Assembly: GCA_964597885.1 (NCBI GenBank)
Contig: CAZQZX010000001.1
Location: forward strand, 9,849-73,848
Length of the DNA stretch: 64,000 bases
Source of the DNA: an uncultured Planctomycetota bacterium
GTDB lineage: Bacteria > Planctomycetota > JACOTG01 > JAUIME01
Direction: 5' to 3'
The translations under genes were made by a program, and so were the position numbers. Positions 1 through 64,000 of this stretch are shown piece by piece (within the stretch, counting starts at the first letter, position 1; each line of letters starts with the position of its first letter). The notes under the pieces were generated by a model. It saw only the letters and a program-made list of their open reading frames with translations. It was not told the origin of the DNA and searched no databases.

Positions 1-963
1 GACATCGTCCCGGGCGTCTCGGGGGGTACCGTCGCGTTGATCCTCGGGATCTACGCGAGGCTGGTCGGCGCGATCAGCCGTTTCGACGGGCGCCTGGTGA
101 GGCTGGTCCTCGAGCGACGGCTTCTCGAGGCGGCCCGGCACATCGATCTGCGCTTCCTCGTCGGCCTCGGCGCGGGAATCGGCGCGGGCGTGCTCGGGCT
201 CGCGAGCGTGATGAACCGTCTTCTCACCGAAGACGCCACCCGTTCGCTCACCCTCGCCGCGTTCTTCGGGCTGATCCTGGCGTCCTCGGCGATCGTCGGT
301 CGCCTCGCCCTGCGGGATACGAAGCTGCCGGCGTTCGGCGCCCTGGCCGTGCTCGCGGCGGGCTTCGCGTTCTGGCTGACGGGCCTCGAGGCGGTCTCGG
401 GAGGGGATCCGTCGCTGCCGTACGTGTTCTTCTCCGGCGCGATCGCGATCTGCGCCATGATCTTGCCCGGCATCAGCGGAGCGTTTCTGCTTCTTCTGCT
501 CGGGATGTACGTGCCAATCACGGGCATCCTGAAGCGCCTGCCGAAGCTCGACGTCACGACGAACGACGTCGTCACGGTGGCGGTGTTCTCGCTGGGCTGC
601 GGGATCGGGCTTCTCGCGTTCAGTCGCGTGCTCCGCATCCTGCTCGACAAGCGCTTCGGCCCGACGATGTCCGTCCTCGCCGGCTTCATGATCGGGAGCC
701 TCCGCAAGATCTGGCCGTTCCAGCGCGACGTGACGCTCGAGAATCTCGATCGCGCCGGGCTCCCGGCCGAGGAGATGGACGAGCTTCGCGCGCACCCGGA
801 GCTCGTCTCGGAGCTCGATCTCAAGCACCGGCTCTTCGAGAACGTCTCACCGACCGGCGACGCGGGCGAGCTCGTCGCGACGCTCGGCGTGGGGCTCGCC
901 GCTGCGGTGGTCGTCCTCGTCGTGGACGCGGTGGTCCGACGGCGCGAGGGATCGTCCCTCTGA
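1..963 (+). CDS. DUF368-family polytopic membrane protein, 5' end truncated by the window edge
   Basis: Frame 1 is open from base 1 (DIVPGVSGGTVALILGIYARL...). The hydrophobic, Gly-rich helices are typical of the DUF368 family. Stop at 961-963. Confidence 0.65.
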   Translation, partial: DIVPGVSGGTVALILGIYARLVGAISRFDGRLVRLVLERRLLEAARHIDLRFLVGLGAGIGAGVLGLASVMNRLLTEDATRSLTLAAFFGLILASSAIVGRLALRDTKLPAFGALAVLAAGFAFWLTGLEAVSGGDPSLPYVFFSGAIAICAMILPGISGAFLLLLLGMYVPITGILKRLPKLDVTTNDVVTVAVFSLGCGIGLLAFSRVLRILLDKRFGPTMSVLAGFMIGSLRKIWPFQRDVTLENLDRAGLPAEEMDELRAHPELVSELDLKHRLFENVSPTGDAGELVATLGVGLAAAVVVLVVDAVVRRREGSSL

Positions 964-1080
964 TCCGGACGCCCTCCGTCGCGGGGCAGGATCTTCCGGC
1001 GCGTTGACCATTCTCCATGCAATGTGGAAGATGGAGCGGTCCGGGACGCACTGACCCCAAGAACCGCAGGAGGGATTGGC

Positions 1081-2214
1081 ATGCAGACACTCCGTGGAAC
1101 GCTCGCGATCTTGCTGACGTTGGGCCTCGCCCTTCCCGTCGCCGCCGGAACCGTTCAGTTCTCGGACGGTGACTTCAACAACGGCGATTGGAACGTGCAG
1201 ACGCTTGTCTCGGGCGGCACCGGGACCGGGAGCTTCGTCCAGCAGTCCTCGGGCGGGAACCCCGATTTCTACCGGCAGCACACGATCGACCTGATCTCGA
1301 ACACGGTCGTCGCGATCGTTGCGGAGTACACGGCGTCGAACTTCGATCCCTCAACGGGCGGCATCGGCGCGATCGACTACTCCGAGGATGCGCGGCTCAC
1401 GTCGGGGAGCGACGAGGGCATGCTCACCTATCCGCTCGTCGTACAGGACGGCGTCAACTACGTCGGGCCGAGCCAGGCGACGCCCGAATCGGGCTGGACG
1501 CCGAAGTCCGCGAACGGGCTGACGTCGGCCGATTTCGGACGGCTCCTCGGGAACCTCAACGTCGACATGAGCGACAACCCGGACTTCGCGCTCGGAGCTT
1601 CCGTCGTGAGCTTCGGCTACGTGCGCCTGGTCGCGGTGGAGGCGGACGCGACGCGGATCGGCGACATCGACAACTGGAGCGTGACCGTGGAAGTCGTCGA
1701 GCCGATCGGAACGTGCGGCGCCGGCCAGATCAACCTGGGTTGCGGCTCGTCGTCGGATGTCCTCTTCGTCAACGGTTCGTCCGGTGGCGTCGATCGCATC
1801 CTCACCGTGTCGACGGGGGATCCGCTCTCGGCGACGATCGCCGAGCCGCCGATCTCGGTCGGCGACGGACGACCGACGGCGGCGTGTGTCTACGTCTGGG
1901 GCGGGGAGCCGCTCGCGAGCGACATCGTGGCGCTTCCGAAGAATCTCGGACCGATGTGCTTCGGACCCTTCATCATCGCGACGCAGGCGCCGGCGCGCAT
2001 CTGGAACGGCATCGGGATCAACCCGAAGCTCGGCACCGACAATGGCCCGGGCGACCCGCCGATCATCGACGGACCCGCGTTCGAGTTCCTGTCGCTGCCG
2101 AACGGCCTCAACCAGACGCTGAACGTGACGTTCCAGGGCATCATCGAAGACCGATGCTCGCAGGGCACGGTGTTTTTCAGCGTGACCAACGGTCTCGTGC
2201 TGCGCATCGAGTAG
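1081..2214 (+). CDS. Secreted protein of unknown function with a conserved C-terminal domain shared with 57051..59258 and 62549..63775
   Basis: The ATG at 1081 gives a signal peptide (MQTLRGTLAILLTLGLALPVAAG). The C-terminal roughly 110 aa (CVYVWGGEP...LPKNLG..CFGP...IWNGIG...QGIIED...SVTNGLVLRIE) aligns with the C-termini of two other secreted proteins in this window. Confidence 0.6.
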   Translation: MQTLRGTLAILLTLGLALPVAAGTVQFSDGDFNNGDWNVQTLVSGGTGTGSFVQQSSGGNPDFYRQHTIDLISNTVVAIVAEYTASNFDPSTGGIGAIDYSEDARLTSGSDEGMLTYPLVVQDGVNYVGPSQATPESGWTPKSANGLTSADFGRLLGNLNVDMSDNPDFALGASVVSFGYVRLVAVEADATRIGDIDNWSVTVEVVEPIGTCGAGQINLGCGSSSDVLFVNGSSGGVDRILTVSTGDPLSATIAEPPISVGDGRPTAACVYVWGGEPLASDIVALPKNLGPMCFGPFIIATQAPARIWNGIGINPKLGTDNGPGDPPIIDGPAFEFLSLPNGLNQTLNVTFQGIIEDRCSQGTVFFSVTNGLVLRIE

Positions 2215-2255
2215 CGCGCGAGCGCTGCGAGGTCGAGCGTTGCGAGGCGACGAAT

Positions 2256-2277
2256 CCCGGGAGTCGGCTAGCCCGGG
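2256..2277. terminator. Short GC hairpin (CCCGGG-N10-CCCGGG) between convergent genes, candidate bidirectional terminator
   Basis: A 6-bp inverted repeat lies between the stop codons of 1081..2214(+) and 2268..2921(-) and overlaps the latter stop. No U-tract follows. Confidence 0.3.
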
Positions 2278-2921
2278 ATGATCTCGGCGAGTCGGTCGTG
2301 ACCGTTCTCGCGCGCGAGGTCCACGGCGGTCTTGCCGTCGCTGGACTCGACGTCGACGTCGCAGTTGTGATGCAGGATGGTGAGAAGCGGTCGCTCATAG
2401 CCGTGGGCGGCCGCGATCATCAACGCCGTCCAGCCATCCGCGCGAAGGGCGTCCGGGTCGGCGCCGCGGTTGAGCAGCGAGTCGATGGCTTCCATCTTGC
2501 CGCTGAGCGCCGCGCAGTGGATGGGCATCATCTTCGACGGGTGCGACGTGACGGCTTCGATATCGGCGCCGTACTCGACGAGGACATCCAGCGTCCGATC
2601 CTGCGAGAAAAACGCCGCGAAGTGAAGGGCCGTGAACCCGTCCTTCGACTCGTTCTTGACGCGCGACGCGTCCTCGTCGCACTGCGCCATCACGGCGTCG
2701 CGATCTCCGCGGATCGTCGAGGCGAAGACAGGATCCTCGCCGCGTGCCTCGAGCAGCGCCAGGACCATTTCTTCCTGATTGGCGACGGCGGCTCGCACCA
2801 GGATCCCGTTCTCGTTCTCGTCGACCGCATCGGCCCAATCGGGATTCTGCTCGAGAAGCTCGCGGAACTTGTCCTGGTCTCCTGCCGTGATGGCATCGAA
2901 GATCGGGGCCGTGTCGCTCAT
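2268..2921 (-). CDS. Ankyrin-repeat protein
   Basis: The ORF 2268..3200 has an internal ATG at 2919-2921 (MSDTAPIFDAI...). The translation has at least four ankyrin repeats (GFTALHFAA, MMPIHCAALSG, DGWTALMIAAAHG, DGKTAVDLAREN). The upstream ORF extension is Arg/Pro-rich and implausible. Confidence 0.7.
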   Translation of the reverse strand: MSDTAPIFDAITAGDQDKFRELLEQNPDWADAVDENENGILVRAAVANQEEMVLALLEARGEDPVFASTIRGDRDAVMAQCDEDASRVKNESKDGFTALHFAAFFSQDRTLDVLVEYGADIEAVTSHPSKMMPIHCAALSGKMEAIDSLLNRGADPDALRADGWTALMIAAAHGYERPLLTILHHNCDVDVESSDGKTAVDLARENGHDRLAEIIPG

Positions 2922-3201
2922 CGGGTCGTACGTCCTTTCCGGCTCGCAGGGGGCTGGCGTGTGCCGGGGCCGAGTCGTCCAAACGTGACCTGGCCCCCGG
3001 GCGCCCGGGATTGTGGCAAAGAGCGGCCTACGCGGCAAGATTGCGCGGGCGGCCCGTCGAACGCGGCGCGATTCTGATAGAATTCCCCGTGCCGTGGCCG
3101 AGACGCACTCGGCACGGGAATCTGCCGGCGAAGGAACCGCTCGAGCTGCCCCGAGGACCGGGTGAGGCAGCCAGCGGTGGGGCAAGGACCGGGGATGCAT
3201 C

Positions 3202-3846
3202 TTGAAGATCCTCCTCGTTGACGATCAGGCGATGTTCCGGGAGATGCTCCGCGATCGGCTCGCGCAAGAGTACGAGTCCGCGGAGATCTTCGTGGCGAGC
3301 GAGGCCGCCGAGGGCGCCGAGCTGGCACATGAACACGACTTCGAGCTCGTCGTGCTCGATATCGATATGCCCGGCACCGACGTCTTCGACTCGGCCAGCC
3401 GCATCGCCAAACGCGCTCCCTCGGCCCGGATCGTCTTCCTGAGCGCCCACACCTACGACAGCCACATCGAGCGGGCGCTCGCGGTGGGCGCGCGCGGGTT
3501 CATCTCGAAGGACGAGCCGGCGGACGCGGTGGTGGAAGCGCTCGGCCGGGTCCTCGACGGGAAGGCGTTCTTCTCGAAGACGATCCTCGCCCGGCTCGTG
3601 CTCGAGGACGGAGAGGCACGACTCCCGGACGACCCGAAGACGAAGTTCCAGACGCTGACGCCGCGCGAGCGCGAGGTGCTCGTCTACATCGCGCGCGGTT
3701 ACACGAAGCGCGAGATCGGCGAGATGATGCACGTCGGAACCAAGACCGTCGAGAAGCACACCGAGAACGTGATGGCGAAGCTCGACATCCACGATCGTGT
3801 GCGGCTCGCGCGTTTCGCGATCCGGGAACAGCTCATCGATCCGTAG
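3202..3846 (+). CDS. NarL/FixJ-family response regulator (REC + LuxR-type HTH)
   Basis: TTG start at 3202 (MKILLVDDQAMFREML). The phosphoacceptor is in ELVVLDIDMPG. The C-terminal LTPREREVLVYIARGYTKREIGEMMHVGTKTVEKHTENVMAKL is a LuxR/GerE HTH. Confidence 0.8.
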   Translation: MKILLVDDQAMFREMLRDRLAQEYESAEIFVASEAAEGAELAHEHDFELVVLDIDMPGTDVFDSASRIAKRAPSARIVFLSAHTYDSHIERALAVGARGFISKDEPADAVVEALGRVLDGKAFFSKTILARLVLEDGEARLPDDPKTKFQTLTPREREVLVYIARGYTKREIGEMMHVGTKTVEKHTENVMAKLDIHDRVRLARFAIREQLIDP

Positions 3847-3891
3847 CCCGGTCGGGGGGATGCGGCTGCACGTCGCGCTCGGGTCGCGTGC

Positions 3892-5310
3892 TCAGAGCGA
3901 TTCGTGAACGGCGCGTCCGGCTTCGTCGAGGCCGAACGGCATCACGATCGTTCGAACGCCGGAAGGCTCGTCGGTCGCTTCGGCTTCGAGCTCGACCTTC
4001 GAGAGGACGATCACCGGTACGTCGATGCCTTTCTCCCGTAGGCGTCGGATGCGCTCATGAGGATGCCCGCGCTGCGCTTCGAGCATCACGAGGTCGAAGT
4101 TTCCGTCGGCCGACTCCGTCAGACGCTCGAGGAGACGATCGGGATCCTCGTGGGCGATCTCGTAACCGAGCATCGAGAGCCCGGTCGACAGGACGGCGCG
4201 GCTCTGCGAGTCCGGCGCCGCGAGAAGGATCCGCTGGCCCGCGCCGCGAGGCACCGGCTCGGCATCGTTCTCGCCTTCGGGCTCGTGAACGGGAAGCTCG
4301 ACGATGAAGGTGCTCCCGGCCCCCGGCGTCGAGTCGACCTCGATCGTGCCGCCGTGGTCCTCGACGACGCCCTTCACGACCGCGAGCCCCATCCCGGTGC
4401 CGCCGATCACCTCCTTCGTCGTCACGAACGGCTGGAAGATCGTCGGCAGGACGTCGGGGTCGATCCCGGACCCGTCATCCTCCACGGAAAGGCGTGCGCG
4501 CGGTTGCCCGTCCTTCTCGACCCGCTCGATGCGGATGCGAATCGAGCCGCCCTCCGAGCCGAGTGCGTCCTTCGCATTGAGTCCGAGATTGAGCAGCACC
4601 TGCTGGATCTGCACCCGATCCGCGAGCACCCACACCTCGCGCCCGTCGCATTCCACCGACAGTCGAACGGAGGGCGGGCTGCTGCGCTCGATGAGCCGCG
4701 CGATCGGACGCAGCGTCACCCCGAGCTCGAGCGGTCGCTTCGACGGCCGACGCTTCTCGCTGAAATCCAGGAGCGATCGCGCGACGTCGCCGGCCTGGTC
4801 GATCGCACCGCGCACCGCTTCGATCGATCGCTCCAGGCGCTCGGGATCGGCGTCGCGCTTCTCGATGAGGAGCAGGTGGTTCGAGATGACCGTCAGCAGG
4901 TTGCGGAAATCGTGGGCCACGCCCGACGCGAGCTGCCCGACCGATTCCATCTTCTGCGATTGGCGCAGCTGGTCGAGAAGGCTGTTGCGCTCGCGGCGCT
5001 CGGCGAAGAGCTGCAGCGCCATGCGCACGGCGGGCGCGAGCCTCGTGAGGTTCTCCTTGAGGATGTAGTCGTCGGCGCCCTTTTTCAGGCATCGGACGGC
5101 GGTCTCTTCGTCGAGCGAGCCCGTGACCACGAGGAAGGGGATCTCGATGCCGGTCGTGTGCAACAAGTCGAGCGCCTCCATCCCCGTGTTGAAGCGGGGG
5201 AGCGAATAGTCGCTGAGGACGATGTCCCAGTCGCTGCCGTGGAGCTCTTCGAGGAAACGTTCGGGCGTCTCGACGCGAACGGCTTCGCAGTCGAGTCCCT
5301 CGCGGTTCAT
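3892..5310 (-). CDS. Hybrid sensor histidine kinase (N-terminal REC, HisKA, HATPase_c, degenerate C-terminal REC-like domain). Canonical-start coordinates are given, but the REC N-terminus continues in frame up to 5427.
   Basis: H-box (ESVGQLASGVAHDFRNLLTVI), N-box (LLNLGLNAKDAL), and G1/G2 boxes (DDGSGIDPD, GGTGMGLAVV). The N-terminal REC has DIVLSDYSLP. The in-frame upstream sequence (IRVLIVEDCQEDAELVLRA) has no ATG, GTG or TTG. Confidence 0.75.
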   Translation of the reverse strand: MNREGLDCEAVRVETPERFLEELHGSDWDIVLSDYSLPRFNTGMEALDLLHTTGIEIPFLVVTGSLDEETAVRCLKKGADDYILKENLTRLAPAVRMALQLFAERRERNSLLDQLRQSQKMESVGQLASGVAHDFRNLLTVISNHLLLIEKRDADPERLERSIEAVRGAIDQAGDVARSLLDFSEKRRPSKRPLELGVTLRPIARLIERSSPPSVRLSVECDGREVWVLADRVQIQQVLLNLGLNAKDALGSEGGSIRIRIERVEKDGQPRARLSVEDDGSGIDPDVLPTIFQPFVTTKEVIGGTGMGLAVVKGVVEDHGGTIEVDSTPGAGSTFIVELPVHEPEGENDAEPVPRGAGQRILLAAPDSQSRAVLSTGLSMLGYEIAHEDPDRLLERLTESADGNFDLVMLEAQRGHPHERIRRLREKGIDVPVIVLSKVELEAEATDEPSGVRTIVMPFGLDEAGRAVHESL

Positions 5311-5427
5311 GGCGCGAAGGACCAGCTCGGCGTCTTCCTGGCAGTCCTCGACGATGAGGACACGAATCGGCGCTCGGTCGGAGATCTCCGGACCTCCTTG
5401 TAGAGGGGACCGTTGACGGGCGGTCGG

Positions 5428-5850
5428 TCAGGGGGCGTTCTCGTTCAGCGTCATCCAGTACAGGCCCACGCTCGTGAGGACCTGGTCGAATGCGGCGAAC
5501 TCGACGGGCTTGCAAAGGTAACTGTTGGCGCCGAGCTCGTACGCTGTGCGCAGATCGCTCGACTCCTTGGACGACGTGAGGATGACTACGGGAAGCAGCC
5601 GCGTCGATTCCTCGTTGCGGATGCGCTTCAGGACTTCGAGGCCGTTGATCTTCGGCAGCTTCAGATCGAGCAGGACGAGTCGCGGCCGGAGGGGCGCCGT
5701 GGTGTCGGCGGGGAAGAGCATCTCGAGGGCTTGCGCGCCATCGCGGGCGACCTCGATATTGCGAGCGACGTTGCTCTTACGAAAGCTCCGGAGTGCCAGG
5801 TCGACGTCGTGGACGTCGTCTTCCACAAGCAGGATTTCCACCTGACTCAT
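5428..5850 (-). CDS. Single-domain CheY-like response regulator
   Basis: MSQVEILLVEDDVHDVDLALRSF...LVLLDLKLPKINGLEVLKRIR...YLCKPVEF. It is a complete REC domain with no output domain. Confidence 0.8.
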   Translation of the reverse strand: MSQVEILLVEDDVHDVDLALRSFRKSNVARNIEVARDGAQALEMLFPADTTAPLRPRLVLLDLKLPKINGLEVLKRIRNEESTRLLPVVILTSSKESSDLRTAYELGANSYLCKPVEFAAFDQVLTSVGLYWMTLNENAP

Positions 5851-6124
5851 GCTCGCGCTCGCGATGCTTGCCCACGCTCCCGCGCGAGCGAACCGTGCTA
5901 CCAGGCCCCGTCGGGCCCGCGATCTTTCTCGAGGCTAACCCCGAGAGAAGAAAAGAGCGACTCGAGAATTGGGACTGCTGCCGGGCATTTGGAGGGTGAC
6001 CCAATATCTCGAGCCGCAGTGATGAAGCTTTGTTCGGGTGCCGCGTCGAGTGATGCCCGGGAGGTCGGTGAACCTCGCCGCTCGACATGGCAGATTATCG
6101 AATCCTTCGCTGTAGCACGGTATT

Positions 6125-6145
6125 AGGGATAATACTGATATCCCT
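6125..6145. promoter_or_regulatory. AT-rich hairpin (AGGGATA-N7-TATCCCT) inside an unusually low-GC intergenic island
   Basis: A 7-bp perfect inverted repeat sits in the 550-nt intergenic region between endoQ-like (-) and the response-regulator/kinase operon (-). Local GC is far below the window average. Confidence 0.3.
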
Positions 6146-6397
6146 TTCGCCGGTCACGAGCGGACTTTGCCGTTTCTTCGCGACCCGCGTGTGGATTTCT
6201 GTTATTCGCTTGTGACCAATAGGTTAGACGTTCGGTTGCGACAAGCGCGATCTCGACCGTCTGACGGGAATGGTCACCCGCTGTCCGACAAAATGTCGTC
6301 CACTGGGAAAGATCCTAGCGGAACAGATCGAGCTGAGCAACATCCGAGTTGCGACCTCGGGAACGAGCGACCTTGCGGCGAAGGAGCTCGGCCTCGA

Positions 6398-7777
6398 TCA
6401 CGGAGAGGAACACGTCTCGTCCGCGGGGGAACTCTCCATCGGGGCCTCGGCGCGGGATGAGGACGCCTCGTCGATCGTCTTCGGCTCCCCGGGAAGCTCC
6501 ACCAGCACGCCGACCCGACTGTCCTTGGTGAGCTCGCCCTCGTCGAAGACGCGGATCACGCCGTACTCGCCGTCGTAGCCGGAATCGCGTCGCACGCGAC
6601 CCGCGCGCAGCCGATCGATGGCTTCGGCGACGAGCTCCGAGCCGCGATGCTCCAGCTCGTCGCGGGGCATCGTCTCGAGGATGTCGAGCTCGGAGCCGAG
6701 CCGCGCCACGAGCTTCTCGTAGGTGCGTCCGACCGTCTTGCTCTTCGGGCCGACGCCGTGGATCTCGCTCAGGATCTCGGGCAGCGGGACCAGGCTCCGG
6801 TAGGGCGCGGCCGTTTCCGGTGAAGCCGGCTCGTCGCGATCCGCGAGCTGGTCCACACGGTTCATCACGCCGACCGTGATCGGCTTCCCGCAGGCCGGGC
6901 ACGCGCCGCCGTGACGCCGCGTCTCGTCCGGGTCGAGTCGCATGCCGCACTTGCGATGCCCGTCGAGGTGGTACTTCCCTTCCTCGGGGAAGAACTCGAC
7001 GGTGCCTTCGTAGCCGACGCCCGTCTCGAGAGAGCGCCGCACGGCCATGTAGTCGAGGTCGCAGTCGAAGACGCTCGCTTCGCGGCCGATCTTGCCGGGC
7101 GAGTGCGCGTCGGAATTCGACACGAGTCGATACCGATCGAGGAACGACACGCGCCAGTTCATCGGCGGGTCCGAGGACAGTCCCGTCTCGACCGCGAAGA
7201 TGTGCGGCGTGAGATCGTCGTAGCACTCCTCGATCGAATCGAAGCCGGACTTCGAGCCGAGCGTCGAGAACCACGGCGTCCAGATGTGCGCCGGGATGAG
7301 GTAACAATCCTCGCCACACTCGAGCGTGATCTCGAGGAGGTCGCGCGAATCGAGTCCGAGGATCGGTCGCCCGTCGGACTTCAGGTTGCCGATGCGCGAG
7401 AGCTTCTCGATCAGCCGATCGGCTTCGTCGAGCCCCGGCACGTAGATCAGGTGATGGTTCTTTCGGGTCTTCTCGCCCTTCTTGTAGATGGTCGAGATCT
7501 CGACCTGCAGGAGAAAGCGAATCGGGCCGACGCACGACGGCGGGAGCCACGAATCGACCTCACGCTGGAGATCATCCCGCAGCCGGAACAGCCCGGGCTC
7601 GGCGGGGACGAGCTTCTCGCGGATCTCCTGGATCCACGCGGGGTGCGTGAAGTCACCGGTGCCGAGAAGCGAGACGCCCTTCTTGCGGGCCCAGTACGCG
7701 TTGTGCTCGAGGTCGAGATCCCGGCTGGTCGCGCGCGAGTACCTGGAGTGGATGTGCAGATCCGCGTAGAAACGCAT
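6398..7777 (-). CDS. PHP-domain protein, endonuclease Q-like (TIGR00375-type)
   Basis: The N-terminal MRFYADLHIHSRYSRATS is a PHP metal-binding motif. It has a conserved His/Asp pattern and a Cys cluster (CGMRLDPDETRRHGGACPACGK) like the EndoQ zinc finger. Confidence 0.55.
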   Translation of the reverse strand: MRFYADLHIHSRYSRATSRDLDLEHNAYWARKKGVSLLGTGDFTHPAWIQEIREKLVPAEPGLFRLRDDLQREVDSWLPPSCVGPIRFLLQVEISTIYKKGEKTRKNHHLIYVPGLDEADRLIEKLSRIGNLKSDGRPILGLDSRDLLEITLECGEDCYLIPAHIWTPWFSTLGSKSGFDSIEECYDDLTPHIFAVETGLSSDPPMNWRVSFLDRYRLVSNSDAHSPGKIGREASVFDCDLDYMAVRRSLETGVGYEGTVEFFPEEGKYHLDGHRKCGMRLDPDETRRHGGACPACGKPITVGVMNRVDQLADRDEPASPETAAPYRSLVPLPEILSEIHGVGPKSKTVGRTYEKLVARLGSELDILETMPRDELEHRGSELVAEAIDRLRAGRVRRDSGYDGEYGVIRVFDEGELTKDSRVGVLVELPGEPKTIDEASSSRAEAPMESSPADETCSSP

Positions 7778-7813
7778 CGCGCGATTCCCCTCCCGTCTTC
7801 GTGCTGTCGTGCG

Positions 7814-8596
7814 CTAGCGCTGCCAGATCGCCTTCGTGGCGGCCAGTCGCAGGCCGGCGCGCGCGAGGTTGCGGTGCGCCGGATCTCCGAACTGCGACCA
7901 CGCGACGACCAGCTTGCAGCCCGCCTCCTGAGCGCGGACGAGCCGGTGGTGAAGCACGGCCGTGTGGCCTCCCTGACGGCGCAGCACGTGGGTCGATGCG
8001 GCATCGGCAAGCGACGCTGTCTCGCCGTCGACGTGCAGCCACCCCGCGGCGACCGCCGTTCCGTACAGGCGTCCGAGACACAGCTCGATGCCCTCGATGC
8101 TCCGCCAGTGCGCGAGATCGTCCGTGGACTGGTGGTCGCCGGCCGGGATGTCCCAACCCTGCTGGTACACCTCGATGAACTCGCGGAACGCCCAGTCGGC
8201 TTCCACGGCCGTCACCTCGACTCCCGGGTTCGGCTGCAGGGCCGACGGATCGGGGACGCCGTAGTGGAGCGCGGTGAATCCGGTGTGGCGGAATCCGTGC
8301 TCGGCAAGCGTGGAGGCCGTGGCGGCATCGAGCGATCCGGGCAGGATCTCGACGCGCGCGGACGCGGCGCTGTCCCCGAGCGAATCGAGCGCGGGGGCGA
8401 GGTCGCCGGCGGTCTTCGGCGAGAGGCCGAGGACGCGCGGTTCGCCCGTCGCGGGATCTTCGGGTCCGTGAATGACCGTGAGGTCGCCGTGCTCGGTCAC
8501 CGCGTCGGCGCCCAGCCGAGCGCGATGGAACGCGGCGTCGGCAGCTTCGATGCGGGCGAGCAGTCTCGTATCCAGATCGGGTAGCGAAGTCGTCAT
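7814..8596 (-). CDS. GNAT-family N-acetyltransferase-like protein
   Basis: The C-terminal segment is a motif-A-like HVLRRQGGHTAVLHHRLVRAQEAGCKLVVAW. The amino-acid composition is consistent with a real gene. Confidence 0.45.
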   Translation of the reverse strand: MTTSLPDLDTRLLARIEAADAAFHRARLGADAVTEHGDLTVIHGPEDPATGEPRVLGLSPKTAGDLAPALDSLGDSAASARVEILPGSLDAATASTLAEHGFRHTGFTALHYGVPDPSALQPNPGVEVTAVEADWAFREFIEVYQQGWDIPAGDHQSTDDLAHWRSIEGIELCLGRLYGTAVAAGWLHVDGETASLADAASTHVLRRQGGHTAVLHHRLVRAQEAGCKLVVAWSQFGDPAHRNLARAGLRLAATKAIWQR

Positions 8597-8629
8597 CGCG
8601 ACAAGGATAGCGCCGCGCGGACGGGTTGC

Positions 8630-9031
8630 CTAGCCCGCGGCGATCGGGTCGGCGCTCAGGATCATCGCGGTACCGGTCACGGCGGTCAGCACCGTCAGCA
8701 GCAGCACGAGATAGGCGAACCGCGCGTGGATCTTGCGGAGACCCTGCCGGCCGCGGAACGTCAGCCAGCCCGTGATGATCGGAGGCAGGTAAGCGAAGAC
8801 CGTGATCTTCGCGATCAGGAGATGGACCGGCGTGATCCAGCCGGCGGACTCGAGGTCGTAGAGCTCGCCCAGCTGCTCGGCAAACCAGATCGTGATCCCG
8901 AGCGACAGAACGGTCGTGATCACCGTCGCGAGGTGAGCGCGCCGCCGGCCCGTACGGCCGGTCACGACGACCACGCCGAGGAGCGAGACGGTCAGAACGA
9001 GAAACAACACGAAGCCTGTCGTGGTGGACAC
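8630..9031 (-). CDS. Small integral membrane protein (DUF420-like, 4 TM)
   Basis: The 133-aa translation has four hydrophobic helices. Confidence 0.4.
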   Translation of the reverse strand: MSTTTGFVLFLVLTVSLLGVVVVTGRTGRRRAHLATVITTVLSLGITIWFAEQLGELYDLESAGWITPVHLLIAKITVFAYLPPIITGWLTFRGRQGLRKIHARFAYLVLLLTVLTAVTGTAMILSADPIAAG

Positions 9032-9135
9032 CGGATTCTCCGCGCCGAGAGGGGAAAGTTAGGAGCATACTTAATCGGCGCCGCGCTGGGGCAGGGCGTC
9101 GCAACGCGCGGTGGGTTGTGCGAGAATGAGGGGGG

Positions 9136-10977
9136 ATGCGATCTCCGCTCGATACCACCCGCCGATTCGCGACACGGTCGCTCCGCGCCGGCCCCACGGG
9201 CTTTGCCGCGGCCGCGCTCTGGGTTTCCGCGCTCGCCGCCATCGAAGTGCTCGGACGCCATTCGCCCTCGGATCTCGGCGACGCGCTCGGCGTCCTCGGG
9301 CTCGCCGGTCTCACACTCGTGACGATCGTGTGGCACCGCGATGTCGGCATCGCGTGGGTCGGGTTCCTGCTGCGAGCGGGGCGCCGCGTGATGCGCGCGG
9401 TCGTGCATCGACAGGCCACCGTCGGCGTCGACTTCCGGGCCGGCTCGCTCGATCCCTTCGGCTACCCGACGTTCCTCGCGCACGTGTTCGTGGCGTGCAC
9501 GCTGCTGGCGCTGTTCGGCTGGTTCTGGCCGGGCGTCCCCATCGAGGACCTGCGGGCCGCGCTCGCGCCGCGCCTCTACGTCGGCTACCTCGCGATCCTT
9601 ACCCTGCTGTGGGCGGGAGTGCTGTTCCTGTCGCTCGGGACGATCGTCCTGTTCTGCATGATGGTGCACGACGCGTTCGTGTGTCGCTCGAAGGACCCCG
9701 CCAAGCGTTCGCTCCGGCCCGAGATCCTGACGCTTCTCGGATCGGGAGTCGCGCTGCTGATCGCGGCCGTGGCTGTGAATCCTCGAATCGCGGTGACGGC
9801 GACGATGCTCCTTCTCGGCGTGCTCATCTGCGCGGCGATCCTTCCCGTGTCGCATCCCGTTCGGCTGGTGTGGAAGTCGAAGGCGACCGGCGGTGCGCTG
9901 CGCGCGGTGTCCGTGCGCTTCATGTCGGCGATGGAGGGCATCCACCTGGTGCTCGCGGTCTCGGCGTTGCTGTTCATCGCGCTCGGGAACGTCGTGCTGC
10001 AGGGCTCGGACGGGATCTCGGAAACGACGCCGGTCTCGAGCATTCTCGGGCGATGGCTCGCGTGGACGGGCGCACTCGGCGGCGGCTCGTACCTGCTCTA
10101 CGTGCTGTCGATCCTCTGGCTCGGCGTGCGACTCGATCCGAGACGGGCGCCTCGCCCCTCGATTCACGTGGACGGGCTCGACTCGTTCGTCGAACGGCGA
10201 CGGCTGTCGCGGTTGCTCGGCGCGCTCGGCTGGAAGACGCGCTTCACGAAGACGGCGCGCCGTGCGGACGTGCGCGTGCAGCTCGTTTCCGAAGCGGAGG
10301 CCGCGCAGGCTGCCGACGAGGCGGACCGATGGCCGGCCCGCGTCTCGGCGCAATCGATTCTCCGCCCTGACACGCTGCGCCGGCTCGCCCGCCGCGACGA
10401 GGTCCAGCGCCGACGTCGACTGATCAAAGGGCTGGAGACGCTCTACAAGAAGGCCTCGTCGCGTTCGTTCAAGAAGGGCGAGGGCTTCTGGATCGGCGTC
10501 CACCACTGGTTCATCCTGGGCCTGTCGCGCGACGAGAGCGAGGATGACTTCGATCTGTACCGCGACACCTGGCTGCGGCAGCATGTCGGCCCGCCGGTGG
10601 AGCGTGCGATCGACTGGCCGGCGCGCCAGCACCTGCATCACGTGCTTTGGTGTCTCGACCTCGACCTCATCTTCCTCGAGGACGGCGTCGGGTTCCGGGG
10701 ACTCAGGCGAGTGCTTCGCATCCTGTTCGAGATCCACGACACCTACGGCGGGATGCAGCGAGCCGAAGAGCGCATGATGAGCGGGATCCCGGGCGTTCGC
10801 GTCCTGATCCAGGAGGTCGGTCTGGAGCGCTCGCTCGACGCCTCCAACTACCCCGAGCCGGACTACGAGGACATCGGCCGGGCGCGTGTGCTCCACGTGT
10901 TCCGCGACCGCGGAGGCGACGAGGAGACCTTCGACGTGCCTGCGGACTTCGACCACGTGCCGCTGCTCGTCCCCTAG
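9136..10977 (+). CDS. Large polytopic membrane protein of unknown function (N-terminal multi-TM region, C-terminal soluble domain)
   Basis: 613-aa ORF with at least eight predicted TM helices and a C-terminal domain rich in W/Y/F/K that looks like a real protein. The exact start is uncertain. Confidence 0.4.
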   Translation: MRSPLDTTRRFATRSLRAGPTGFAAAALWVSALAAIEVLGRHSPSDLGDALGVLGLAGLTLVTIVWHRDVGIAWVGFLLRAGRRVMRAVVHRQATVGVDFRAGSLDPFGYPTFLAHVFVACTLLALFGWFWPGVPIEDLRAALAPRLYVGYLAILTLLWAGVLFLSLGTIVLFCMMVHDAFVCRSKDPAKRSLRPEILTLLGSGVALLIAAVAVNPRIAVTATMLLLGVLICAAILPVSHPVRLVWKSKATGGALRAVSVRFMSAMEGIHLVLAVSALLFIALGNVVLQGSDGISETTPVSSILGRWLAWTGALGGGSYLLYVLSILWLGVRLDPRRAPRPSIHVDGLDSFVERRRLSRLLGALGWKTRFTKTARRADVRVQLVSEAEAAQAADEADRWPARVSAQSILRPDTLRRLARRDEVQRRRRLIKGLETLYKKASSRSFKKGEGFWIGVHHWFILGLSRDESEDDFDLYRDTWLRQHVGPPVERAIDWPARQHLHHVLWCLDLDLIFLEDGVGFRGLRRVLRILFEIHDTYGGMQRAEERMMSGIPGVRVLIQEVGLERSLDASNYPEPDYEDIGRARVLHVFRDRGGDEETFDVPADFDHVPLLVP

Positions 10978-11088
10978 CGTCGCGGCCGGCGCGGTTCCTC
11001 TCACCCTCCTCGCGATTCCTCCTGGCGATTTCCCCACCCGGCGCCTACAATCCGTGCGTTGCCCCACTTCCGCAGACGGAGAATCGAC

Positions 11089-12426
11089 ATGACACGCGAA
11101 TCGACGACTCGACGCACCTTTCTGAAGACGTCGGCCGCTGCGGCCGGCTTCGCCATGCTCCCCGGCCCGGTCTTCGGCTGGAGCGGATCGAGTCCGAACG
11201 ACAAGTTGCGCATCGCGTGCATCGGTGCCGGCGGCCGCGGCGGCTCGGCGGTCGATGCGGCCGTGAACAACGAGACGCTGGTCGCGTTCGCCGACGTCGA
11301 CGACGACATGGCCGCCAAGGCCAAGCAGAAGGCTCCGAAGGCGAAGGTCTTTCGCGACTACCGCCTGATGTTCGAGCAGATGGGCGACCAGATCGATGCG
11401 GTGACGATCTCGACGCCGGATCACATGCATTTCGCCCCGGCCTATGCGGCCCTGCAGATGGGCAAGCACGTCTTCTGCGAGAAGCCTCTGACGCATTCGA
11501 TCTGGGAAGCGCGGCAGCTGCGGACGGCGGCACGCAAGGCGGGCGTCGCGACGCAGATGGGCAACCAGGGGCACGCGAACGAAGGCACGCGCCGCGTGGT
11601 GGAGATCGTTCGTTCGGGAGTCCTCGGGGTCGTGCGCGAGGTGCATCACTGGACGAACCGCCCGATCTGGGCGCAGGGCATGGGACGTCCCGATCACAGT
11701 GAGTGCGTCCCCGTCGTTCCGAAGAATCTCGACTGGGACCTCTGGCTCGGCGTCGCTGCCGACCGTCCGTACGATCCGGCGTACTGCCCGTTCAACTGGC
11801 GCGGATGGTGGGATTTCGGGACCGGCGCTCTCGGCGACATGGGCTGTCACATCATGGACTCGGCATACTGGGCGCTCGATCTCGGCGCGCCGAAGACCGT
11901 CGAGGCGGTCGCCACCGCGCGCAACGCCGAGTCGGCCCCGAAGGCGTCCATGGTTCGCTACCGCTACGGCAAGAAAGGCGGCCGTCCCGGGCTCGACGTC
12001 GTCTGGCACGACGGCGGGCTGCGTCCGGTCGTTCCGATCTCGCTCGGCCCGAAGTGGAAGTGGAAGGCGAACGGCACGCTGATCGTCGGGGACAACGCTT
12101 CGCTCCTTTGCGACACGTACAGCGACAACGTGCAGATCGTTCCGGAAGCGAAGGAGAAGGAGCTCGAGTCGTCGCTTCCGGCACCGACGCTTCCGCGCGT
12201 CGAAGGCGGACACTACGCCGAGTGGTTCCGGGCGTGCCGGGGCGGCACGCCGGCCGGTTCGAACTTCGAGTATGCGGCGCCGTTCACCGAAGCGGTGCTG
12301 CTCGGGAACCTCGCCGTGCGCTCCGGCCGGCCGATCGAGTGGGATTCGAAGAACCTCAGGGCTACCAACTTCGAGCCCGCGAACCGGTTCGTCCGCAGGG
12401 CCTATCGCAAGGGGTTCGGCGTTTGA
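11089..12426 (+). CDS. Gfo/Idh/MocA-family oxidoreductase with a Tat signal peptide
   Basis: ATG at 11089 gives MTRESTTRRTFLKTSAAAAGFA, a twin-arginine motif. The Rossmann motif is IACIGAGGRGG and EKP is present (FCEKPL). Confidence 0.8.
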   Translation: MTRESTTRRTFLKTSAAAAGFAMLPGPVFGWSGSSPNDKLRIACIGAGGRGGSAVDAAVNNETLVAFADVDDDMAAKAKQKAPKAKVFRDYRLMFEQMGDQIDAVTISTPDHMHFAPAYAALQMGKHVFCEKPLTHSIWEARQLRTAARKAGVATQMGNQGHANEGTRRVVEIVRSGVLGVVREVHHWTNRPIWAQGMGRPDHSECVPVVPKNLDWDLWLGVAADRPYDPAYCPFNWRGWWDFGTGALGDMGCHIMDSAYWALDLGAPKTVEAVATARNAESAPKASMVRYRYGKKGGRPGLDVVWHDGGLRPVVPISLGPKWKWKANGTLIVGDNASLLCDTYSDNVQIVPEAKEKELESSLPAPTLPRVEGGHYAEWFRACRGGTPAGSNFEYAAPFTEAVLLGNLAVRSGRPIEWDSKNLRATNFEPANRFVRRAYRKGFGV

Positions 12427-13241
12427 GCGACGAGCCGAAGGATCAACCCGACGGCCAGGACGTTCTGCGCGGTCTCGTCCGGGAGGCCAGGCAGTTCCCC
12501 GAGATCCGCATCCTCGTCGGTCTTGGCGGATTGACACTGGGGATCTCACTGTTCTTCGTGGAGCTCGTGCGGTGGACGCCGATCGAGGCGGGCACCCTCC
12601 AGAAGATCAGCCTCAGCCTGGTAGGCCTTGCGGTGCTCGCGATGGTGTTCTCGGTCGTGCGCCGCGCGCTGAACCTGTCTTTCCGACCCGAGTCGAAGCA
12701 GAGGCTCCTTACCACGATTCTCGTGTCGTACGCGGTGCTTGCCGTCACGTTCACCGCGCTCTACTACAGCCTCGCGGTCGCCGGTGACTGGGAGGATTCG
12801 CGCTACAGCTACCGCTTCTACGAAGCCGAACGTCAGCGTCTCGAAGCCGGCGAAATCGACGCGCCCGCTCTGCGAACGAAGACGCGCCGTGCACTCGGCG
12901 GGTACTTCAACCGCTCGTGGCTCGGGGTCGAGGAGTTCGTGGTGGAGGAGACCGGGCGCGAGGTGGCGCACCCGCCCGAGGTCTACGTGGACGTGACGCG
13001 CCGGAAGTCGATCGAGGAGGTCGTCCGGTTCGACACGAGGACGCGCTTCGTCACGTTCGTGGACTGCGCGCACCTCGCCGTCGCGACGATGACGACCCTC
13101 GGGTACGGGGACATCTATCCGCTGAGCTGGATGGCCCGCCTTTCGGCGATCATCCACGTCATGTCGAGCACGTTCTTGCTCGGCGTCGGGCTGTCGCTCG
13201 TTCTCGGCGACTTCTGGGAGCGCAGCCACAAGGGGAAGTAG
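12423..13241 (+). CDS. Potassium channel (2-TM pore-loop ion channel)
   Basis: Selectivity filter TTLGYGD (VATMTTLGYGDIYP) flanked by TM helices. The TTG start at 12423 overlaps the upstream stop (TTGA). Confidence 0.65.
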   Translation: MSDEPKDQPDGQDVLRGLVREARQFPEIRILVGLGGLTLGISLFFVELVRWTPIEAGTLQKISLSLVGLAVLAMVFSVVRRALNLSFRPESKQRLLTTILVSYAVLAVTFTALYYSLAVAGDWEDSRYSYRFYEAERQRLEAGEIDAPALRTKTRRALGGYFNRSWLGVEEFVVEETGREVAHPPEVYVDVTRRKSIEEVVRFDTRTRFVTFVDCAHLAVATMTTLGYGDIYPLSWMARLSAIIHVMSSTFLLGVGLSLVLGDFWERSHKGK

Positions 13242-13259
13242 CCGCTCGCCGCGACGGGA

Positions 13260-14714
13260 TCAGAGGACCGGGCTGAACAGGCGCAGCACGTTCTCGGCCA
13301 CGCGCCGCCCGCGGCTCCGCGCGAGCCATCGCTTCTCGTCGAGAGGCTCGCACGACTCCATGTAGTCGTTCTGCAGGGTGACGATCTGCTGTGTGAAGTT
13401 GGGGCAGTACACGAACAACGTGAGCTCGAAGTTGAGCCAGAAGCTCCGCATGTCGAGGTTCACCGAACCAATCAGCCCGATAGAGCGGTCGACGGTAACC
13501 GTTTTCGAGTGCAAGAGCCCGCCTTCGTAGAGCAGGATGCGTACGCCGGCCGCCAGAAGCTCGTCGTACGTCGAGGCGCTCGCGTAGCGGACGAGGAACG
13601 AGTTGACCTTGCGCGGCACCACGATCGTCACGTCGACTCCCCGCCGCGCAGCCGTGACGAGCGCGGTCAGCATCGCGGCGTCGGGAACGAAGTACGGCGT
13701 CGTCATGATGAGCTCTCGACGTGCGGCGTACACCGTCGAGAGCAGCATCTGATGGATCGCTCCGGGGGCGTGCTGGGGGCCCGAAGGGAAGGCCTGGACG
13801 ACGGTCGGCCCGGCGTCGTCGGCGGGGCGGAGGTCTCCCGTTCGTCTCAGCTCTTCGATGCTCTCGGCGCCGTCGAGCCTCCAGTCCGCGAGGAAGATCG
13901 CATTCAGCGCTTCGACCGAGGGCCCCTCGACGCGAACCATCGTGTCGATCCATTCGCCGAAGTCCTCGTCCTGCTTGAAGAATCGGGGATCGACGAGGTT
14001 GAGGCTTCCCGTGTACCCGATGAGGCCGTCGATGACGGCGATCTTCCGATGGAGCCTCAGGTCGAGGCGTCGGAACAGACCTCGGAACATGCCGACGGGA
14101 AGCGCGCCGCGCACGTTCACTCCCGCATCGCGCAGCTGCGAGGCCTGCTTCGAGCGGAGGAATCTCTTGCTGCCGAGAGCATCCACGAGGATCCGGCAGC
14201 GAACGCCTCGCTGGGCGGCGCGGACGAGGGCCTCGACGACTTCATCCGCCATGCCGCCGTTCGACCAGATGTAGAACTCGAAGTGGCACGTGCTGCGCGA
14301 AGCGTCGATGTCGCGGATCATCGACCGGAGGGCTTCCTCGCTGTCATCGATGAGCTTCAGGAGGTTGCCGTTCAGCGCGGGAAGGCCGACGAGCGAGGTG
14401 CCGAGCCGTTCGAGCGAAGCGCTCGCCGGGTGGAACTGCGACCAGTCGACGTCGCGCTCGGTCGCGAGCGTGATCAGCCACCGCATGAGGGGTTCGCGGA
14501 GCTCTCTCGCGCGGGCCGCGCGCTCCGATCCGAGCCGGTTCTCGCCCACGAGGAGGTAGAGGATGGGCCCGCCGATCGGTAGCAGCACCACGAGCGCGAT
14601 CCACGCGTGGCTGACCCCGATCGCCCGCCGCCGCCAGATCACGCGAAACGTGATTCCCACGACGAACAGCCAGTAGGCGACGAGGAGAAGCTCGCCCCAG
14701 AAGTCCTCCATCAT
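13260..14714 (-). CDS. cls: Cardiolipin synthase (PLD superfamily, two HKD motifs)
   Basis: Tandem ATG ATG at 14709-14714 (MMEDFWGELLLVAYWLFVV). N-terminal TM helices and two HKD motifs (HRKIAVIDG and HSKTVTVD). The upstream ORF extension is Arg/Ser-rich and rejected. Confidence 0.8.
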   Translation of the reverse strand: MMEDFWGELLLVAYWLFVVGITFRVIWRRRAIGVSHAWIALVVLLPIGGPILYLLVGENRLGSERAARARELREPLMRWLITLATERDVDWSQFHPASASLERLGTSLVGLPALNGNLLKLIDDSEEALRSMIRDIDASRSTCHFEFYIWSNGGMADEVVEALVRAAQRGVRCRILVDALGSKRFLRSKQASQLRDAGVNVRGALPVGMFRGLFRRLDLRLHRKIAVIDGLIGYTGSLNLVDPRFFKQDEDFGEWIDTMVRVEGPSVEALNAIFLADWRLDGAESIEELRRTGDLRPADDAGPTVVQAFPSGPQHAPGAIHQMLLSTVYAARRELIMTTPYFVPDAAMLTALVTAARRGVDVTIVVPRKVNSFLVRYASASTYDELLAAGVRILLYEGGLLHSKTVTVDRSIGLIGSVNLDMRSFWLNFELTLFVYCPNFTQQIVTLQNDYMESCEPLDEKRWLARSRGRRVAENVLRLFSPVL

Positions 14715-14790
14715 GTGGATCGGTGCCTCGGCGTCGCGTTGCCGGCGCGCGTGACTGACGCGTCGTTTCCCGCTTCCTTCGATCCGGACT

Positions 14791-15654
14791 CTACCCTGTG
14801 GAGTCCGATTCGCGCAACCAGACGCCGATCGTGCGTTCGTGCGGCGTCCCGAGATCGAGCCATCGGACGGGGCCGCCCGGCCAGGCTTCAGGGGCCGAGA
14901 GAGACAGCTCGGCGAGTGCGGCCGGATCGCCCGGAGCCAGCAGGAATGCGCAGGGGCCCTCGCCGTGGCGTTCGAGTCGTTCCTCGAGCCACGACTCGGT
15001 CCCGTGGCTCGTGGCCAGAAGCACCGGGCCGTCGCCGATCCGCGCGATTCGCGCCCCGAGCTCATCGACCGTTCCGAGATCCGTCGGCGGGCCCCAGGCG
15101 TGCGCGAGGTGGAAGCGGTCGGCGAGATCGGACAGGGCTCGGGTCGCGAGCACCACCGCAGCGACGCCCGCGAAGGGACCGTCGACCGGAGCTTCGACGC
15201 GCAGTTCCCGCGGCGTCTCGTCCTGGATGCGAAACGGAAGCGTTACGCCCATACCCTCGACGAACGCGAGCGACCACGCGAGCGCCACGCCGTCCGGCCG
15301 TTCGCGTCGCATCGGCGCCGGGCCGACGACATCGATGCCGGCTTCGACGAGAGCCTCGGCCTCGGCGGCGAGATCGTCGGACTCGACGGCCCACGCGCAC
15401 GGCCCGGCCTCATGGCGGATCGCCGCGTCCCAGATGGGCGAGGGCGCCCCGGGCTCGATCGTGGAGATCAGCTCGAGGTAGGAGCCGTCCGGGAACGGGA
15501 CGAGGTCCATGTGCGTGATGCCGTTGTCGTGCGGGCCTCCCCAACGAGGCGTCAGTCCCGCGCGACCGAATCGCTGCCGCAGGTCGGCGAGCGACGCTCC
15601 CGCGAACGTGACGTGATCGAGAAGCCGCGGAAGCGGATCTCGCCCGCGGCTCAC
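14791..15654 (-). CDS. VOC/glyoxalase-family protein
   Basis: LLDHVTFAGASLADLRQRF is a glyoxalase/bleomycin-resistance fold signature. The GTG start at 15654 overlaps the upstream stop (GTGA). Confidence 0.5.
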   Translation of the reverse strand: MSRGRDPLPRLLDHVTFAGASLADLRQRFGRAGLTPRWGGPHDNGITHMDLVPFPDGSYLELISTIEPGAPSPIWDAAIRHEAGPCAWAVESDDLAAEAEALVEAGIDVVGPAPMRRERPDGVALAWSLAFVEGMGVTLPFRIQDETPRELRVEAPVDGPFAGVAAVVLATRALSDLADRFHLAHAWGPPTDLGTVDELGARIARIGDGPVLLATSHGTESWLEERLERHGEGPCAFLLAPGDPAALAELSLSAPEAWPGGPVRWLDLGTPHERTIGVWLRESDSTG

Positions 15655-16625
15655 GGCGTGGCGCGGCGGCGGGCGACGTCGGCCTCGGCCGCGATCGAAC
15701 CGAAGGCAGCCCACTGCGCACCCGAAGCGAGATCCTCCATCAGCGCGTTGGCGGAGTCGCGATCTCCTTCGACGAGGAGCCAGTTGGCCACGCCGAAACC
15801 GGTCGACGCGGTCTCGATCGTGCCGTTGTCGCCGCGAACCTCCGCCAGCAGCCGATCCGGATCGATCTCGCCCTTGTACATCAGGAGCAGCCGGTGGTAG
15901 GCGGTGTTCTCGATGACGTCCATCTCGGCGCGAATGGGCTCGAGGGTCGCTCTCGCTTCATCGTCTTCTCCGAGGCGCCGCAGCGTCATGTACAGCCAGT
16001 GCGTCGTCGCGCAGAGCATGTCCGGGTTCCGCGAGACCTTGCGGCACTCGAGGTAGCAGCGCTTGGCGGATTCGTAGTCGGCCTGCACGAAGTACGCGAG
16101 CCCGAGGTGGTACCAGATGTTCGAGTGCAGGGTGCTGGTCGGCTGGTTGCGCGCGTTCGGGAGCCCGTCCTGCTCGACGACGTCCGCCTTGCCCTCGATG
16201 AGACGAGCGGCCTGCTCGAGATCCCACACGGCCTCGTCGAACTTGCGAAGCGTGATGTAGCGATGCCCACGGTGGCGATAGAGCTCGGGGCTCCCCGGGT
16301 GTAGCTTCAAGCCGCCCGAGTAGATGGCGACGGCGTCGCGGTAGCGTCCGAGATAGGCGGTGCGGCGGCCGTACCAGATGAGCGCGTCGAGGTTGTCGGG
16401 CTCGGACTCGTAGCGCGCGAGCGCCGCGGCGAGCTTCGCGTTGCGATCCTCGAGGACGGCTTCCGGGAGGGTCGGCGCGAAGAGCGGCTTGCCGAGAAGC
16501 GAGCGGGCCTCGGCGCCTTCGGGCAGCGGGGGCTCCGAATCGTTCTTCGAGGGTCCGGCGCAGGCTACAGTCAGCCCGAGGGTCATGTCGACGAGAAGGA
16601 CGGTGCCGAGGGCATCGTGACGCAT
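15651..16625 (-). CDS. TPR-repeat lipoprotein
   Basis: ATG at 16625 gives MRHDALGTVLLVDMTLGLTVACAG, a signal peptide plus lipobox. Several TPR-like helical repeats follow (YHLGLAYFVQADYESAKRCYLE). Confidence 0.6.
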   Translation of the reverse strand: MRHDALGTVLLVDMTLGLTVACAGPSKNDSEPPLPEGAEARSLLGKPLFAPTLPEAVLEDRNAKLAAALARYESEPDNLDALIWYGRRTAYLGRYRDAVAIYSGGLKLHPGSPELYRHRGHRYITLRKFDEAVWDLEQAARLIEGKADVVEQDGLPNARNQPTSTLHSNIWYHLGLAYFVQADYESAKRCYLECRKVSRNPDMLCATTHWLYMTLRRLGEDDEARATLEPIRAEMDVIENTAYHRLLLMYKGEIDPDRLLAEVRGDNGTIETASTGFGVANWLLVEGDRDSANALMEDLASGAQWAAFGSIAAEADVARRRATP

Positions 16626-16742
16626 CGAGGGGCTCCTTTCGAGATACCGGCGACGAAGGATCGTACACTGTCGCGGATCGGATGGCGACGCTTCCGCAAC
16701 CGGACCGGACGACGCCACTCACGAAGGCCGAGGAACGAGACG

Positions 16743-17567
16743 ATGGTGAGCGAACGACACGAGCTGCGGAGCGGGTGCCGGGAATTCCGGTCCTCGGCGA
16801 TCGTCGTGTCCGTGCTGATCCTCTCCTCGGTTCTCGCGATCGCTTGTGCGTCCGGCAACGGCGACGCGAGCCGGACCGTCCCCACCTACGGCTACGAGAT
16901 CGTCGAGCGCTTCCCCCATGACGAACGGGCTTTCACGCAGGGCCTCGTCATGCACGAGGGTCGGCTGTTCGAAGGCACCGGGCAGGAGGGCTTCTCCACG
17001 GTTCGCGAGGTCGAGCTCGAGAGCGGTCGGGTGCTGCGGCGCGTCCCGATCGAGAAGGAATACTTCGGCGAGGGGATCACGATCCTCGGCGATCGCGTGT
17101 ACCAGCTCACGTGGCGTGCGCAGAAGGCGTTCGTCTACGATGTCCGCACGTTCAAACGCGTCGGACAGTTCTCGTACCCGGGCGAGGGGTGGGGGCTCAC
17201 GCACGACGGCGAGCGGCTCATCATGAGCGACGGCACGGATGTCATCCGATACCTCGATCCCGCGTCCTTCAAGGAGATCGGTCGGGTCTCGGTGAAGGAC
17301 GGCGGCCGCCGCGTCTCGCGGCTCAACGAGCTCGAGTTCATCGACGGCGAGATCTGGGCCAACGTTTGGGAGACGGACCTGATCGTCCGGATCGACCCCG
17401 AGAGCGGCCAGGTGAACTCGTGGATCGACCTCGCCAATCTGCTGGGCGTGGCCCGCATCCCGGGGGACCGCGTGCTGAACGGTATCGCCTGGGACGCGGC
17501 CGAAGAGAGGCTCCTCGTCACCGGCAAGAACTGGCCGTACCTCTTCCACATCCGCCTGACCGACTGA
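16743..17567 (+). CDS. Glutaminyl-peptide cyclotransferase (bacterial/plant beta-propeller type)
   Basis: Signal peptide and lipobox-like LAIACAS. Conserved TQGLVMHEGRLFEGTGQ, GEGITILGDRVYQLTW and GWGLTHDG blocks match the Glu_cyclase_2 family. Confidence 0.7.
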   Translation: MVSERHELRSGCREFRSSAIVVSVLILSSVLAIACASGNGDASRTVPTYGYEIVERFPHDERAFTQGLVMHEGRLFEGTGQEGFSTVREVELESGRVLRRVPIEKEYFGEGITILGDRVYQLTWRAQKAFVYDVRTFKRVGQFSYPGEGWGLTHDGERLIMSDGTDVIRYLDPASFKEIGRVSVKDGGRRVSRLNELEFIDGEIWANVWETDLIVRIDPESGQVNSWIDLANLLGVARIPGDRVLNGIAWDAAEERLLVTGKNWPYLFHIRLTD

Positions 17568-17708
17568 CTTTTCCACGAGAAAGTCGGCATCTCCCGATCA
17601 AGCCGCGCCCGTTTCGGCCGAAAATGGAAATCGGAGCGTGGAATCCCCTCCAAGTGTCTCTTCAGACCTCCTTCCTCGGGAACTGCAACTGTCGGGCAAA
17701 ACGTACTC

Positions 17709-18551
17709 ATGACGAATCATCTGGAACAAATCCGTACTCATCTGGCCACGAACCTCGAATCCAGTGACATCGACCTTCCCGTCCTGCCTCAGGTCGCTAC
17801 AGAAGTCCTGCAGCTGACCACGGACAGCAGGGTCGACGCCGCGAAGCTCTCGGGGTTGATCCACAAGGACCAGGCGCTGGCCGGCCACATCCTGAAGATC
17901 GCGAACTCGGTCGCCTACTGCGGCCGCGTCCCGATCGTCTCGCTGCAGCAGGCCGTCGCGCGCCTCGGCATGAACCTGATCGGTGAGATCGCGTTCGCCG
18001 CGTGCGTCCGAAACCGCGTGTTCCACCTTCCGGGACACGAAAGGGAGATGCGCGAGCTGTGGCGTCACTCGATCGCGAGCGGCGCCTACGCCAAGGAAAT
18101 CGCGCGGCTCCTGCGTCGTAACGTCGAGGGCGCTTTCCTCTGCGGCCTCCTCCACAACGTCGGGAAGCCCATCGTTCTCCAGGTGGTCGCGGACGTCGAG
18201 AAGGATCTCGGCGAGACCGTGGCCTACGAAGAGGCGATCGAGCTCATGAACGAGTTCCATCTGCCGTACGGCAGGCTCCTCGGCGAGAAGTGGGAGCTCC
18301 CGGATTCGGTGCAGGAAGCGATCATCCACTACGGCGCCTACGCCGAAGCGGAATCCTTCGTCGAAGAAGCGAAGATCACCTGCCTCGCCGATCGACTCGG
18401 CACGTACGTGGCGGTGGTCGACATCTACGACGAAGAGAGCGTGCGTCACCATCCCGTTTACGAAGCGCTGAACCTGTATCAGGACGACGTCGACGACCTC
18501 CTCGGCATGAAGGAGAACGTGCTCGAGGTCGTTGATTCCATGGCCCTGTGA
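17709..18551 (+). CDS. HDOD-domain signalling protein
   Basis: LPVLPQVATEVLQLTTDSRVDAAKLSGLIHKDQALAGHILKIANSVAY and HSIASGAYAKEIA are typical of HDOD. Confidence 0.7.
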   Translation: MTNHLEQIRTHLATNLESSDIDLPVLPQVATEVLQLTTDSRVDAAKLSGLIHKDQALAGHILKIANSVAYCGRVPIVSLQQAVARLGMNLIGEIAFAACVRNRVFHLPGHEREMRELWRHSIASGAYAKEIARLLRRNVEGAFLCGLLHNVGKPIVLQVVADVEKDLGETVAYEEAIELMNEFHLPYGRLLGEKWELPDSVQEAIIHYGAYAEAESFVEEAKITCLADRLGTYVAVVDIYDEESVRHHPVYEALNLYQDDVDDLLGMKENVLEVVDSMAL

Positions 18552-18580
18552 TTTCCGTATTCCTGTGATCTGATGGCCCC

Positions 18581-19978
18581 ATGATCCAGTCGAATCTCAA
18601 CTTTGATGTCGTCGTGCTCGGCAGCGGCCCGGCCGGGCAGAAGGCGGCCGTTCAGGCGGCCAAAGCCGGTCGTCGAGTCGCGGTCGTCGAGCGCGAGCGC
18701 GACGTCGGAGGTGCCTGCGTGCATCGCGGCACGATCCCCAGCAAGACGCTGCGGGAGAGTGCGCAGCAGATGTCGCGCATGCAGCGATCGGCGAAGATCT
18801 TCGACTTCCGGCTGAAGGACGATATCCAGGTTCGGACGCTCGTCGAGCGCATGGAAGAGGTCGTCTCCGCACACGTCGACTTCATGGGCGATCAGCTCGT
18901 GCGTAACGAAGTCACGCAGTATCACGGCCGGGCCCGGTTCCTCTCCGAGCACGTCGTCGAGGTGACGGCGCTCGACGGCTCGAGCACGATGATCTACGGC
19001 GACGTGATCGTGATCGCCACCGGCTCGCGACCGCGCACGCCGGACACGATCCCGATCGACCACGAGCACGTCCTCGACAGCGACTCGCTGCTCTCGCTGA
19101 TCTACCTTCCCGAGTCGCTCACCGTGCTCGGTGGCGGAGTCATCGGAAGCGAGTACGCGTCGATCTTCGGATTCCTGGGCGTGAAGGTCACGCTGATCGA
19201 TCGGGCGGACCGTCCGCTGAAGTTCATGGACGGCGAGCTCGTCGGCCGCTTCCAGCGCTCGTTCGAGAATCAGGGCGGCACGTACATCGGCGACGCGTCG
19301 ATCGAGTCCGTCCAGTGGGACGGAATCTCGCAGGTCGTCACCCGCCTCGAAGACGGACGCGAGATCAGCTCCGACAAGCTGCTCGTGGCGCTCGGCCGCG
19401 TGGCGAACGTCGACCGGATGCACGTCCAGTCGGCGGGGCTCGAGGTCAGCGATCGCGGGCTGCTCCCGGTCGACGAGCATTGCCGCACGTCGGTCGAGCA
19501 CATCTACGCGGTCGGCGACGTGGCCGGTCACCCGGGCCTCGCCTCGTCCGCGATGGAACAGGGCCGCCGCGCCATTCGCCACGCTCTCGGCATCCCCGCC
19601 GGTGCGCCGTTCGAGACGATTCCCGTGGGCATTTACAGCGTCCCCGAGATGTCGAGCGTGGGTCTCAGCGAAGAAGCCGCCGTGGAGCGCTACGGAGCGG
19701 CCGTCATCGGACGCGCCCGATTCGGCGAGATCGCTCGCGGGCTCGTGTCCGGCGTCGAGGACGGCATGCTGAAGATCGTCGCTTGCCCCGAAGGCCGGCG
19801 GCTTCTCGGCATCCACATCATCGGCGACAGCGCCACCGAGCTGATCCACGTGGGTCAGATGGCGCTGGTGGCCGAGAGCGACGTCGACGTGTTCATCGAG
19901 AACATCTTCAACTTCCCGACGCTCGCCGAAGCGTACCGGGTCGCGGCTCTCGACATTCTGAACCGTCGCCCGCAGTAG
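18581..19978 (+). CDS. sthA: Soluble pyridine nucleotide transhydrogenase SthA-like flavoprotein
   Basis: FAD-binding GSGPAG. The single-Cys active site GGACVHRGTIPSK resembles SthA GGGCTHWGTIPSK. An NAD-binding GGGVIGSEYA motif and a C-terminal dimerisation domain are present. Confidence 0.7.
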   Translation: MIQSNLNFDVVVLGSGPAGQKAAVQAAKAGRRVAVVERERDVGGACVHRGTIPSKTLRESAQQMSRMQRSAKIFDFRLKDDIQVRTLVERMEEVVSAHVDFMGDQLVRNEVTQYHGRARFLSEHVVEVTALDGSSTMIYGDVIVIATGSRPRTPDTIPIDHEHVLDSDSLLSLIYLPESLTVLGGGVIGSEYASIFGFLGVKVTLIDRADRPLKFMDGELVGRFQRSFENQGGTYIGDASIESVQWDGISQVVTRLEDGREISSDKLLVALGRVANVDRMHVQSAGLEVSDRGLLPVDEHCRTSVEHIYAVGDVAGHPGLASSAMEQGRRAIRHALGIPAGAPFETIPVGIYSVPEMSSVGLSEEAAVERYGAAVIGRARFGEIARGLVSGVEDGMLKIVACPEGRRLLGIHIIGDSATELIHVGQMALVAESDVDVFIENIFNFPTLAEAYRVAALDILNRRPQ

Positions 19979-19993
19979 TCGCGGGGATCGGCC

Positions 19994-20749
19994 TCAGCCC
20001 TTTCCGCCGAGCGTCCGCTCGACGTAGCCCCGGATCGCGGCCCGCGTGTCTTCGGACTTCCAGGAGTTGCGCACGCGCCGGTCGAAGACTTCCTGCCCCC
20101 TCCGAATCTGCTCGAGAACCGGAGCGATGTTTTGCTCCTTGGCCAGGCGAAACGTCGGCGGGTGGATGGCGCCGAGCTCCCCGGCGATCGAGGTCGCGCG
20201 ATCCATCAGGTCGTCGGCCTCGGCGAGCTCCTGCACAAAGCCGCGCGCGAGAGCCTCGTCGGGAAGGAACGCACCGCCGCGAAGGACGGCTTCGCGGAAG
20301 CGGTCGGCCGGCAGCACACCGCGCAGGATCTCGAGTGCACTCGACGGGAACGGCACGCCGACCAGAAGCTCGGGGACGCCGATCCGTCCTTTCCCGGTCG
20401 CCATCACGCGATGGTCGCACGCCGCAGCGAGGATGCAGCCGCCGGCGATCGCGTGCCCGTTGCCCGCGGCCACCAGCGGCCCGGGGTAGGCGAGCGTCGC
20501 GAGGAAGCATCGGTCGAGTGCATCGAGGAACGCGGCGAGCTCGTCTTCGGAGGCGTCGAGGATCCGCTTCAGATCGACGCCGGCCGAGAAGATGGAGCCG
20601 CTCCCGGTGAGCACCGTCGGCGCCGCGTCTCCGGCGGACTCCTCGAGCGCTCGGGTGATCGCGTCGCAGAATTCCGTGTCGAGCGCGCTCGCCTTTCCGT
20701 GGGCCAGCCGCAGGATCGTCACGCCGTCTCGGGCTTCTCTCTCGATCAT
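19994..20749 (-). CDS. Enoyl-CoA hydratase/isomerase-family protein
   Basis: Crotonase fold motifs (FSAGVDLK, AAGNGHAIAGGCILAAACDHRV). Confidence 0.75.
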   Translation of the reverse strand: MIEREARDGVTILRLAHGKASALDTEFCDAITRALEESAGDAAPTVLTGSGSIFSAGVDLKRILDASEDELAAFLDALDRCFLATLAYPGPLVAAGNGHAIAGGCILAAACDHRVMATGKGRIGVPELLVGVPFPSSALEILRGVLPADRFREAVLRGGAFLPDEALARGFVQELAEADDLMDRATSIAGELGAIHPPTFRLAKEQNIAPVLEQIRRGQEVFDRRVRNSWKSEDTRAAIRGYVERTLGGKG

Positions 20750-20820
20750 GTCCGTCCTCGTGATTTTTCGGTCCGGCGGACACGATACCGCCGCCCCGGA
20801 CTTTTTTCTATCTTCCCGCC

Positions 20821-21336
20821 ATGAAGATCGGACTCTTCTACGGATCGACCTCGGGCAAGACCGAAGAAGTCGCGCAGCAGATCCGCGACCGAATCGGGGA
20901 GGAGCGCCTCGCGCGCTTCGACTCGATCCGCGGGATCGCGCCCGACGAGCTCTGCGGCTACGACGTCCTCATCGTGGGCATCCCGACGTGGAACATCGGC
21001 GAGCTGCAGGCGGACTGGGACGACCTGTTCCCCAAGCTCGACTCGATCGATCTGAACGGGACGCGCGTCGTGATGTTCGGCCTCGGAGACGTGGGCGGCT
21101 ACCCGGATACCTATCAGGACGCGATGGGCATCGTCTACACGAAGCTGCTCGAGCGGGGGGCGACGGGAGGCGTCGGCTTCATCGATCCCGCCGACTACGA
21201 TCACTTCGATTCGAAGGCCCTGATCGACGGCAAGTTCTGCGGCCTGTGCGTCGACGAGGATACCGAGCCGGAGCTCACCGAGGAACGGGTCGAGCGCTGG
21301 TGCGCGCAGCTTCGGCAAGAGCTCGAGCTCGGCTGA
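20821..21336 (+). CDS. Flavodoxin
   Basis: MKIGLFYGSTSGKTEEVA is the FMN phosphate-binding loop. The 171-aa length fits a long-chain flavodoxin. Confidence 0.8.
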   Translation: MKIGLFYGSTSGKTEEVAQQIRDRIGEERLARFDSIRGIAPDELCGYDVLIVGIPTWNIGELQADWDDLFPKLDSIDLNGTRVVMFGLGDVGGYPDTYQDAMGIVYTKLLERGATGGVGFIDPADYDHFDSKALIDGKFCGLCVDEDTEPELTEERVERWCAQLRQELELG

Positions 21337-21363
21337 GCTCGAGCGGGGCGGAACCGTTTCGAA

Positions 21364-22815
21364 TCAGCTCGACGAGCCCGCCAGCATCGCGGACTCGCAT
21401 TCCTTCCCCAGCGCGACGATCTTCTCGAGCAAGCTGTCGAGATCATCCTTCATGAGGTCGGGGTGCGCGATCACCAGCCGGATCGTGACCCGGTCGCCGA
21501 TGTAGGCGTAGTTGACGAGCGCGTCCCCCGAAGCGGCCAGGCGGTCGCGGATGGCGATGTTCAGCCGGTCGACGGTCGCGTTGTCGGCGTTTCCGCTCGG
21601 GTTGTAGCGGAAGCAGAGGTTGAGGAAGGTCGGCTCGGCCATCATCTCGAGGGACGGTTCGGCGTCCACGCGCTCGCGCGCAGCGGTGGTGACCTTCATC
21701 AGGCGGTCGATCCGGTCGGCGTAGCCCTTCTCGCCGTTGTGCTTCCACGCGAGCCACAGCTTCAGCACGTCGACGCGGCGGCCGCACTGCAGCGACATCG
21801 GCCCGAGATCGCGAGACTCCTCGGGGTTGTCGTGATAGATGTAGTCGGTGCCCTCTGTCGGGCAGCACGTCGAGACCAGGGATCCCGTGTCGCGCACGAG
21901 GAGCGCCGTGCACAGCAGCGGCACGCCCATGAGCTTGTGCGCGTCCCACGCGAAGGAGTCCGCGAGCTCGTGTCCCGCGAGGAGCTCGCGGTGAGTCTCG
22001 CTGAAGAGGACCGGGGCTCCCCAGGCGCCGTCGATGTGGAGCCACGCTCCGTGGCGCTTCGCGATGTCGGCGATCTCGCGGACGGGGTCGAACGCGCCGA
22101 GCACGGTCGTTCCCGCCGTTGCCGCGACGAAGAACGGGGTGCGGCCGGCGAGCCGGCTGCGGTTCATCGCCTCTTCGAGCTTCTCGGGGACCATGCGTCC
22201 GAGCGAATCCGACTCGATCCGGACCACTGAGCGCGCGCCGATGCCGAGCACGTTCGCGGCGGTGAGGAACGAGTAGTGCGCCTGGTCCGAGACGAACGCC
22301 TCGAGCCGAAGGCCGCGCAGCCCCTCGTCCTTGATGTTGGTGTCGGCGCGATGGCGAGCGCAGAGTATGGCGACCATGTTCGCGTTGCTGCCGCCGTTGA
22401 CGAAGATTCCCTCGCCGCCATGGAACCCGACGATCCGCGCCATCCGTCGGACGAGGTCCTGCTCCATCACGGTCGCCACCGGCGCGACCTCGTACGTGTA
22501 CATCGAGGTATTCGTGACGGCGGTGACGATCTCGCCGAGCACGCCCGCCATGTCGATTCCCGAGAAGAGCTGATTCAGGAACTTGCGGCTGCCCGTCTTG
22601 ACGCTGTGGCGAAGGTACGACTCGATGACCGGGAGGAGGCCCTCGAGTGCGGTCCCATCCTCCGAGAGCGTCAGATCCATGGAGTCCGCGAGCTGGTCGG
22701 GCGACAGGCGATCCGTGACGGGCGCCGCGGGATCGTTCAGGACACGCAGGTGCTCGGCGATGAGATCCATCGCCCGCCTGAGGGTCTTCTCCGCTTCGTC
22801 CGGTCCGGTCGTCAT
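21364..22815 (-). CDS. PLP-dependent group II amino-acid decarboxylase (glutamate/diaminobutyrate/cysteine-sulfinate decarboxylase-like)
   Basis: PLP lysine in DAHKLMGVPL and a conserved HIDGAWGA block. The ATG at 22815 is preceded by GAGGAGG 11 nt upstream, which I favour over the ATG at 22860. Confidence 0.7.
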   Translation of the reverse strand: MTTGPDEAEKTLRRAMDLIAEHLRVLNDPAAPVTDRLSPDQLADSMDLTLSEDGTALEGLLPVIESYLRHSVKTGSRKFLNQLFSGIDMAGVLGEIVTAVTNTSMYTYEVAPVATVMEQDLVRRMARIVGFHGGEGIFVNGGSNANMVAILCARHRADTNIKDEGLRGLRLEAFVSDQAHYSFLTAANVLGIGARSVVRIESDSLGRMVPEKLEEAMNRSRLAGRTPFFVAATAGTTVLGAFDPVREIADIAKRHGAWLHIDGAWGAPVLFSETHRELLAGHELADSFAWDAHKLMGVPLLCTALLVRDTGSLVSTCCPTEGTDYIYHDNPEESRDLGPMSLQCGRRVDVLKLWLAWKHNGEKGYADRIDRLMKVTTAARERVDAEPSLEMMAEPTFLNLCFRYNPSGNADNATVDRLNIAIRDRLAASGDALVNYAYIGDRVTIRLVIAHPDLMKDDLDSLLEKIVALGKECESAMLAGSSS

Positions 22816-22962
22816 GTTACCGCTGGCCTCCTCGGTCTCGTTCTCGAGCTCCCCGCGCAATCCAAGAGTCTACCTCAAGGGCACTTGGATACAAAACCGG
22901 GGTGCTGATCTTCCGGGTTCCGACGACGCTCCCCCGGGCTCGGCGCCCGGATGCCGTCAATT

Positions 22963-25224
22963 CTACTTGCGGCGGACCTTCAGGCGCCGGATGAGCCGAT
23001 GCGCCCGCAGGGACTGCGACGAGCCCGGTTCGCGCTCGGCCACTTCCTCGAGGAACGCGAGCAGCTTCCCGCGGTCGTCGAAGCGCATGGCGATCCCGAG
23101 CAGCGCGTTCTCGACAAGGCTCTCCTTGCCGCGGTCGGCCTCGACGGCGCGACACCAGTTGTCGTACGCGCGGTCCCGGTCGAGGTATTCGGGGTGGGCA
23201 TCGAAGAACTCGACACAAGCCGCGCAGCCCGGAAGGGACCCGCCCTGGAACAGATGGGCGAGGCTCGTGAAGCAGCGCGGGTCCGGTTCGTCCCCGGCCA
23301 GTTCGATGGCTTTCTCGTAGGCCTCCACCGCCTCGATCACGCGATGGTCGGTGTCGAGGGACAGCGCTAGGTTGAACCAGACCTGCGCGCTCTCGGGCTC
23401 GTGGACGAGGATCTGCCGGAACAGCTCCTGGGCGTCGCCGTGCCGGCCCGCGTCGTCGAGGATCGCGGCCTCGATGTTCAGCAGATGAAGATCGCCTCCG
23501 GGTCGGATCTTGCCCCCGTCGGCCAGTTGTCGGCGCGCGGTCTGGATGGCCGCGAGCCCTTCGTCGAGGCTCCCGCGCCGGGCGTGGATCTTGGCGAGGA
23601 GCGACCATGCCCGCGCCGAGTCGCCGCGCAGCTCGAGGGATCGGTCGATCCGCTCGAGAGCCTCATCGAAACGTTTCTGTTTCTCCTGCACCCAGGCGAG
23701 GGCGTAGTGGACGTGCGCGCATTCGTCGAGGGGACCGGAGGCAGCATGGAAGAACTGCTCGGCGTCGGTGAGGTTGTCGTACTCGCGTGCGATCTCTCCG
23801 AGCAGCACCAGCGCGAGCGGGTTGGCGGGCTCTCGTTCGAGGGTGCTCCTCGCTCGGTCTCCCGCCTCGTCGAACCGTTCGGCCTCGAAGTCGAGGAGCG
23901 CGTGCCCGAGCTCGCGGACCGTCGCATCGTCTTCGTCCTCTCGAGGGGCCCGGCCTTGCATGCCACCCTCGAGGGCCCGCGCGATCGAGTCTTCGGGATC
24001 GAGCGAGAGGGCGGTGCGAAGCTCGCGTGCGGCCGCGTCGTCGTCGTCGTCGAGCCAGCGCTCGATCGCCCGTGCGGCCGCGGCGTCGGCCCGGCGCATC
24101 TCTTCCTCGGTCGGGGGTCGGTCGAGCATCGTCCTCGCTAGCAGAAGGACGAGCACGAGGGCGGCAAGGCCCGTGACGGCTCGCAACGGATGTCGGCGCA
24201 GGGCGGCCGCCGCGAGGCGAGCCGGTCCCGGGGGGCGTCCCTTCACGGGCTGGCCGTCGAGGAACCGACCGAGGTCGTCGGCGAGTTCACGCGCGGTCTC
24301 GTAGCGGTGCTTCGGATCGTGCGCCGCCGCCTTCATGACGATCCGGTCGAGATCCCGAGGCACGTTGCCGAAGAGCCGGCGCGGCGGCGCGAAACCGCCT
24401 CGAATCACCGCCTGGATGATCATCTCGCGCGATTGCTGCTCGTACGCGGGCTGGCCGACGAGCAGCTCGTACAGGATCATCCCGATGCCGTAGACGTCGG
24501 TGCGAGGGTCGGCGGGCTCGCCTCGGATGCGCTCCGGCGCCATGTAGCGCGGCGTCCCCACGAGGTCCCCGGTGGAAGTGAGCGAGGGGAGATCGTCGGC
24601 GGCCATGAGGCCGAAGTCGAGGAGGACCGGCGTCCCGTCGCGCCGCAGCATCACGTTCTGCGGCTTCAGGTCGCGATGCAGGATCCCTTGATCGTGGGCG
24701 GCCTGCACGGCGTCCGAGAGCGTGCGCGCGATCTCGGCGGCGCGTCGCCCGGATTCGGTTCCCGTGATCGACGAGAGCGACTCGCCCTCGATGAGGTCCA
24801 TCACGATGTAGGGCGTGCCGTCCTCGATGCCCGACTCGTGGACGGCGACGATGTTCTCGTGCTCGAGCCGCGCGAGCGTCTGCATCTCGCGACGGAAGCG
24901 CTCCATCGCTCTCGGCCCGGAGAGCGGTGCGAACGGAAGCAGCTTGATGGCGTACGATCGCTCGCCGTGCTCCCCTTCGTACACGACGCCCATGCCTCCG
25001 CGTCCGATCTCGCGAAGGATGCGGTAGGGGCCGATGAGCTTCTGCTCGGCCGGCGCAGCATCGCACACCGCGTCGAACGTCCGGAGCGTCGCGCGGATCG
25101 CTTCGAGCAGTCGTGGGTGCGTCGACTCGTGGTTCGATGCGAACGCTTCGGGAGAGAGTGACGGATCCTCGTCGCGCGCGTCGAGAAAGTCGGCGACGAG
25201 ATCCTCGAGCGACGGTTCAGTCAT
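22963..25224 (-). CDS. Ser/Thr protein kinase with a C-terminal TPR-repeat domain
   Basis: Hanks kinase motifs GRGGMGVVY, HRDLKPQNVML, DFG and GTPRYMAPE. A TM segment and TPR repeats are in the C-terminal half. Confidence 0.8.
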   Translation of the reverse strand: MTEPSLEDLVADFLDARDEDPSLSPEAFASNHESTHPRLLEAIRATLRTFDAVCDAAPAEQKLIGPYRILREIGRGGMGVVYEGEHGERSYAIKLLPFAPLSGPRAMERFRREMQTLARLEHENIVAVHESGIEDGTPYIVMDLIEGESLSSITGTESGRRAAEIARTLSDAVQAAHDQGILHRDLKPQNVMLRRDGTPVLLDFGLMAADDLPSLTSTGDLVGTPRYMAPERIRGEPADPRTDVYGIGMILYELLVGQPAYEQQSREMIIQAVIRGGFAPPRRLFGNVPRDLDRIVMKAAAHDPKHRYETARELADDLGRFLDGQPVKGRPPGPARLAAAALRRHPLRAVTGLAALVLVLLLARTMLDRPPTEEEMRRADAAAARAIERWLDDDDDAAARELRTALSLDPEDSIARALEGGMQGRAPREDEDDATVRELGHALLDFEAERFDEAGDRARSTLEREPANPLALVLLGEIAREYDNLTDAEQFFHAASGPLDECAHVHYALAWVQEKQKRFDEALERIDRSLELRGDSARAWSLLAKIHARRGSLDEGLAAIQTARRQLADGGKIRPGGDLHLLNIEAAILDDAGRHGDAQELFRQILVHEPESAQVWFNLALSLDTDHRVIEAVEAYEKAIELAGDEPDPRCFTSLAHLFQGGSLPGCAACVEFFDAHPEYLDRDRAYDNWCRAVEADRGKESLVENALLGIAMRFDDRGKLLAFLEEVAEREPGSSQSLRAHRLIRRLKVRRK

Positions 25225-25822
25225 CCTGGATGCCGCTCATCGCGATGCCGAGGCGGGAGAGCGCCCGGTTGTACAGCTTCGAGACGGCCTCGGGCGTCTT
25301 GCCGAGCGCTTGCGCCGCCTCCTGATTCGACTGGTTTTCGAACGCGCGCAGGAAGAGCACTTCGCGCATGTTCTCGGGAAGCTTTCCGATGCACAGCTCG
25401 AGCTTCTCGTAGAGCGCCGAATCCCAGTACGTGAGCTCGTCGTCGTCGCCGGGGACGCGGCTGAGCATCGAGTCGGAGAGCGGGACGTCGCCGGCTCGCT
25501 TCTGCGCTTTGAAGTAGTCGAACTTCTTGCGGATCTTGTTCAGCACGCACACGTGGAGGTAGCGGTTGAACGAGTCGCGGCCTTCCGGCTGGAAGTGGTC
25601 GATGTCGTCGACCACGTCCTTGAAGACGCTCTGCAGGATGTCCTCCGATTGGAGGCGGGTGCGCAGAGCCGGACCGAGGCGGCAGCGGGTGTAGAGCAGC
25701 AGCCGATCGCGGTAGCGCAGGTACAGCGCATCCCAGGCCTTCGGATCGCCGTCCTTGGCTCGATGGACGAGGTCGGTCGAGACTTCGCCGTCCGGGATCG
25801 GGGAAGTGGGTTCGCGCTCCAT
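25217..25822 (-). CDS. ECF-type sigma-70 factor, operonic with the Ser/Thr kinase (8-nt overlap)
   Basis: ATG at 25822 (MEREPTSPIP). Region 2 is LVHRAKDGDPKAWDALYLRYRDRLLLY. Region 4 is LPENMREVLFLRAFENQSNQEAAQALGKTPEAVSKL. Confidence 0.7.
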   Translation of the reverse strand: MEREPTSPIPDGEVSTDLVHRAKDGDPKAWDALYLRYRDRLLLYTRCRLGPALRTRLQSEDILQSVFKDVVDDIDHFQPEGRDSFNRYLHVCVLNKIRKKFDYFKAQKRAGDVPLSDSMLSRVPGDDDELTYWDSALYEKLELCIGKLPENMREVLFLRAFENQSNQEAAQALGKTPEAVSKLYNRALSRLGIAMSGIQDD

Positions 25823-25936
25823 GGGGACTCCTGCTGGCCATTGTAGCCGCCTCGCCGGGGGGAGGAAAGAACGCACACTTTGTTGCAACCGGCGGGGAGG
25901 CAAGCCGGTATGCTGCGTTGAACCGCGAGGATCTGC

Positions 25937-26434
25937 ATGAGCTCGAACCGTTCCACGCCGCTCGCGACGGACCTCGATCGACGCATCGTCGACGAGATTC
26001 CGCGGGTGCGCGCGTTCCTCAGAAGGCTGTGCGCCGAGGAAGCCGAGGACCTCGTCCAGGAGGTGGCGGCCCGGGCCCTGCGATCGCGGGACTCGTTTCG
26101 CGACGAGGGCACGCTACGGGGCTGGCTCCTGCGGACGGCCTTTCGCGCGTATCTCGATCATCGGGAGCGCGAGCGGCGGAGCCCGATCCGGCTGGGCGAG
26201 CACGACACCGAGCTCGAGGATGAGAAGAGGCCGTCGTCGCCAAGCCCGGAGCTGCGCGAAGAGGTCGCGAAGCTGCTCGATCGGCTCCCTGCGATCGAGA
26301 GGGAGATCCTCGAGCGGTTCCATCGAGAGGGGCAATCCGTCCGCGAGATCGCGCGGGCGATATCGATGCCCGAAGGCACGGTGAAGTCGCACTTGCACCG
26401 GGCACGACGGCGATTGGCGAGGCGAGAAGGATGA
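25937..26434 (+). CDS. ECF sigma factor (cassette 1)
   Basis: Region 2 is AEDLVQEVAARALRSRDSFRDEGTLRGWLLRTAFRAYLD. Region 4 is LPAIEREILERFHREGQSVREIARAISMPEGTVKSHLHRARRRL. Confidence 0.75.
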   Translation: MSSNRSTPLATDLDRRIVDEIPRVRAFLRRLCAEEAEDLVQEVAARALRSRDSFRDEGTLRGWLLRTAFRAYLDHRERERRSPIRLGEHDTELEDEKRPSSPSPELREEVAKLLDRLPAIEREILERFHREGQSVREIARAISMPEGTVKSHLHRARRRLARREG

Positions 26435-26946
26435 CGATGGACGAGCACGGCTATCGCGAACGGCTTCAGGCCTGCCTCGACGAGCGGCGCGACCCGCTCG
26501 ACGATGCCGTTCTCTGCGATTGGCTACTGGAGCATCCCGAGCACCTCGAGGAGCTGGCTCGGTTGCGGGAGACGCTCGCGGTGCTCGAATCCGCGGACGA
26601 GACCCCCGCGACCTTGGCGCCTCCGAGCGATCGGCGAGACGGCATCGGCCGAGGATGGAAGCGCGTCGCCGCGGTGGCGGCGGTGCTCGCGCTTTGCGTC
26701 TTCGGCTGGCGTCTTCTGGAATTGTCCGCCCCGCCACCGCGGACGGAAGAAGAAGTGCCACTCGTCGGCATCGTGCCTCCGGGCCGGGTGCTCGACTACC
26801 GGATGTCGGTCGTGGTGGAGCGCCCGAGCGAACGCGTCGCGACGACGTCGAGCGCGAGCGGACGCACCCGCAGCCGAACCTACGATCACGGCTCGAGCCG
26901 ACTCGAGGTGGTCACCGAAGAACGACGAATCGTCAGCGCTCGCTAG
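26431..26946 (+). CDS. Membrane-anchored anti-sigma factor (cassette 1)
   Basis: ATGA start/stop overlap with the sigma gene. It has an N-terminal anti-sigma helix domain, one TM helix (VAAVAAVLALCVFGW) and a short periplasmic tail. Confidence 0.55.
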   Translation: MTMDEHGYRERLQACLDERRDPLDDAVLCDWLLEHPEHLEELARLRETLAVLESADETPATLAPPSDRRDGIGRGWKRVAAVAAVLALCVFGWRLLELSAPPPRTEEEVPLVGIVPPGRVLDYRMSVVVERPSERVATTSSASGRTRSRTYDHGSSRLEVVTEERRIVSAR

Positions 26947-26974
26947 CGTGGCGAAACTGGAGAGGAGAGTCCGA

Positions 26975-27886
26975 ATGCGACGAATCGAACCCTGCGTCCT
27001 CGCGATGTTGATGGCCCTGTGGATGGCGTCCGCGGCGACCGCTCAGAGCGTGGAGCCCACGCTGCAGATCTACGATGTTCGCGATCTCGTGCAGTCTGCC
27101 GACGTCGAAGGTGAGGTGGACGAAGTTCGCGCGAAGAGGATCGAGGAGGCCACCGAGCATCTGGCCGAGGTGATCCGCGAATACGTGCAGCCCGAGTTCG
27201 AAGCCGGGCGAGAGGAGACGAAGGCGATCCTGACCGGCTCGATCGCCGTGATCGGCCGACCCGAGCAGCACCAGTGGACGCGTCGGTTCCTCGAGCACCA
27301 GAGGAAGAGCCAGGGCGTGTACTTCGACATCTCGGCGCGGTTCATCACGGTCGATGATGGCACGTTCGAGTTCGTCTTTCCGGAGCTCGAGCCGCAGGTC
27401 TTCGACGACGAAGAGGCCGGCGCGCTCGTGTCTCGGTTGCTCGAGCAGCAGGGCGCCGACGTCCTCAGTGCTCCGCGACTGCTCGTCCTGAACCGCCAGA
27501 AAGCCATGATCAGCGTCGGCAAGCAGATCAAGTACGTCCGCGACTACGAGGTCCACGAGAACGTACTGCCGGGAGATCGAACGCTCGAGGTACCGATCGT
27601 CGATTCGATCTTCGAGGGCATCGAGTTCGGGGGGCGGGTGACGAGGCTCGACGGATCGCTCGGTCTCGAAGTGTCGCTCGACGTGTCCGATCTCGAGCGA
27701 CCGATCCCGACGCTCGACACGCCCTACGGCCCGGTCGCGCTGCCCGAGCTGACGAAGGTGCGGCTGGAGTCGACGCTCCACATGGCCGACGGCGCCACCG
27801 CGGTCTTCCCCGGTCGGCGCGATGACGGGCGCAACCTGCTGATCGTCATCCGGGTGGCCCGCGTGGATCTCGACGAGCACCGGTAA
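26975..27886 (+). CDS. Mini-secretin: secreted 303-aa protein with one Secretin_N-like domain and a secretin-family C-domain
   Basis: ATG at 26975 with a GGAGAGGAG RBS. Signal peptide MRRIEPCVLAMLMALWMASAATAQS. GADVLSAPRLLVLNRQKAMISVGKQIKYV matches the secretin-domain core (vLs.P.l.tlnnq.A.i.vG). The C-terminus is NLLIVIRVARV. Confidence 0.55.
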   Translation: MRRIEPCVLAMLMALWMASAATAQSVEPTLQIYDVRDLVQSADVEGEVDEVRAKRIEEATEHLAEVIREYVQPEFEAGREETKAILTGSIAVIGRPEQHQWTRRFLEHQRKSQGVYFDISARFITVDDGTFEFVFPELEPQVFDDEEAGALVSRLLEQQGADVLSAPRLLVLNRQKAMISVGKQIKYVRDYEVHENVLPGDRTLEVPIVDSIFEGIEFGGRVTRLDGSLGLEVSLDVSDLERPIPTLDTPYGPVALPELTKVRLESTLHMADGATAVFPGRRDDGRNLLIVIRVARVDLDEHR

Positions 27887-27937
27887 CCGGTATCGGGCGG
27901 GCACGGCCGCGACGCCGTGCCCGGCCCGAGCGCATCC

Positions 27938-28022
27938 CCGCCCTCGGCCCGGCCTTTCCCTGCCTGCCTGCCTCCCCTGGCCTGCCCCGGCCTGGCTTGG
28001 CCTTTCCTTTCCTCCCTTCCCG
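27938..28022. repeat. Pyrimidine-rich low-complexity tract built from degenerate GGCCT/TGCC units
   Basis: The 85-nt tract between the cassette-1 stop and cassette-2 sigma start is almost all C and T on the + strand, with G only in GG dinucleotides (cccgccctcggcccGGCCTttccctGCCTGCCTGCCTcccctGGCCTgccccGGCCTGGCTTGGCCTttcctttcctcccttcc). Confidence 0.6.
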
Positions 28023-28185
28023 GCTGGCGCCACTCCAACCCCCGCCACAGAAGCCGGTTGCGTTCCCCCGTCGCGATCCGCGAAACTTCCTGGAAGAAAC
28101 CGCTAAGCGCCGGAAGCCTCTACGTCGTCCATGGCGTGGAACTGCAAAGAGGCAAGCGCGCGCCGGAAACGACCCGGACGCGTCC

Positions 28186-28768
28186 GGTGGATGCGAACGG
28201 GGCAGGAGAGACGGTGCTCGGACGCCGGAAGACGCGAGATTCGATCGACGAGACAGCCGGGGAGTGGGAGCGTCGGGCCCTCGAGGCACGACCGCGCCTG
28301 GTCTCGATCGCCGAGCGTGTCTTGCGGCATCGCGGAGACGCGGAGGACACGGCGGACGAAGCGATCAGCCGTCTCGCCCGCGAGCTTCGCGGGGGCGTCC
28401 AGTTCGTCGAGATCGAGCCCTGGCTCGTGAGGACGACCCTGCATCTCGCGATCGACCGCGCGCGTCAGTGGGTTCGGCGCAACGCGAAGCTTCACGATCT
28501 GTGGCGCTCGCGTCGGGCCGAGTCGGATCCGCGGGCCGAGGCCGAGAAGGCGGAGGCTCGCGAGGAAGTCTGGCGGCGGATCCTCGAGCTGCCCGAGAAG
28601 CGCCAGCAGGTCGTGGTGCTTCGGGACATGGAAGGGCTCGCGTACGCGGAAGTCGCTCGGATCCTCGGGATCCGGGAGTCGACGGCCCGGGCGCACGTCT
28701 ACGCGGCGCGCGAAGAGCTTCGCCGCAAGCTCGCACGATACGTGCGAGCGGAAGGGAATGACGGATGA
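28186..28768 (+). CDS. ECF sigma factor (cassette 2), start uncertain (GTG 28186 or GTG 28134)
   Basis: Region 2 is EWERRALEARPRLVSIAERVLRHRGDAEDTADEAISRLARELRGG. Region 4 is LPEKRQQVVVLRDMEGLAYAEVARILGIRESTARAHVYAAREELRRKL. It is a paralogue of 25937..26434. Confidence 0.6.
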
Positions 28769-29241
28769 AAGAAGAACACGAAGAGTCGAGCCGACGAGCG
28801 ATCGATGAGCGGTTGCACCGCGCGGTCGACGGCGAGCTGTCGGACGCGGAGTCGAGGGCCCTCGACGAAGCGCTCGATCGCGAACCGGAGCTGCGTGGCG
28901 AGCTGACCGAGCTCGAGAGCCTGCGCGATCTCATCTCCGACGTCGGGAGCTCGCCTCGCTTCGAGGCGGCCCCCGAGGGCCGTGCGCCGCTGCACGTTGG
29001 GTTACGCCGCTTCACGTCTTTTGCGGCAGCTGCGGCCGTGCTGCTGCTCGCGGGTGTGCTCGTGCTGCGTACGGATCGCGACCGCACCTCGCCGGACGGC
29101 GTCGAACCGGTCGGCCCGGACGCGCCGGCGGCCTCGCTCGAGATGCGCGTTGCGGAAGGAGAGGCGAGCCCGATGGTCGTCCCGCTGCCGAGTCGGCAGC
29201 CGGATGTCCACATCTTCTGGGTCTACCCCTTCGAGTCCTGA
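28765..29241 (+). CDS. Membrane-anchored anti-sigma factor (cassette 2)
   Basis: ATGA overlap with the sigma gene. Acidic N-terminal helix, TM helix (FAAAAAVLLLAGVLVL) and a short periplasmic tail. Confidence 0.55.
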   Translation: MKEEHEESSRRAIDERLHRAVDGELSDAESRALDEALDREPELRGELTELESLRDLISDVGSSPRFEAAPEGRAPLHVGLRRFTSFAAAAAVLLLAGVLVLRTDRDRTSPDGVEPVGPDAPAASLEMRVAEGEASPMVVPLPSRQPDVHIFWVYPFES

Positions 29242-29299
29242 GACTGACAAGACGAATCAATTCGCTCTCTCCCGAGAGAAGAGAAAGGAGCTTGGACCG

Positions 29300-30232
29300 A
29301 TGAAGTCACCGAGAACCGCGGTTTGGATGCTGCTCGTGGTGCTGCTTGGAACGTTGCCGTCGACGCTGTGCGCGCAGGATGGGCAGGGCAACGGGATCGA
29401 AGAGCTCGTCATCAAGACCTATGCGCTCGAGCACGCCCGTGCCTCCGATGTGGCCGGCGTCCTCGAGAGCGTCATCATCGGAAACTTCCGGATCGTGCCC
29501 GAGATGCGAACCAACCGCCTCATCGTGTCGGCCGGTGCTTCGCTTCACGCGAAGATGGTGGACACCATCACGACGCTCGATCGGCCGGTGAAGCAGGCCG
29601 CGGTGGCGCCGGGGACGGTCACCGAGATCCTCACGCCGCGGCATCGTCCGGTGAGCGCGCTCCTCGAGACGCTGCAGATGAACCTGTCGCGCGGCGGCCG
29701 CATCGTCGCCGACGAAGCGCGCAACGCGATCGTCGTCCGGGACGAAGCCGACAACGTGCGCTCGGTGAAGGCGCTCATGAACGACCTCGACGTCGCTTCG
29801 CGAGGGCTGTCGCTGCAGTTTCTGATCCTCGGCCCGGGCGGGCAGGATATGTCGAAGGTCCCGGATGCGAAGAAGGTGACCTCGGAGCTCGAATCCCTCG
29901 GCCTGAGCGGCTACGGGATCCGCGGGCGGGCGGCCGTCCGCTCCGTCGAGATGTCGAAGTTCGGCGCCGAGGGAATGTTCGACCGCGGCATGGTCTCGAT
30001 CGACGGGCGCGTGCGGCTGGTCCCGGATGGCGGCATCGCCGAGCTCGATCTGCGGGCGAAGATCAGCCTCGACATCGAGGTCGAGGACGCCCGCAAGATG
30101 GTCCCCGCGGTGGCGCAGATCACTTCGACGCTTCGGGTTCCGCTCGGGCATCTCGTGGTCGTCGGCCTGGCGCCGGCCGGGGGCGAGCCGAGCGAGCCGC
30201 TGGTCCTCGTGGTGCGCGCGGTCGCGGAATAG
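29300..30232 (+). CDS. Mini-secretin: secreted 310-aa protein with two Secretin_N-like domains and a secretin-family C-domain
   Basis: ATG at 29300 with an AAAGGAG RBS. Signal peptide [26 protein letters not shown]. The two Secretin_N-like repeats are [24 protein letters not shown]...[23 protein letters not shown] and LETLQMNL...[23 protein letters not shown]. The C-terminus is HLVVVGLAP...LVLVVRAV. Confidence 0.6.
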
Positions 30233-30332
30233 CCGCTCGCGGCGGGAAGCCGTATACTGGTCCGTCGGTGGCTCGCCGCCGGCGGGCCGGTCGCTACGGA
30301 TACACTTCCCCCGTTTTCGCGGAGCTGATTCC

Positions 30333-31043
30333 ATGATTTCCACGCGCGGACCCCTCGTATCGCTGCTTGCGATGATCGCCGTTCTCGTCCTCGCCCCGAG
30401 CGCCGTGCGCGCGCAGGGCGACGTCGACCTTTCGAAGCTGCCGCCGGATCCGGCGAAGCTCGAGAAGAAGCTCTCCTCGTCGCCGACGTCCCTCGCGAAG
30501 GCCATCGAGCTCGCGAAGGCGTCGTTCGACGGTGCAAGCGCGGCCGTCGGCTCGGCGCGCGCCTACCAGAAGACCGGCAAGTCGCTGATCGACGTGATCG
30601 TGTACAGCGGCGGCGGCAAGTGGCGCGTCACGATCGACGCGGCGGCGGGCAAGGTCCTCACGAAGGATCCCGTGTCGCGATTCCCGGGCGCGCCCACGAA
30701 GGGCGAGATGGTCACGACCGACTCGGGTCTCATGTACTACGACATGGTCGTCGGCGACGGGAAGAAGCCCGCGAGCGCCACGTCGCGCGTGAAGGTGCAC
30801 TACTCGGGCTGGACCGTCGACGGCAAGATGTTCGACAGCTCCGTGGAACGCGGTCGCCCGGCGTCGTTCGGCCTGAATCAGGTCATCAAGGGGTGGACCG
30901 AAGGCGTGCAGTCGATGAAGGTCGGCGGCAAGCGCAAGCTCATCATCCCGTACCAGCTCGCCTACGGTGAGCGCGGTCGTCCGGGCGCGATCCCGCCGAA
31001 GGCGATGCTCGTCTTCGACATCGAGCTGCTCGACATCCTCTAG
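30333..31043 (+). CDS. FKBP-type peptidyl-prolyl cis-trans isomerase (periplasmic, FkpA/Mip-like)
   Basis: Signal peptide, then a C-terminal FKBP domain ([63 protein letters not shown]...[11 protein letters not shown]). Confidence 0.8.
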
Positions 31044-31073
31044 GAACGAGCGTCTCTTCTCAGCCAGAACTCG

Positions 31074-31109
31074 AGCGCACGCTCTCAGCTCTTCTTGAGA
31101 GCGTGCGCT
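31074..31109. terminator. Bidirectional terminator hairpin (14-bp perfect stem AGCGCACGCTCTCA / TGAGAGCGTGCGCT, 8-nt loop)
   Basis: It lies between the convergent FKBP (+, stop 31041-31043) and DUF2237 (-) genes. The stem includes the DUF2237 stop codon at 31085-31087. Confidence 0.5.
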
Positions 31110-31450
31110 TGCAGGTCCTCGAGATCGATGAACTCGAGCGTCGACACGTGCGTCGCCTCGAGATGAACGGGCGGCGCGATGTCGTTCTCGAGGGCTTCCC
31201 TCCAGCGCAGCGCGCACAGGCACCATCGATCGCCGGGCTTGAGCCCGGGGAACTCCGCAGCCGGCACCGGCGTGGTGAGATCGTTGCCCCGGGACTTCGA
31301 GAACTCGAGGAACTCCGCCGTGACCTCCGCGCAGACGGTGTGCAGGCCGACGTCGCCGCGTCCCGTGTTGCAGCATCCGTCCCGGAAGAAGCCGGTCTTG
31401 GGCGAGAGGCTGCAGGTTTCGAGCTTGGTGCCGAGTACGTTGCGGGCCAT
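31085..31450 (-). CDS. DUF2237-family protein
   Basis: MARNVLGTKLETCSLSPKTGFFRDGCCNTGRGDVGLHTVCAEVTAEFLEFSKSRGNDLTTP...GDRWCLCALRWREA matches the conserved DUF2237 pattern. Confidence 0.6.
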   Translation of the reverse strand: MARNVLGTKLETCSLSPKTGFFRDGCCNTGRGDVGLHTVCAEVTAEFLEFSKSRGNDLTTPVPAAEFPGLKPGDRWCLCALRWREALENDIAPPVHLEATHVSTLEFIDLEDLQAHALKKS

Positions 31451-31556
31451 GGAGATGTCACCTCGGTCTGCGGGGGGCCAGGAGTCGCGATCGTCGAGCG
31501 CCTAGCCTACGGATCGCAGCCGTGTCTGGCAAACGCGAAGGCGCGGTTCGTGCGAG

Positions 31557-32474
31557 TCAGCCCCGGAGGTGCTCGAGGGACGTGCGCGCTTCGCGAACGA
31601 GCTCGCGATCGTCGATGTCGGCGCCGTAGAGCAGGATCATGATCGCGGAGAAGAGCGCCTTGAAGCGAGCGACGCGCCAGGTATCGGGGTCGACGGGTCC
31701 GTAGGCGTCGAGAAAGGCCTCGGAGGCCGAGGGCGGAAGGAACCCGCGGGCGACCGACAGATCGATGGCCCGATCGCCGACGTGGACGTCGCCCCAGTCG
31801 ATGACGCCGCAGGGATCGCCCGTCTCATCGACGAGAAGATGGCGCGCGTAGAGGTCGCCATGGACGAGCGTCGTGCGTGCCGGCGTCCAGTCCGCGGGGA
31901 TATCGTCCGCGAGGCGGCTCCACTCGTCGGTGCGATCGAGCAGCCCGTTCTCGCGGCACTGCGCGAGCCGTTCTTCGACCTGCTCGCGCCGGTAGGGGAG
32001 GTCGAGGCGGCGCCAGGTATCGTGCGGCGCGCCCGCACCGACGGCATCGGCTTCCGGTACTGCGTGCAGCGTGCGGAGGAAGCGGCCGATCGGAGCGGCG
32101 ATGCGCCGACGCGTATCCTCGTCGAGGTCGGCGCGGCAGGCGGTCGTTCCCGGGATGCGTTCGTATCCGGCAAACGGCCAGTCGTCGTCCTCGTCGGGTT
32201 GTCCGACGAACGTCGCGGCCGAGATGGCGATCGGCAGCCGATCGACCAGGCTCGGCAGCAGACGCGTCTCGGCGTGGAGGAGCTCCACGGCAACCTCGCG
32301 GCGCGGGAAGCGGAAGACGAACCGATCGTTCACGAGGAACGCCCGGTTGTCCCAGCCCTCGCTGAACAGCGTCGCGCTCGTCGGCCGCAGCTCGGGAAAC
32401 TGGCGTTCGATCCGGCGTACGGCGGTTTCGGTCGACGTTTCGCGATCGGCGAGCCAGGGCTTCCCGTCGCTCAC
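31557..32474 (-). CDS. Aminoglycoside/choline kinase-type phosphotransferase (APH family)
   Basis: Brenner motif HGDLYARHLLVD and DWGDVHVGD (DxGD). FSEGWDNRAF is the N-lobe motif. Confidence 0.7.
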   Translation of the reverse strand: MSDGKPWLADRETSTETAVRRIERQFPELRPTSATLFSEGWDNRAFLVNDRFVFRFPRREVAVELLHAETRLLPSLVDRLPIAISAATFVGQPDEDDDWPFAGYERIPGTTACRADLDEDTRRRIAAPIGRFLRTLHAVPEADAVGAGAPHDTWRRLDLPYRREQVEERLAQCRENGLLDRTDEWSRLADDIPADWTPARTTLVHGDLYARHLLVDETGDPCGVIDWGDVHVGDRAIDLSVARGFLPPSASEAFLDAYGPVDPDTWRVARFKALFSAIMILLYGADIDDRELVREARTSLEHLRG

Positions 32475-33205
32475 CGCGCGTTCATCTCCTCGAGTCGACG
32501 CTTTGCGGCGTCGCGCCCCGGAACCGAGAAGATCGCGCGAACGTCATCGCTCACGATGTCGCTCATCGGCTCCTGCGTCCACTCGGCGTCCGAGCTCGGC
32601 TTGCTGTATTGCGTGCCGAAAACCTGTCCTTGCCCGAGGCTCTGCAGGTAGCGATCGAGGGCGGCGGCGCTCAGCCACTTGCCGGGCTCGTGACCGAGAA
32701 CCGCGGACGTGCTCGAGAGGATGTGAGCGAGGAGGAAATCCTCGGGCTCGCTTCCGTGCTGGAGCACCATCGCCGCGTGGTAGTAGTCTTGCGGCTGGGA
32801 AAGACCGCCTCGTTCGAGAATCTCACGGACGCGAGCCCGACGGTCGCGATCCGACTGCACGATCTCCTGGATCTCCTGCTGCGTCAGGTTGGACCAGTCC
32901 TTCTGACGGATTCCCTGGTCGGCCTCGAACAATCCGCGGAGGGCCAGCGAGACTTCAGAGGCGGTGTCGATGGCGCGAGGGGCCGCCTCCCGGGCAGGGC
33001 GCTCGGCGGTATCCTCGGTGAAGGTTCCGGTCGAGGGAGCCTCGGCGGGCTCCTTGGGCTCGGCACTCGTCTCGTCGGGGTGTTCGACCGCGGCCGAGGC
33101 TTCGGGGATGGCGGGCGCGGTCCGGCATCCGCCGATCAGGGCGGTCAGGACGATCAGGACGACTGTCGCCAGCGCGGTCCGTGGAGCGAGAATCGGGGGT
33201 CTCAT
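32471..33205 (-). CDS. Lipoprotein of unknown function
   Basis: ATG at 33205. The signal plus lipobox is MRPPILAPRTALATVVLIVLTALIGGC. The stop overlaps the APH start (ATGA). Confidence 0.55.
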   Translation of the reverse strand: MRPPILAPRTALATVVLIVLTALIGGCRTAPAIPEASAAVEHPDETSAEPKEPAEAPSTGTFTEDTAERPAREAAPRAIDTASEVSLALRGLFEADQGIRQKDWSNLTQQEIQEIVQSDRDRRARVREILERGGLSQPQDYYHAAMVLQHGSEPEDFLLAHILSSTSAVLGHEPGKWLSAAALDRYLQSLGQGQVFGTQYSKPSSDAEWTQEPMSDIVSDDVRAIFSVPGRDAAKRRLEEMNAR

Positions 33206-33283
33206 GGAAATCTCCGCATCAGGGCCCGTCTCGATGATCCGAACTCGCACCGATCGGGGCAAGAGGCTGATAGAATCGGGACC

Positions 33284-36200
33284 ATGAGCCGCATCGTCAA
33301 GCGCATCGCGAAGATCGCCGTCCTCGGGCTCCTGGTCGTGCTCCTGATCGGGGGGCTGCTCGGGCCTCGACTCGCGTCGGGTCTCGTGAAGTCGAAGGTC
33401 GTCGCGCTCCTCTCGGAGAAGGTGGACGGTTCCGTCACGATCGACGGTCTGTCGCTCGGGTGGCTCTCGGGGGTCTCTCTCCGCGGTCTCGTGGTGGAAG
33501 ATCCGGAAAGCGGAGCGCCCGCGCTCACGGTGACGAAGGCGACGGCGCATCCCGAGATCTTGCGGCTGATCGGTGGCGACATCATCGTGCGCGGCGTCGA
33601 GATCGAGGGAGTCGACGTCCACGCGGTGCGTCGCGACGGTGAGTGGAATCTCGCGCGGATCCTCGTACCGAGCGACGGCGGTGAGGCGCCGCCCGCAAAG
33701 CCGCGGCGCGGTCGACCCGGATCGATGCCGCAGACGCGCAATCCGACCGAGGTGCCGCCGCTCAGGATCGACGCGACGGTCCGCGACGTCACCGTTCGAC
33801 TCGACGAAGGCGACGGAGCCGAGCCGGTCACGATCCGGGCGATCGATCGGATGGAGGTCGACGTCAAGACGGGCGAGCCGATCCGCATCGATCTCGCGGG
33901 CCTCGACGGCGTCACGATCGACGGGACGCTCGACTTGTTCGACGGCGCGACGTTGCGCGACGAGCTCACGCGCAGCGGAAGCTTCGAGGTGCGCGCCTCG
34001 GATCGAGATCTCGAGTGGCTGCTCGCGCTCTTGCCCTCGAGCCTTCGGTCGCAGTTCGTGAATGAGGACGACGGCACTCCGCGGGTCGCGTTCGAGCGAG
34101 CGGATCTCGATCACACCGTGACGCTCGAGGGTTCCTCCCTGCGAGTGGCCGGCACCGCGGGCCTGAGCGATGTCGTCCTCGCGGCTGCGCGCGCCGCGTT
34201 CGAGGAAGGCGAGTCCGCCGAAGACGGTTCGGAAGGCGACGACTCGGCAAGCCGAGAGCCCGCGGCCCCGCGCGAGATCGACGCCCTCACGCTCACCGTG
34301 GATCTCGCGATCGCGCTCGGCGAGGATCCCTGGCCGACGGGCGATGTCCGACTCTCGACCGGCGAGGCGCTCGTCCCGATGGAGGGAGGCTCCGAACCGC
34401 TGCGCGTCGATTCGGTGGCCGCGCATGTCGTGCTCGGCGAGCGCAAGCAGATCCGGCTGAAGTCGTCGCGTATCGAGAGCGATGTGCTGGTCGCCGAGGT
34501 CACGGGTGCGCTCTCGCTCTTCGGCGAGTCTCCGAGCGGGACGGCCAACGTTCAAGGTTCGCTCGAGCTCGGAACGCTTTCGAAGGCGATGGCCGCGATT
34601 CCGGAATCGGGGGGCGAGGTCGAGCTCGAGGCGACGCTCCTTCCGGGCGATGCCGACGGGCGATTCGAGCTGCGCGGGACCGTACGGTCGGAAGCCGTCG
34701 AGACTCGCGCCGGCGAGGCGACGATCCGGGACGGGAACGTCGACCTGCAGTACGTCTTGATGTTCGACCCGGCCGAGATGTGGATCGGTATCGATCGCGT
34801 GACCTGGACATCGGATTTGCTGACGCTGCGGACGGAGGGCGGGGAGTTCCGTTCGATCGATGACTTCGACAACATGGCGGGGGTCGTCAAGATCGCGGCC
34901 GAGACCGAGCTCGCTCCGATCCGCGAGATGCTGCCCGAGGTTCTTCCGCGGGCGCTGCGTGGCCGCACGACGGTCCGAGGCGAGCTGTGGTCAGGGGTGG
35001 GGAAGAAGGCCGTCGACCTCTCCTTCACGGGGACGGGTCTCGCTCTCGAGGATGCCGAAGGACAGCCGCTCGAGCTGGGCGACGCCTCCGCGAAGGCCAC
35101 GATGTCGGTCGAAGGCCGCGAGCTCGACGTGCTCGAGCTGACCGCGGAGACGTCGGCCGCGAGCGTAACGGCGAAGGGGAAGCTCACGGGCCGCAAGGAG
35201 GCGCTGCCTCGCGGGGAGCTCGCGATCACCGCGCGCGCGTCGATCGAGCCGCTCCGCGCGATGCTCCCGACGGCACCCATCCCCGAGGGCCTGGCCGGGA
35301 TCTTCACGGTGGAGGGCACCGCGAAGTCGACGAAGAAGGTTGCGCTCGACCTCGGCGTCATGGGCTCGCGAGTCCGCCTCGCGGTGGACGACGAGGCCGA
35401 CAAGACGCTCGCCACGCGCGTGCGCGGTACGGTCGACCCCGAGACGCTGGCGATCGACTGCCCTCAGGTGCCGTTCTCGATCGACGGCATGAAGGGCACC
35501 GCTTCGGTCCGGATGACGCCGGGCGAGGATCTGGCGCTTGCGGGCCGCTTCGATCTGGGGCTGGAATCGCTTCGCGATGCGTTCGCGGTATATGCGCCCG
35601 ACGGCATCACGGCGACCGGCGATGGAACGATGACCTTTGACGTCTCGCTTCCGCTCGCGGAGGAGAGCACGCCGTCCGACCTGGTCGTCGACGCGACGCT
35701 CGCGGTCGAGCGGCTCGAGGTCGCGGACTGCGTCCTCGACGGGGCGAGCCTCGAGCTCGGCGTCGCGGACGGCGTCGCCGAGGTGCGCAACGGCAAGGCT
35801 CGGGTGAACGGCGGCGCCACGACGTTCGGCGGTCAGCTGCAGTACGCCGCGACCCCGCGCGTCGTGTTCGCGGAGCTCGATGCGAAGGGCGTCGGCGTTT
35901 CGGGCGAGACGCAGGGCATCCTCGCGCGCGTGATCCCGCTCTTCGCCGGAATCGGCGTCGTCGTCGAGGCGGCCACCGATCTGGACGTGGAGCTGACGGC
36001 ACAGGGCGCGGACGTCGAGGCCATGAAGCGATCGTTGCGCGGCGGGGGAACGATCGCCGTCCGGCAAGGGACGATTCGCGGCAACTCGCGGCTGACGCGC
36101 ATCCTCTCCGACCTCGGAGAGGAGGGGGACTTCGAGTTCGAGGAGTTCGCGTCCCGTTTCACGATCATGGACGGCGCCGTCCTGCAGGATCCGTTCGCGA

Positions 36201-36601
36201 TCCGTGCGAGGCAGGCCGAGCTCCGGTTGTCGGGTGTCGTGGCCTTCGACGGTCGACTCGACTACGCGATCGACGTGAAGCCGCTCGGCCAGAGCGCTCG
36301 CAACGTGCGGCGCTACGCGCGCATCCTCGACCCGGACGGCTACATCCCGTTCGGGCTCGGCGGCACGCTCGCCTCGCCGGCCGTCCGTGTTCCGAGCCCG
36401 GAGGATGTCGTGGAGAATGTCCTCGACGGCCTCCTCGATCGCGGCGTCGATCGGCTCCTTCGAGATCGTGATCGAGACGAGGAACGCGACAAGGAGCGCC
36501 GGAAGAAGCCCAAGGCCAACCCGAACAAGAAGAAGAAGAACGACAAGAAGAAGGAAGATCAGGAGAAGAAGAAAAAGAAGAAGAAGGACAAAGACGGCTA
36601 G
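33284..36601 (+). CDS. AsmA-family large exported protein (N-terminal TM anchor, AsmA_2-like C-region) with a poly-lysine C-terminal tail
   Basis: ATG at 33284 (MSRIVKRIAKIAVLGLLVVLLIGGLLG is a TM helix). 1105 aa rich in beta-strand character. The C-terminal block GTIRGNSRLTRILSDLG...LRLSGVVAFDGRLDYAIDVKPLG resembles AsmA C-terminal regions. The tail is KKKKNDKKKEDQEKKKKKKKDKDG. Confidence 0.5.
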   Translation: MSRIVKRIAKIAVLGLLVVLLIGGLLGPRLASGLVKSKVVALLSEKVDGSVTIDGLSLGWLSGVSLRGLVVEDPESGAPALTVTKATAHPEILRLIGGDIIVRGVEIEGVDVHAVRRDGEWNLARILVPSDGGEAPPAKPRRGRPGSMPQTRNPTEVPPLRIDATVRDVTVRLDEGDGAEPVTIRAIDRMEVDVKTGEPIRIDLAGLDGVTIDGTLDLFDGATLRDELTRSGSFEVRASDRDLEWLLALLPSSLRSQFVNEDDGTPRVAFERADLDHTVTLEGSSLRVAGTAGLSDVVLAAARAAFEEGESAEDGSEGDDSASREPAAPREIDALTLTVDLAIALGEDPWPTGDVRLSTGEALVPMEGGSEPLRVDSVAAHVVLGERKQIRLKSSRIESDVLVAEVTGALSLFGESPSGTANVQGSLELGTLSKAMAAIPESGGEVELEATLLPGDADGRFELRGTVRSEAVETRAGEATIRDGNVDLQYVLMFDPAEMWIGIDRVTWTSDLLTLRTEGGEFRSIDDFDNMAGVVKIAAETELAPIREMLPEVLPRALRGRTTVRGELWSGVGKKAVDLSFTGTGLALEDAEGQPLELGDASAKATMSVEGRELDVLELTAETSAASVTAKGKLTGRKEALPRGELAITARASIEPLRAMLPTAPIPEGLAGIFTVEGTAKSTKKVALDLGVMGSRVRLAVDDEADKTLATRVRGTVDPETLAIDCPQVPFSIDGMKGTASVRMTPGEDLALAGRFDLGLESLRDAFAVYAPDGITATGDGTMTFDVSLPLAEESTPSDLVVDATLAVERLEVADCVLDGASLELGVADGVAEVRNGKARVNGGATTFGGQLQYAATPRVVFAELDAKGVGVSGETQGILARVIPLFAGIGVVVEAATDLDVELTAQGADVEAMKRSLRGGGTIAVRQGTIRGNSRLTRILSDLGEEGDFEFEEFASRFTIMDGAVLQDPFAIRARQAELRLSGVVAFDGRLDYAIDVKPLGQSARNVRRYARILDPDGYIPFGLGGTLASPAVRVPSPEDVVENVLDGLLDRGVDRLLRDRDRDEERDKERRKKPKANPNKKKKNDKKKEDQEKKKKKKKDKDG

Positions 36602-36642
36602 CCGCATCGCCGAATCTACGCTCGATGTCCCGGCGACTCTTC

Positions 36643-39642
36643 CTACTTCCGGATGTCGACCTCGATGGTGACTTCGAGATCTTCCTCTTGCAGACGCACC
36701 GTGCCACGGTAGAGCGGCACCCGATCCATCTTCGAATAAGCCCCGATGTCGGCCATGTTCGATGGCAGTGCCGGAATCTCGAGGATGTACTCGCCCGGAG
36801 CGATGTCCCGCATCGCGAACTTGCCGGTGGGCTGCACCATCCCCACTCCGCACTGGTATCGCGCGGCGTCGATCGCGGCATCCATGTCGAGCGGATCGTA
36901 GTCTTCGGGGCCGGGACCGCCAGGCCGACGGAGCGTGACGAGCTGCGCGATTCCGGGTGCGAAGTTCGAGATCGTGCCGCGGACGTTGAGGCCGGTGCCG
37001 AGGATGAACTCGATCTCCTTGGTCTCGCCGGGCTCGATGGTGAACTGACGCTGCCGATAGCGGAACGAACCATCGACCGCCATCTTCGACATGTCGGTGA
37101 CTGCGAGCGAGTACGACCCGGGGCCGAGACCTTCGAACGTGAACGTGCCGTCCGTTCCGGTGTTCGCCATCTTCATGGGGCCGCTCCCCATGAGCTGCGT
37201 CATGACGCCCATGAGACCCTTGCCGTTCTCGAGGACGCGTCCACGCACCGTCGCGCCGGGGTGGAGGACCAGATCGGGAACGGTGACTCGGGCGCCCACT
37301 GCGACGCGCACGATCTCCTGCTGCGAGGGTGCGACGCCTTCCTTGCTGGCGGACACGCGGTACTCGCCCGGTTCGAGCGGACCGGCCCGGTAGATCCCGC
37401 CGGTGTTCGTGCTGACGGAATCGGTGTCGCCGAGCAGCCCGGGCATGAACCGCTTCATGGCTTCTGCGGTCTTGTCGGTGCCGATGCGGCTCACGGAGAC
37501 CGCGGCTTGCGACGCGACCGTACCGTCAGCATGGAGGACGCGTCCCGCGACGAACGCTCCGCTGGCCAGCAGGATCTCGATGCCCTCATGGACGGACCTC
37601 GGCTCGAGGAAGAGCTCGCCGGAAGTTCCCTCGGCATAGCCGGGAGCCTTGGCGATGATTTCGACGCGACCGGAGGGCGCGGCAGGAATCTCGAACGTGC
37701 CGTCCTCGCGTCCCTCGATCCAGTTCTCGCCGGGACGGAGGGGGTTGAACAGCTCGGTCACGTCGAGCTCGGGCTCGGCGTCGGAGATGCGGCGCGCGCA
37801 CACCTGGAAGCCCCCGTTCGGCGGCACCCCGTCGGGAGTCAGCACCAGGCCCGAGACGACGGCCGGCCGCGGCAGCGTGATGACGATGTCGCGCGAGCTT
37901 CCGGTGGTTTCGACGGCCTTTTCGTCGAAGCCTTCCTGCTTGGCCTCGAGCTTCACGAAACGATCCTCGAATCCTTCGAACGAGAAGGCTCCGTCGGCGC
38001 CGGTCGTTTGGGTCTCGACCTTGCGAAAGTCGGTCTGGAGACACGAGGCCTCGACGCGGATTCCCTCGAGCGGCCCGCCCGTCTCGTCGACGACGCGGCC
38101 GGTCAGGAGTCCCTTGGCACCGCCGGCGCCGACGATGAGCTCGATGCCGGTGACCTCTCCTTCTTCGGGGACCTCGACGTTCGTCCCGCCGACGTCGAAC
38201 ATCATGTAGGGATTCTGCTCTCCGGCGACGAGCGTGACCTTGCCCGGAGGGAGATGCTCGAAGACGAAGCGGCCTTCGTCGTCAGTCGTCTCCGTCGTGA
38301 TGCCGGCGACGGACGCGGTCGAGACGCCGCCCGAGATCAGATCGACGTAGCTCGGGATCACCGTCACGCGTTCCTCGGGTGCTGGCGTCCGGTCCGGGCG
38401 CAGAACGATTCCGCGCAGGGTCCCGCCCTGGGTCATCGTCAGATCGACGCGGCGTTCGCGCTCGCCATCCGCGAGTGTGATCCCGGTGGCCTGCGCCGGG
38501 GCGAAGTCGCCGGAGCGTGCGAGGAGCGTGAACTCCCGATCGTAGGGGATTCCCAGGATCCGGTAGCGCCCGTCGTCATCGGTCGCGGCTTTCCACTCGG
38601 TGGCCATGTCCGCGATGACGCCGGTGTTCCCGGAGAAGATCTCGTTGAGGAAGGATGAAGGCACGCCGCTCAGGCCGGCACCGACGACCGGTGTCCCGTC
38701 GCTCGCGGTGACCCGACCGAACAGGACGCCGCCGCGCGTGACCTGGAAGTCGACGCCGTCGGCATCGACGCCGCGCTCGGGCACGACGTGTCGCGCGAGG
38801 TTCAGGGACAGGCCGAGGAACTCGGTGCCGCCCGACCTCGGGACGACGCGATACTCCTGCTCGAGGAGTCCGACGAGCGAGTAGCTTCCGTCGGGGCGGA
38901 CCACTGCGCGAGGACCGCGGATGGTCTCGCTGAACGCGCCTTCGTCGGGTCCGACCGGGCTCGCGACGACGATCATGCCGGCGGCGGGCACTCCGGTACC
39001 GGCTTCGAGGACCTCGCCGCGGATGGCGAAGCCCACACCGAGCGAGATCGTCAGCCGGATCTCCAGCTCGCCGCTGTCGTGAACCGAACGGATCGCGGTC
39101 GACAGCCCGGGGCCTCCGGCGATCAGCGTGCCGGGAAGATCGACCTTGCGAAGCTCGAAGGCGAATGCGCCGTCGTCGCCGGTGCGTACGGTCTGGGCAT
39201 CGAGGAGGGCGTCGCGGATCTCGGCGGGTGCGAGCGTGGTGTCGATGGTCTCGTCGAGCAGCAGAGCGTCGTGCGTTCGCGACGCGAGCATCGGCCGCGG
39301 CGTCGGCAGGAAGCGCACGAGCGCTCCGGGGAGAGGATCGGACGTGGCCGAGGAAAGCACGGTGCCGACCAGGCGGATCCGGATCCCGTCGTCGAGGAGG
39401 CGGTCGCGCTCGTCGGCCAGCTCGGCGCGAGCGTTCGCCGCGCTGTCGGCCGCGGGATCGAACGGTGCCGGAGCGGCCGAGTCGCCCGATCGGGCGGGCG
39501 TCGCGGGGTCGGTCTCGCCGGACGTCCCGGGCGCGCGCAGGAATAGCAGCACGGCGACGGCGATGCCGGCAAGAAGCACCAGGCCCGCGAAGAGAAGGTA
39601 GAGCGACGCATTTCCGGCTTGTCGGTCGTACGCGTGCTTCAT
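36643..39642 (-). CDS. Large secreted protein with multiple carboxypeptidase-regulatory-like (CarboxypepD_reg) beta-sandwich repeats
   Basis: ATG at 39642 with an AAGGAG RBS 7 nt upstream. Signal-anchor LYLLFAGLVLLAGIAVAVLLF. Repeated G-x-V-x-D-x-x-G-x-P-(L/V) blocks (GRVVDETGGPLEGIRV, GRVLHADGTVAS, GRVLENGKGLMGV) are typical of the family. Confidence 0.6.
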   Translation of the reverse strand: MKHAYDRQAGNASLYLLFAGLVLLAGIAVAVLLFLRAPGTSGETDPATPARSGDSAAPAPFDPAADSAANARAELADERDRLLDDGIRIRLVGTVLSSATSDPLPGALVRFLPTPRPMLASRTHDALLLDETIDTTLAPAEIRDALLDAQTVRTGDDGAFAFELRKVDLPGTLIAGGPGLSTAIRSVHDSGELEIRLTISLGVGFAIRGEVLEAGTGVPAAGMIVVASPVGPDEGAFSETIRGPRAVVRPDGSYSLVGLLEQEYRVVPRSGGTEFLGLSLNLARHVVPERGVDADGVDFQVTRGGVLFGRVTASDGTPVVGAGLSGVPSSFLNEIFSGNTGVIADMATEWKAATDDDGRYRILGIPYDREFTLLARSGDFAPAQATGITLADGERERRVDLTMTQGGTLRGIVLRPDRTPAPEERVTVIPSYVDLISGGVSTASVAGITTETTDDEGRFVFEHLPPGKVTLVAGEQNPYMMFDVGGTNVEVPEEGEVTGIELIVGAGGAKGLLTGRVVDETGGPLEGIRVEASCLQTDFRKVETQTTGADGAFSFEGFEDRFVKLEAKQEGFDEKAVETTGSSRDIVITLPRPAVVSGLVLTPDGVPPNGGFQVCARRISDAEPELDVTELFNPLRPGENWIEGREDGTFEIPAAPSGRVEIIAKAPGYAEGTSGELFLEPRSVHEGIEILLASGAFVAGRVLHADGTVASQAAVSVSRIGTDKTAEAMKRFMPGLLGDTDSVSTNTGGIYRAGPLEPGEYRVSASKEGVAPSQQEIVRVAVGARVTVPDLVLHPGATVRGRVLENGKGLMGVMTQLMGSGPMKMANTGTDGTFTFEGLGPGSYSLAVTDMSKMAVDGSFRYRQRQFTIEPGETKEIEFILGTGLNVRGTISNFAPGIAQLVTLRRPGGPGPEDYDPLDMDAAIDAARYQCGVGMVQPTGKFAMRDIAPGEYILEIPALPSNMADIGAYSKMDRVPLYRGTVRLQEEDLEVTIEVDIRK

Positions 39643-39983
39643 CGTGATTCTCCTTCGCAACCCGGCCCGGACCGCCGTTCCCATGAGGACGAAGGCAACC
39701 GCTATGCCCTCGAGTCTCCGGTATTCGTCCGATTTGCGGGAATGTCGCAACGCGGGCGGCCTCATCTGCTTGTACGGCCGAGCGATCCGGACCTTTCCCC
39801 GGGACGACAGCAGGGCAACGGAGGCCCGTGTCGACCGAAGCGGCGAGACTGGCCCACGCGGGTCAATTTCGCACGGGAACGACCGGTCGTCGACCTCCCG
39901 GCGGCGCCCTTCGAAAACTACCCTCTGCGCAGCCGGCGGAAACGAGGCCCATCGCCGGAGAGACGAACCCGACGAGGCCGAGG

Positions 39984-40820
39984 ATGCCCGAGCTACCGGA
40001 AGTGGAGCGCGGACGGCGAATCGCGGAACGAACCGCGGTGGGCCGTCGCATCGAACGCGTGCGCTGTGACGACGACCCGATCGTGTTTCACGGCGTGACG
40101 CCCCGTTCGTGTCGCCGGGCTCTTACCGGGGGGGAGGTCCGCGGGACCGGCCGACACGGGAAGTATCTCTGGCTCGAGCTCGACTCTCGGCCGTGGCCGG
40201 TGATCCACTTCGGGATGACGGGCGCGCTGCGTGCGAAGGACGAGCCGCCGCTCCAGCTCGAGTCCGGGCCCGACGAGTCGCCGGGGGCCTGGCCTCCGCG
40301 ATTCTCGAAGCTGCATCTCTTCCTGGACGACGGCGGTGAGCTCGTGTTCACGAACGCGAGACGCCTCGGTCGCGTGCGGATGGTGAACGACCCGCGCGCC
40401 GAGTCTCCGATTCGTGACCTCGGGTTCGACCCGCTGCTCGACCTGCCGTCCGCACGCGACCTCTCCGCTGCGATCGGCCGGCGTACTGTCACGCTGAAAG
40501 GGCTGCTGCTCGATCAGTCCTTCGCGGCCGGTGTCGGAAACTGGATCGCGGACGAGGTCCTGTACCAGGCCGGGCTCGACCCGCGTCGCCGAGCCTGCTC
40601 CCTCGATCCCGACGAGGTGCGGCGACTGCGAACGAAGCTCGGGCATGTCGTGCGGACCGCGGTCCGCGTCGACGCGGACAACCGAAGGTTCCCGAAAGGG
40701 TGGCTCTTCCACCGTCGCTGGCATCGCGGAGGATCGGACGTCACCTCGGACGGGCTGTCGATCCGTCGGGATACCGTCGCCGGTCGGACGACCGCCTGGG
40801 TACCCGAACGGCAGCGCTGA
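39984..40820 (+). CDS. Fpg/Nei-family DNA glycosylase (zincless-finger type)
   Basis: MPELPEVERGRRIAERT has the catalytic N-terminal Pro2/Glu3. An H2TH region is present. The C-terminus lacks the CxxC-x-CxxC zinc finger. Confidence 0.7.
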   Translation: MPELPEVERGRRIAERTAVGRRIERVRCDDDPIVFHGVTPRSCRRALTGGEVRGTGRHGKYLWLELDSRPWPVIHFGMTGALRAKDEPPLQLESGPDESPGAWPPRFSKLHLFLDDGGELVFTNARRLGRVRMVNDPRAESPIRDLGFDPLLDLPSARDLSAAIGRRTVTLKGLLLDQSFAAGVGNWIADEVLYQAGLDPRRRACSLDPDEVRRLRTKLGHVVRTAVRVDADNRRFPKGWLFHRRWHRGGSDVTSDGLSIRRDTVAGRTTAWVPERQR

Positions 40821-40919
40821 CGCTAGCCGCTGGTGGACGCCGCGCCGCGACGATAGAATCCCCTCGGGCTGCGGCCCCTGGAGAATGAGCGGGTACGAAG
40901 CGGATCGGAGTCCGAGGGC

Positions 40920-43067
40920 ATGAGTCGCATCGTGGTCCTGGGCGCCCTGCTGCTGCTGGTCGCCGGGCTTGGGAATTTGTGGAACGCACCGGGCGCTCTC
41001 GCCGTCTCGACCGAGGAGTCGAGCGCGTCGCAAGGTGCGCGAGTCGGAGTGGACGTCGAGCGCGTCTACCCCCGGCTGCGCTTTCAGCGGCCCGTCTTTC
41101 TGACGCACGCGGGGGACGGGAGCGGACGCGTCTTCGTCGTCGAGCAGCACGGCGTCGTGCACGTCGTCCCGGATGCGGAAGATCCCGTCGCGGGCTCCGT
41201 GTTCCTCGATATCTCGGATCGCGTCAGCCGGATCGGAAACGAAGAGGGCCTGATCGGGCTCGCGTTCCATCCGAGATTCGAGGAGAACGGAACGTTCTTC
41301 GTGCACTACTCGTCCTCGGCGAAGGACCGCACGGGAGTGGTCTCGAGATTCCGCGTCGCGAAGGACGATCCGAACCGCGCCGACCCGAAATCCGAAGAGG
41401 TGATCCTCGAGCAGCCTCAACCCTACCGCAACCACAACGGTGGGATGATCGAGTTCGGCCCCGACGGATTCCTTTACATCGCCTTCGGCGACGGCGGGTC
41501 GGCCAACGATCCGAACAACAACGCGCAGAACCTGACGAACTGGCTGGGCACGATCCTGCGTATCGACGTGGATCGCAAGGAAGCCGGCCGGGCGTACGCA
41601 GTGCCGGAGGACAACCCCTTCGTCGGGCGTGAGGACGCGCGTCCGGAGATCTGGGCCTACGGTCTTCGCAACGTGTGGCGATTCTGCTTCGACCCGGAGA
41701 ACGGCGATCTCATCGCGGCCGACGTCGGGCAGGATCGGTTCGAGGAGATCGACCTCATCGAGAAGGGCGGGAATCACGGCTGGCGCGCCTACGAGGGCGA
41801 CCACCGGTTCTTCCGTCGCACGCGGATTCCACCCGAGGAGCACGTGATTCCGATCGCCGAGTACGGCCGCTCGGACGGCATCTCCGTGACGGGCGGGTTC
41901 ATCTACCGCGGATCGCGTCATCCTGCGCTCGCCGGGCGATACTTCTACGGCGATTACGTGTCCGGGAATCTGTGGAGCCTCGAGCGCGATGCGAAGGGCG
42001 AATGGAAGTCGACGCTCGAGCGACGTACCGGCAAGAGCATCGCGTCCTTCGGCATGGACGAGGACGGCGAGATCTATCTGCTGAGCTTCGACGGAGGCGT
42101 GTATCGAATCACGGCGTCGAACGAGCCGGTGGCGGATCCGCTCGCGGGCTGGCCCGAGAAGCTCTCCGAGACGCGGCTCTTCGCCTCGGTCGAAGGCCAC
42201 GTACCGGCCGGGGATCTGATCCCCTACGAAGTGAATGTCGGCTTCTGGTCGGACCGCGCGCAGAAGAAGCGCTACATCCATCTGCCCCGTGGCGGGAAGA
42301 TCGGCTTCCGTGCCGAGGGGCCGTGGGAGCTGCCGGTCGGCGCGACGATCGTGAAGACTTTCATCGGGAACGATTTCGGGCGCGAACGGATCCTCGAGAC
42401 GCGCTTGATCAAGCGAACGGCCGAAGGATGGGAAGCCGCCTCGTACATGTGGGATCGCGATCAGAAGGAAGCGCGGCTGGTTCCGGAAGGATCCCAGTTC
42501 GAGCTGATTCATCGCGGTGGCGTCGACACGTGGCATGTCCCGTCGGTATCCGAGTGCGCCGCGTGTCACACCGACTCGGCGGGCTTCGTGCTCGGCCTGA
42601 CGACGGCGCAGCTCAACCGACCGGGTGCGGAAGGCGGAACCAACCAGCTCGTCGAGTGGTCGGCGCGACGCCTGCTCGATCCCCCGGTCCCCGACGCCTC
42701 GAAGCTTCCGCGGCTGGCGAGTGCGAAGGACGAGAGTCGACCGATCGGGGCGCGTGCGCGCGCGTGGCTCGACGTGAACTGCGCGATGTGCCATCGCCCC
42801 GACGGCCCCGGCAACGCGGCGATCGACCTGCGATACGAGACGTCGATCGCCGACACGGGGACGCTCGACGTGCCGCCCGCCCAGGGCGATCTCGGTCTGC
42901 CGAACGCTCGCATCGTGGCGCCGGGCGCGCCGGGACGATCGGTGCTGGTCGAGAGGGTGCGCACGCTCGGCGCCGGTCGCATGCCGAATCTCGCCTCCAA
43001 CCTGGTCGACAGCGAAGGCGTGGAACTGCTCGAGCGATGGATCGCGACCCTGAAGCGGGACCGATGA
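40920..43067 (+). CDS. PQQ-dependent sugar dehydrogenase (GSDH beta-propeller) fused to a C-terminal di-heme cytochrome c domain
   Basis: Signal peptide. GSDH blocks LAFHPRFEENGTFFVHYS, NHNGGMIEFGPDGFLYIAFGDGG and GLRNVWRFCFDPENGDL. Two CxxCH motifs (CAACH, CAMCH) in the C-terminal roughly 200 aa. Confidence 0.75.
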   Translation: MSRIVVLGALLLLVAGLGNLWNAPGALAVSTEESSASQGARVGVDVERVYPRLRFQRPVFLTHAGDGSGRVFVVEQHGVVHVVPDAEDPVAGSVFLDISDRVSRIGNEEGLIGLAFHPRFEENGTFFVHYSSSAKDRTGVVSRFRVAKDDPNRADPKSEEVILEQPQPYRNHNGGMIEFGPDGFLYIAFGDGGSANDPNNNAQNLTNWLGTILRIDVDRKEAGRAYAVPEDNPFVGREDARPEIWAYGLRNVWRFCFDPENGDLIAADVGQDRFEEIDLIEKGGNHGWRAYEGDHRFFRRTRIPPEEHVIPIAEYGRSDGISVTGGFIYRGSRHPALAGRYFYGDYVSGNLWSLERDAKGEWKSTLERRTGKSIASFGMDEDGEIYLLSFDGGVYRITASNEPVADPLAGWPEKLSETRLFASVEGHVPAGDLIPYEVNVGFWSDRAQKKRYIHLPRGGKIGFRAEGPWELPVGATIVKTFIGNDFGRERILETRLIKRTAEGWEAASYMWDRDQKEARLVPEGSQFELIHRGGVDTWHVPSVSECAACHTDSAGFVLGLTTAQLNRPGAEGGTNQLVEWSARRLLDPPVPDASKLPRLASAKDESRPIGARARAWLDVNCAMCHRPDGPGNAAIDLRYETSIADTGTLDVPPAQGDLGLPNARIVAPGAPGRSVLVERVRTLGAGRMPNLASNLVDSEGVELLERWIATLKRDR

Positions 43068-43092
43068 CCGAAGCGCGGCTTCCGGCGAGAGG

Positions 43093-43866
43093 CTAGCGGC
43101 GCTCTTCGATCGCCAGCTTCGCGAGCTCGTCGACGCGTTCGTTCAGCTCGATGCCGGCGTGACCCTTCACCTTGACGAGGGCGAGGTCGTCGAACTGGGA
43201 GGCGACTTCGCGGAGCGCGGCGACGATCTCCTTGTTCTCCTTTGCCTTCCAGCCTCGCGTGAGCAAGCCGATCACGTAGGTCGAATCGCTGAACACGCGG
43301 ACCGGCAAGGAGCGGTCCTTGATCGCCTCGAGAGCGATCCGCACCGCCTGCAGCTCGGCGATGTTGTTCGTCCCGTGGTCGCCGAGGTACTGCGAGATCT
43401 CGCGTCGGTTGTTGCCGAAGATCAGGACGACGCCGGCGCCCATCGGGCCGGGGTTCCCGAAGCACGCGCCGTCGGTGTAGACGACCACCGCGCCGTCCGG
43501 CACATCGCTCTCATCGGCCATCTTCGCGACCGTGCCGGCGCTCGACGGAAATCCGCCGACCGGCCCGACCCCGCTCGAGCGGGCACCCGACGAGGAAGAA
43601 GAAGAGCTCCGCGTGGATTTCTTCTTCGTCTTCTTCTTGGCCGCTCGCGCCGCGGCGATGCGGCTCTCGTCGATCTCCGACACGGCGCTGGCTCGCGCCG
43701 AGTACTCGCGATCGTCGTTCTCGCGGTACCGGATCTTCACGACGCCGTCCCGGACCACGAGCTCGCCCTGCTCGTCGACCTCGGCGTAGACCTTCCCATC
43801 CTTGAACATCATTCGTTTCCAGCCCATGTCGGGCATGCTAGCACACGGAGGGCCACCGCTTTTCAT
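43093..43866 (-). CDS. rnhA: Ribonuclease HI with an N-terminal extension and a Lys/Ser-rich linker
   Basis: RNase H core VVVYTDGACFGNPGPMGAGVV...NNIAELQAV...RVFSDSTYVI...GHAGIELNERVDELA has the DEDD residues. Alternative starts at 43836 and 43812 are possible. The linker is KKKTKKKSTRSSSSSSSG. Confidence 0.75.
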   Translation of the reverse strand: MKSGGPPCASMPDMGWKRMMFKDGKVYAEVDEQGELVVRDGVVKIRYRENDDREYSARASAVSEIDESRIAAARAAKKKTKKKSTRSSSSSSSGARSSGVGPVGGFPSSAGTVAKMADESDVPDGAVVVYTDGACFGNPGPMGAGVVLIFGNNRREISQYLGDHGTNNIAELQAVRIALEAIKDRSLPVRVFSDSTYVIGLLTRGWKAKENKEIVAALREVASQFDDLALVKVKGHAGIELNERVDELAKLAIEERR

Positions 43867-43886
43867 CGGGGCCGCGATCCTTCACA

Positions 43887-44534
43887 ATGAGCCCCATGGC
43901 TACCCTGATCCTGGTCCCGACCGCCTTCGAAGCGGAGCGCCTGAGCGCGCTCGGTGGTTTTTCGATTCCGGCGTGCCGAGTGGAGCTCTGCGGCTTCGGC
44001 GCCATCGCGGCGGCGGCGAGGACCCGCTCGGTGCTCGCGACGGGCTCGTGGGATCGCGTGATCCTTGTCGGGCTTGCCGGCACTTTCGACGAGAGCCGGG
44101 CGCCGGTCGGCGAGGCGCGGTGGTTCTCGGAAGTCGCGATCGACGGGATCGGCGTCGGTGAGGGGCCGGAGGCCGAGGGAATCCGGGCGACGGGGTTCCC
44201 GATGTGGGAGCCGACCGACGGCCCCGCGATCGTCGACCGAATCCCGCTCGCGTCCTCGGACGTCCGCTGCGAGCGAGCCTCGGGTGTGCTGCTCTCGACG
44301 TGCGCGGCGTCGAGCTCGGACGACCACGCGGCGCTTCGCCGGGAGCGTTTCCCGGATGCCGTCGCGGAGGACATGGAGGGATTCGGCGCGGCCCTCGCGT
44401 GCAGCTTGGCGGGCGTGTCCCTCGAGGTCGTGCGGGGGATCTGCAACCGCGTCGGCGATCGGGACCACGCCGGATGGCAGATCGACCGCGCGCTCGAGGC
44501 CGTGCTGCGCGCTCTCGACGAATCGGCGGAGTGA
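43887..44534 (+). CDS. mqnB: Futalosine hydrolase / MTA-nucleosidase-family protein (menaquinone futalosine pathway)
   Basis: PNP_UDP_1 fold. LILVPTAFEAERL, VGLAGTF and VAEDMEGFGAALACSLAGVSLEVVRGICNRVGDRD match the MqnB pattern. Confidence 0.6.
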   Translation: MSPMATLILVPTAFEAERLSALGGFSIPACRVELCGFGAIAAAARTRSVLATGSWDRVILVGLAGTFDESRAPVGEARWFSEVAIDGIGVGEGPEAEGIRATGFPMWEPTDGPAIVDRIPLASSDVRCERASGVLLSTCAASSSDDHAALRRERFPDAVAEDMEGFGAALACSLAGVSLEVVRGICNRVGDRDHAGWQIDRALEAVLRALDESAE

Positions 44535-44630
44535 ACCGAATCACGGAAGAAGATCGATACCGGCGTCGTCCAACCGATGTCCGGAAGTTTGCCCTCCCGG
44601 ATCGATCCGGGGGCGGAGAGGAGACGTGAC

Positions 44631-45242
44631 ATGAAACATCGCCTGCTTGCGGCGGGAGCCCTGCTGGCCACGGTATTCGCCTCGGCCGGCTTCGTGATGC
44701 AGGACAACCGAGCCCCGACTTCGGGCCTGATCACGCTGTTTGCCGAGGACGATCGGACGTGCTCGTTCAGCTTCGAGGACGGCGACTTCGGGCCGATCAT
44801 CGATAACGTGCTGCGGCTCGATCTCGCGCAGATGGTCTACCACCGCTACGAGCCGGGCCGCCTGTCGTTCGGGCTCGTTCGCAACGAGAAGGTCAACGTG
44901 GTCGACCTCGGGGACGTGCGCGTCGACTCCGGCGCCCAGCCGACGGACGTGGCCGTCCGTTCCCCGATCAGCGTGTTCCACTCGCTGTTCCTCGACCGCC
45001 GCCGCATCTTCTACACCGATGCGGAGGGACGACCCAAGCACTACGGCGTCGGACAGAAAGTCATGAACACGTTCGACCGCGAGGGAGTCCAGCATCTGGA
45101 TCCGGTCGTGGGGCACACGTATCTCGTGCGCTATCGGCTGGCGCCGCTCGGGCGCGGGCAGGACGGCCGGATCGTTCGGCTGCACGTCATCGACGTCGAG
45201 CCGGGCCGCTTCGTCACGCTCCGCTGGGGCTTCGTGGACTAG
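44631..45242 (+). CDS. Secreted protein of unknown function
   Basis: ATG at 44631 with a GGAGAGGAG RBS. Signal peptide MKHRLLAAGALLATVFASAGFV. The amino-acid composition is plausible. Confidence 0.45.
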   Translation: MKHRLLAAGALLATVFASAGFVMQDNRAPTSGLITLFAEDDRTCSFSFEDGDFGPIIDNVLRLDLAQMVYHRYEPGRLSFGLVRNEKVNVVDLGDVRVDSGAQPTDVAVRSPISVFHSLFLDRRRIFYTDAEGRPKHYGVGQKVMNTFDREGVQHLDPVVGHTYLVRYRLAPLGRGQDGRIVRLHVIDVEPGRFVTLRWGFVD

Positions 45243-46359
45243 CGAGGGGCGCGGAGAGCACCGCGTCGGCGGCGCGACGGACGGCGAGGGCGTTTCGATC
45301 CCAGCCTTCGTAGCGGCGCGCATGCTCGAGGCCGACCGCGCCCCGGCGATCCCGCTCGGCTGCCGGCAGGGCGAGCAGCTCGTCCATCGCGCATGCAAGA
45401 TCGTGCGCGCTCCCGGCGGGGACGACGAGGCCTCCGGTCTTCGCGACGGTCGCGGCTTCGTCGAATGCCTCCGTGACGACGGCGGGTCGACGGAACGCGC
45501 GCGCGAGGTTCAGCACACCGCTCTGCGAGATCGCGTGATAGGGCAGGGCGACGATGTCGGAGGCGAGGAAGAGGCTCGCCACTTCTCCGAGCGGCGCGTA
45601 GCCCCGACGGATCCGGATGCGATCGTCCGCGCACTCGATCTCCCGGAGCGCGGCCGCCCAGCCCGGCGTTCGATGCGCGTGCGTCTGGATGAGCAGAACG
45701 GCTCGCGGCCGGTCCTCGCGCAGCCGGGCGAAGGCGTCGAGAAGTACCTGAAGGCCCTTGTCGGGGCGAAGTCGTCCGAAGAAGAGCACCGCCTCGGCGT
45801 CCGGCGGCAGATCGAGCGACTCTCTCGCCTGGGCGCGCGTTCGCGTGACGTTCGCGAAGGATTCGTAGGGCCCGTGCGGCGCTTCGAAGATCGGTCGGCC
45901 GTCGAGGTCGATATCGGCGAGAAGGCGCTCTCGTTCGCGGCGATTGCCCACCACGAATCCATCGGCGAGTCGGTACAGATCGTGGATGCGGGCGATATCG
46001 ACGGGCAGGGTCGCGGGTGGCCGGACGTTGTGGATCGTCTGCAAGATCGGGATTCCCCGCAGCCGCAGATCGGTCATCCAATCCCGGAAGAAGTCGGCGT
46101 TCAGTCCGACGGTGTTGCCGACCTGCACGTTCACCAGATCGATGCTCGGTTCGACCAGGCTTTGCGTGATCGCGTCGGCGCTGGCCGCGTGAGCGAGGTC
46201 GAGGCACGGCTCGATCGACGGCACGGCGGCCCGGACCAGCTCGTCCGGCGTCTGATCCGTGAACGTGAGGAAGCGAACGTCGAAGTGGGCGCGGAGGGGG
46301 GCGTACAGGTGCGCGACGTAGTGGCCGAGCCCGCCGTCGGCGTTCGTCACGATCGCCAT
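45214..46359 (-). CDS. Glycosyltransferase family 4 (GT-B, retaining)
   Basis: ATG at 46359 (MAIVTNADGGLGHYVAHL). The C-terminal EX7E-like region is LFLASDIVALPYHAISQSGVLNLARAFRRPAVVTE. The 3' end overlaps the convergent gene by 29 nt. Confidence 0.7.
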   Translation of the reverse strand: MAIVTNADGGLGHYVAHLYAPLRAHFDVRFLTFTDQTPDELVRAAVPSIEPCLDLAHAASADAITQSLVEPSIDLVNVQVGNTVGLNADFFRDWMTDLRLRGIPILQTIHNVRPPATLPVDIARIHDLYRLADGFVVGNRRERERLLADIDLDGRPIFEAPHGPYESFANVTRTRAQARESLDLPPDAEAVLFFGRLRPDKGLQVLLDAFARLREDRPRAVLLIQTHAHRTPGWAAALREIECADDRIRIRRGYAPLGEVASLFLASDIVALPYHAISQSGVLNLARAFRRPAVVTEAFDEAATVAKTGGLVVPAGSAHDLACAMDELLALPAAERDRRGAVGLEHARRYEGWDRNALAVRRAADAVLSAPLASPRSPSGA

Positions 46360-46514
46360 CGATCGTTTCGCATCGGCCGTCCGTCGCTCGTTCCCGATCA
46401 CTCCTGCTCCCTCCTTCCCGTGTGCCTCGGCTACCGAAGTCTGCCAGACGGCGCACGGGGATGCAACGCGCATCGGCGTCACGATTCCGGAAGACGAGGG
46501 TGCGGCGGTCGATC

Positions 46515-47537
46515 CTAGATCGTGAGGAACGCGACCTTGAGCGGGGGGCGGTCGTCGAAGCTCGGAAAATCCGATTCGGGCGGGAGTACTTCGATCTCGC
46601 GGAGCGGGCGACCGGCTTTGACGGCGGCGCGTTCCAGGATGCCGAGCCAGTCTTCGAGCGTGACGCGCGGCGAGTGATTCGTGACGATCATCGCGCCTCC
46701 GGGCTCGGTGGCGAGTAGCGCCGGCTTGAAGACGCCCGGATAGTCGCGCACGACGTCGACCGCTCCGTAGGGACCGGTCGCCCAGCTCGGCGGATCGAGC
46801 ACGACGAGATCGAATGTCTGCGGCTCGATCGAGGGCCGCGGTCGCGGGCGGCGACGCCGGTCGGTCAGGGCAAGGCCCGCGAGCTGTCGCGCGGTCGGCA
46901 AGACGTCGTCCTGCCACGTCTCGAAAACCGACTCCACGCCGTTGCGACGAGCGTTCTCGCGGCCGATGGTGAGCGACGAAGAGGCGAAGTCGACGTTCAC
47001 GACCTTCTCGGCACCCCCGGCCGCTGCGGCGATGCCCACGCCGCACGTGTAGGCGAACAGGTTCAACACGCGCTTGCCCGCCGCTTCGGAGCGCACGCGT
47101 CGGCGTGCGACCCGCAGATCGAGGAAGAGCAGCGGATCGAGGCCTCGGTGGCGAGGCCGGACGTCGAACGCGAGCCCGATCTCGTGCCCGGTCGCCGGCT
47201 CGATCGGTTCGATCGCGTGCCAGTCGGAGAAGGACTCCCGAGGCCCCTTGCCGCGATGATTCCAGACGGCGTGCAGCTCGGCGCCGACGACGCGTCCGGC
47301 GATCCGGGCGAGGGAATCGAGCGCGTCCGGCGAGATGGGCTCCCGCCAGGTCTGCACCAGGAGGACGGGGCCGTAGCGGTCGATCGTCAGTCCTGGGCAG
47401 CCCTCGGCCGGGCCGTGAAGCAGCCGGTAGCAGTCGGTGCGCTCCGCGTGGAGCTCCTCGAGGAGGCTCGCCCGCGCCTCGAGTCCCTCCTGGAGGGCGC
47501 GCTCGAGGTCCGTCGGCGGAAGGGTCGCATCTGTCAT
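46515..47537 (-). CDS. Class I SAM-dependent RNA methyltransferase, RlmI/RlmK-like
   Basis: ATG at 47537 (MTDATLPPTDLERALQ). SAM motif I is VLNLFAYTCGVGIAAA and motif IV is DLVVLDPP. Confidence 0.65.
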   Translation of the reverse strand: MTDATLPPTDLERALQEGLEARASLLEELHAERTDCYRLLHGPAEGCPGLTIDRYGPVLLVQTWREPISPDALDSLARIAGRVVGAELHAVWNHRGKGPRESFSDWHAIEPIEPATGHEIGLAFDVRPRHRGLDPLLFLDLRVARRRVRSEAAGKRVLNLFAYTCGVGIAAAAGGAEKVVNVDFASSSLTIGRENARRNGVESVFETWQDDVLPTARQLAGLALTDRRRRPRPRPSIEPQTFDLVVLDPPSWATGPYGAVDVVRDYPGVFKPALLATEPGGAMIVTNHSPRVTLEDWLGILERAAVKAGRPLREIEVLPPESDFPSFDDRPPLKVAFLTI

Positions 47538-47629
47538 GAACTTGGGAGTTTCCTGGCGTGAAGTGCGGGGCGATCCGGCCGGCATTCTAGCAGCCGCGTG
47601 GGCCGGATCCGTCACCCGTTGGGGGGCGG

Positions 47630-47649
47630 GTGTCAACGATCGTTGACAC
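47630..47649. promoter_or_regulatory. Perfect 20-bp palindrome GTGTCAACGATCGTTGACAC, candidate dimeric regulator or enhancer-binding-protein site
   Basis: Exact reverse-complement symmetry. It lies in the 360-nt divergent intergenic region, about 110 bp upstream of a sigma-54-like -24/-12 element. Confidence 0.5.
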
Positions 47650-47755
47650 TCGTTACAGCGCAGTGACGAGCCCACCCGGCCGTGCCGGCCTCCGTCTGAT
47701 GTGCTGTGTGTCATAAGTGCTTTCATGTAAGTGTCTTGACTGGCTTTCAGGCCGT

Positions 47756-47771
47756 TGGCATCACGCTTGCA
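47756..47771 (+). promoter_or_regulatory. Putative sigma-54 (RpoN) promoter TGGCAT-cacgc-TTGCA
   Basis: GG and GC are at the canonical -24/-12 spacing (TGGCAC-N5-TTGCW consensus). It is about 125 nt upstream of the phosphatase gene start, and an AT-rich stretch (47700-47735) separates it from the upstream palindrome. Confidence 0.4.
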
Positions 47772-47897
47772 AACCAGTGGATTCGCCCAGGCGACGCGCG
47801 GGGCGAGTCGTTTCTGATCGGGAACGACGAATGACCGGCCAAGAAGGGACGCGGCCAAGTATCTGGCCAGGACGGTGAGAGCAAGGAAGGATTCGGG

Positions 47898-48962
47898 ATG
47901 GGAAGTGCCATGAAGAAGACGGCTCTCGGATTGATGGGCGCGCTGCTCCTCGTCGCCACCGCGATGGCGATCGCGGCGAAGTCGTCGAGCGTGGACACGG
48001 TGGTCGACCGAGCGGAGTCCGCCGGCGCGGCGGACGGCCAGGTGCCGGCCCCCCTGCTCCTCGACGAGTCGCCGTACGAGCTTGCCGGCAAGCTGGCCAT
48101 CGGTGAGGCCGTTCCCGAGAACCATCCCGAAGTCGAAAACGTGTTCCAGCTGAGCCCCAACATCGCCTCCGGCAGCGAGCCGCTCGGACGAGCCGGCCTC
48201 GAGCGAGTCGCGGCGATGGGCGTGAAGACGATCCTCTCGGTCGACGGGAAGACCCCGGACGCCGAGACCGCCGCCGAGCTCGGCATGCGCTACGTCCACA
48301 TCCCAATCCAGTACAAGACCATCACCGACGAACAGATCGAGCGCATGGCGAAGACGTTCCGCGAGCTCGACGGCCCGTTCTTCGTCCACTGCTTCCACGG
48401 TCGGCACCGTGGACCGGCGGCCGCCGCGATCGGACGCATCGTCGTCGATGGCGCCCCGCGAGAGCAGGCGATGGCCGAGATGCGGCAGTGGTGCGGAACC
48501 GCGCCGAACTACGAAGGTCTGTACGACACGGTGGCGTTCGCGCGGATTCCGAGCGCGAGCGAGTCGACCGCGCTCGAGTGGGACTTCCCGGCAGCGCATC
48601 CCTTCGAGGGCTTCCGTCACTCGATGGTGGAGATGGCCCGCGTTTCCGATCGCATCAAGGCATTCCAGCGCCGAGGATGGGCGATCGATCCGGAGCACCC
48701 GGACGTCGACCCGGTCAACGAGGCGGCGATCCTTCTCGGCCACTTCGTCGAATCGGGCAAGCTCGACTACGTGAAGGAGCAGCCGGAAGACTTCCAGAAG
48801 CGGTTCGCGCTCTCGCTCGAGGACGTCGAGCTGCTGCACGAGAAGCTCCAGTCGTGGAAGGCGGACGGCGGCGCCGGCGTGGCCGACCACTCGGAGCTCG
48901 ACGAGACCTTCACGCGGATCTGGCGTTCCTGCAAGGAATGCCACCAGGCCTACCGCAACTGA
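47898..48962 (+). CDS. Secreted protein-tyrosine/dual-specificity phosphatase-fold protein (CX5R P-loop) with a C-terminal helical domain
   Basis: ATG at 47898, 5 nt after AAGGAAGGA. Signal peptide MGSAMKKTALGLMGALLLVATAMA. The active site HCFHGRHRG has the C-x5-R spacing. Confidence 0.6.
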   Translation: MGSAMKKTALGLMGALLLVATAMAIAAKSSSVDTVVDRAESAGAADGQVPAPLLLDESPYELAGKLAIGEAVPENHPEVENVFQLSPNIASGSEPLGRAGLERVAAMGVKTILSVDGKTPDAETAAELGMRYVHIPIQYKTITDEQIERMAKTFRELDGPFFVHCFHGRHRGPAAAAIGRIVVDGAPREQAMAEMRQWCGTAPNYEGLYDTVAFARIPSASESTALEWDFPAAHPFEGFRHSMVEMARVSDRIKAFQRRGWAIDPEHPDVDPVNEAAILLGHFVESGKLDYVKEQPEDFQKRFALSLEDVELLHEKLQSWKADGGAGVADHSELDETFTRIWRSCKECHQAYRN

Positions 48963-49147
48963 CACCCCCGCTTTTTTGATCGGCGAACGGCTCCTGCGCA
49001 TCGCGTGAGCCGCCGATTCCCACAGGCGAGTCGCTTCGACCCCTACCCAACCTCACGGGGACCGCGTACACTACGCGATCCGACGCCGGGACGGTCCGAC
49101 GCCGACCGGTCCGGGCGCTGATCGAGTCCGCAATCCGAGGAATCACC

Positions 49148-49999
49148 ATGGGCAAGCGACGAACGACCATCCACGACCTCCGAACGATGAAAGAGGAGGG
49201 TCGCAAGATCGCGATGGTCACCAGCTACGACTACACCTCCGCCAAGATCCTGGACGAGGTCGGCGTACCGATGCTGCTGGTGGGCGATTCCCTCGGCATG
49301 GTGGTGCTCGGCCACGACTCGACGCTGCGCGTGACGCTCGACATGATGATCCACCACTGCGGAGCGGTGGCTCGCGCGGCGCACAAGGCGATGATCGTGA
49401 TCGACCTGCCGTTCGCGACCTACTCGGCGTCCGACCTGCCGCTCTCCCTTCGCACCGCCAAGCGCGCGATCGCCGAGGGCGGGGCGCAGGCCGTCAAGAT
49501 CGAGGGCGGTCGCCGCATGGGTCCGGTCGTTGGAACGCTGGTCGCATCCGGTATCCCCGTGATGGGACACATCGGTCTCACGCCCCAGTCGATCCACATG
49601 ATCGGAGGCTTCCGGGTGCAGGGACGCGGCGACGAGGCCGCCGAGCGGTTGATGCTCGCCGCCAAGGCGCTCGAGAAGGCGGGCGCGTTCGCCATCGTGC
49701 TCGAGCTCGTGCCGGCGCCGCTCGCGAAGAAGATCTCGGAGAGCCTCAGCATCCCGACGATCGGGATCGGTGCCGGCCCGCACTGCGACGGCCAGGTGCA
49801 GGTGTTCCACGACATCATGGGAATGTACGAGGACTTCCTGCCGAAGCACGCGAAGCGTTACGCCAACGTCGCGCAGGTGATCCGGGACAGCGCGCGCTCC
49901 TTCGTCGAGGATGTCGCGAACGAGAAGTTCCCCGGCGAGGAAAACTCGTTCGACCTCGACACGATCATCCAGGAGAGCGGTCCGAAGACCGAGTCCTAG
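49148..49999 (+). CDS. panB: 3-methyl-2-oxobutanoate hydroxymethyltransferase (ketopantoate hydroxymethyltransferase)
   Basis: KIAMVTSYDYTSAKILDEVGVPMLLVGDSLGMVVLGHDST, AVKIEGG and GHIGLTPQS are canonical PanB blocks. Confidence 0.85.
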   Translation: MGKRRTTIHDLRTMKEEGRKIAMVTSYDYTSAKILDEVGVPMLLVGDSLGMVVLGHDSTLRVTLDMMIHHCGAVARAAHKAMIVIDLPFATYSASDLPLSLRTAKRAIAEGGAQAVKIEGGRRMGPVVGTLVASGIPVMGHIGLTPQSIHMIGGFRVQGRGDEAAERLMLAAKALEKAGAFAIVLELVPAPLAKKISESLSIPTIGIGAGPHCDGQVQVFHDIMGMYEDFLPKHAKRYANVAQVIRDSARSFVEDVANEKFPGEENSFDLDTIIQESGPKTES

Positions 50000-50033
50000 G
50001 AAGCGTGTCGGAATTGCGTCGTGATGCGAGCGA

Positions 50034-52307
50034 TCAACCCGTCGAGTAGCGGGGCGGGAGCCACGACCAGCCGCTGGTGCCGCCGCCCGTCTTCATGTCG
50101 ATCACTTCGCGCGAGGCCTGCGCCACGTCCCGATCGGTGAGCACCGTCGCGTCCTCGAGGACGTGCGACTGCGCGATGCCGGGAACGTTCTTCTGACCGA
50201 TCGCTCGCGTCGGGAGCCCCGGGAATCGATCCACCGCGGCGCCCTGGATCGCGCGGACGAAGCCGGCGAACGGACGGTCCTCGGCGGCGACGACCAGGCG
50301 CTTGGTGCGCGTCAGGCTCTCGAACACGGTGTCGAGATCGGGCGGAACCAGCGTTCGCAGGTCGATGACCTCGGCCGAAATCCCCTTGGCCTCGAGGGCC
50401 TTCGCCGCTTCCATCGAAGTCCACACCGCGCGGCCCCAGGCGACGATCGTGACGTCGCTACCCGGCCGACGGATCGCGGCTCGCTGGAACGGTACTCGCA
50501 CGCTCGGATCGATCTCGGGGATCTCGCCTCGCGTGACGCGCTTTTTCAGCGCGTTGATCGCGTCCTTCTCGGTGGGCTCGCCCGGGAATGCCGGACCGAG
50601 CGCCATTCGGTACATCCACTTCGGCTCGAGGAAGACGACCGGCCCGCGGTACTCGGCCGCCGTCATCAGCAGGCCGTACACGTCGAAGCTCGTCGACGGC
50701 ATCACCAGGACGAGCCCGGGGATGGCCGAGAAATAGCCGTCGAGGCTCATCGAGTGGTACATCGCGCCACCGCCGAACGGATCGGTCGGCATGCGAACGA
50801 TCGTCGCGTACGTCTGCTGGCCGTTGGTCGCCCAGTAGAGGTTGCCCATGTGCACCAGCCAGTGCACGGTGTTGAGCGAGTAGTCGCCGAACTGGATCTC
50901 CGGCATCGAGACGATCGAATCGTGAAGACCGGCGCCGCATCCCGTTCCGACGGCCATCGGCTCGTTGAGCGGCGTGTCGAGGATGCGATCGGGATGCTTG
51001 GCCTTCAGGCCGGCGGTCGCGGTCATGACGCCGCCGAGATCGCCGACGTCCTGGCCCCACAAGAGGCCGCCGTGGTTCGTCACGATATTGTCCACGGCCG
51101 CGCGAATCGCGCCCGCGTAGGTGATGACCGTCTGTCCTTCGCCCCACTTCTCTTCGACGGCGGGGAAGGGACGGTAGATGTGATCGAGGACGGAATCGAC
51201 GGGTGGATCGGGCTCGGCCCGGACCTGGTCGATCGTCTGCTTCACCATGTCGATCTCGACCTGCATGATCGATCCCGGCTCGTGGTGCGCGAAGAAATCT
51301 CGGCCTTCGCCGGGCACGCGCTTGAGGATCTCGCTCTCCTCGAGGTGGCCGAGCTCGACGAGCTTCTGGCCGAACGAGACGAGCGGGTCGTCCTGCGAGA
51401 GGTCGAAAGTGACGTCGGCCGCCGAGCTGTGGCCGTTGAAGCGCGGCAGGTCGCGCACGTGCATGAGCGCCGGCTTCTGCTCTTCGGTGATGTAGCGCGC
51501 GGCTTCGAGGGTCGTCTGGAACGTATCCCAGAAGTCGCGGCCGTCGCACTGGAAGTGGCGCACGCCGAACCCACCGGCGTACGACTCGAAGTTCTTGATG
51601 CCACGCCCGTCGTCGGGGTTCGTGCTGATGGCGACGCCGTTGTCGGTGACGAGCACGAGGAGCGGGAGGCTCCACACGCTCGCGGCGTTCATGGCGTCGT
51701 GCATGTCGCCCTCGGCCGTGGTGCCGTCGCCGACGATGCCGATCGCCATGCCCTTCTCGACGCCGACGTATCGGTAGCCCATCGCATAGCCGGCCGCCTT
51801 GCCGAGCTGCATGCCGACGGGGCTCTGCACGGGCAGGATGCCCATGTCCGGCAGATGGAGGTGATAGACCATCTGCCGACCGCGGCTCATCGCGTCGGTG
51901 TCCTTGGAGAACTGCTGGCGCAGTACCGAGAGCGTGAACTCGTTCCAGCCGTTCAGCTCGCACCACATCGAGCACAGGCAGCCCGACCGGTAGTGCGGGA
52001 CCAGCCCGAATCGCGAGGGGTCGACCACCTTCGAGAGCGCGAGCGCCGTCGCCGATCCGTGGACCTCTTCACCCGGTCCCCAGATGGCGAACTTCACCTC
52101 GCCCTTGCTGACGAGCCGGACGATGTACTCTTCGGTGGCGCGCGATCGAACCGCGACGCGGTACGCGTGGAGCAGCTCTTCCTTCGTGGGCTGTAGACCG
52201 GTCGAGGCGGCCTTCGAGCTCTTGGCGGTCGCCTTGCTCTTCGACGGGGAGCTCTTCGTCGAACGCGTGGTCTTCGAGGTACGGGAAGCGGTCTTCGGTC
52301 GTGCCAT
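50034..52307 (-). CDS. 2-oxoacid dehydrogenase E1 component, fused alpha+beta subunits, with a basic low-complexity N-terminal tail
   Basis: The TPP-binding region is GIVGDGTTAEGDMHDAMNAASVW. The beta-subunit transketolase-like C-terminal half is GWGRAVWTSMEAAKALEAKGISAEVIDLRTLVP. The N-terminal 45 aa are MARPKTASRTSKTTRSTKSSPSKSKATAKSSKAAS. Confidence 0.8.
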   Translation of the reverse strand: MARPKTASRTSKTTRSTKSSPSKSKATAKSSKAASTGLQPTKEELLHAYRVAVRSRATEEYIVRLVSKGEVKFAIWGPGEEVHGSATALALSKVVDPSRFGLVPHYRSGCLCSMWCELNGWNEFTLSVLRQQFSKDTDAMSRGRQMVYHLHLPDMGILPVQSPVGMQLGKAAGYAMGYRYVGVEKGMAIGIVGDGTTAEGDMHDAMNAASVWSLPLLVLVTDNGVAISTNPDDGRGIKNFESYAGGFGVRHFQCDGRDFWDTFQTTLEAARYITEEQKPALMHVRDLPRFNGHSSAADVTFDLSQDDPLVSFGQKLVELGHLEESEILKRVPGEGRDFFAHHEPGSIMQVEIDMVKQTIDQVRAEPDPPVDSVLDHIYRPFPAVEEKWGEGQTVITYAGAIRAAVDNIVTNHGGLLWGQDVGDLGGVMTATAGLKAKHPDRILDTPLNEPMAVGTGCGAGLHDSIVSMPEIQFGDYSLNTVHWLVHMGNLYWATNGQQTYATIVRMPTDPFGGGAMYHSMSLDGYFSAIPGLVLVMPSTSFDVYGLLMTAAEYRGPVVFLEPKWMYRMALGPAFPGEPTEKDAINALKKRVTRGEIPEIDPSVRVPFQRAAIRRPGSDVTIVAWGRAVWTSMEAAKALEAKGISAEVIDLRTLVPPDLDTVFESLTRTKRLVVAAEDRPFAGFVRAIQGAAVDRFPGLPTRAIGQKNVPGIAQSHVLEDATVLTDRDVAQASREVIDMKTGGGTSGWSWLPPRYSTG

Positions 52308-52432
52308 GGAATCCCTCGAACGGGTCTAGAATGTGGGGTGAGACGGGGGACCAGCCTAACTTTTCGGCCGTTTTCGGACAATCCTCCGGCCCGTAAGCAG
52401 TCGAGAGGGCAAGCGTTTGCGGGGACGAGGGG

Positions 52433-53866
52433 TCAGCGCGGCTCGTCGTTGTCGAGGAGTTGCTCGGGCACCGGCACGACGCGCGTCAGGTCGTCGTCGA
52501 TCACCAGGATGCCGACGAGCTTTCCGTCGCTTCGGGCCAGCACCGCCGCGCCGTTCCAGTCCCGGCCGACGGAGACGGAGTCGTCGAGCACCCAGATCCC
52601 GTCCTTCTCGACGAGGCGATCCGCGGCGAGGGGAACGACGTCGGCGTTCGGGTCGCCGCACAGGACGCAGTCCTCGACCTCTTCGAACCCCCGGATGCGC
52701 TGGACCGACCACAGCCGAATCTCGTCGAGAAGCTCGAGCTGCGCGAGCGCCAGGCCGTTCTCGGTCCAGATCGGTTCGGTGAGCGGCACCATCTCACCCG
52801 CGATCTCGAGGACGACGGACTCCTCGCGCGCTCGTTCGCTCGGTTCGAGCAGATCGAGCGGGATCAGGACGCCGCGCTCGGTAGGCAGGATCCATCCCTG
52901 TCGGGATCGCGCGCCGGCGAAGATGCGCCCCTGCTTCCAGGCAAGTTTCGCTCGCACGTTGCGGGGCAGCGAGGCGCCGGGTGGCAGGAGCGTGCTGCCG
53001 ACGGCCACGAGCGGTTCCCATCGCAGCCACTCCGACTGCGCGGCCGGCGCGAGCGTGAAACGATGTCCGGTGCGCACCGGCTCGCCGGCCCGATCCTGCG
53101 GCGGCGTCGCGATGCCCACCCCGCCCTTGAGGAGCGTGGGCAGAGAATCGATATCGAGCTCGACGCCGCTGATGCCGAGCTCGGCCTTCACGCCTCCGAC
53201 GCGCCAGAAGCGCGAGTTCTGCCGGATGAGTGGCGCATACCTCGACTCGATGTGCAGGCGTGCTTCCACGGCGCCGCCGTCGCTCGTGAGCCCGACACTC
53301 GTGATGACCCCGACGTCGATCCCGCGGAACATGACAGGTCCGCCGGGGAGCAGGTTGCCCTGGCGCGGCGTCCGCACGAGTACCTCGAGGTCGTCCGGGT
53401 CGACCTCTTCGACGATGGGCGCCTCCTCGAGCCCGACGAATTGCCGGATTCGGCGTCCCTCGCCTGGAAGAACCGCGAGGTAATGCGGCCCCATCAGTGT
53501 CTCGAGCCCCTCGATGCCCTCGAGGCGGATCTCGGGCCGGACGACCCAGAAGCGGGCTCCGCGACGGGCGATGCGATCGCCCTGCTTCGTCAGGTTCACC
53601 ACGAGCCGCACCGACTGCAGGCTGTCGAGCAGCTCGACGGTGCGAACGCGTCCGACGTCGATGCCTCGATAGCGCACGGCGTCGCCCGACTTGATGCCGC
53701 GACCCTCCTGCAGGACGACGGTGACCCGCACGCCCCGCATGCTGACCGATCGATACGCGAGGAAGCCGGCGAGGGCCACCGCGATGACGGGGATGATCCA
53801 GGCGATCGAAACGCGCCGTCTCGGCTCGGCGAGGGCCACGGGGATCTCGGGGCGGGGTTCGCTCAC
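52433..53866 (-). CDS. PqiB/MlaD-family protein with multiple MCE domains
   Basis: GTG at 53866 with GAGGAG 8 nt upstream, overlapping the pqiA stop (GTGA). N-terminal TM (IAWIIPVIAVALAGFLAY). Repeated MCE blocks (GIKSGDAVRYRGIDVGRV, GGPVMFRGIDVGVITSV). Confidence 0.7.
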   Translation of the reverse strand: MSEPRPEIPVALAEPRRRVSIAWIIPVIAVALAGFLAYRSVSMRGVRVTVVLQEGRGIKSGDAVRYRGIDVGRVRTVELLDSLQSVRLVVNLTKQGDRIARRGARFWVVRPEIRLEGIEGLETLMGPHYLAVLPGEGRRIRQFVGLEEAPIVEEVDPDDLEVLVRTPRQGNLLPGGPVMFRGIDVGVITSVGLTSDGGAVEARLHIESRYAPLIRQNSRFWRVGGVKAELGISGVELDIDSLPTLLKGGVGIATPPQDRAGEPVRTGHRFTLAPAAQSEWLRWEPLVAVGSTLLPPGASLPRNVRAKLAWKQGRIFAGARSRQGWILPTERGVLIPLDLLEPSERAREESVVLEIAGEMVPLTEPIWTENGLALAQLELLDEIRLWSVQRIRGFEEVEDCVLCGDPNADVVPLAADRLVEKDGIWVLDDSVSVGRDWNGAAVLARSDGKLVGILVIDDDLTRVVPVPEQLLDNDEPR

Positions 53867-54498
53867 GTCGGCTGCTCCTCGGAGTCCCAAAGGCTGTGCG
53901 GATCGAAGAAGGCCGTCGCGAGGAGGCTCAGGATGACGACGCTCGCGAACGCCAGCGCGCCCGATCCCGGTTTCACCTCGACGAGATCGCCGAGCTTGAG
54001 GACCGCGACGAGGACCGCGACGACGAGGACGTCGAGCATGCCCCAGCGACCGGTCCATTCGACGAGGCGATAGGTCACCGCGCGATGGTGTCCCGCGAGG
54101 TCGAATACACGCGAGGTCAGGGTGAGGATCGCCAGGAGCTTGCCGAGAGGAATGACGACGGAGCAGAGCAGCACGATGGTCGCGACCGCGACGTCTCCGT
54201 GTGCGTAGAGGCTCGCGACGCCGTCGATGACGCTCGTGTCTCGCAGGTAGCCGTACTGCTCGACGCGCAGCATCGGTAGCCCGATGCCGAACGGGTACAG
54301 GATCAGCGCGGCGGTGGCGAAGGCGGACGCCCGCGAATCGGAGCGGATCGACTTACGCCGGTCGGGCAGGGGGGTCCGGCACCGTGCACATCGGAAGCGG
54401 TGGTCCGGACGCAGATCGGGGAGCTCCTGCAGCAGTCCGCAGCACGAGCAGGCCTCGAGCACGCCGGTCGCGCCGCCCTGACCGATCGAATCTTGCAT
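53863..54498 (-). CDS. PqiA-family inner-membrane protein (single PqiA repeat, N-terminal Cys4 ribbon)
   Basis: CSCCGLL...CARC zinc-ribbon, then hydrophobic PqiA-domain helices. 211 aa, about half the size of two-repeat E. coli PqiA. Confidence 0.65.
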   Translation of the reverse strand: MQDSIGQGGATGVLEACSCCGLLQELPDLRPDHRFRCARCRTPLPDRRKSIRSDSRASAFATAALILYPFGIGLPMLRVEQYGYLRDTSVIDGVASLYAHGDVAVATIVLLCSVVIPLGKLLAILTLTSRVFDLAGHHRAVTYRLVEWTGRWGMLDVLVVAVLVAVLKLGDLVEVKPGSGALAFASVVILSLLATAFFDPHSLWDSEEQPT

Positions 54499-54959
54499 AC
54501 GCTTCTCTCACGCCGACCCGGATACCCGAAAGATCCATGGTATCGCATGGCCGCGAGCGAGGAAAGCCGCGCGAGCGAGAGGGGTTGCGGTCACCCTCGA
54601 CCCCGGGGAGGGTCGAGGGCGAGGCCGCCTCTGCGGGGCTTGCCGCGCCCGTTCCGCCAGCCGTGACCGTGGCCGATCTCGTTTAGGAAGGAAGTCGTCC
54701 GGCCGTCCGCGCGTTGTTTGGATCGCGTCGGTACGTTTTCACGGTCCGGACGGCGTCGGAGCACGACGAAGCCCGGCGAGGACCAGGGAAGCACGCACCG
54801 TGCCGAACCGAACGGTGCTTCGACGGGCTTCGTCGCAGATGATTGCGGCAACGGTAGTTCGGCGCGTCGAGGAACGCTCGTCGAGAACCGCGCCCGGCGG
54901 AGGTCGCGGACTTCGCGTCCGCGAGTGCAACCTTTCGTGACACCGGGTACACTGCCGGG

Positions 54960-57035
54960 ATGGACTTGAATCGAGAGCAGAGGGCGGCGGCCGAGGCGGA
55001 TCCGAAGGAGCCTCTCCTGATCATCGCCGGCGCCGGAACGGGAAAGACCACCACGCTGGCGCATCGTGTGGCGTGGCTCGTGGCGAGCGGGGCCGACCCG
55101 GGACGGATCCTGCTCCTGACGTTCACGCGGCGTGCGGCGGCCGGGATGACGCGCCGAGCCGAGCACATCGCCGCGCGATCCTACGAAGCGGCGGCGGCCG
55201 TCGCGGGATCCGGTGCCGGCGAAGCCGAGACCCCGGGGGCACGCCCGGCATCTCCGGGACGCATTCGCTGGTCGGGTACGTTCCACGCCATCGCCAATCG
55301 ATTGCTCCGCATGCACGCCGAGAGCGTCGGTCTCGATCCGACGTTTACGGTTCTCGATCGCTCGGATTCCGCGGACCTCATGAATCTCGTGCGTAACGAT
55401 CTCGGGCTTGGCCGCAGCGAGACGCGGTTCCCGCGCAAGGGTACGTGCCTCGCGATCTACTCCCACGCGGTCAACACGCAGCTCCCGCTCGAGAAGACGC
55501 TCGAGACGGAGTACCCGTGGTGCGAGAAGCACGCCGAGGATCTGCGCGGTCTGTTCAAGGCGTACGTCGAGGCCAAGCAGAAGCAGAACGTTCTCGATTA
55601 CGACGATCTGCTGCTGTACTGGTACTACCTGATGGCCGAGCCCGCGCTTGCCGCGCGCGTGCGAGAGCGATTCGACCACGTGCTCGTGGACGAGTACCAG
55701 GACACGAACACGCTGCAGGCGTCCATCCTCCTCGGTCTGTGCCCCGATGGGCAGGGGGTGACGGTCGTGGGCGACGACGCGCAGTCGATCTACTCGTTCC
55801 GTGCCGCGTCCGTTCGCAACATCCTCGACTTCCCCGAGCACTTCGATCCGCCGGCGCGCGTGCAGACGCTCGAGCAGAACTATCGCTCCACGCAGTCGAT
55901 CCTCGATGCCTGCAACGCGGTCATCGAGCAAGCCGACGAACGGTTCACCAAGAACCTTCGTTCGTCGCGGCGCTCGGAGCAGAAGCCGGTGCTCGCTTCG
56001 GTCGCCGATGAGGTCGGCCAGGTCGATCATGTCGTCGAGCAGGTACTGCAACACCGCGAGTCGGGTGTTCCGCTGAAGAAGCAGGCCGTCCTGATGCGCG
56101 CGGCGCACCACTCCGACGCGCTCGAGGTGGAGCTCGCGAGGCGGAACATCCCTTTCGTGAAGTACGGGGGCCTGAAGTTCCTGGAGGCGGCGCACGTGAA
56201 GGACGTGATGTGCGTGCTTCGCTTTGCCGAGAATCCGCGCGATCGGATCGCGGGCTTCCGCATGCTGCAGCTCCTTCCCGGTGTCGGCCCGGCCAACGCG
56301 TCGCGGTGCCTCGACGAGGTGGCCGAGCGCGGGTTCGACGCCGCGGCCGTCGCGCACTTCCGGCCTCCGGCCTCGGCCGCGGCCGACTGGCCGGCGCTCG
56401 TCGAGATGTTGCAATCGCTCGCGGGCGGGGAATGGGGCGGCCAGGTCGGGCTGGTGCGCGAGTGGTACCGACCGCACCTCGAGCGCCTTCACGAGGCGCC
56501 GCACCTGCGGGACAGCGACCTCGAGCAGCTCGAGCACATCTCGGCGCAGTACGCATCGCGCGAGCGCTTCCTGACCGATCTCACGCTCGATCCGCCGAAC
56601 GCGACGGGCGACGAGGCCGGGCCTCCGCATCTCGACGAGGACTGGCTCGTGCTGTCGACGATCCACTCGGCCAAGGGACAGGAATGGGACGTCGTCTACG
56701 TGCTGAACGTGGTCGACGGTTGCATCCCGTCCGACATGTCGACGGGGAACACGGAGCAGATCGAAGAGGAGCGGCGACTGCTCTACGTCGCCATGACAAG
56801 GGCGCGCGATCGGCTCATCCTCGTGCAGCCGCTGCGCTACTACGTGCGACAGCAGTCGCGTCGCGGCGATGCTCATCTGTACGCGCCACGGAGCCGATTC
56901 CTGCCGGACGGCATGCTCGATCGACTCGAGCGCGTTGCCGTCGGTCCCGAAGCTCCGGAAGACGAGGCGGCGCCGACGTCGGCAAAGGTGGATGTAGCGT
57001 CGAGGCTCCGCGGAATGTGGGACGCTTCGCCCTGA
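54960..57035 (+). CDS. UvrD/Rep-family ATP-dependent DNA helicase
   Basis: Walker A is GAGTGKTTTL. Also present are DEYQDTN, the motif II-VI series (QNYRST) and the C-terminal VAMTRARDRL. Confidence 0.85.
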   Translation: MDLNREQRAAAEADPKEPLLIIAGAGTGKTTTLAHRVAWLVASGADPGRILLLTFTRRAAAGMTRRAEHIAARSYEAAAAVAGSGAGEAETPGARPASPGRIRWSGTFHAIANRLLRMHAESVGLDPTFTVLDRSDSADLMNLVRNDLGLGRSETRFPRKGTCLAIYSHAVNTQLPLEKTLETEYPWCEKHAEDLRGLFKAYVEAKQKQNVLDYDDLLLYWYYLMAEPALAARVRERFDHVLVDEYQDTNTLQASILLGLCPDGQGVTVVGDDAQSIYSFRAASVRNILDFPEHFDPPARVQTLEQNYRSTQSILDACNAVIEQADERFTKNLRSSRRSEQKPVLASVADEVGQVDHVVEQVLQHRESGVPLKKQAVLMRAAHHSDALEVELARRNIPFVKYGGLKFLEAAHVKDVMCVLRFAENPRDRIAGFRMLQLLPGVGPANASRCLDEVAERGFDAAAVAHFRPPASAAADWPALVEMLQSLAGGEWGGQVGLVREWYRPHLERLHEAPHLRDSDLEQLEHISAQYASRERFLTDLTLDPPNATGDEAGPPHLDEDWLVLSTIHSAKGQEWDVVYVLNVVDGCIPSDMSTGNTEQIEEERRLLYVAMTRARDRLILVQPLRYYVRQQSRRGDAHLYAPRSRFLPDGMLDRLERVAVGPEAPEDEAAPTSAKVDVASRLRGMWDASP

Positions 57036-57050
57036 GCAAAGCAGGCGGCG

Positions 57051-59258
57051 CTATCCGTCCTTCGGATCGGTGATGTCGAGGACGATCGCGTTGGTGACGC
57101 TGAGGGGAGCGTCCGCCGCCGAGCCGAGATCCTGGATGAAGCCCTGGACGGTGAGCACGACGGGGAAGGGCGCGCCGCCGGGCACGTGGATCGGCATCGA
57201 AGGCGCCGGCCCTGAATCGAAGTCGGGCTCGCCGAGGTTCTTGCGGAAGCCGAGGTTGTTCCAGACCTTCGTCGGCTGGTTCTGCGGGTTCGCGATCAGC
57301 GGGGTCGGAAGCGCCGTCCAGCCGAGACCGCGTGGATAGGGCGTCACGGTCGCGGGGTCCGGGGCCGAGCGCCACACGTAGAGCACGTAGCGCGCCGAGG
57401 CCGGGCCGGCGGGTGGAGCATCGACGTGGATCGAGAACGGCTCGCGCGTGTCGAGGCGGACCACGCGCTCGTGATCGGGGACGCGACCCTCCACGCGGAC
57501 GACATCGGCCAGGTCGGGCGAGGCGTCGTTCACCGTACCGTAGAGTGCGGCGATCTCGATCCGCATCTCGTCGGCGCCGATGTCGACGCGGGCGGTGCCG
57601 TCGCCATCACCCTCGATGCGACGATCATCGCCGTCGATGTCGAAATCGTTGAGCATCGCGCTGTCGTCACCGGCATCGATGCACGGGGAGTCGATGCGCA
57701 GGTGCAGATCGTGGCGGCCGGGCGCGACGAATCGCGGATCGGCTTCGAGGTTTCCGACTCCCGGCCAGTCTCCCTCGACAACGCTCATCGAGACCGTGGC
57801 CGATCCGCCGTGCATGTCGATCTGCGGATCCTGGACACACTCGTTGCCCCAGAAGATCGAGTTCACGACGGTGACGATGGAAGTATCCGCGAAGAGCCCA
57901 CCGCCGGACGTCGTCTCCGGCTCGGGCGCGCGAGCATGGTTGTACGCGATGGTGTTGTTCGCGAGCGTCGCTTCCGTTTGACCGACGTAGACCCCGCCGC
58001 CGTGGCCGCGCCGCGCGTCGTTGAAGGCGATGACGTTTCCGGCAAGGGTGAGGATCGAGTCGAGACAGTGGAGGCCGGCGCCGCTTCCCTGGGCGAGGTT
58101 GTTCTGGATCCGGTTGGCGATGACCTTCACGTCGCACTCGTCGCCTACGAGGATTCCCGCGCCGACGCGAGCTTCGTTGTCTCGGATGAGATTGCCCTGG
58201 ATGCGGGCGCTGCTGCGTTCGTCGCAGGCGATCCCACCGCCGAAGGCGAGGATCTGAACGTGTTCGACGATCTCGTTGTCGAGGAGCTCCGCGTTCGATC
58301 GGCGGCAGTAGATACCGCATCCCGAGAGCGCCGAGTTGCGTTGCAGGAAGTTGCCCTGGATGAGGGAATCGGTGTCGCCGACGAGCGCGATGCCGCCACC
58401 CGTGCCGCTGTTGCGGTTGTTCACGATGGCATTGCCGACGGCAACCAGCGTCGCGCCGTCACCGCAGTAGATGCCGGCTCCGGTTTGCGCGCCGTTGAGC
58501 TCGACGAGGTTCTCTTCGGCCCAGCAGATGGCGTTCGACGTGACGCCGACGCCCCCGCCGATCGCGCTGGCGGGCCCAGCGTGGTTGCTGCGGATGACGT
58601 TCTCGACGAGAAGCGCCGAGGAGCTCGCCGTGATCGCGACCGCTCCGCCGATCGCGCTCGCCTGGTTGTCTTCGAACGTGTTGCGTCGAATCTCGGGCGA
58701 GGAGCCGTCGCAGTACAGGGCGCCCCCCATCGTGGGCATCTGGACGCCGTGCAGGCTTCCGTTCTCTTGGAATCGATTCGAGAGAATGCGCGGGCTCGCG
58801 CCGCGGATGCAGGCGATGCCTCCACCGAATGTCGCGGTGTTGTCGCGGATGACGTTGTCGCGAAGAGTCGGGGAGGCGCCGTCGCACAGAACCGCGCCGC
58901 CGTAGACGGTGTTCACCACGACGGTGCCGGAACCGGCGGTCAGCGTGAAGCCTTCGAGAACGGCTTCCGAGTCTTCGCCGCTCTGGAACACGACGACGCT
59001 TCCGGCGCGACCGGCATCGATGATCGTGGATGCAGGGCCGTGCGAGCTCAGGACGTGGATGGCCTTGCCGAGGAAGTCAATCGATTCGGCGAAGCGGCCG
59101 GGGTTGACCAGGATGATGTCGCCGTCACGGGAGGCCTGAATCGCGGCCTGGATCGTGGCATGGTCGCCGGGAACCGAAAGCGTACCGGCTGCTGCCGTCG
59201 TCGCGAAAGCTGCGACGGTGAGCAGGAGCATGAGTACGAGAACGTTCCGGGCCGACAT
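57051..59258 (-). CDS. Secreted right-handed parallel beta-helix protein (pectate-lyase-like fold) carrying the shared C-terminal domain
   Basis: ATG at 59258 with an AAGGAGA RBS. Signal peptide MSARNVLVLMLLLTVAAFATTAAAG. There are many NxxxxN/IxxNxI beta-helix rungs. The C-terminal roughly 110 aa align with 62549..63775 and 1081..2214. Confidence 0.65.
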   Translation of the reverse strand: MSARNVLVLMLLLTVAAFATTAAAGTLSVPGDHATIQAAIQASRDGDIILVNPGRFAESIDFLGKAIHVLSSHGPASTIIDAGRAGSVVVFQSGEDSEAVLEGFTLTAGSGTVVVNTVYGGAVLCDGASPTLRDNVIRDNTATFGGGIACIRGASPRILSNRFQENGSLHGVQMPTMGGALYCDGSSPEIRRNTFEDNQASAIGGAVAITASSSALLVENVIRSNHAGPASAIGGGVGVTSNAICWAEENLVELNGAQTGAGIYCGDGATLVAVGNAIVNNRNSGTGGGIALVGDTDSLIQGNFLQRNSALSGCGIYCRRSNAELLDNEIVEHVQILAFGGGIACDERSSARIQGNLIRDNEARVGAGILVGDECDVKVIANRIQNNLAQGSGAGLHCLDSILTLAGNVIAFNDARRGHGGGVYVGQTEATLANNTIAYNHARAPEPETTSGGGLFADTSIVTVVNSIFWGNECVQDPQIDMHGGSATVSMSVVEGDWPGVGNLEADPRFVAPGRHDLHLRIDSPCIDAGDDSAMLNDFDIDGDDRRIEGDGDGTARVDIGADEMRIEIAALYGTVNDASPDLADVVRVEGRVPDHERVVRLDTREPFSIHVDAPPAGPASARYVLYVWRSAPDPATVTPYPRGLGWTALPTPLIANPQNQPTKVWNNLGFRKNLGEPDFDSGPAPSMPIHVPGGAPFPVVLTVQGFIQDLGSAADAPLSVTNAIVLDITDPKDG

Positions 59259-59449
59259 TGCGGGTCTCCTTGTTGTGACCTCCCGTTTGTCGCTACCCCG
59301 AAGAATCGGGGTCCCCCAGTCTCTTCTCGGAGAGACGGACGTCGGCTGAAGCGGGTTTCTCCGATCGGTGCGGTTTTTTGTCTCGGGGAAGGCAGAGCGC
59401 GACCTCGTGCGAGGGTTTCCGACCGAGGCAGGGAGGGGAGGCTCGTGCT

Positions 59450-59941
59450 CTAGTCGAGCACCGTGTCCCAGTTCGAGGGAGGACGGTATCCGCGGTAGGC
59501 GAGGTGCCGATCGGGCGTCAGGACGACGAGGGCGGGGATGCCGGCGAGGTACAGGTTGTTGACCAGCGCGAGGTCCGAATCCCGGAGCAGGGGAACGTCG
59601 AGCTTCCAGTCGGAGGCGGCCTTGCGAATTCGGTCCGCGGAGATGGCATTCGACGGGCCCGGGGTGATGCCGAGGATTCGGACGCGATCGCGGAACGGTT
59701 CGACCGAGGTGCGAAGGTCGCCGGCGAGCGCTTCGCTGGTGGGGCTCGACGGGCTGAAGAAGAACAGCGCGATCGTCTCGCCCTGATCGAGGTGGCGCGC
59801 TCCGAGGTCGTATTCCTGATCGTCGAGATCCTGAACGGCGAGCGAGAACGGGAGGCGCGCCGGATCGTCGCCGCTCCCGGGCGTCGAGCAGGAGACCGCG
59901 AGGAGGACGCACACCATCAAGAGGACCGGAGTCCTCGCCAT
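59450..59941 (-). CDS. Thioredoxin-fold (TlpA/redoxin-like) lipoprotein with the CxxC motif replaced by SxxS
   Basis: ATG at 59941 gives MARTPVLLMVCVLLAVSC, a lipobox. The thioredoxin-like layout has SPSSPTS (ALFFFSPSSPTS) where TlpA proteins have WCGPC. Confidence 0.45.
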   Translation of the reverse strand: MARTPVLLMVCVLLAVSCSTPGSGDDPARLPFSLAVQDLDDQEYDLGARHLDQGETIALFFFSPSSPTSEALAGDLRTSVEPFRDRVRILGITPGPSNAISADRIRKAASDWKLDVPLLRDSDLALVNNLYLAGIPALVVLTPDRHLAYRGYRPPSNWDTVLD

Positions 59942-60040
59942 CGATCGCCAGTCGTTCGTCAGGATCATCGTTGTTCCCTCGGGCCCGCTTGAAGGCGACA
60001 GCGTACTAGCTGCGCCGGCCGGCGGCGAGCAGGGCCGATC

Positions 60041-61915
60041 CTAGAACGTCGCGATCCAGCGCACCCCGATCAGGTCGACGCTGTCCAGATCGTCGGGCAT
60101 GGTCCAGTGCTCGTGGTTCAGGACGAGCGAGCTGCCGAACGGAAGCGCGAATCGAAAGCCCCACGTAACGCGCCGGACCCCGAAGCTCGGGTCGGTCAGC
60201 GAGCTGCCGGCGGGGACGATGTCGCCGTCGTTTCGGATCGCGTCCCAGCGGGCGATCAGGGAGATGCCGGGATCTTCGATGAGCAGGAGATCTCCCTCGA
60301 TGGAGTATCCCTCGACATCCGTGTTGCCTCGGGGATTCCCGTCCGCGAAGGTGAACTGATCGTTGGAGCGCTTCGCCCACTCGGCCTGGACGCGCACACG
60401 GTTCCGATATCGCGCCGTGAGATCGACGCCGATGATGTCGTAGTTGAGGCGCTTCTCGAACTCGTCGTCGTCCATGCGTCCGGAGATGAGCGAGGCGCCG
60501 GCGCGCAGATAGGGCGTCCCGAAGGTGACGCGGCCTCCGACGGAGGGATCCGAGTTGTTGTCGTTGTAGTCGCGGCTCTCGAAGAAGTTGACGTCGGTCA
60601 CGCCCTGGAGGCCGTTGACCACGTACGCATCGAACGTCGCGTTGACGTCCGCCACGAGCGGCAGCGCGAACGTGGCGAGGACACCCTCGTCCGAGTACGG
60701 CATCGGGATGACCGCCGGTCCGATGTCGTCGCGGTTGACGCCCTGTCCCATGTTGTAGATCAGCGGCATCGTCACCGTGCGGGAGGCCGCCGGATGGGCC
60801 TGCGCGCCGAGGCCGCCGAACGGCACGAGGAAACGGCCTGCGTCGACGGCGGCCTGCGGGCCGTCTTCGTTGAGATCGAGGGCGCGGTCGATATCGAATC
60901 GGAAGGCCCCTTCGACCAGCTCCAGCCGATCGCCCTCGGGCTCGTTCGAGCGGTGGCACGTGTAGCACGCGGTGATCCGAGCCGTGAAGGGGCCGGTGGC
61001 GTGCCATTCGGCGCCGATCCAGAGCTCGGTTTGAAAGCCGTCGTTCTGAACGGCGTCATCGCGTGCGCTCTGGCGGAAGGTCGTCCCGAAGGTCGCGCTC
61101 ACGTCGAGGTTGTCGATGAACGAGCGGAGCTCCGACTTGATGTCTTCGCCGAGTCCGAGGTCCCCCTCCTTGCGATCCAGCGATGTCAGGTACACCGCGA
61201 TCGGTTCGAGCTCGCGTGACGGGATGTGGGCGCCGGACTTGGAAGCCATGCGTCGGACCGTCGTTCGCCACCCGGCAAGATCCTTCGTCTTGTCGAGGGA
61301 CCTCGCGGCGTCGTGGCACTGCAGGCAGTAGTCGTTGAAGGCTCCCTCGCCGCGATCGATGAGATCGGGATCGAGCTCCTCGAGCTCCGCGATGTCGGGG
61401 AGGTCGTCGAGCGCCTCGGCGTCGTCCGAGTCCGCGTGCTCTCGGTCGGCGCGACGGAGCGAGTCGGCGGGTGCCGGGGCGCCGGCGCGGATCCAGGCGA
61501 GGACCGTGGCCGACTCGGCCGCGTTCAGCAGCCGAGACATGCCGTCGCGTACGGCCCGCGCGTCGGGCATCTCGCCGTCGCGGATGACGAGGTAGAGCTC
61601 CGATTGCTCCGGCGTCTCGAGATCCACGAAGTCACTGTCCCGCAGGCGATCGAAATCGAGGATGAAGTTCAGCTCGCCGCGGTAGCGCACACCGGCGAAC
61701 GCGTTCGACTCCTTGGTGTGGCAGGCCGCGCAGTGATCGAGGAACAGCGTGTGTACGGCGGCAGCCAGGCGGGACGTCGACGTCGTATCGCCGTCGCGCT
61801 GATCTTGGTCGGTGTTCGAGGCCTCTGCGCTTGTGAGGAGAAGTCCGAAGAGCCACAGGCCGACCAGGATCGACCGCACGGCCACGCCGGAACGCGGAGG
61901 CCTCGCGCCGATCAT
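60041..61915 (-). CDS. Tri-heme c-type cytochrome fused to a C-terminal beta-barrel-like (outer-membrane-type) domain
   Basis: Signal peptide, then three CxxCH motifs (CAACH, CLQCH, CYTCH) in the N-terminal half. The C-terminal roughly 300 aa have alternating hydrophobic beta-strand periodicity and a terminal aromatic residue (IGVRWIATF). Confidence 0.6.
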   Translation of the reverse strand: MIGARPPRSGVAVRSILVGLWLFGLLLTSAEASNTDQDQRDGDTTSTSRLAAAVHTLFLDHCAACHTKESNAFAGVRYRGELNFILDFDRLRDSDFVDLETPEQSELYLVIRDGEMPDARAVRDGMSRLLNAAESATVLAWIRAGAPAPADSLRRADREHADSDDAEALDDLPDIAELEELDPDLIDRGEGAFNDYCLQCHDAARSLDKTKDLAGWRTTVRRMASKSGAHIPSRELEPIAVYLTSLDRKEGDLGLGEDIKSELRSFIDNLDVSATFGTTFRQSARDDAVQNDGFQTELWIGAEWHATGPFTARITACYTCHRSNEPEGDRLELVEGAFRFDIDRALDLNEDGPQAAVDAGRFLVPFGGLGAQAHPAASRTVTMPLIYNMGQGVNRDDIGPAVIPMPYSDEGVLATFALPLVADVNATFDAYVVNGLQGVTDVNFFESRDYNDNNSDPSVGGRVTFGTPYLRAGASLISGRMDDDEFEKRLNYDIIGVDLTARYRNRVRVQAEWAKRSNDQFTFADGNPRGNTDVEGYSIEGDLLLIEDPGISLIARWDAIRNDGDIVPAGSSLTDPSFGVRRVTWGFRFALPFGSSLVLNHEHWTMPDDLDSVDLIGVRWIATF

Positions 61916-62448
61916 CGTTCTTCCTCCTCTTCGACCATGTCGCGGTACTTCAGGTGTCCCGCTCTCTCGAGCTCGCGCATCCGGTCGAAGTGCTTCTGCG
62001 CGGATTCGGTATCGCCTTCGAGGACGGCCATCTCGAGGTCGAGCAGCGCGCGGATCGTCTCGATCAGAACCTTGCGGTAGCCGACGAGGAAGGCCGGACG
62101 CTCCGCCTCGGGGACGACCTCGAGCGCCGACGGGCTGTAACGCTTCGACACGACGAGCGCTTCCTGGATCGTGGTGATGAGCGCGAGGTTGGCTTCCTTC
62201 TTCGAGTCATCCGCGATCTGACGTCGCAGCCTTCGCACGGCGCGGTTGACGCGCACCATCGAGTCCATCAACACGTCGGGCTCGACTTCGCTTTCGGTCA
62301 CCTCTTCTTGCGCCGGGGCGCTCGTGCGCGGCGAGCTCGCGACGACGGGCTCGAGCGCCGCCCAGCCGACCAGTGCGATCAGGCTCAGCATCACGAGCGC
62401 GGTCCAGGGGGCGGAAAGGAGGGCGAAGGTCTTCGTTCGGGGGTTCAT
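61912..62448 (-). CDS. Cytochrome b562-family four-helix-bundle protein
   Basis: The stop overlaps the downstream cytochrome c start (ATGA). The C-terminus AGHLKYR resembles the E. coli cytochrome b562 His-ligand region (HQKYR). The N-terminal signal-like helix has Met candidates (VLMDSMVRV). Confidence 0.5.
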   Translation of the reverse strand: MNPRTKTFALLSAPWTALVMLSLIALVGWAALEPVVASSPRTSAPAQEEVTESEVEPDVLMDSMVRVNRAVRRLRRQIADDSKKEANLALITTIQEALVVSKRYSPSALEVVPEAERPAFLVGYRKVLIETIRALLDLEMAVLEGDTESAQKHFDRMRELERAGHLKYRDMVEEEEER

Positions 62449-62548
62449 CGCGGGGAGTCTCCTGAGTTTCGATGGAAGAAGGCGCCGCCCCGGTCGTCGC
62501 CGGGGCGGCGCGTGGATCGTTTGCAGAGGGCAGCGCGCGGCCGTCGAC

Positions 62549-63775
62549 TCACTGCACGCGCAGGATGATGGCGTTCGTCACGCTTGCGGGCCCGTCGGCC
62601 GCCGAGCCGTCGTCGAGAAGGATCGCCTGCAGCGTCGCGGTGACTGCGTTCGGCGCTCCGGCGGGAGCGTTCAGCACCACGGAAGGCGCCGGAGTCGACG
62701 GGAAGTCGGGGTTACCGAGCTGCTGCTGGCGGCCGATGTTGTTCCAGATCTTGAACGGCTGCGGGTTGCCGCCGGTCGGCGGGATCGGGAAGCAGAACAG
62801 CCCGAGGTTTCGCGGAAGCGTCACGACCGGCGTCTGCGGGACGGGCTCTCCGATGTGCAGGTACATCACGAACGGTCCGGGGCTCGGCCCTCCGGGCGAG
62901 GCCTGCATCGAGACCGAGATCGGCGCTCCCGTCGCGAGGTTGACCACGCCGTTGCCGTTCCCGGTCGACCCGTTCAGGGTCAGGACGTCCACCGCGTTGC
63001 CGTTGCCGGCGTTGACCCGGCTGCGCCGGCACGCGAGGAAGTCCTCCTCGCGGGTGAATTCGATGGTGAGCGTCGGTCGGTTGGCCGGCGTTCCCGATTC
63101 GCGGCTATCGAGTCGCTTGGCGGTACGCTGCTGGGACTCGTCGGTGACGAGGATCCAGCCGGCGTTCACGTTCGGGTTGTCGACCCACCGCTGGACATCC
63201 GAGATGAGGGCCGCGGTCGAGCTCACCGTGTACGAGCCCGGTCCCGAGATGGCGACGGTACCGGAGGCTTCCGAAACGAAGTCGCCGCCGGCCGCGTTCC
63301 ACGTCGTGTCGGAGAAGAACCGGTGGATCCACGTGGCGTCGTTCGTGCGCGAAGAGGCTCCGGCCCCCTCGCCGCGACCCGCATTGGACGTGCCCTCGCC
63401 CCAGCTCCCGAGTACGCGATGCACGCCGACGGTGCGGGAGGAGCCGTTCGCGACGTTGTTGCAGTTCACCGACAGGGTCACCGAGTCGATGCGGGCGCGG
63501 TCGGGCAGCGAGGTCACGTCGAAGAAGAGCAGCGCGCGGCGCTTGTTGCCGCTCGACTGCCCGGTGGTGCCCACGAAGACGTGGTTGCCCGCGCCGTTGC
63601 TCAGGTTTCCACTCGTGTCCTCGTACAGCGTGTTGTCCCGGGACGCGATGATCGTGGCCGTATCGGCTGCGGCGTTCGCCTGGAACAGAAGCGTCCCGAG
63701 GACACCCAAGGCGAGCAAGGTCAGGGGCAAGTGGGACCGGATCGAACGATCGGAACGAAGGTTGGAACGCACCAT
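62549..63775 (-). CDS. Secreted DNRLRE-like domain protein carrying the shared C-terminal domain
   Basis: Signal peptide MVRSNLRSDRSIRSHLPLTLLALGVLGTLLFQANAAA. The N-terminal region has a DNRLRE-like ASRDNTLYED motif. The C-terminal roughly 110 aa (FVMYLHIGEP...LPRNLGLFCFP...IWNNIG...SVTNAIILRVQ) are shared with 57051..59258 and 1081..2214. Confidence 0.6.
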   Translation of the reverse strand: MVRSNLRSDRSIRSHLPLTLLALGVLGTLLFQANAAADTATIIASRDNTLYEDTSGNLSNGAGNHVFVGTTGQSSGNKRRALLFFDVTSLPDRARIDSVTLSVNCNNVANGSSRTVGVHRVLGSWGEGTSNAGRGEGAGASSRTNDATWIHRFFSDTTWNAAGGDFVSEASGTVAISGPGSYTVSSTAALISDVQRWVDNPNVNAGWILVTDESQQRTAKRLDSRESGTPANRPTLTIEFTREEDFLACRRSRVNAGNGNAVDVLTLNGSTGNGNGVVNLATGAPISVSMQASPGGPSPGPFVMYLHIGEPVPQTPVVTLPRNLGLFCFPIPPTGGNPQPFKIWNNIGRQQQLGNPDFPSTPAPSVVLNAPAGAPNAVTATLQAILLDDGSAADGPASVTNAIILRVQ

Positions 63776-64000
63776 GGTCGGGCCTCCTCTTCACCTCGGC
63801 CAAGCGACGACGCCTCGGCAAGCCCGTCGCTGGCGGATCCTTTTCGACTGCCCCGTGGGTGGCTCTCCCCATCGAGGCTCTCACATCCTCGATGTCGTAC
63901 GCAAGAACCGGGTCGGGAAGCCGTCCCCCAAAAATCCCGGATTTGACGTCACGAAATCGCGGATCGTGTGCGTATGCAACCCTGCCGGGGCCCCCGACCG

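Follow-up and report, generated by a model that had tools for sequence, protein, structure and literature searches.

A single open reading frame at positions 60041–61915 of the window (the whole stretch of 64,000 nucleotides analysed) encodes three CxxCH motifs and a C-terminal sequence that resembles an outer-membrane protein. The initial annotation read this gene as a cytochrome c fused to a beta-barrel. The locus raises the question of whether one polypeptide unites c-type cytochrome domains with an outer-membrane barrel, and whether such a protein could pass electrons across the outer membrane. Structure prediction, fold searches and homologues with the same fusion support the union of the two parts, and the 624-residue protein is a candidate porin-cytochrome.

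Overall architecture

The features of the open reading frame, in window coordinates, are as follows.

60041–61915, minus strand: whole open reading frame, 624 aa plus stop codon, comprising a signal peptide, haem-1 domain, acidic linker, haem-2 domain and putatively haem-bearing 16-strand barrel
61820–61915, minus strand: Sec-type signal peptide, residues 1–32, predicted from sequence, with a basic n-region, hydrophobic ILVGLWLFGLLLT and AEA before SN
61478–61783, minus strand: haem-1 domain, residues 45–146, a small helical c-type cytochrome, PSCyt1-like by motif (CAACH ... SELY ... EMP ... WIRAGAP)
61718–61732, minus strand: first CxxCH motif, C62-A-A-C65-H66
61358–61477, minus strand: acidic linker, residues 147–186, with 15 D/E and 3 K/R, probably disordered
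61148–61357, minus strand: haem-2 domain, residues 187–256, a class-I-type monohaem cytochrome c with C197-L-Q-C200-H201, W216 and M223 (VRRM motif)
60044–61108, minus strand: 16-stranded outer-membrane beta-barrel, residues 270–624, ending in Phe624, assigned from AlphaFold2, Foldseek, amphipathic strands and the terminal F
60953–60967, minus strand: third CxxCH motif, C317-Y-T-C320-H321, at the end of strand 3 and the start of loop L2
60695–60826, minus strand: loop L3, residues 364–407, joining strands 5 and 6; conservation within the barrel is highest here (PFG, PL.Y.MG, P.P..D.G)

The start codon shares bases with the stop codon of the preceding gene (ATGA); about 9 nt before it is the sequence GAGGAGG. 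A promoter and terminator scan of the region from 56.8 to 64 kb of the window was uninformative. Residues 12–27, in the signal peptide region, form a helix in the AlphaFold2 model.

The three CxxCH motifs occupy residues 62–66 (CAACH), 197–201 (CLQCH) and 317–321 (CYTCH), and they contain all six cysteines of the protein. When the sequence was shuffled 20,000 times with its composition preserved, at least one such motif arose in only 13 cases. The initial annotation had counted the motifs correctly but placed all of them within the first 300 residues, whereas the third is at residue 317, in strand 3 of the barrel. A trihaem cytochrome preceding a barrel is thus not the right description; the protein consists of two monohaem modules and a barrel that bears the third, family-defining haem motif. 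A sequence search of the PDB with the whole protein returned chance-level matches only.

The barrel and its putative haem site

AlphaFold2, run with a 44-sequence alignment, predicted 16 strands over residues 270–624, mostly with pLDDT values of 88–97. The top PDB matches of this barrel in Foldseek are 16-stranded porins, namely VhChiP (5mdq, E 6.4e-12), OmpT, OmpC/OmpF and OprP/OprO. The lack of a predicted barrel together with a soluble fold of the C-terminal region had been named beforehand as the outcome that would count against the fusion; the prediction gave a barrel. The strands alternate between hydrophobic and polar faces (mean Kyte-Doolittle values of +1.23 and −0.83), which agrees with the amphipathic strands described earlier, although the region spans about 355 residues rather than 300. 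The terminal Phe recognised by the same annotation closes the sequence ...GVRWIATF and is found in 123 of 131 family members.

In the model, short turns (3–12 residues) connect the strands at the end of the barrel where the N- and C-termini lie; the loops on the opposite side are long, including the 44-residue L3, whose position corresponds to the constriction loop of general porins. By its predicted structure only, the barrel belongs to the general bacterial porin fold (OmpF/OmpC/OprP class). Pfam and NCBIfam searches gave nothing above threshold for the barrel, and its relatives have weak, below-threshold matches to Porin_O_P, BBP2 and Porin_4.

Every one of the 131 full-barrel members has exactly one CxxCH in the barrel, at a constant position. 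Cys317, Cys320 and His321 are 100% conserved in the 56 sequences compared, which include barrel-only forms. Judging from the alternation pattern, Cys317 would lie on the polar, lumen-facing side of strand 3. Met389 in loop L3 (window 60749–60751) is likewise 100% conserved in the 56 sequences checked, and it is the sole invariant Met or His outside the CxxCH. We propose that it is probably the distal ligand of haem 3.

The periplasmic cytochrome modules and the linker

The haem-2 domain is a class I c-type cytochrome according to its profile match, CxxCH and Met223, with the Met as the putative distal ligand. Pfam Cytochrome_CBB3 (PF13442) matches residues 186–243 with 29.2 bits (cut-off 27), and among 44 homologues the CxxCH is nearly invariant and M223 invariant.

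The haem-1 domain is restricted to the closest relatives, being present in eight of the 44 aligned sequences; C62, C65, H66, M116 and P117 are kept in all eight. Pfam Cytochrom_C matches this domain with E 1.8e-4. The Planctomycete cytochrome C model PSCyt1 (PF07635) scores 22.7 bits against the whole protein (cut-off 22), with its best stretch at haem 3, and it gave no match to the isolated haem-1 domain. A profile of 42 PSCyt1-like proteins encoded separately beside barrel-only genes does match the haem-1 domain, with 24 bits (E 1.4e-6 within the window); in the reverse direction, an HMM of the eight haem-1 sequences did not pick up the PSCyt1-like proteins of the split operons.

The acidic linker between haems 1 and 2, also recognised in the initial annotation, is predicted to be disordered, with AlphaFold2 pLDDT values below 50 at residues 155–169 and 171–175.

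Fused and split forms of the family

Among representatives of 50%-identity clusters, 569 sequences match the family at E ≤ 1e-10, a number that includes fragments and matches to the cytochrome domains only. Neither Pfam nor NCBIfam, both of which were searched, has a model covering the family, and literature searches found no description of it. Fused forms occur in Planctomycetota and Pontiella, and barrel-only forms in Anaeromyxobacter and a Candidatus Eisenbacteria MAG; in metagenome contigs, the barrel-only matches number over 500. Among the hosts are fermenters and heterotrophs that degrade polysaccharides, and both aerobic and fermentative lineages are represented. Full-barrel members carry zero to four N-terminal cytochrome domains, and 113 of the 131 have at least one. 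The search for homologues with the same fusion thus succeeded, and the fusion, which the initial annotation had called unusual, is not rare within its family.

Where the barrel stands alone, its partners are encoded nearby. In 62 of 80 barrel-only metagenome loci a haem-2 homologue is a separate gene on the same strand beside the barrel gene, and in most of these 62 the small cytochrome directly abuts or overlaps the barrel open reading frame. Small-cytochrome neighbours that were checked individually match the haem-2 profile with E values of 1e-7 to 2e-3 at Z = 1e6. In 33 loci a gene for a PSCyt1-like protein lies next to that for the barrel; for one such neighbour, the upstream protein of locus L093, the Pfam PSCyt1 match is significant (E 9e-8, above the cut-off). 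The gene order of the split loci, [PSCyt1-like]-[small cyt c]-[barrel], is the domain order of the window protein. Because barrel-only relatives encode the modules as adjacent genes, the window protein reads, on the sequence evidence, as the version of a multi-gene porin-cytochrome module in which all parts are fused.

Some split loci also encode a larger cytochrome. In the Anaeromyxobacter MAG locus L085 and in L095–L101, the barrel gene is preceded by a gene for a cytochrome with 10 or 11 CxxCH motifs, whose end lies within the barrel gene or directly before it, and L098 and L106 contain contig-truncated fragments of the same MtrC-like cytochrome. The upstream multihaem protein of L085 matches Pfam PF22113 (MtrC/MtrF domains II/IV) with E 1.6e-35. 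No gene for an extracellular multihaem cytochrome was seen beside the barrel gene in the window or the planctomycetal loci; these also lack a counterpart of the 317-aa lipoprotein that the split operons encode. The split homologues carry lipoprotein signals, which are compatible with an anchor facing the periplasm.

Gene neighbourhood

Three neighbouring genes on the same strand were considered.

61912–62448, minus strand: upstream gene, 178 aa, with an ATGA overlap indicating translational coupling; a hydrophobic helix at the N-terminus precedes a four-helix region like that of cytochrome b562
62549–63775, minus strand: upstream gene, 408 aa, secreted, with a DNRLRE (CBM96-related) domain (NCBIfam NF033679, E 1.9e-19)
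59450–59968, minus strand: downstream gene, 172 aa, thioredoxin-fold lipoprotein without a CxxC active site; its membership of the system is uncertain

Pfam Cytochrom_B562 (PF07361) matches the 178-aa protein over the full profile length with E 1.8e-5, and its 25.8 bits are below the cut-off of 30. The protein aligns end to end with a reference sequence for E. coli b562, and the ligands Met7 and His102 are matched. A low-confidence, single-sequence AlphaFold2 model (pLDDT 56) has a signal or transmembrane helix and four main helices. The 172-aa protein scores 24 bits against Pfam Thioredoxin_8 (cut-off 27) and reads SPSSPTS at the position where WCxxC is expected.

Of about 83 non-redundant loci, the window included, 21 encode a DNRLRE-domain protein no more than 3 kb from the cytochrome-barrel gene, as do 13 of the 46 loci with at least 2.5 kb of flanking sequence on both sides. 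No recognisable redox cofactor motif was found in the DNRLRE proteins. When the b562-like, thioredoxin-like and beta-helix neighbours were searched for in 87 related loci, they proved specific to this genome; a C-terminal domain shared with L004 is the one exception. No conserved operon was seen around three close fused homologues, and no respiratory or metal-related partners were seen near the fused planctomycetal genes. One locus of a fused homologue has genes for an Fe/Mn superoxide dismutase and a CCP_MauG protein nearby.

Proposed mechanism

The explanation we favour, with a probability of roughly 60%, is that the protein is a secreted relay of three haems in and under a 16-strand barrel, forming a one-polypeptide conduit through the outer membrane. 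The protein would be exported via Sec, and its three haems would be attached covalently in the periplasm. BAM would then insert the C-terminal 355 residues into the outer membrane as a 16-stranded barrel. The barrel haem c would be bound where strand 3 reaches its outer end, by Cys317, Cys320 and His321; it would point into the outer half of the lumen and would probably be capped by Met389 of the in-folded loop L3. The haem-1 (CAACH, Met116) and haem-2 (CLQCH, Met223) domains would hang from the periplasmic end of strand 1. In this arrangement the three haems may form a short relay that links carriers in the periplasm to a dissolved substrate or redox partner where the pore opens to the outside; the periplasmic carrier here is possibly the co-translated b562-like protein. 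The net result would be a porin-cytochrome conduit reduced to a minimum and to a single polypeptide. We also considered, but did not adopt, an autotransporter-like topology in which the haem-1 domain would leave the cell by way of the barrel; no support for it was found, and the lipoprotein signals of the split homologues fit an anchor on the periplasmic side.

The evidence on the direction of electron flow points two ways. Putative His/Met ligation at all three sites would fit haems of fairly high potential and hence, by analogy with Cyc2, the uptake of electrons. In the Anaeromyxobacter-type loci, the MtrC-like partner points in the opposite direction, to electron export to minerals. Because the family spans aerobic and fermentative lineages, no single physiological role suggests itself. 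The gap between haem 3 and a periplasmic haem could be beyond the range of single-step tunnelling if haem 3 is close to the outer rim. The haem-free DNRLRE-domain surface protein, although a recurring neighbour, is left unexplained by the conduit model.

Alternative explanations

The protein could instead be a divergent member of Cyc2, in which dissolved Fe2+ would enter the pore and be oxidised at the haem, passing electrons to periplasmic cytochromes. The layout is similar, with a 16-stranded porin-like barrel that has a single c-type haem associated with it and ends in an aromatic residue (PMC8406198), and OprP and OprO, which serve as Cyc2 templates, are among the Foldseek matches. The window protein also has the 16-stranded porin domain and the total length of at least about 365 aa that are expected of Cyc2 (Keffer et al. 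2021, PMC8406198). For comparison, Cyc2-type reference proteins were collected by tblastn of a motif peptide against plasmids and checked by the published motif and a HiPIP-cyc2-cyc1 context. An hhalign comparison with four of these sequences was collinear, starting at the CxxCH of both, with a probability of 25%; against a profile of 124 Cyc2-type sequences the probability was 16%, with the haem motif outside the alignment and similarity no better than that generic between porins. The family HMM scored below 0 bits against the Cyc2-type proteins in hmmsearch. In Cyc2 the CxxCH directly follows the signal peptide, at about residue 40 in the references, whereas here three barrel strands precede the family-defining motif at 317–321. 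The motifs that define Cyc2, AxPxFAR[Q/K][T/Y] and PxL, are absent at all three CxxCH sites. A relaxed upstream form, PxF[AN]R[QK][TY], is present in 96 of 120 references; haem 3 is flanked by GPFTARITA and RSNEPEG, and the residues P-F-T-A-R-I-T are only faintly similar to PxFAR[QK][TY]. With these motifs absent and profile probabilities of 16–25%, the protein is not Cyc2 as judged from its sequence, and we regard divergent membership as very unlikely.

A second possibility keeps the same architecture and assigns it a non-respiratory task at the cell surface, such as reducing Fe(III) or an oxidised nutrient for uptake, detoxifying peroxide or superoxide, or supplying electrons to DNRLRE-type surface proteins. 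The fused planctomycetal genes mostly stand alone, with no cytochrome or oxidase operon nearby, which would suit a helper of this kind, as would the recurring DNRLRE/CBM96-like neighbour, the locus with the superoxide dismutase and CCP_MauG, and the polysaccharide degraders and fermenters among the hosts. We nevertheless consider such a role unlikely. No catalytic signature was found, and the invariance of Met389 points to a haem that is six-coordinate and transfers electrons, not to one with a site left open for catalysis. Where relatives in split operons are accompanied by MtrC-like decahaem cytochromes, this suggests electron transfer to minerals or mediators, and the lack of a cofactor motif in the DNRLRE proteins argues against these as acceptors. 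That the barrel is an ordinary diffusion porin fused to periplasmic cytochromes, with its CxxCH serving as a disulfide or metal site and no electrons crossing the membrane, we find hardly credible. The structural match to general porins and the weak porin-family matches would be expected of such a protein, and haem attachment to the barrel motif is something that we infer. However, the complete C-x-x-C-H, His included, is invariant in all full-barrel members and is accompanied by an invariant Met in a loop folding into the lumen. Moreover, c-type cytochromes accompany the barrel in nearly every case, as paired genes or in the same polypeptide, and a nutrient pore would leave this pairing unexplained. 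The three-haem conduit remains our preferred reading.

Implications

Outer-membrane electron conduits serve as marker genes for inferring iron oxidation, metal reduction and electroactivity from genomes. To our knowledge, only the Mtr/Pcc-type conduits and Cyc2 are searched for today. Since no Pfam or NCBIfam model exists for the cytochrome-barrel family, current surveys of conduits miss it. If the protein conducts, it would be the smallest known conduit design, with three haems and 16 strands. It would give a cell-surface redox function to Planctomycetota, which are not normally considered electroactive, and would explain the wiring of some MtrC-like cytochromes of Myxococcota that lack an MtrAB pair. 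As both fused and split forms exist, the proposal is open to a direct test by heterologous expression.

We give slightly less than even odds to a broader proposal, that the family represents a further class of trans-outer-membrane conduit, the third after Mtr/Pcc and Cyc2 and of independent evolutionary origin. In this class a covalent haem on the barrel wall and one or two monohaem cytochromes, whether fused, lipid-anchored or free, would make a two- or three-haem wire. Were this so, many Planctomycetota and Pontiella (Kiritimatiellota) would gain an unrecognised capacity for extracellular redox chemistry through the fused forms, and the split forms would serve MtrC-like cytochromes in metal reducers of the Anaeromyxobacter type.

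Comparison with known systems

In the MtrCAB, MtoAB, PioAB and Geobacter Pcc (OmaB-OmbB-OmcB) systems, a haem-free barrel of 20–26 strands sheathes a separate cytochrome with 8–12 haems. The window protein differs in having a 16-strand barrel with its own putative haem and, on the periplasmic side, monohaem domains with a conserved Met. The barrel resembles OmpF, OmpC, VhChiP and OprP in its 16 strands, short periplasmic turns, long in-folded L3 and C-terminal Phe, but these porins have neither a cofactor nor fused periplasmic domains.

The earlier statement that known conduits always place cytochrome and barrel on separate polypeptides overlooked two fused monohaem cytochrome-porins, Cyc2 and Cyt572 (PMC8406198, PMC10654088), as well as GM18_3465, which is predicted to be a porin-like outer-membrane cytochrome with ten haems in Geobacter sp. 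M18 (Shi et al. 2014, PMC4245776). Like the window protein, GM18_3465 is predicted to combine trans-outer-membrane strands and CxxCH motifs inside the barrel region on one polypeptide. By its description it stands apart, with ten motifs in long loops and about 21 strands from an HMM topology prediction only.

Cyc2 and Cyt572 oxidise Fe(II) in Acidithiobacillus, Zetaproteobacteria, Gallionellaceae and Leptospirillum. They share with the window protein a single polypeptide that contains a c-type haem and a 16-stranded, OprP/OprO-like outer-membrane barrel, and a proposed exchange of electrons between the outside and periplasmic cytochromes. The haem motif of Cyc2, however, is in a small N-terminal plug domain, whereas that of the window barrel follows strand 3 and would face the lumen, and the window family adds one or two fused cytochrome domains on the periplasmic side. 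The putative haem on the barrel wall is a new variant of the fused cytochrome-porin theme.

Gene neighbourhood and sequence features of the target

The target lies in a row of genes on the minus strand of the window:

59450-59968, minus strand: thioredoxin-fold lipoprotein, directly downstream of the target
60041-61915, minus strand: target, 624 residues
61912-62448, minus strand: b562-like gene, joined to the target by an ATGA stop/start overlap
62549-63775, minus strand: DNRLRE-domain secreted protein (NF033679, E = 1.9e-19)

The start codon (ATG) of the target shares bases with the stop codon of the gene before it, and GAGGAGG stands about 9 nt 5' of this ATG. These features support the target start well and make co-translation of the two genes probable. 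The N-terminus reads as a Sec-type signal peptide. Exactly six cysteines are present, all within three CxxCH motifs (haem 1, residues 62-66; haem 2, 197-201; haem 3, 317-321); at least one CxxCH was obtained in only 13 of 20,000 shuffles of the sequence. The acidic linker that the initial annotation had placed between haems 1 and 2 was confirmed at residues 147-186 (15 D/E versus 3 K/R), for which AlphaFold2 predicted disorder. C62, C65, H66 and M116 are kept in all eight sequences that have the haem-1 domain, and in the haem-2 domain of the homologue alignment Met223 is invariant and the CxxCH is nearly so.

The b562-like protein consists of an N-terminal hydrophobic helix and a region that matches the full-length Pfam cytochrome b562 profile at 25.8 bits, below the cut-off of 30. 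A low-confidence AlphaFold2 model shows four main helices after the hydrophobic one. Both haem ligands (Met7 and His102) align with those of E. coli b562. This neighbour was found in none of the other 87 loci compared and is unique to this genome. The region upstream of the homologue in one of these related loci (L001, 9000-9950) lacks it; there, reverse-frame translations look tRNA-gene-like, and a fragment resembles region 4 of an ECF sigma factor. The thioredoxin-fold lipoprotein has SPSSPTS where the WCxxC active site is expected, and is therefore probably redox-inactive.

A predicted porin-like barrel with a haem motif

An AlphaFold2 model of the target was built with a 44-sequence alignment (mean pLDDT 78.5; mostly 88-97 over residues 270-624). 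The C-terminal region was predicted as an outer-membrane barrel, not as a soluble domain, in agreement with the initial annotation: 16 beta-strands with alternating hydrophobic and polar faces span residues 270-624. The best Foldseek matches in the PDB are 16-stranded general porins, namely VhChiP (E = 6.4e-12), OmpT, OmpC/OmpF, Omp32 and OprP/OprO; target-normalised TM-scores range from about 0.55 to 0.68. In the model, connections on the side of the termini comprise 3-12 residues, those on the opposite side are long, and a 44-residue loop joins strands 5 and 6. As modelled, the layout is that of classical porins, in which L3 folds into the lumen. The target ends in GVRWIATF, and the terminal Phe, taken earlier as a barrel signature, is the last residue in 123 of 131 members with a full barrel.

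The three CxxCH motifs had been assigned together to the cytochrome part. Their number stands; the third, however, belongs not to a soluble trihaem cytochrome but to the barrel, where it begins in the last residues of strand 3 (residues 310-318). By the alternation pattern of the strand, Cys317 shares a face with Arg313 and Thr315, the polar, lumen-facing side. The end of strand 3 would lie on the extracellular side in this topology because both barrel termini are periplasmic. C317, C320, H321 and M389 are 100% conserved in 56 aligned sequences, barrel-only forms included. Met389 is located in L3 and is the sole invariant Met or His outside the barrel CxxCH; on this conservation, we propose it as the distal ligand of haem 3.

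A family with fused and split forms

A search of 5.8 billion proteins gave 69 homologues, all annotated as hypothetical or generic cytochrome c; those with taxon names derive from Planctomycetota MAGs. When 1.84 billion cluster representatives were searched with a profile, 569 proteins matched at E <= 1e-10. In each of the 131 members with a complete barrel, a single CxxCH occupies the same place in the barrel. The proposed fusion recurs in 113 of them, with one (84 members), two (27, including the target), three (1) or four (1) cytochrome domains before the barrel; the other 18 have none. Among species-representative genomes, fused members are present in Pirellulales, Planctomycetaceae, Gemmataceae, Sedimentisphaerales and Pontiella (Kiritimatiellota), and barrel-only forms in Anaeromyxobacter and one Candidatus Eisenbacteria MAG. 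The barrel is covered by no Pfam or NCBIfam model, relatives giving only sub-threshold matches to Porin_O_P, BBP2 and Porin_4, and a description of the family was not found in the literature. The family of haem-bearing outer-membrane barrels to which the target belongs is widespread and uncharacterised.

The most telling context is that of the barrel-only genes, which commonly adjoin separate cytochrome genes. In an Anaeromyxobacter MAG locus (L085), the gene for a barrel of 380 aa overlaps the end of one for a 952-aa protein with ten CxxCH that matches PF22113 (MtrC/MtrF domains II/IV, E = 1.6e-35), and is followed by a gene for a monohaem cytochrome of about 107 aa. A metagenome scan yielded 517 stretches encoding barrel-only relatives, of which 80 loci were kept. 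An ORF matching the haem-2 domain profile of the target lies beside the barrel gene on the same strand in 62 of these; the loci without it are mostly short contigs. In most of the 62, it lies 0-3 nt downstream of the barrel gene, or upstream with a 4-nt overlap, some apparent overlaps being over-extended ORF starts; a few lie about 1.5 kb away. These neighbours align with the haem-2 domain at the CxxCH, Trp and RM motif. In 33 loci, the barrel has a neighbouring gene for a PSCyt1-like protein of about 150 aa. A profile of these neighbours matches all eight fused proteins with a haem-1 domain, the target among them, and no other fused protein (24 bits; E = 1.4e-6 against the window proteins). 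Loci L095-L101 encode MtrC-like cytochromes with 10 or 11 CxxCH; in L098 and L106 these are truncated fragments.

The commonest split order, [PSCyt1-like]-[small cytochrome c]-[barrel], equals the domain order of the target. The target therefore represents a recurrent multi-gene module in completely fused form, and this is strong genomic evidence for joint action of the three haem-bearing parts. Lipoprotein-type signals stand at the start of several split-form partners inspected by eye, and we infer that fusion would replace lipid anchoring beside the barrel.

Two further components were seen at split loci. The first is a conserved protein, about 317-400 aa long, that starts like a lipoprotein (L094, 4094-5047, and 22 other metagenome loci, e.g. 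L129, L163 and L166). Its gene is the first of the operon [317 aa]-[PSCyt1-like]-[small cyt c]-[barrel]. No Pfam model matches this protein, which is absent from the window and the planctomycetal loci. The MtrC/OmcA-like cytochromes upstream of barrel-only genes (L085, 4991-7849; L095-L101, L098, L106) end in a domain of about 105 aa, which has a CxxxxCH motif (CASAACH) instead of CxxCH in L085. It is also found as a stand-alone 150-195-aa protein upstream of the barrel (L109-L111, L115, L118, L120, L132), and in L117 it makes up the C-terminal part of a 533-aa protein.

Other associated proteins

A surface protein with an N-terminal DNRLRE domain (CBM96-related) is encoded at most 3 kb from the cytochrome-barrel gene in 21 of about 83 non-redundant loci (the window, L011, L012, L015, L026, L027, L031, L038, L044, L047, L060, L069, L073-L080 and L082), and, where each flank extends 2.5 kb or more, in 13 of 46 loci. 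Transcription of its gene is often divergent. These proteins comprise 250 to 1667 aa, some with DUF11-like repeats and dockerin-like or PEP-CTERM ends (by eye), and none contains a haem motif. The association is unaccounted for by an electron-conduit model.

The DNRLRE protein of the window and a NosD-like beta-helix protein encoded downstream of the target have in common a C-terminal domain of about 215 aa (62549-63190 and 57051-57700, both minus strand; 36% identity), also present in an FG-GAP protein (12211-13497) 2.4 kb from the L004 homologue. It has no Pfam match and may be a sorting or anchoring domain. In nine planctomycetal loci (including L027, L032, L034, L036, L042 and L044), a 400-530-aa protein encoded 25-170 nt after the cytochrome-barrel gene resembles planctomycete-specific outer-membrane barrel proteins (BBP7-like, by eye).

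Elsewhere in the window, a glucose/sorbosone dehydrogenase (GSDH) protein (40857-43067, plus strand) also matches the PSCyt1-like cytochrome profile (E = 2.8e-11) and represents a fusion of dehydrogenase and cytochrome in the same genome. Another protein (47898-48962, plus strand), with a DSP-type phosphatase-like domain, has a weak C-terminal cytochrome c' match (E = 4e-4, below the cut-off).

Proposed electron relay

The best-supported reading makes the target a minimal trans-outer-membrane electron relay. Haems 1 and 2, tethered at the periplasmic mouth, would exchange electrons with periplasmic carriers on one side and, in either direction, with haem 3, placed inside the barrel and facing the exterior, on the other. 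We infer haem attachment, His/Met ligation, the inter-haem distances and electron transfer itself. The product of the coupled upstream gene is a plausible periplasmic partner in this genome. With the putative His/Met ligation of all three haems, comparatively high potentials and electron uptake, as in Cyc2, would fit; electron export is suggested by the MtrC-like partner in Anaeromyxobacter-type loci.

Comparison with known conduits

The initial annotation of a porin-cytochrome fusion described a real feature, and its interpretation was largely right, with corrections to the place of haem 3 and to the precedent for fusion. It held that known conduits always keep cytochrome and barrel on separate polypeptides. 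However, fusion of a monohaem cytochrome to a porin with a predicted 16-strand barrel is known from Cyc2 and Cyt572 (PMC8406198, PMC10654088), and Shi et al. predicted GM18_3465 to be a porin-like decahaem protein (PMC4245776).

Membership of the target in Cyc2 was tested directly with Cyc2-type references from Ralstonia, Caballeronia, Methylocystis and Ideonella replicons. These have ...PAFARQTG..CxxCH..PEL... directly after the signal peptide, and the Caballeronia gene is flanked by genes for a HiPIP and a c-type cytochrome. A slightly relaxed form of the published motif is present in 96 of 120 further Cyc2-type homologues. The Cyc2 motifs are absent at all three CxxCH sites of the target, the family HMM scores the references below zero bits, and hhalign gave probabilities of 25% (4 Cyc2-type sequences) and 16% (124 sequences, with only the C-terminal barrel halves aligned). 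The target is therefore not a Cyc2 member, though its way of working may be similar. It is also unlike the Mtr/Pcc systems, in which a haem-free barrel of 20-26 strands surrounds a multihaem cytochrome.
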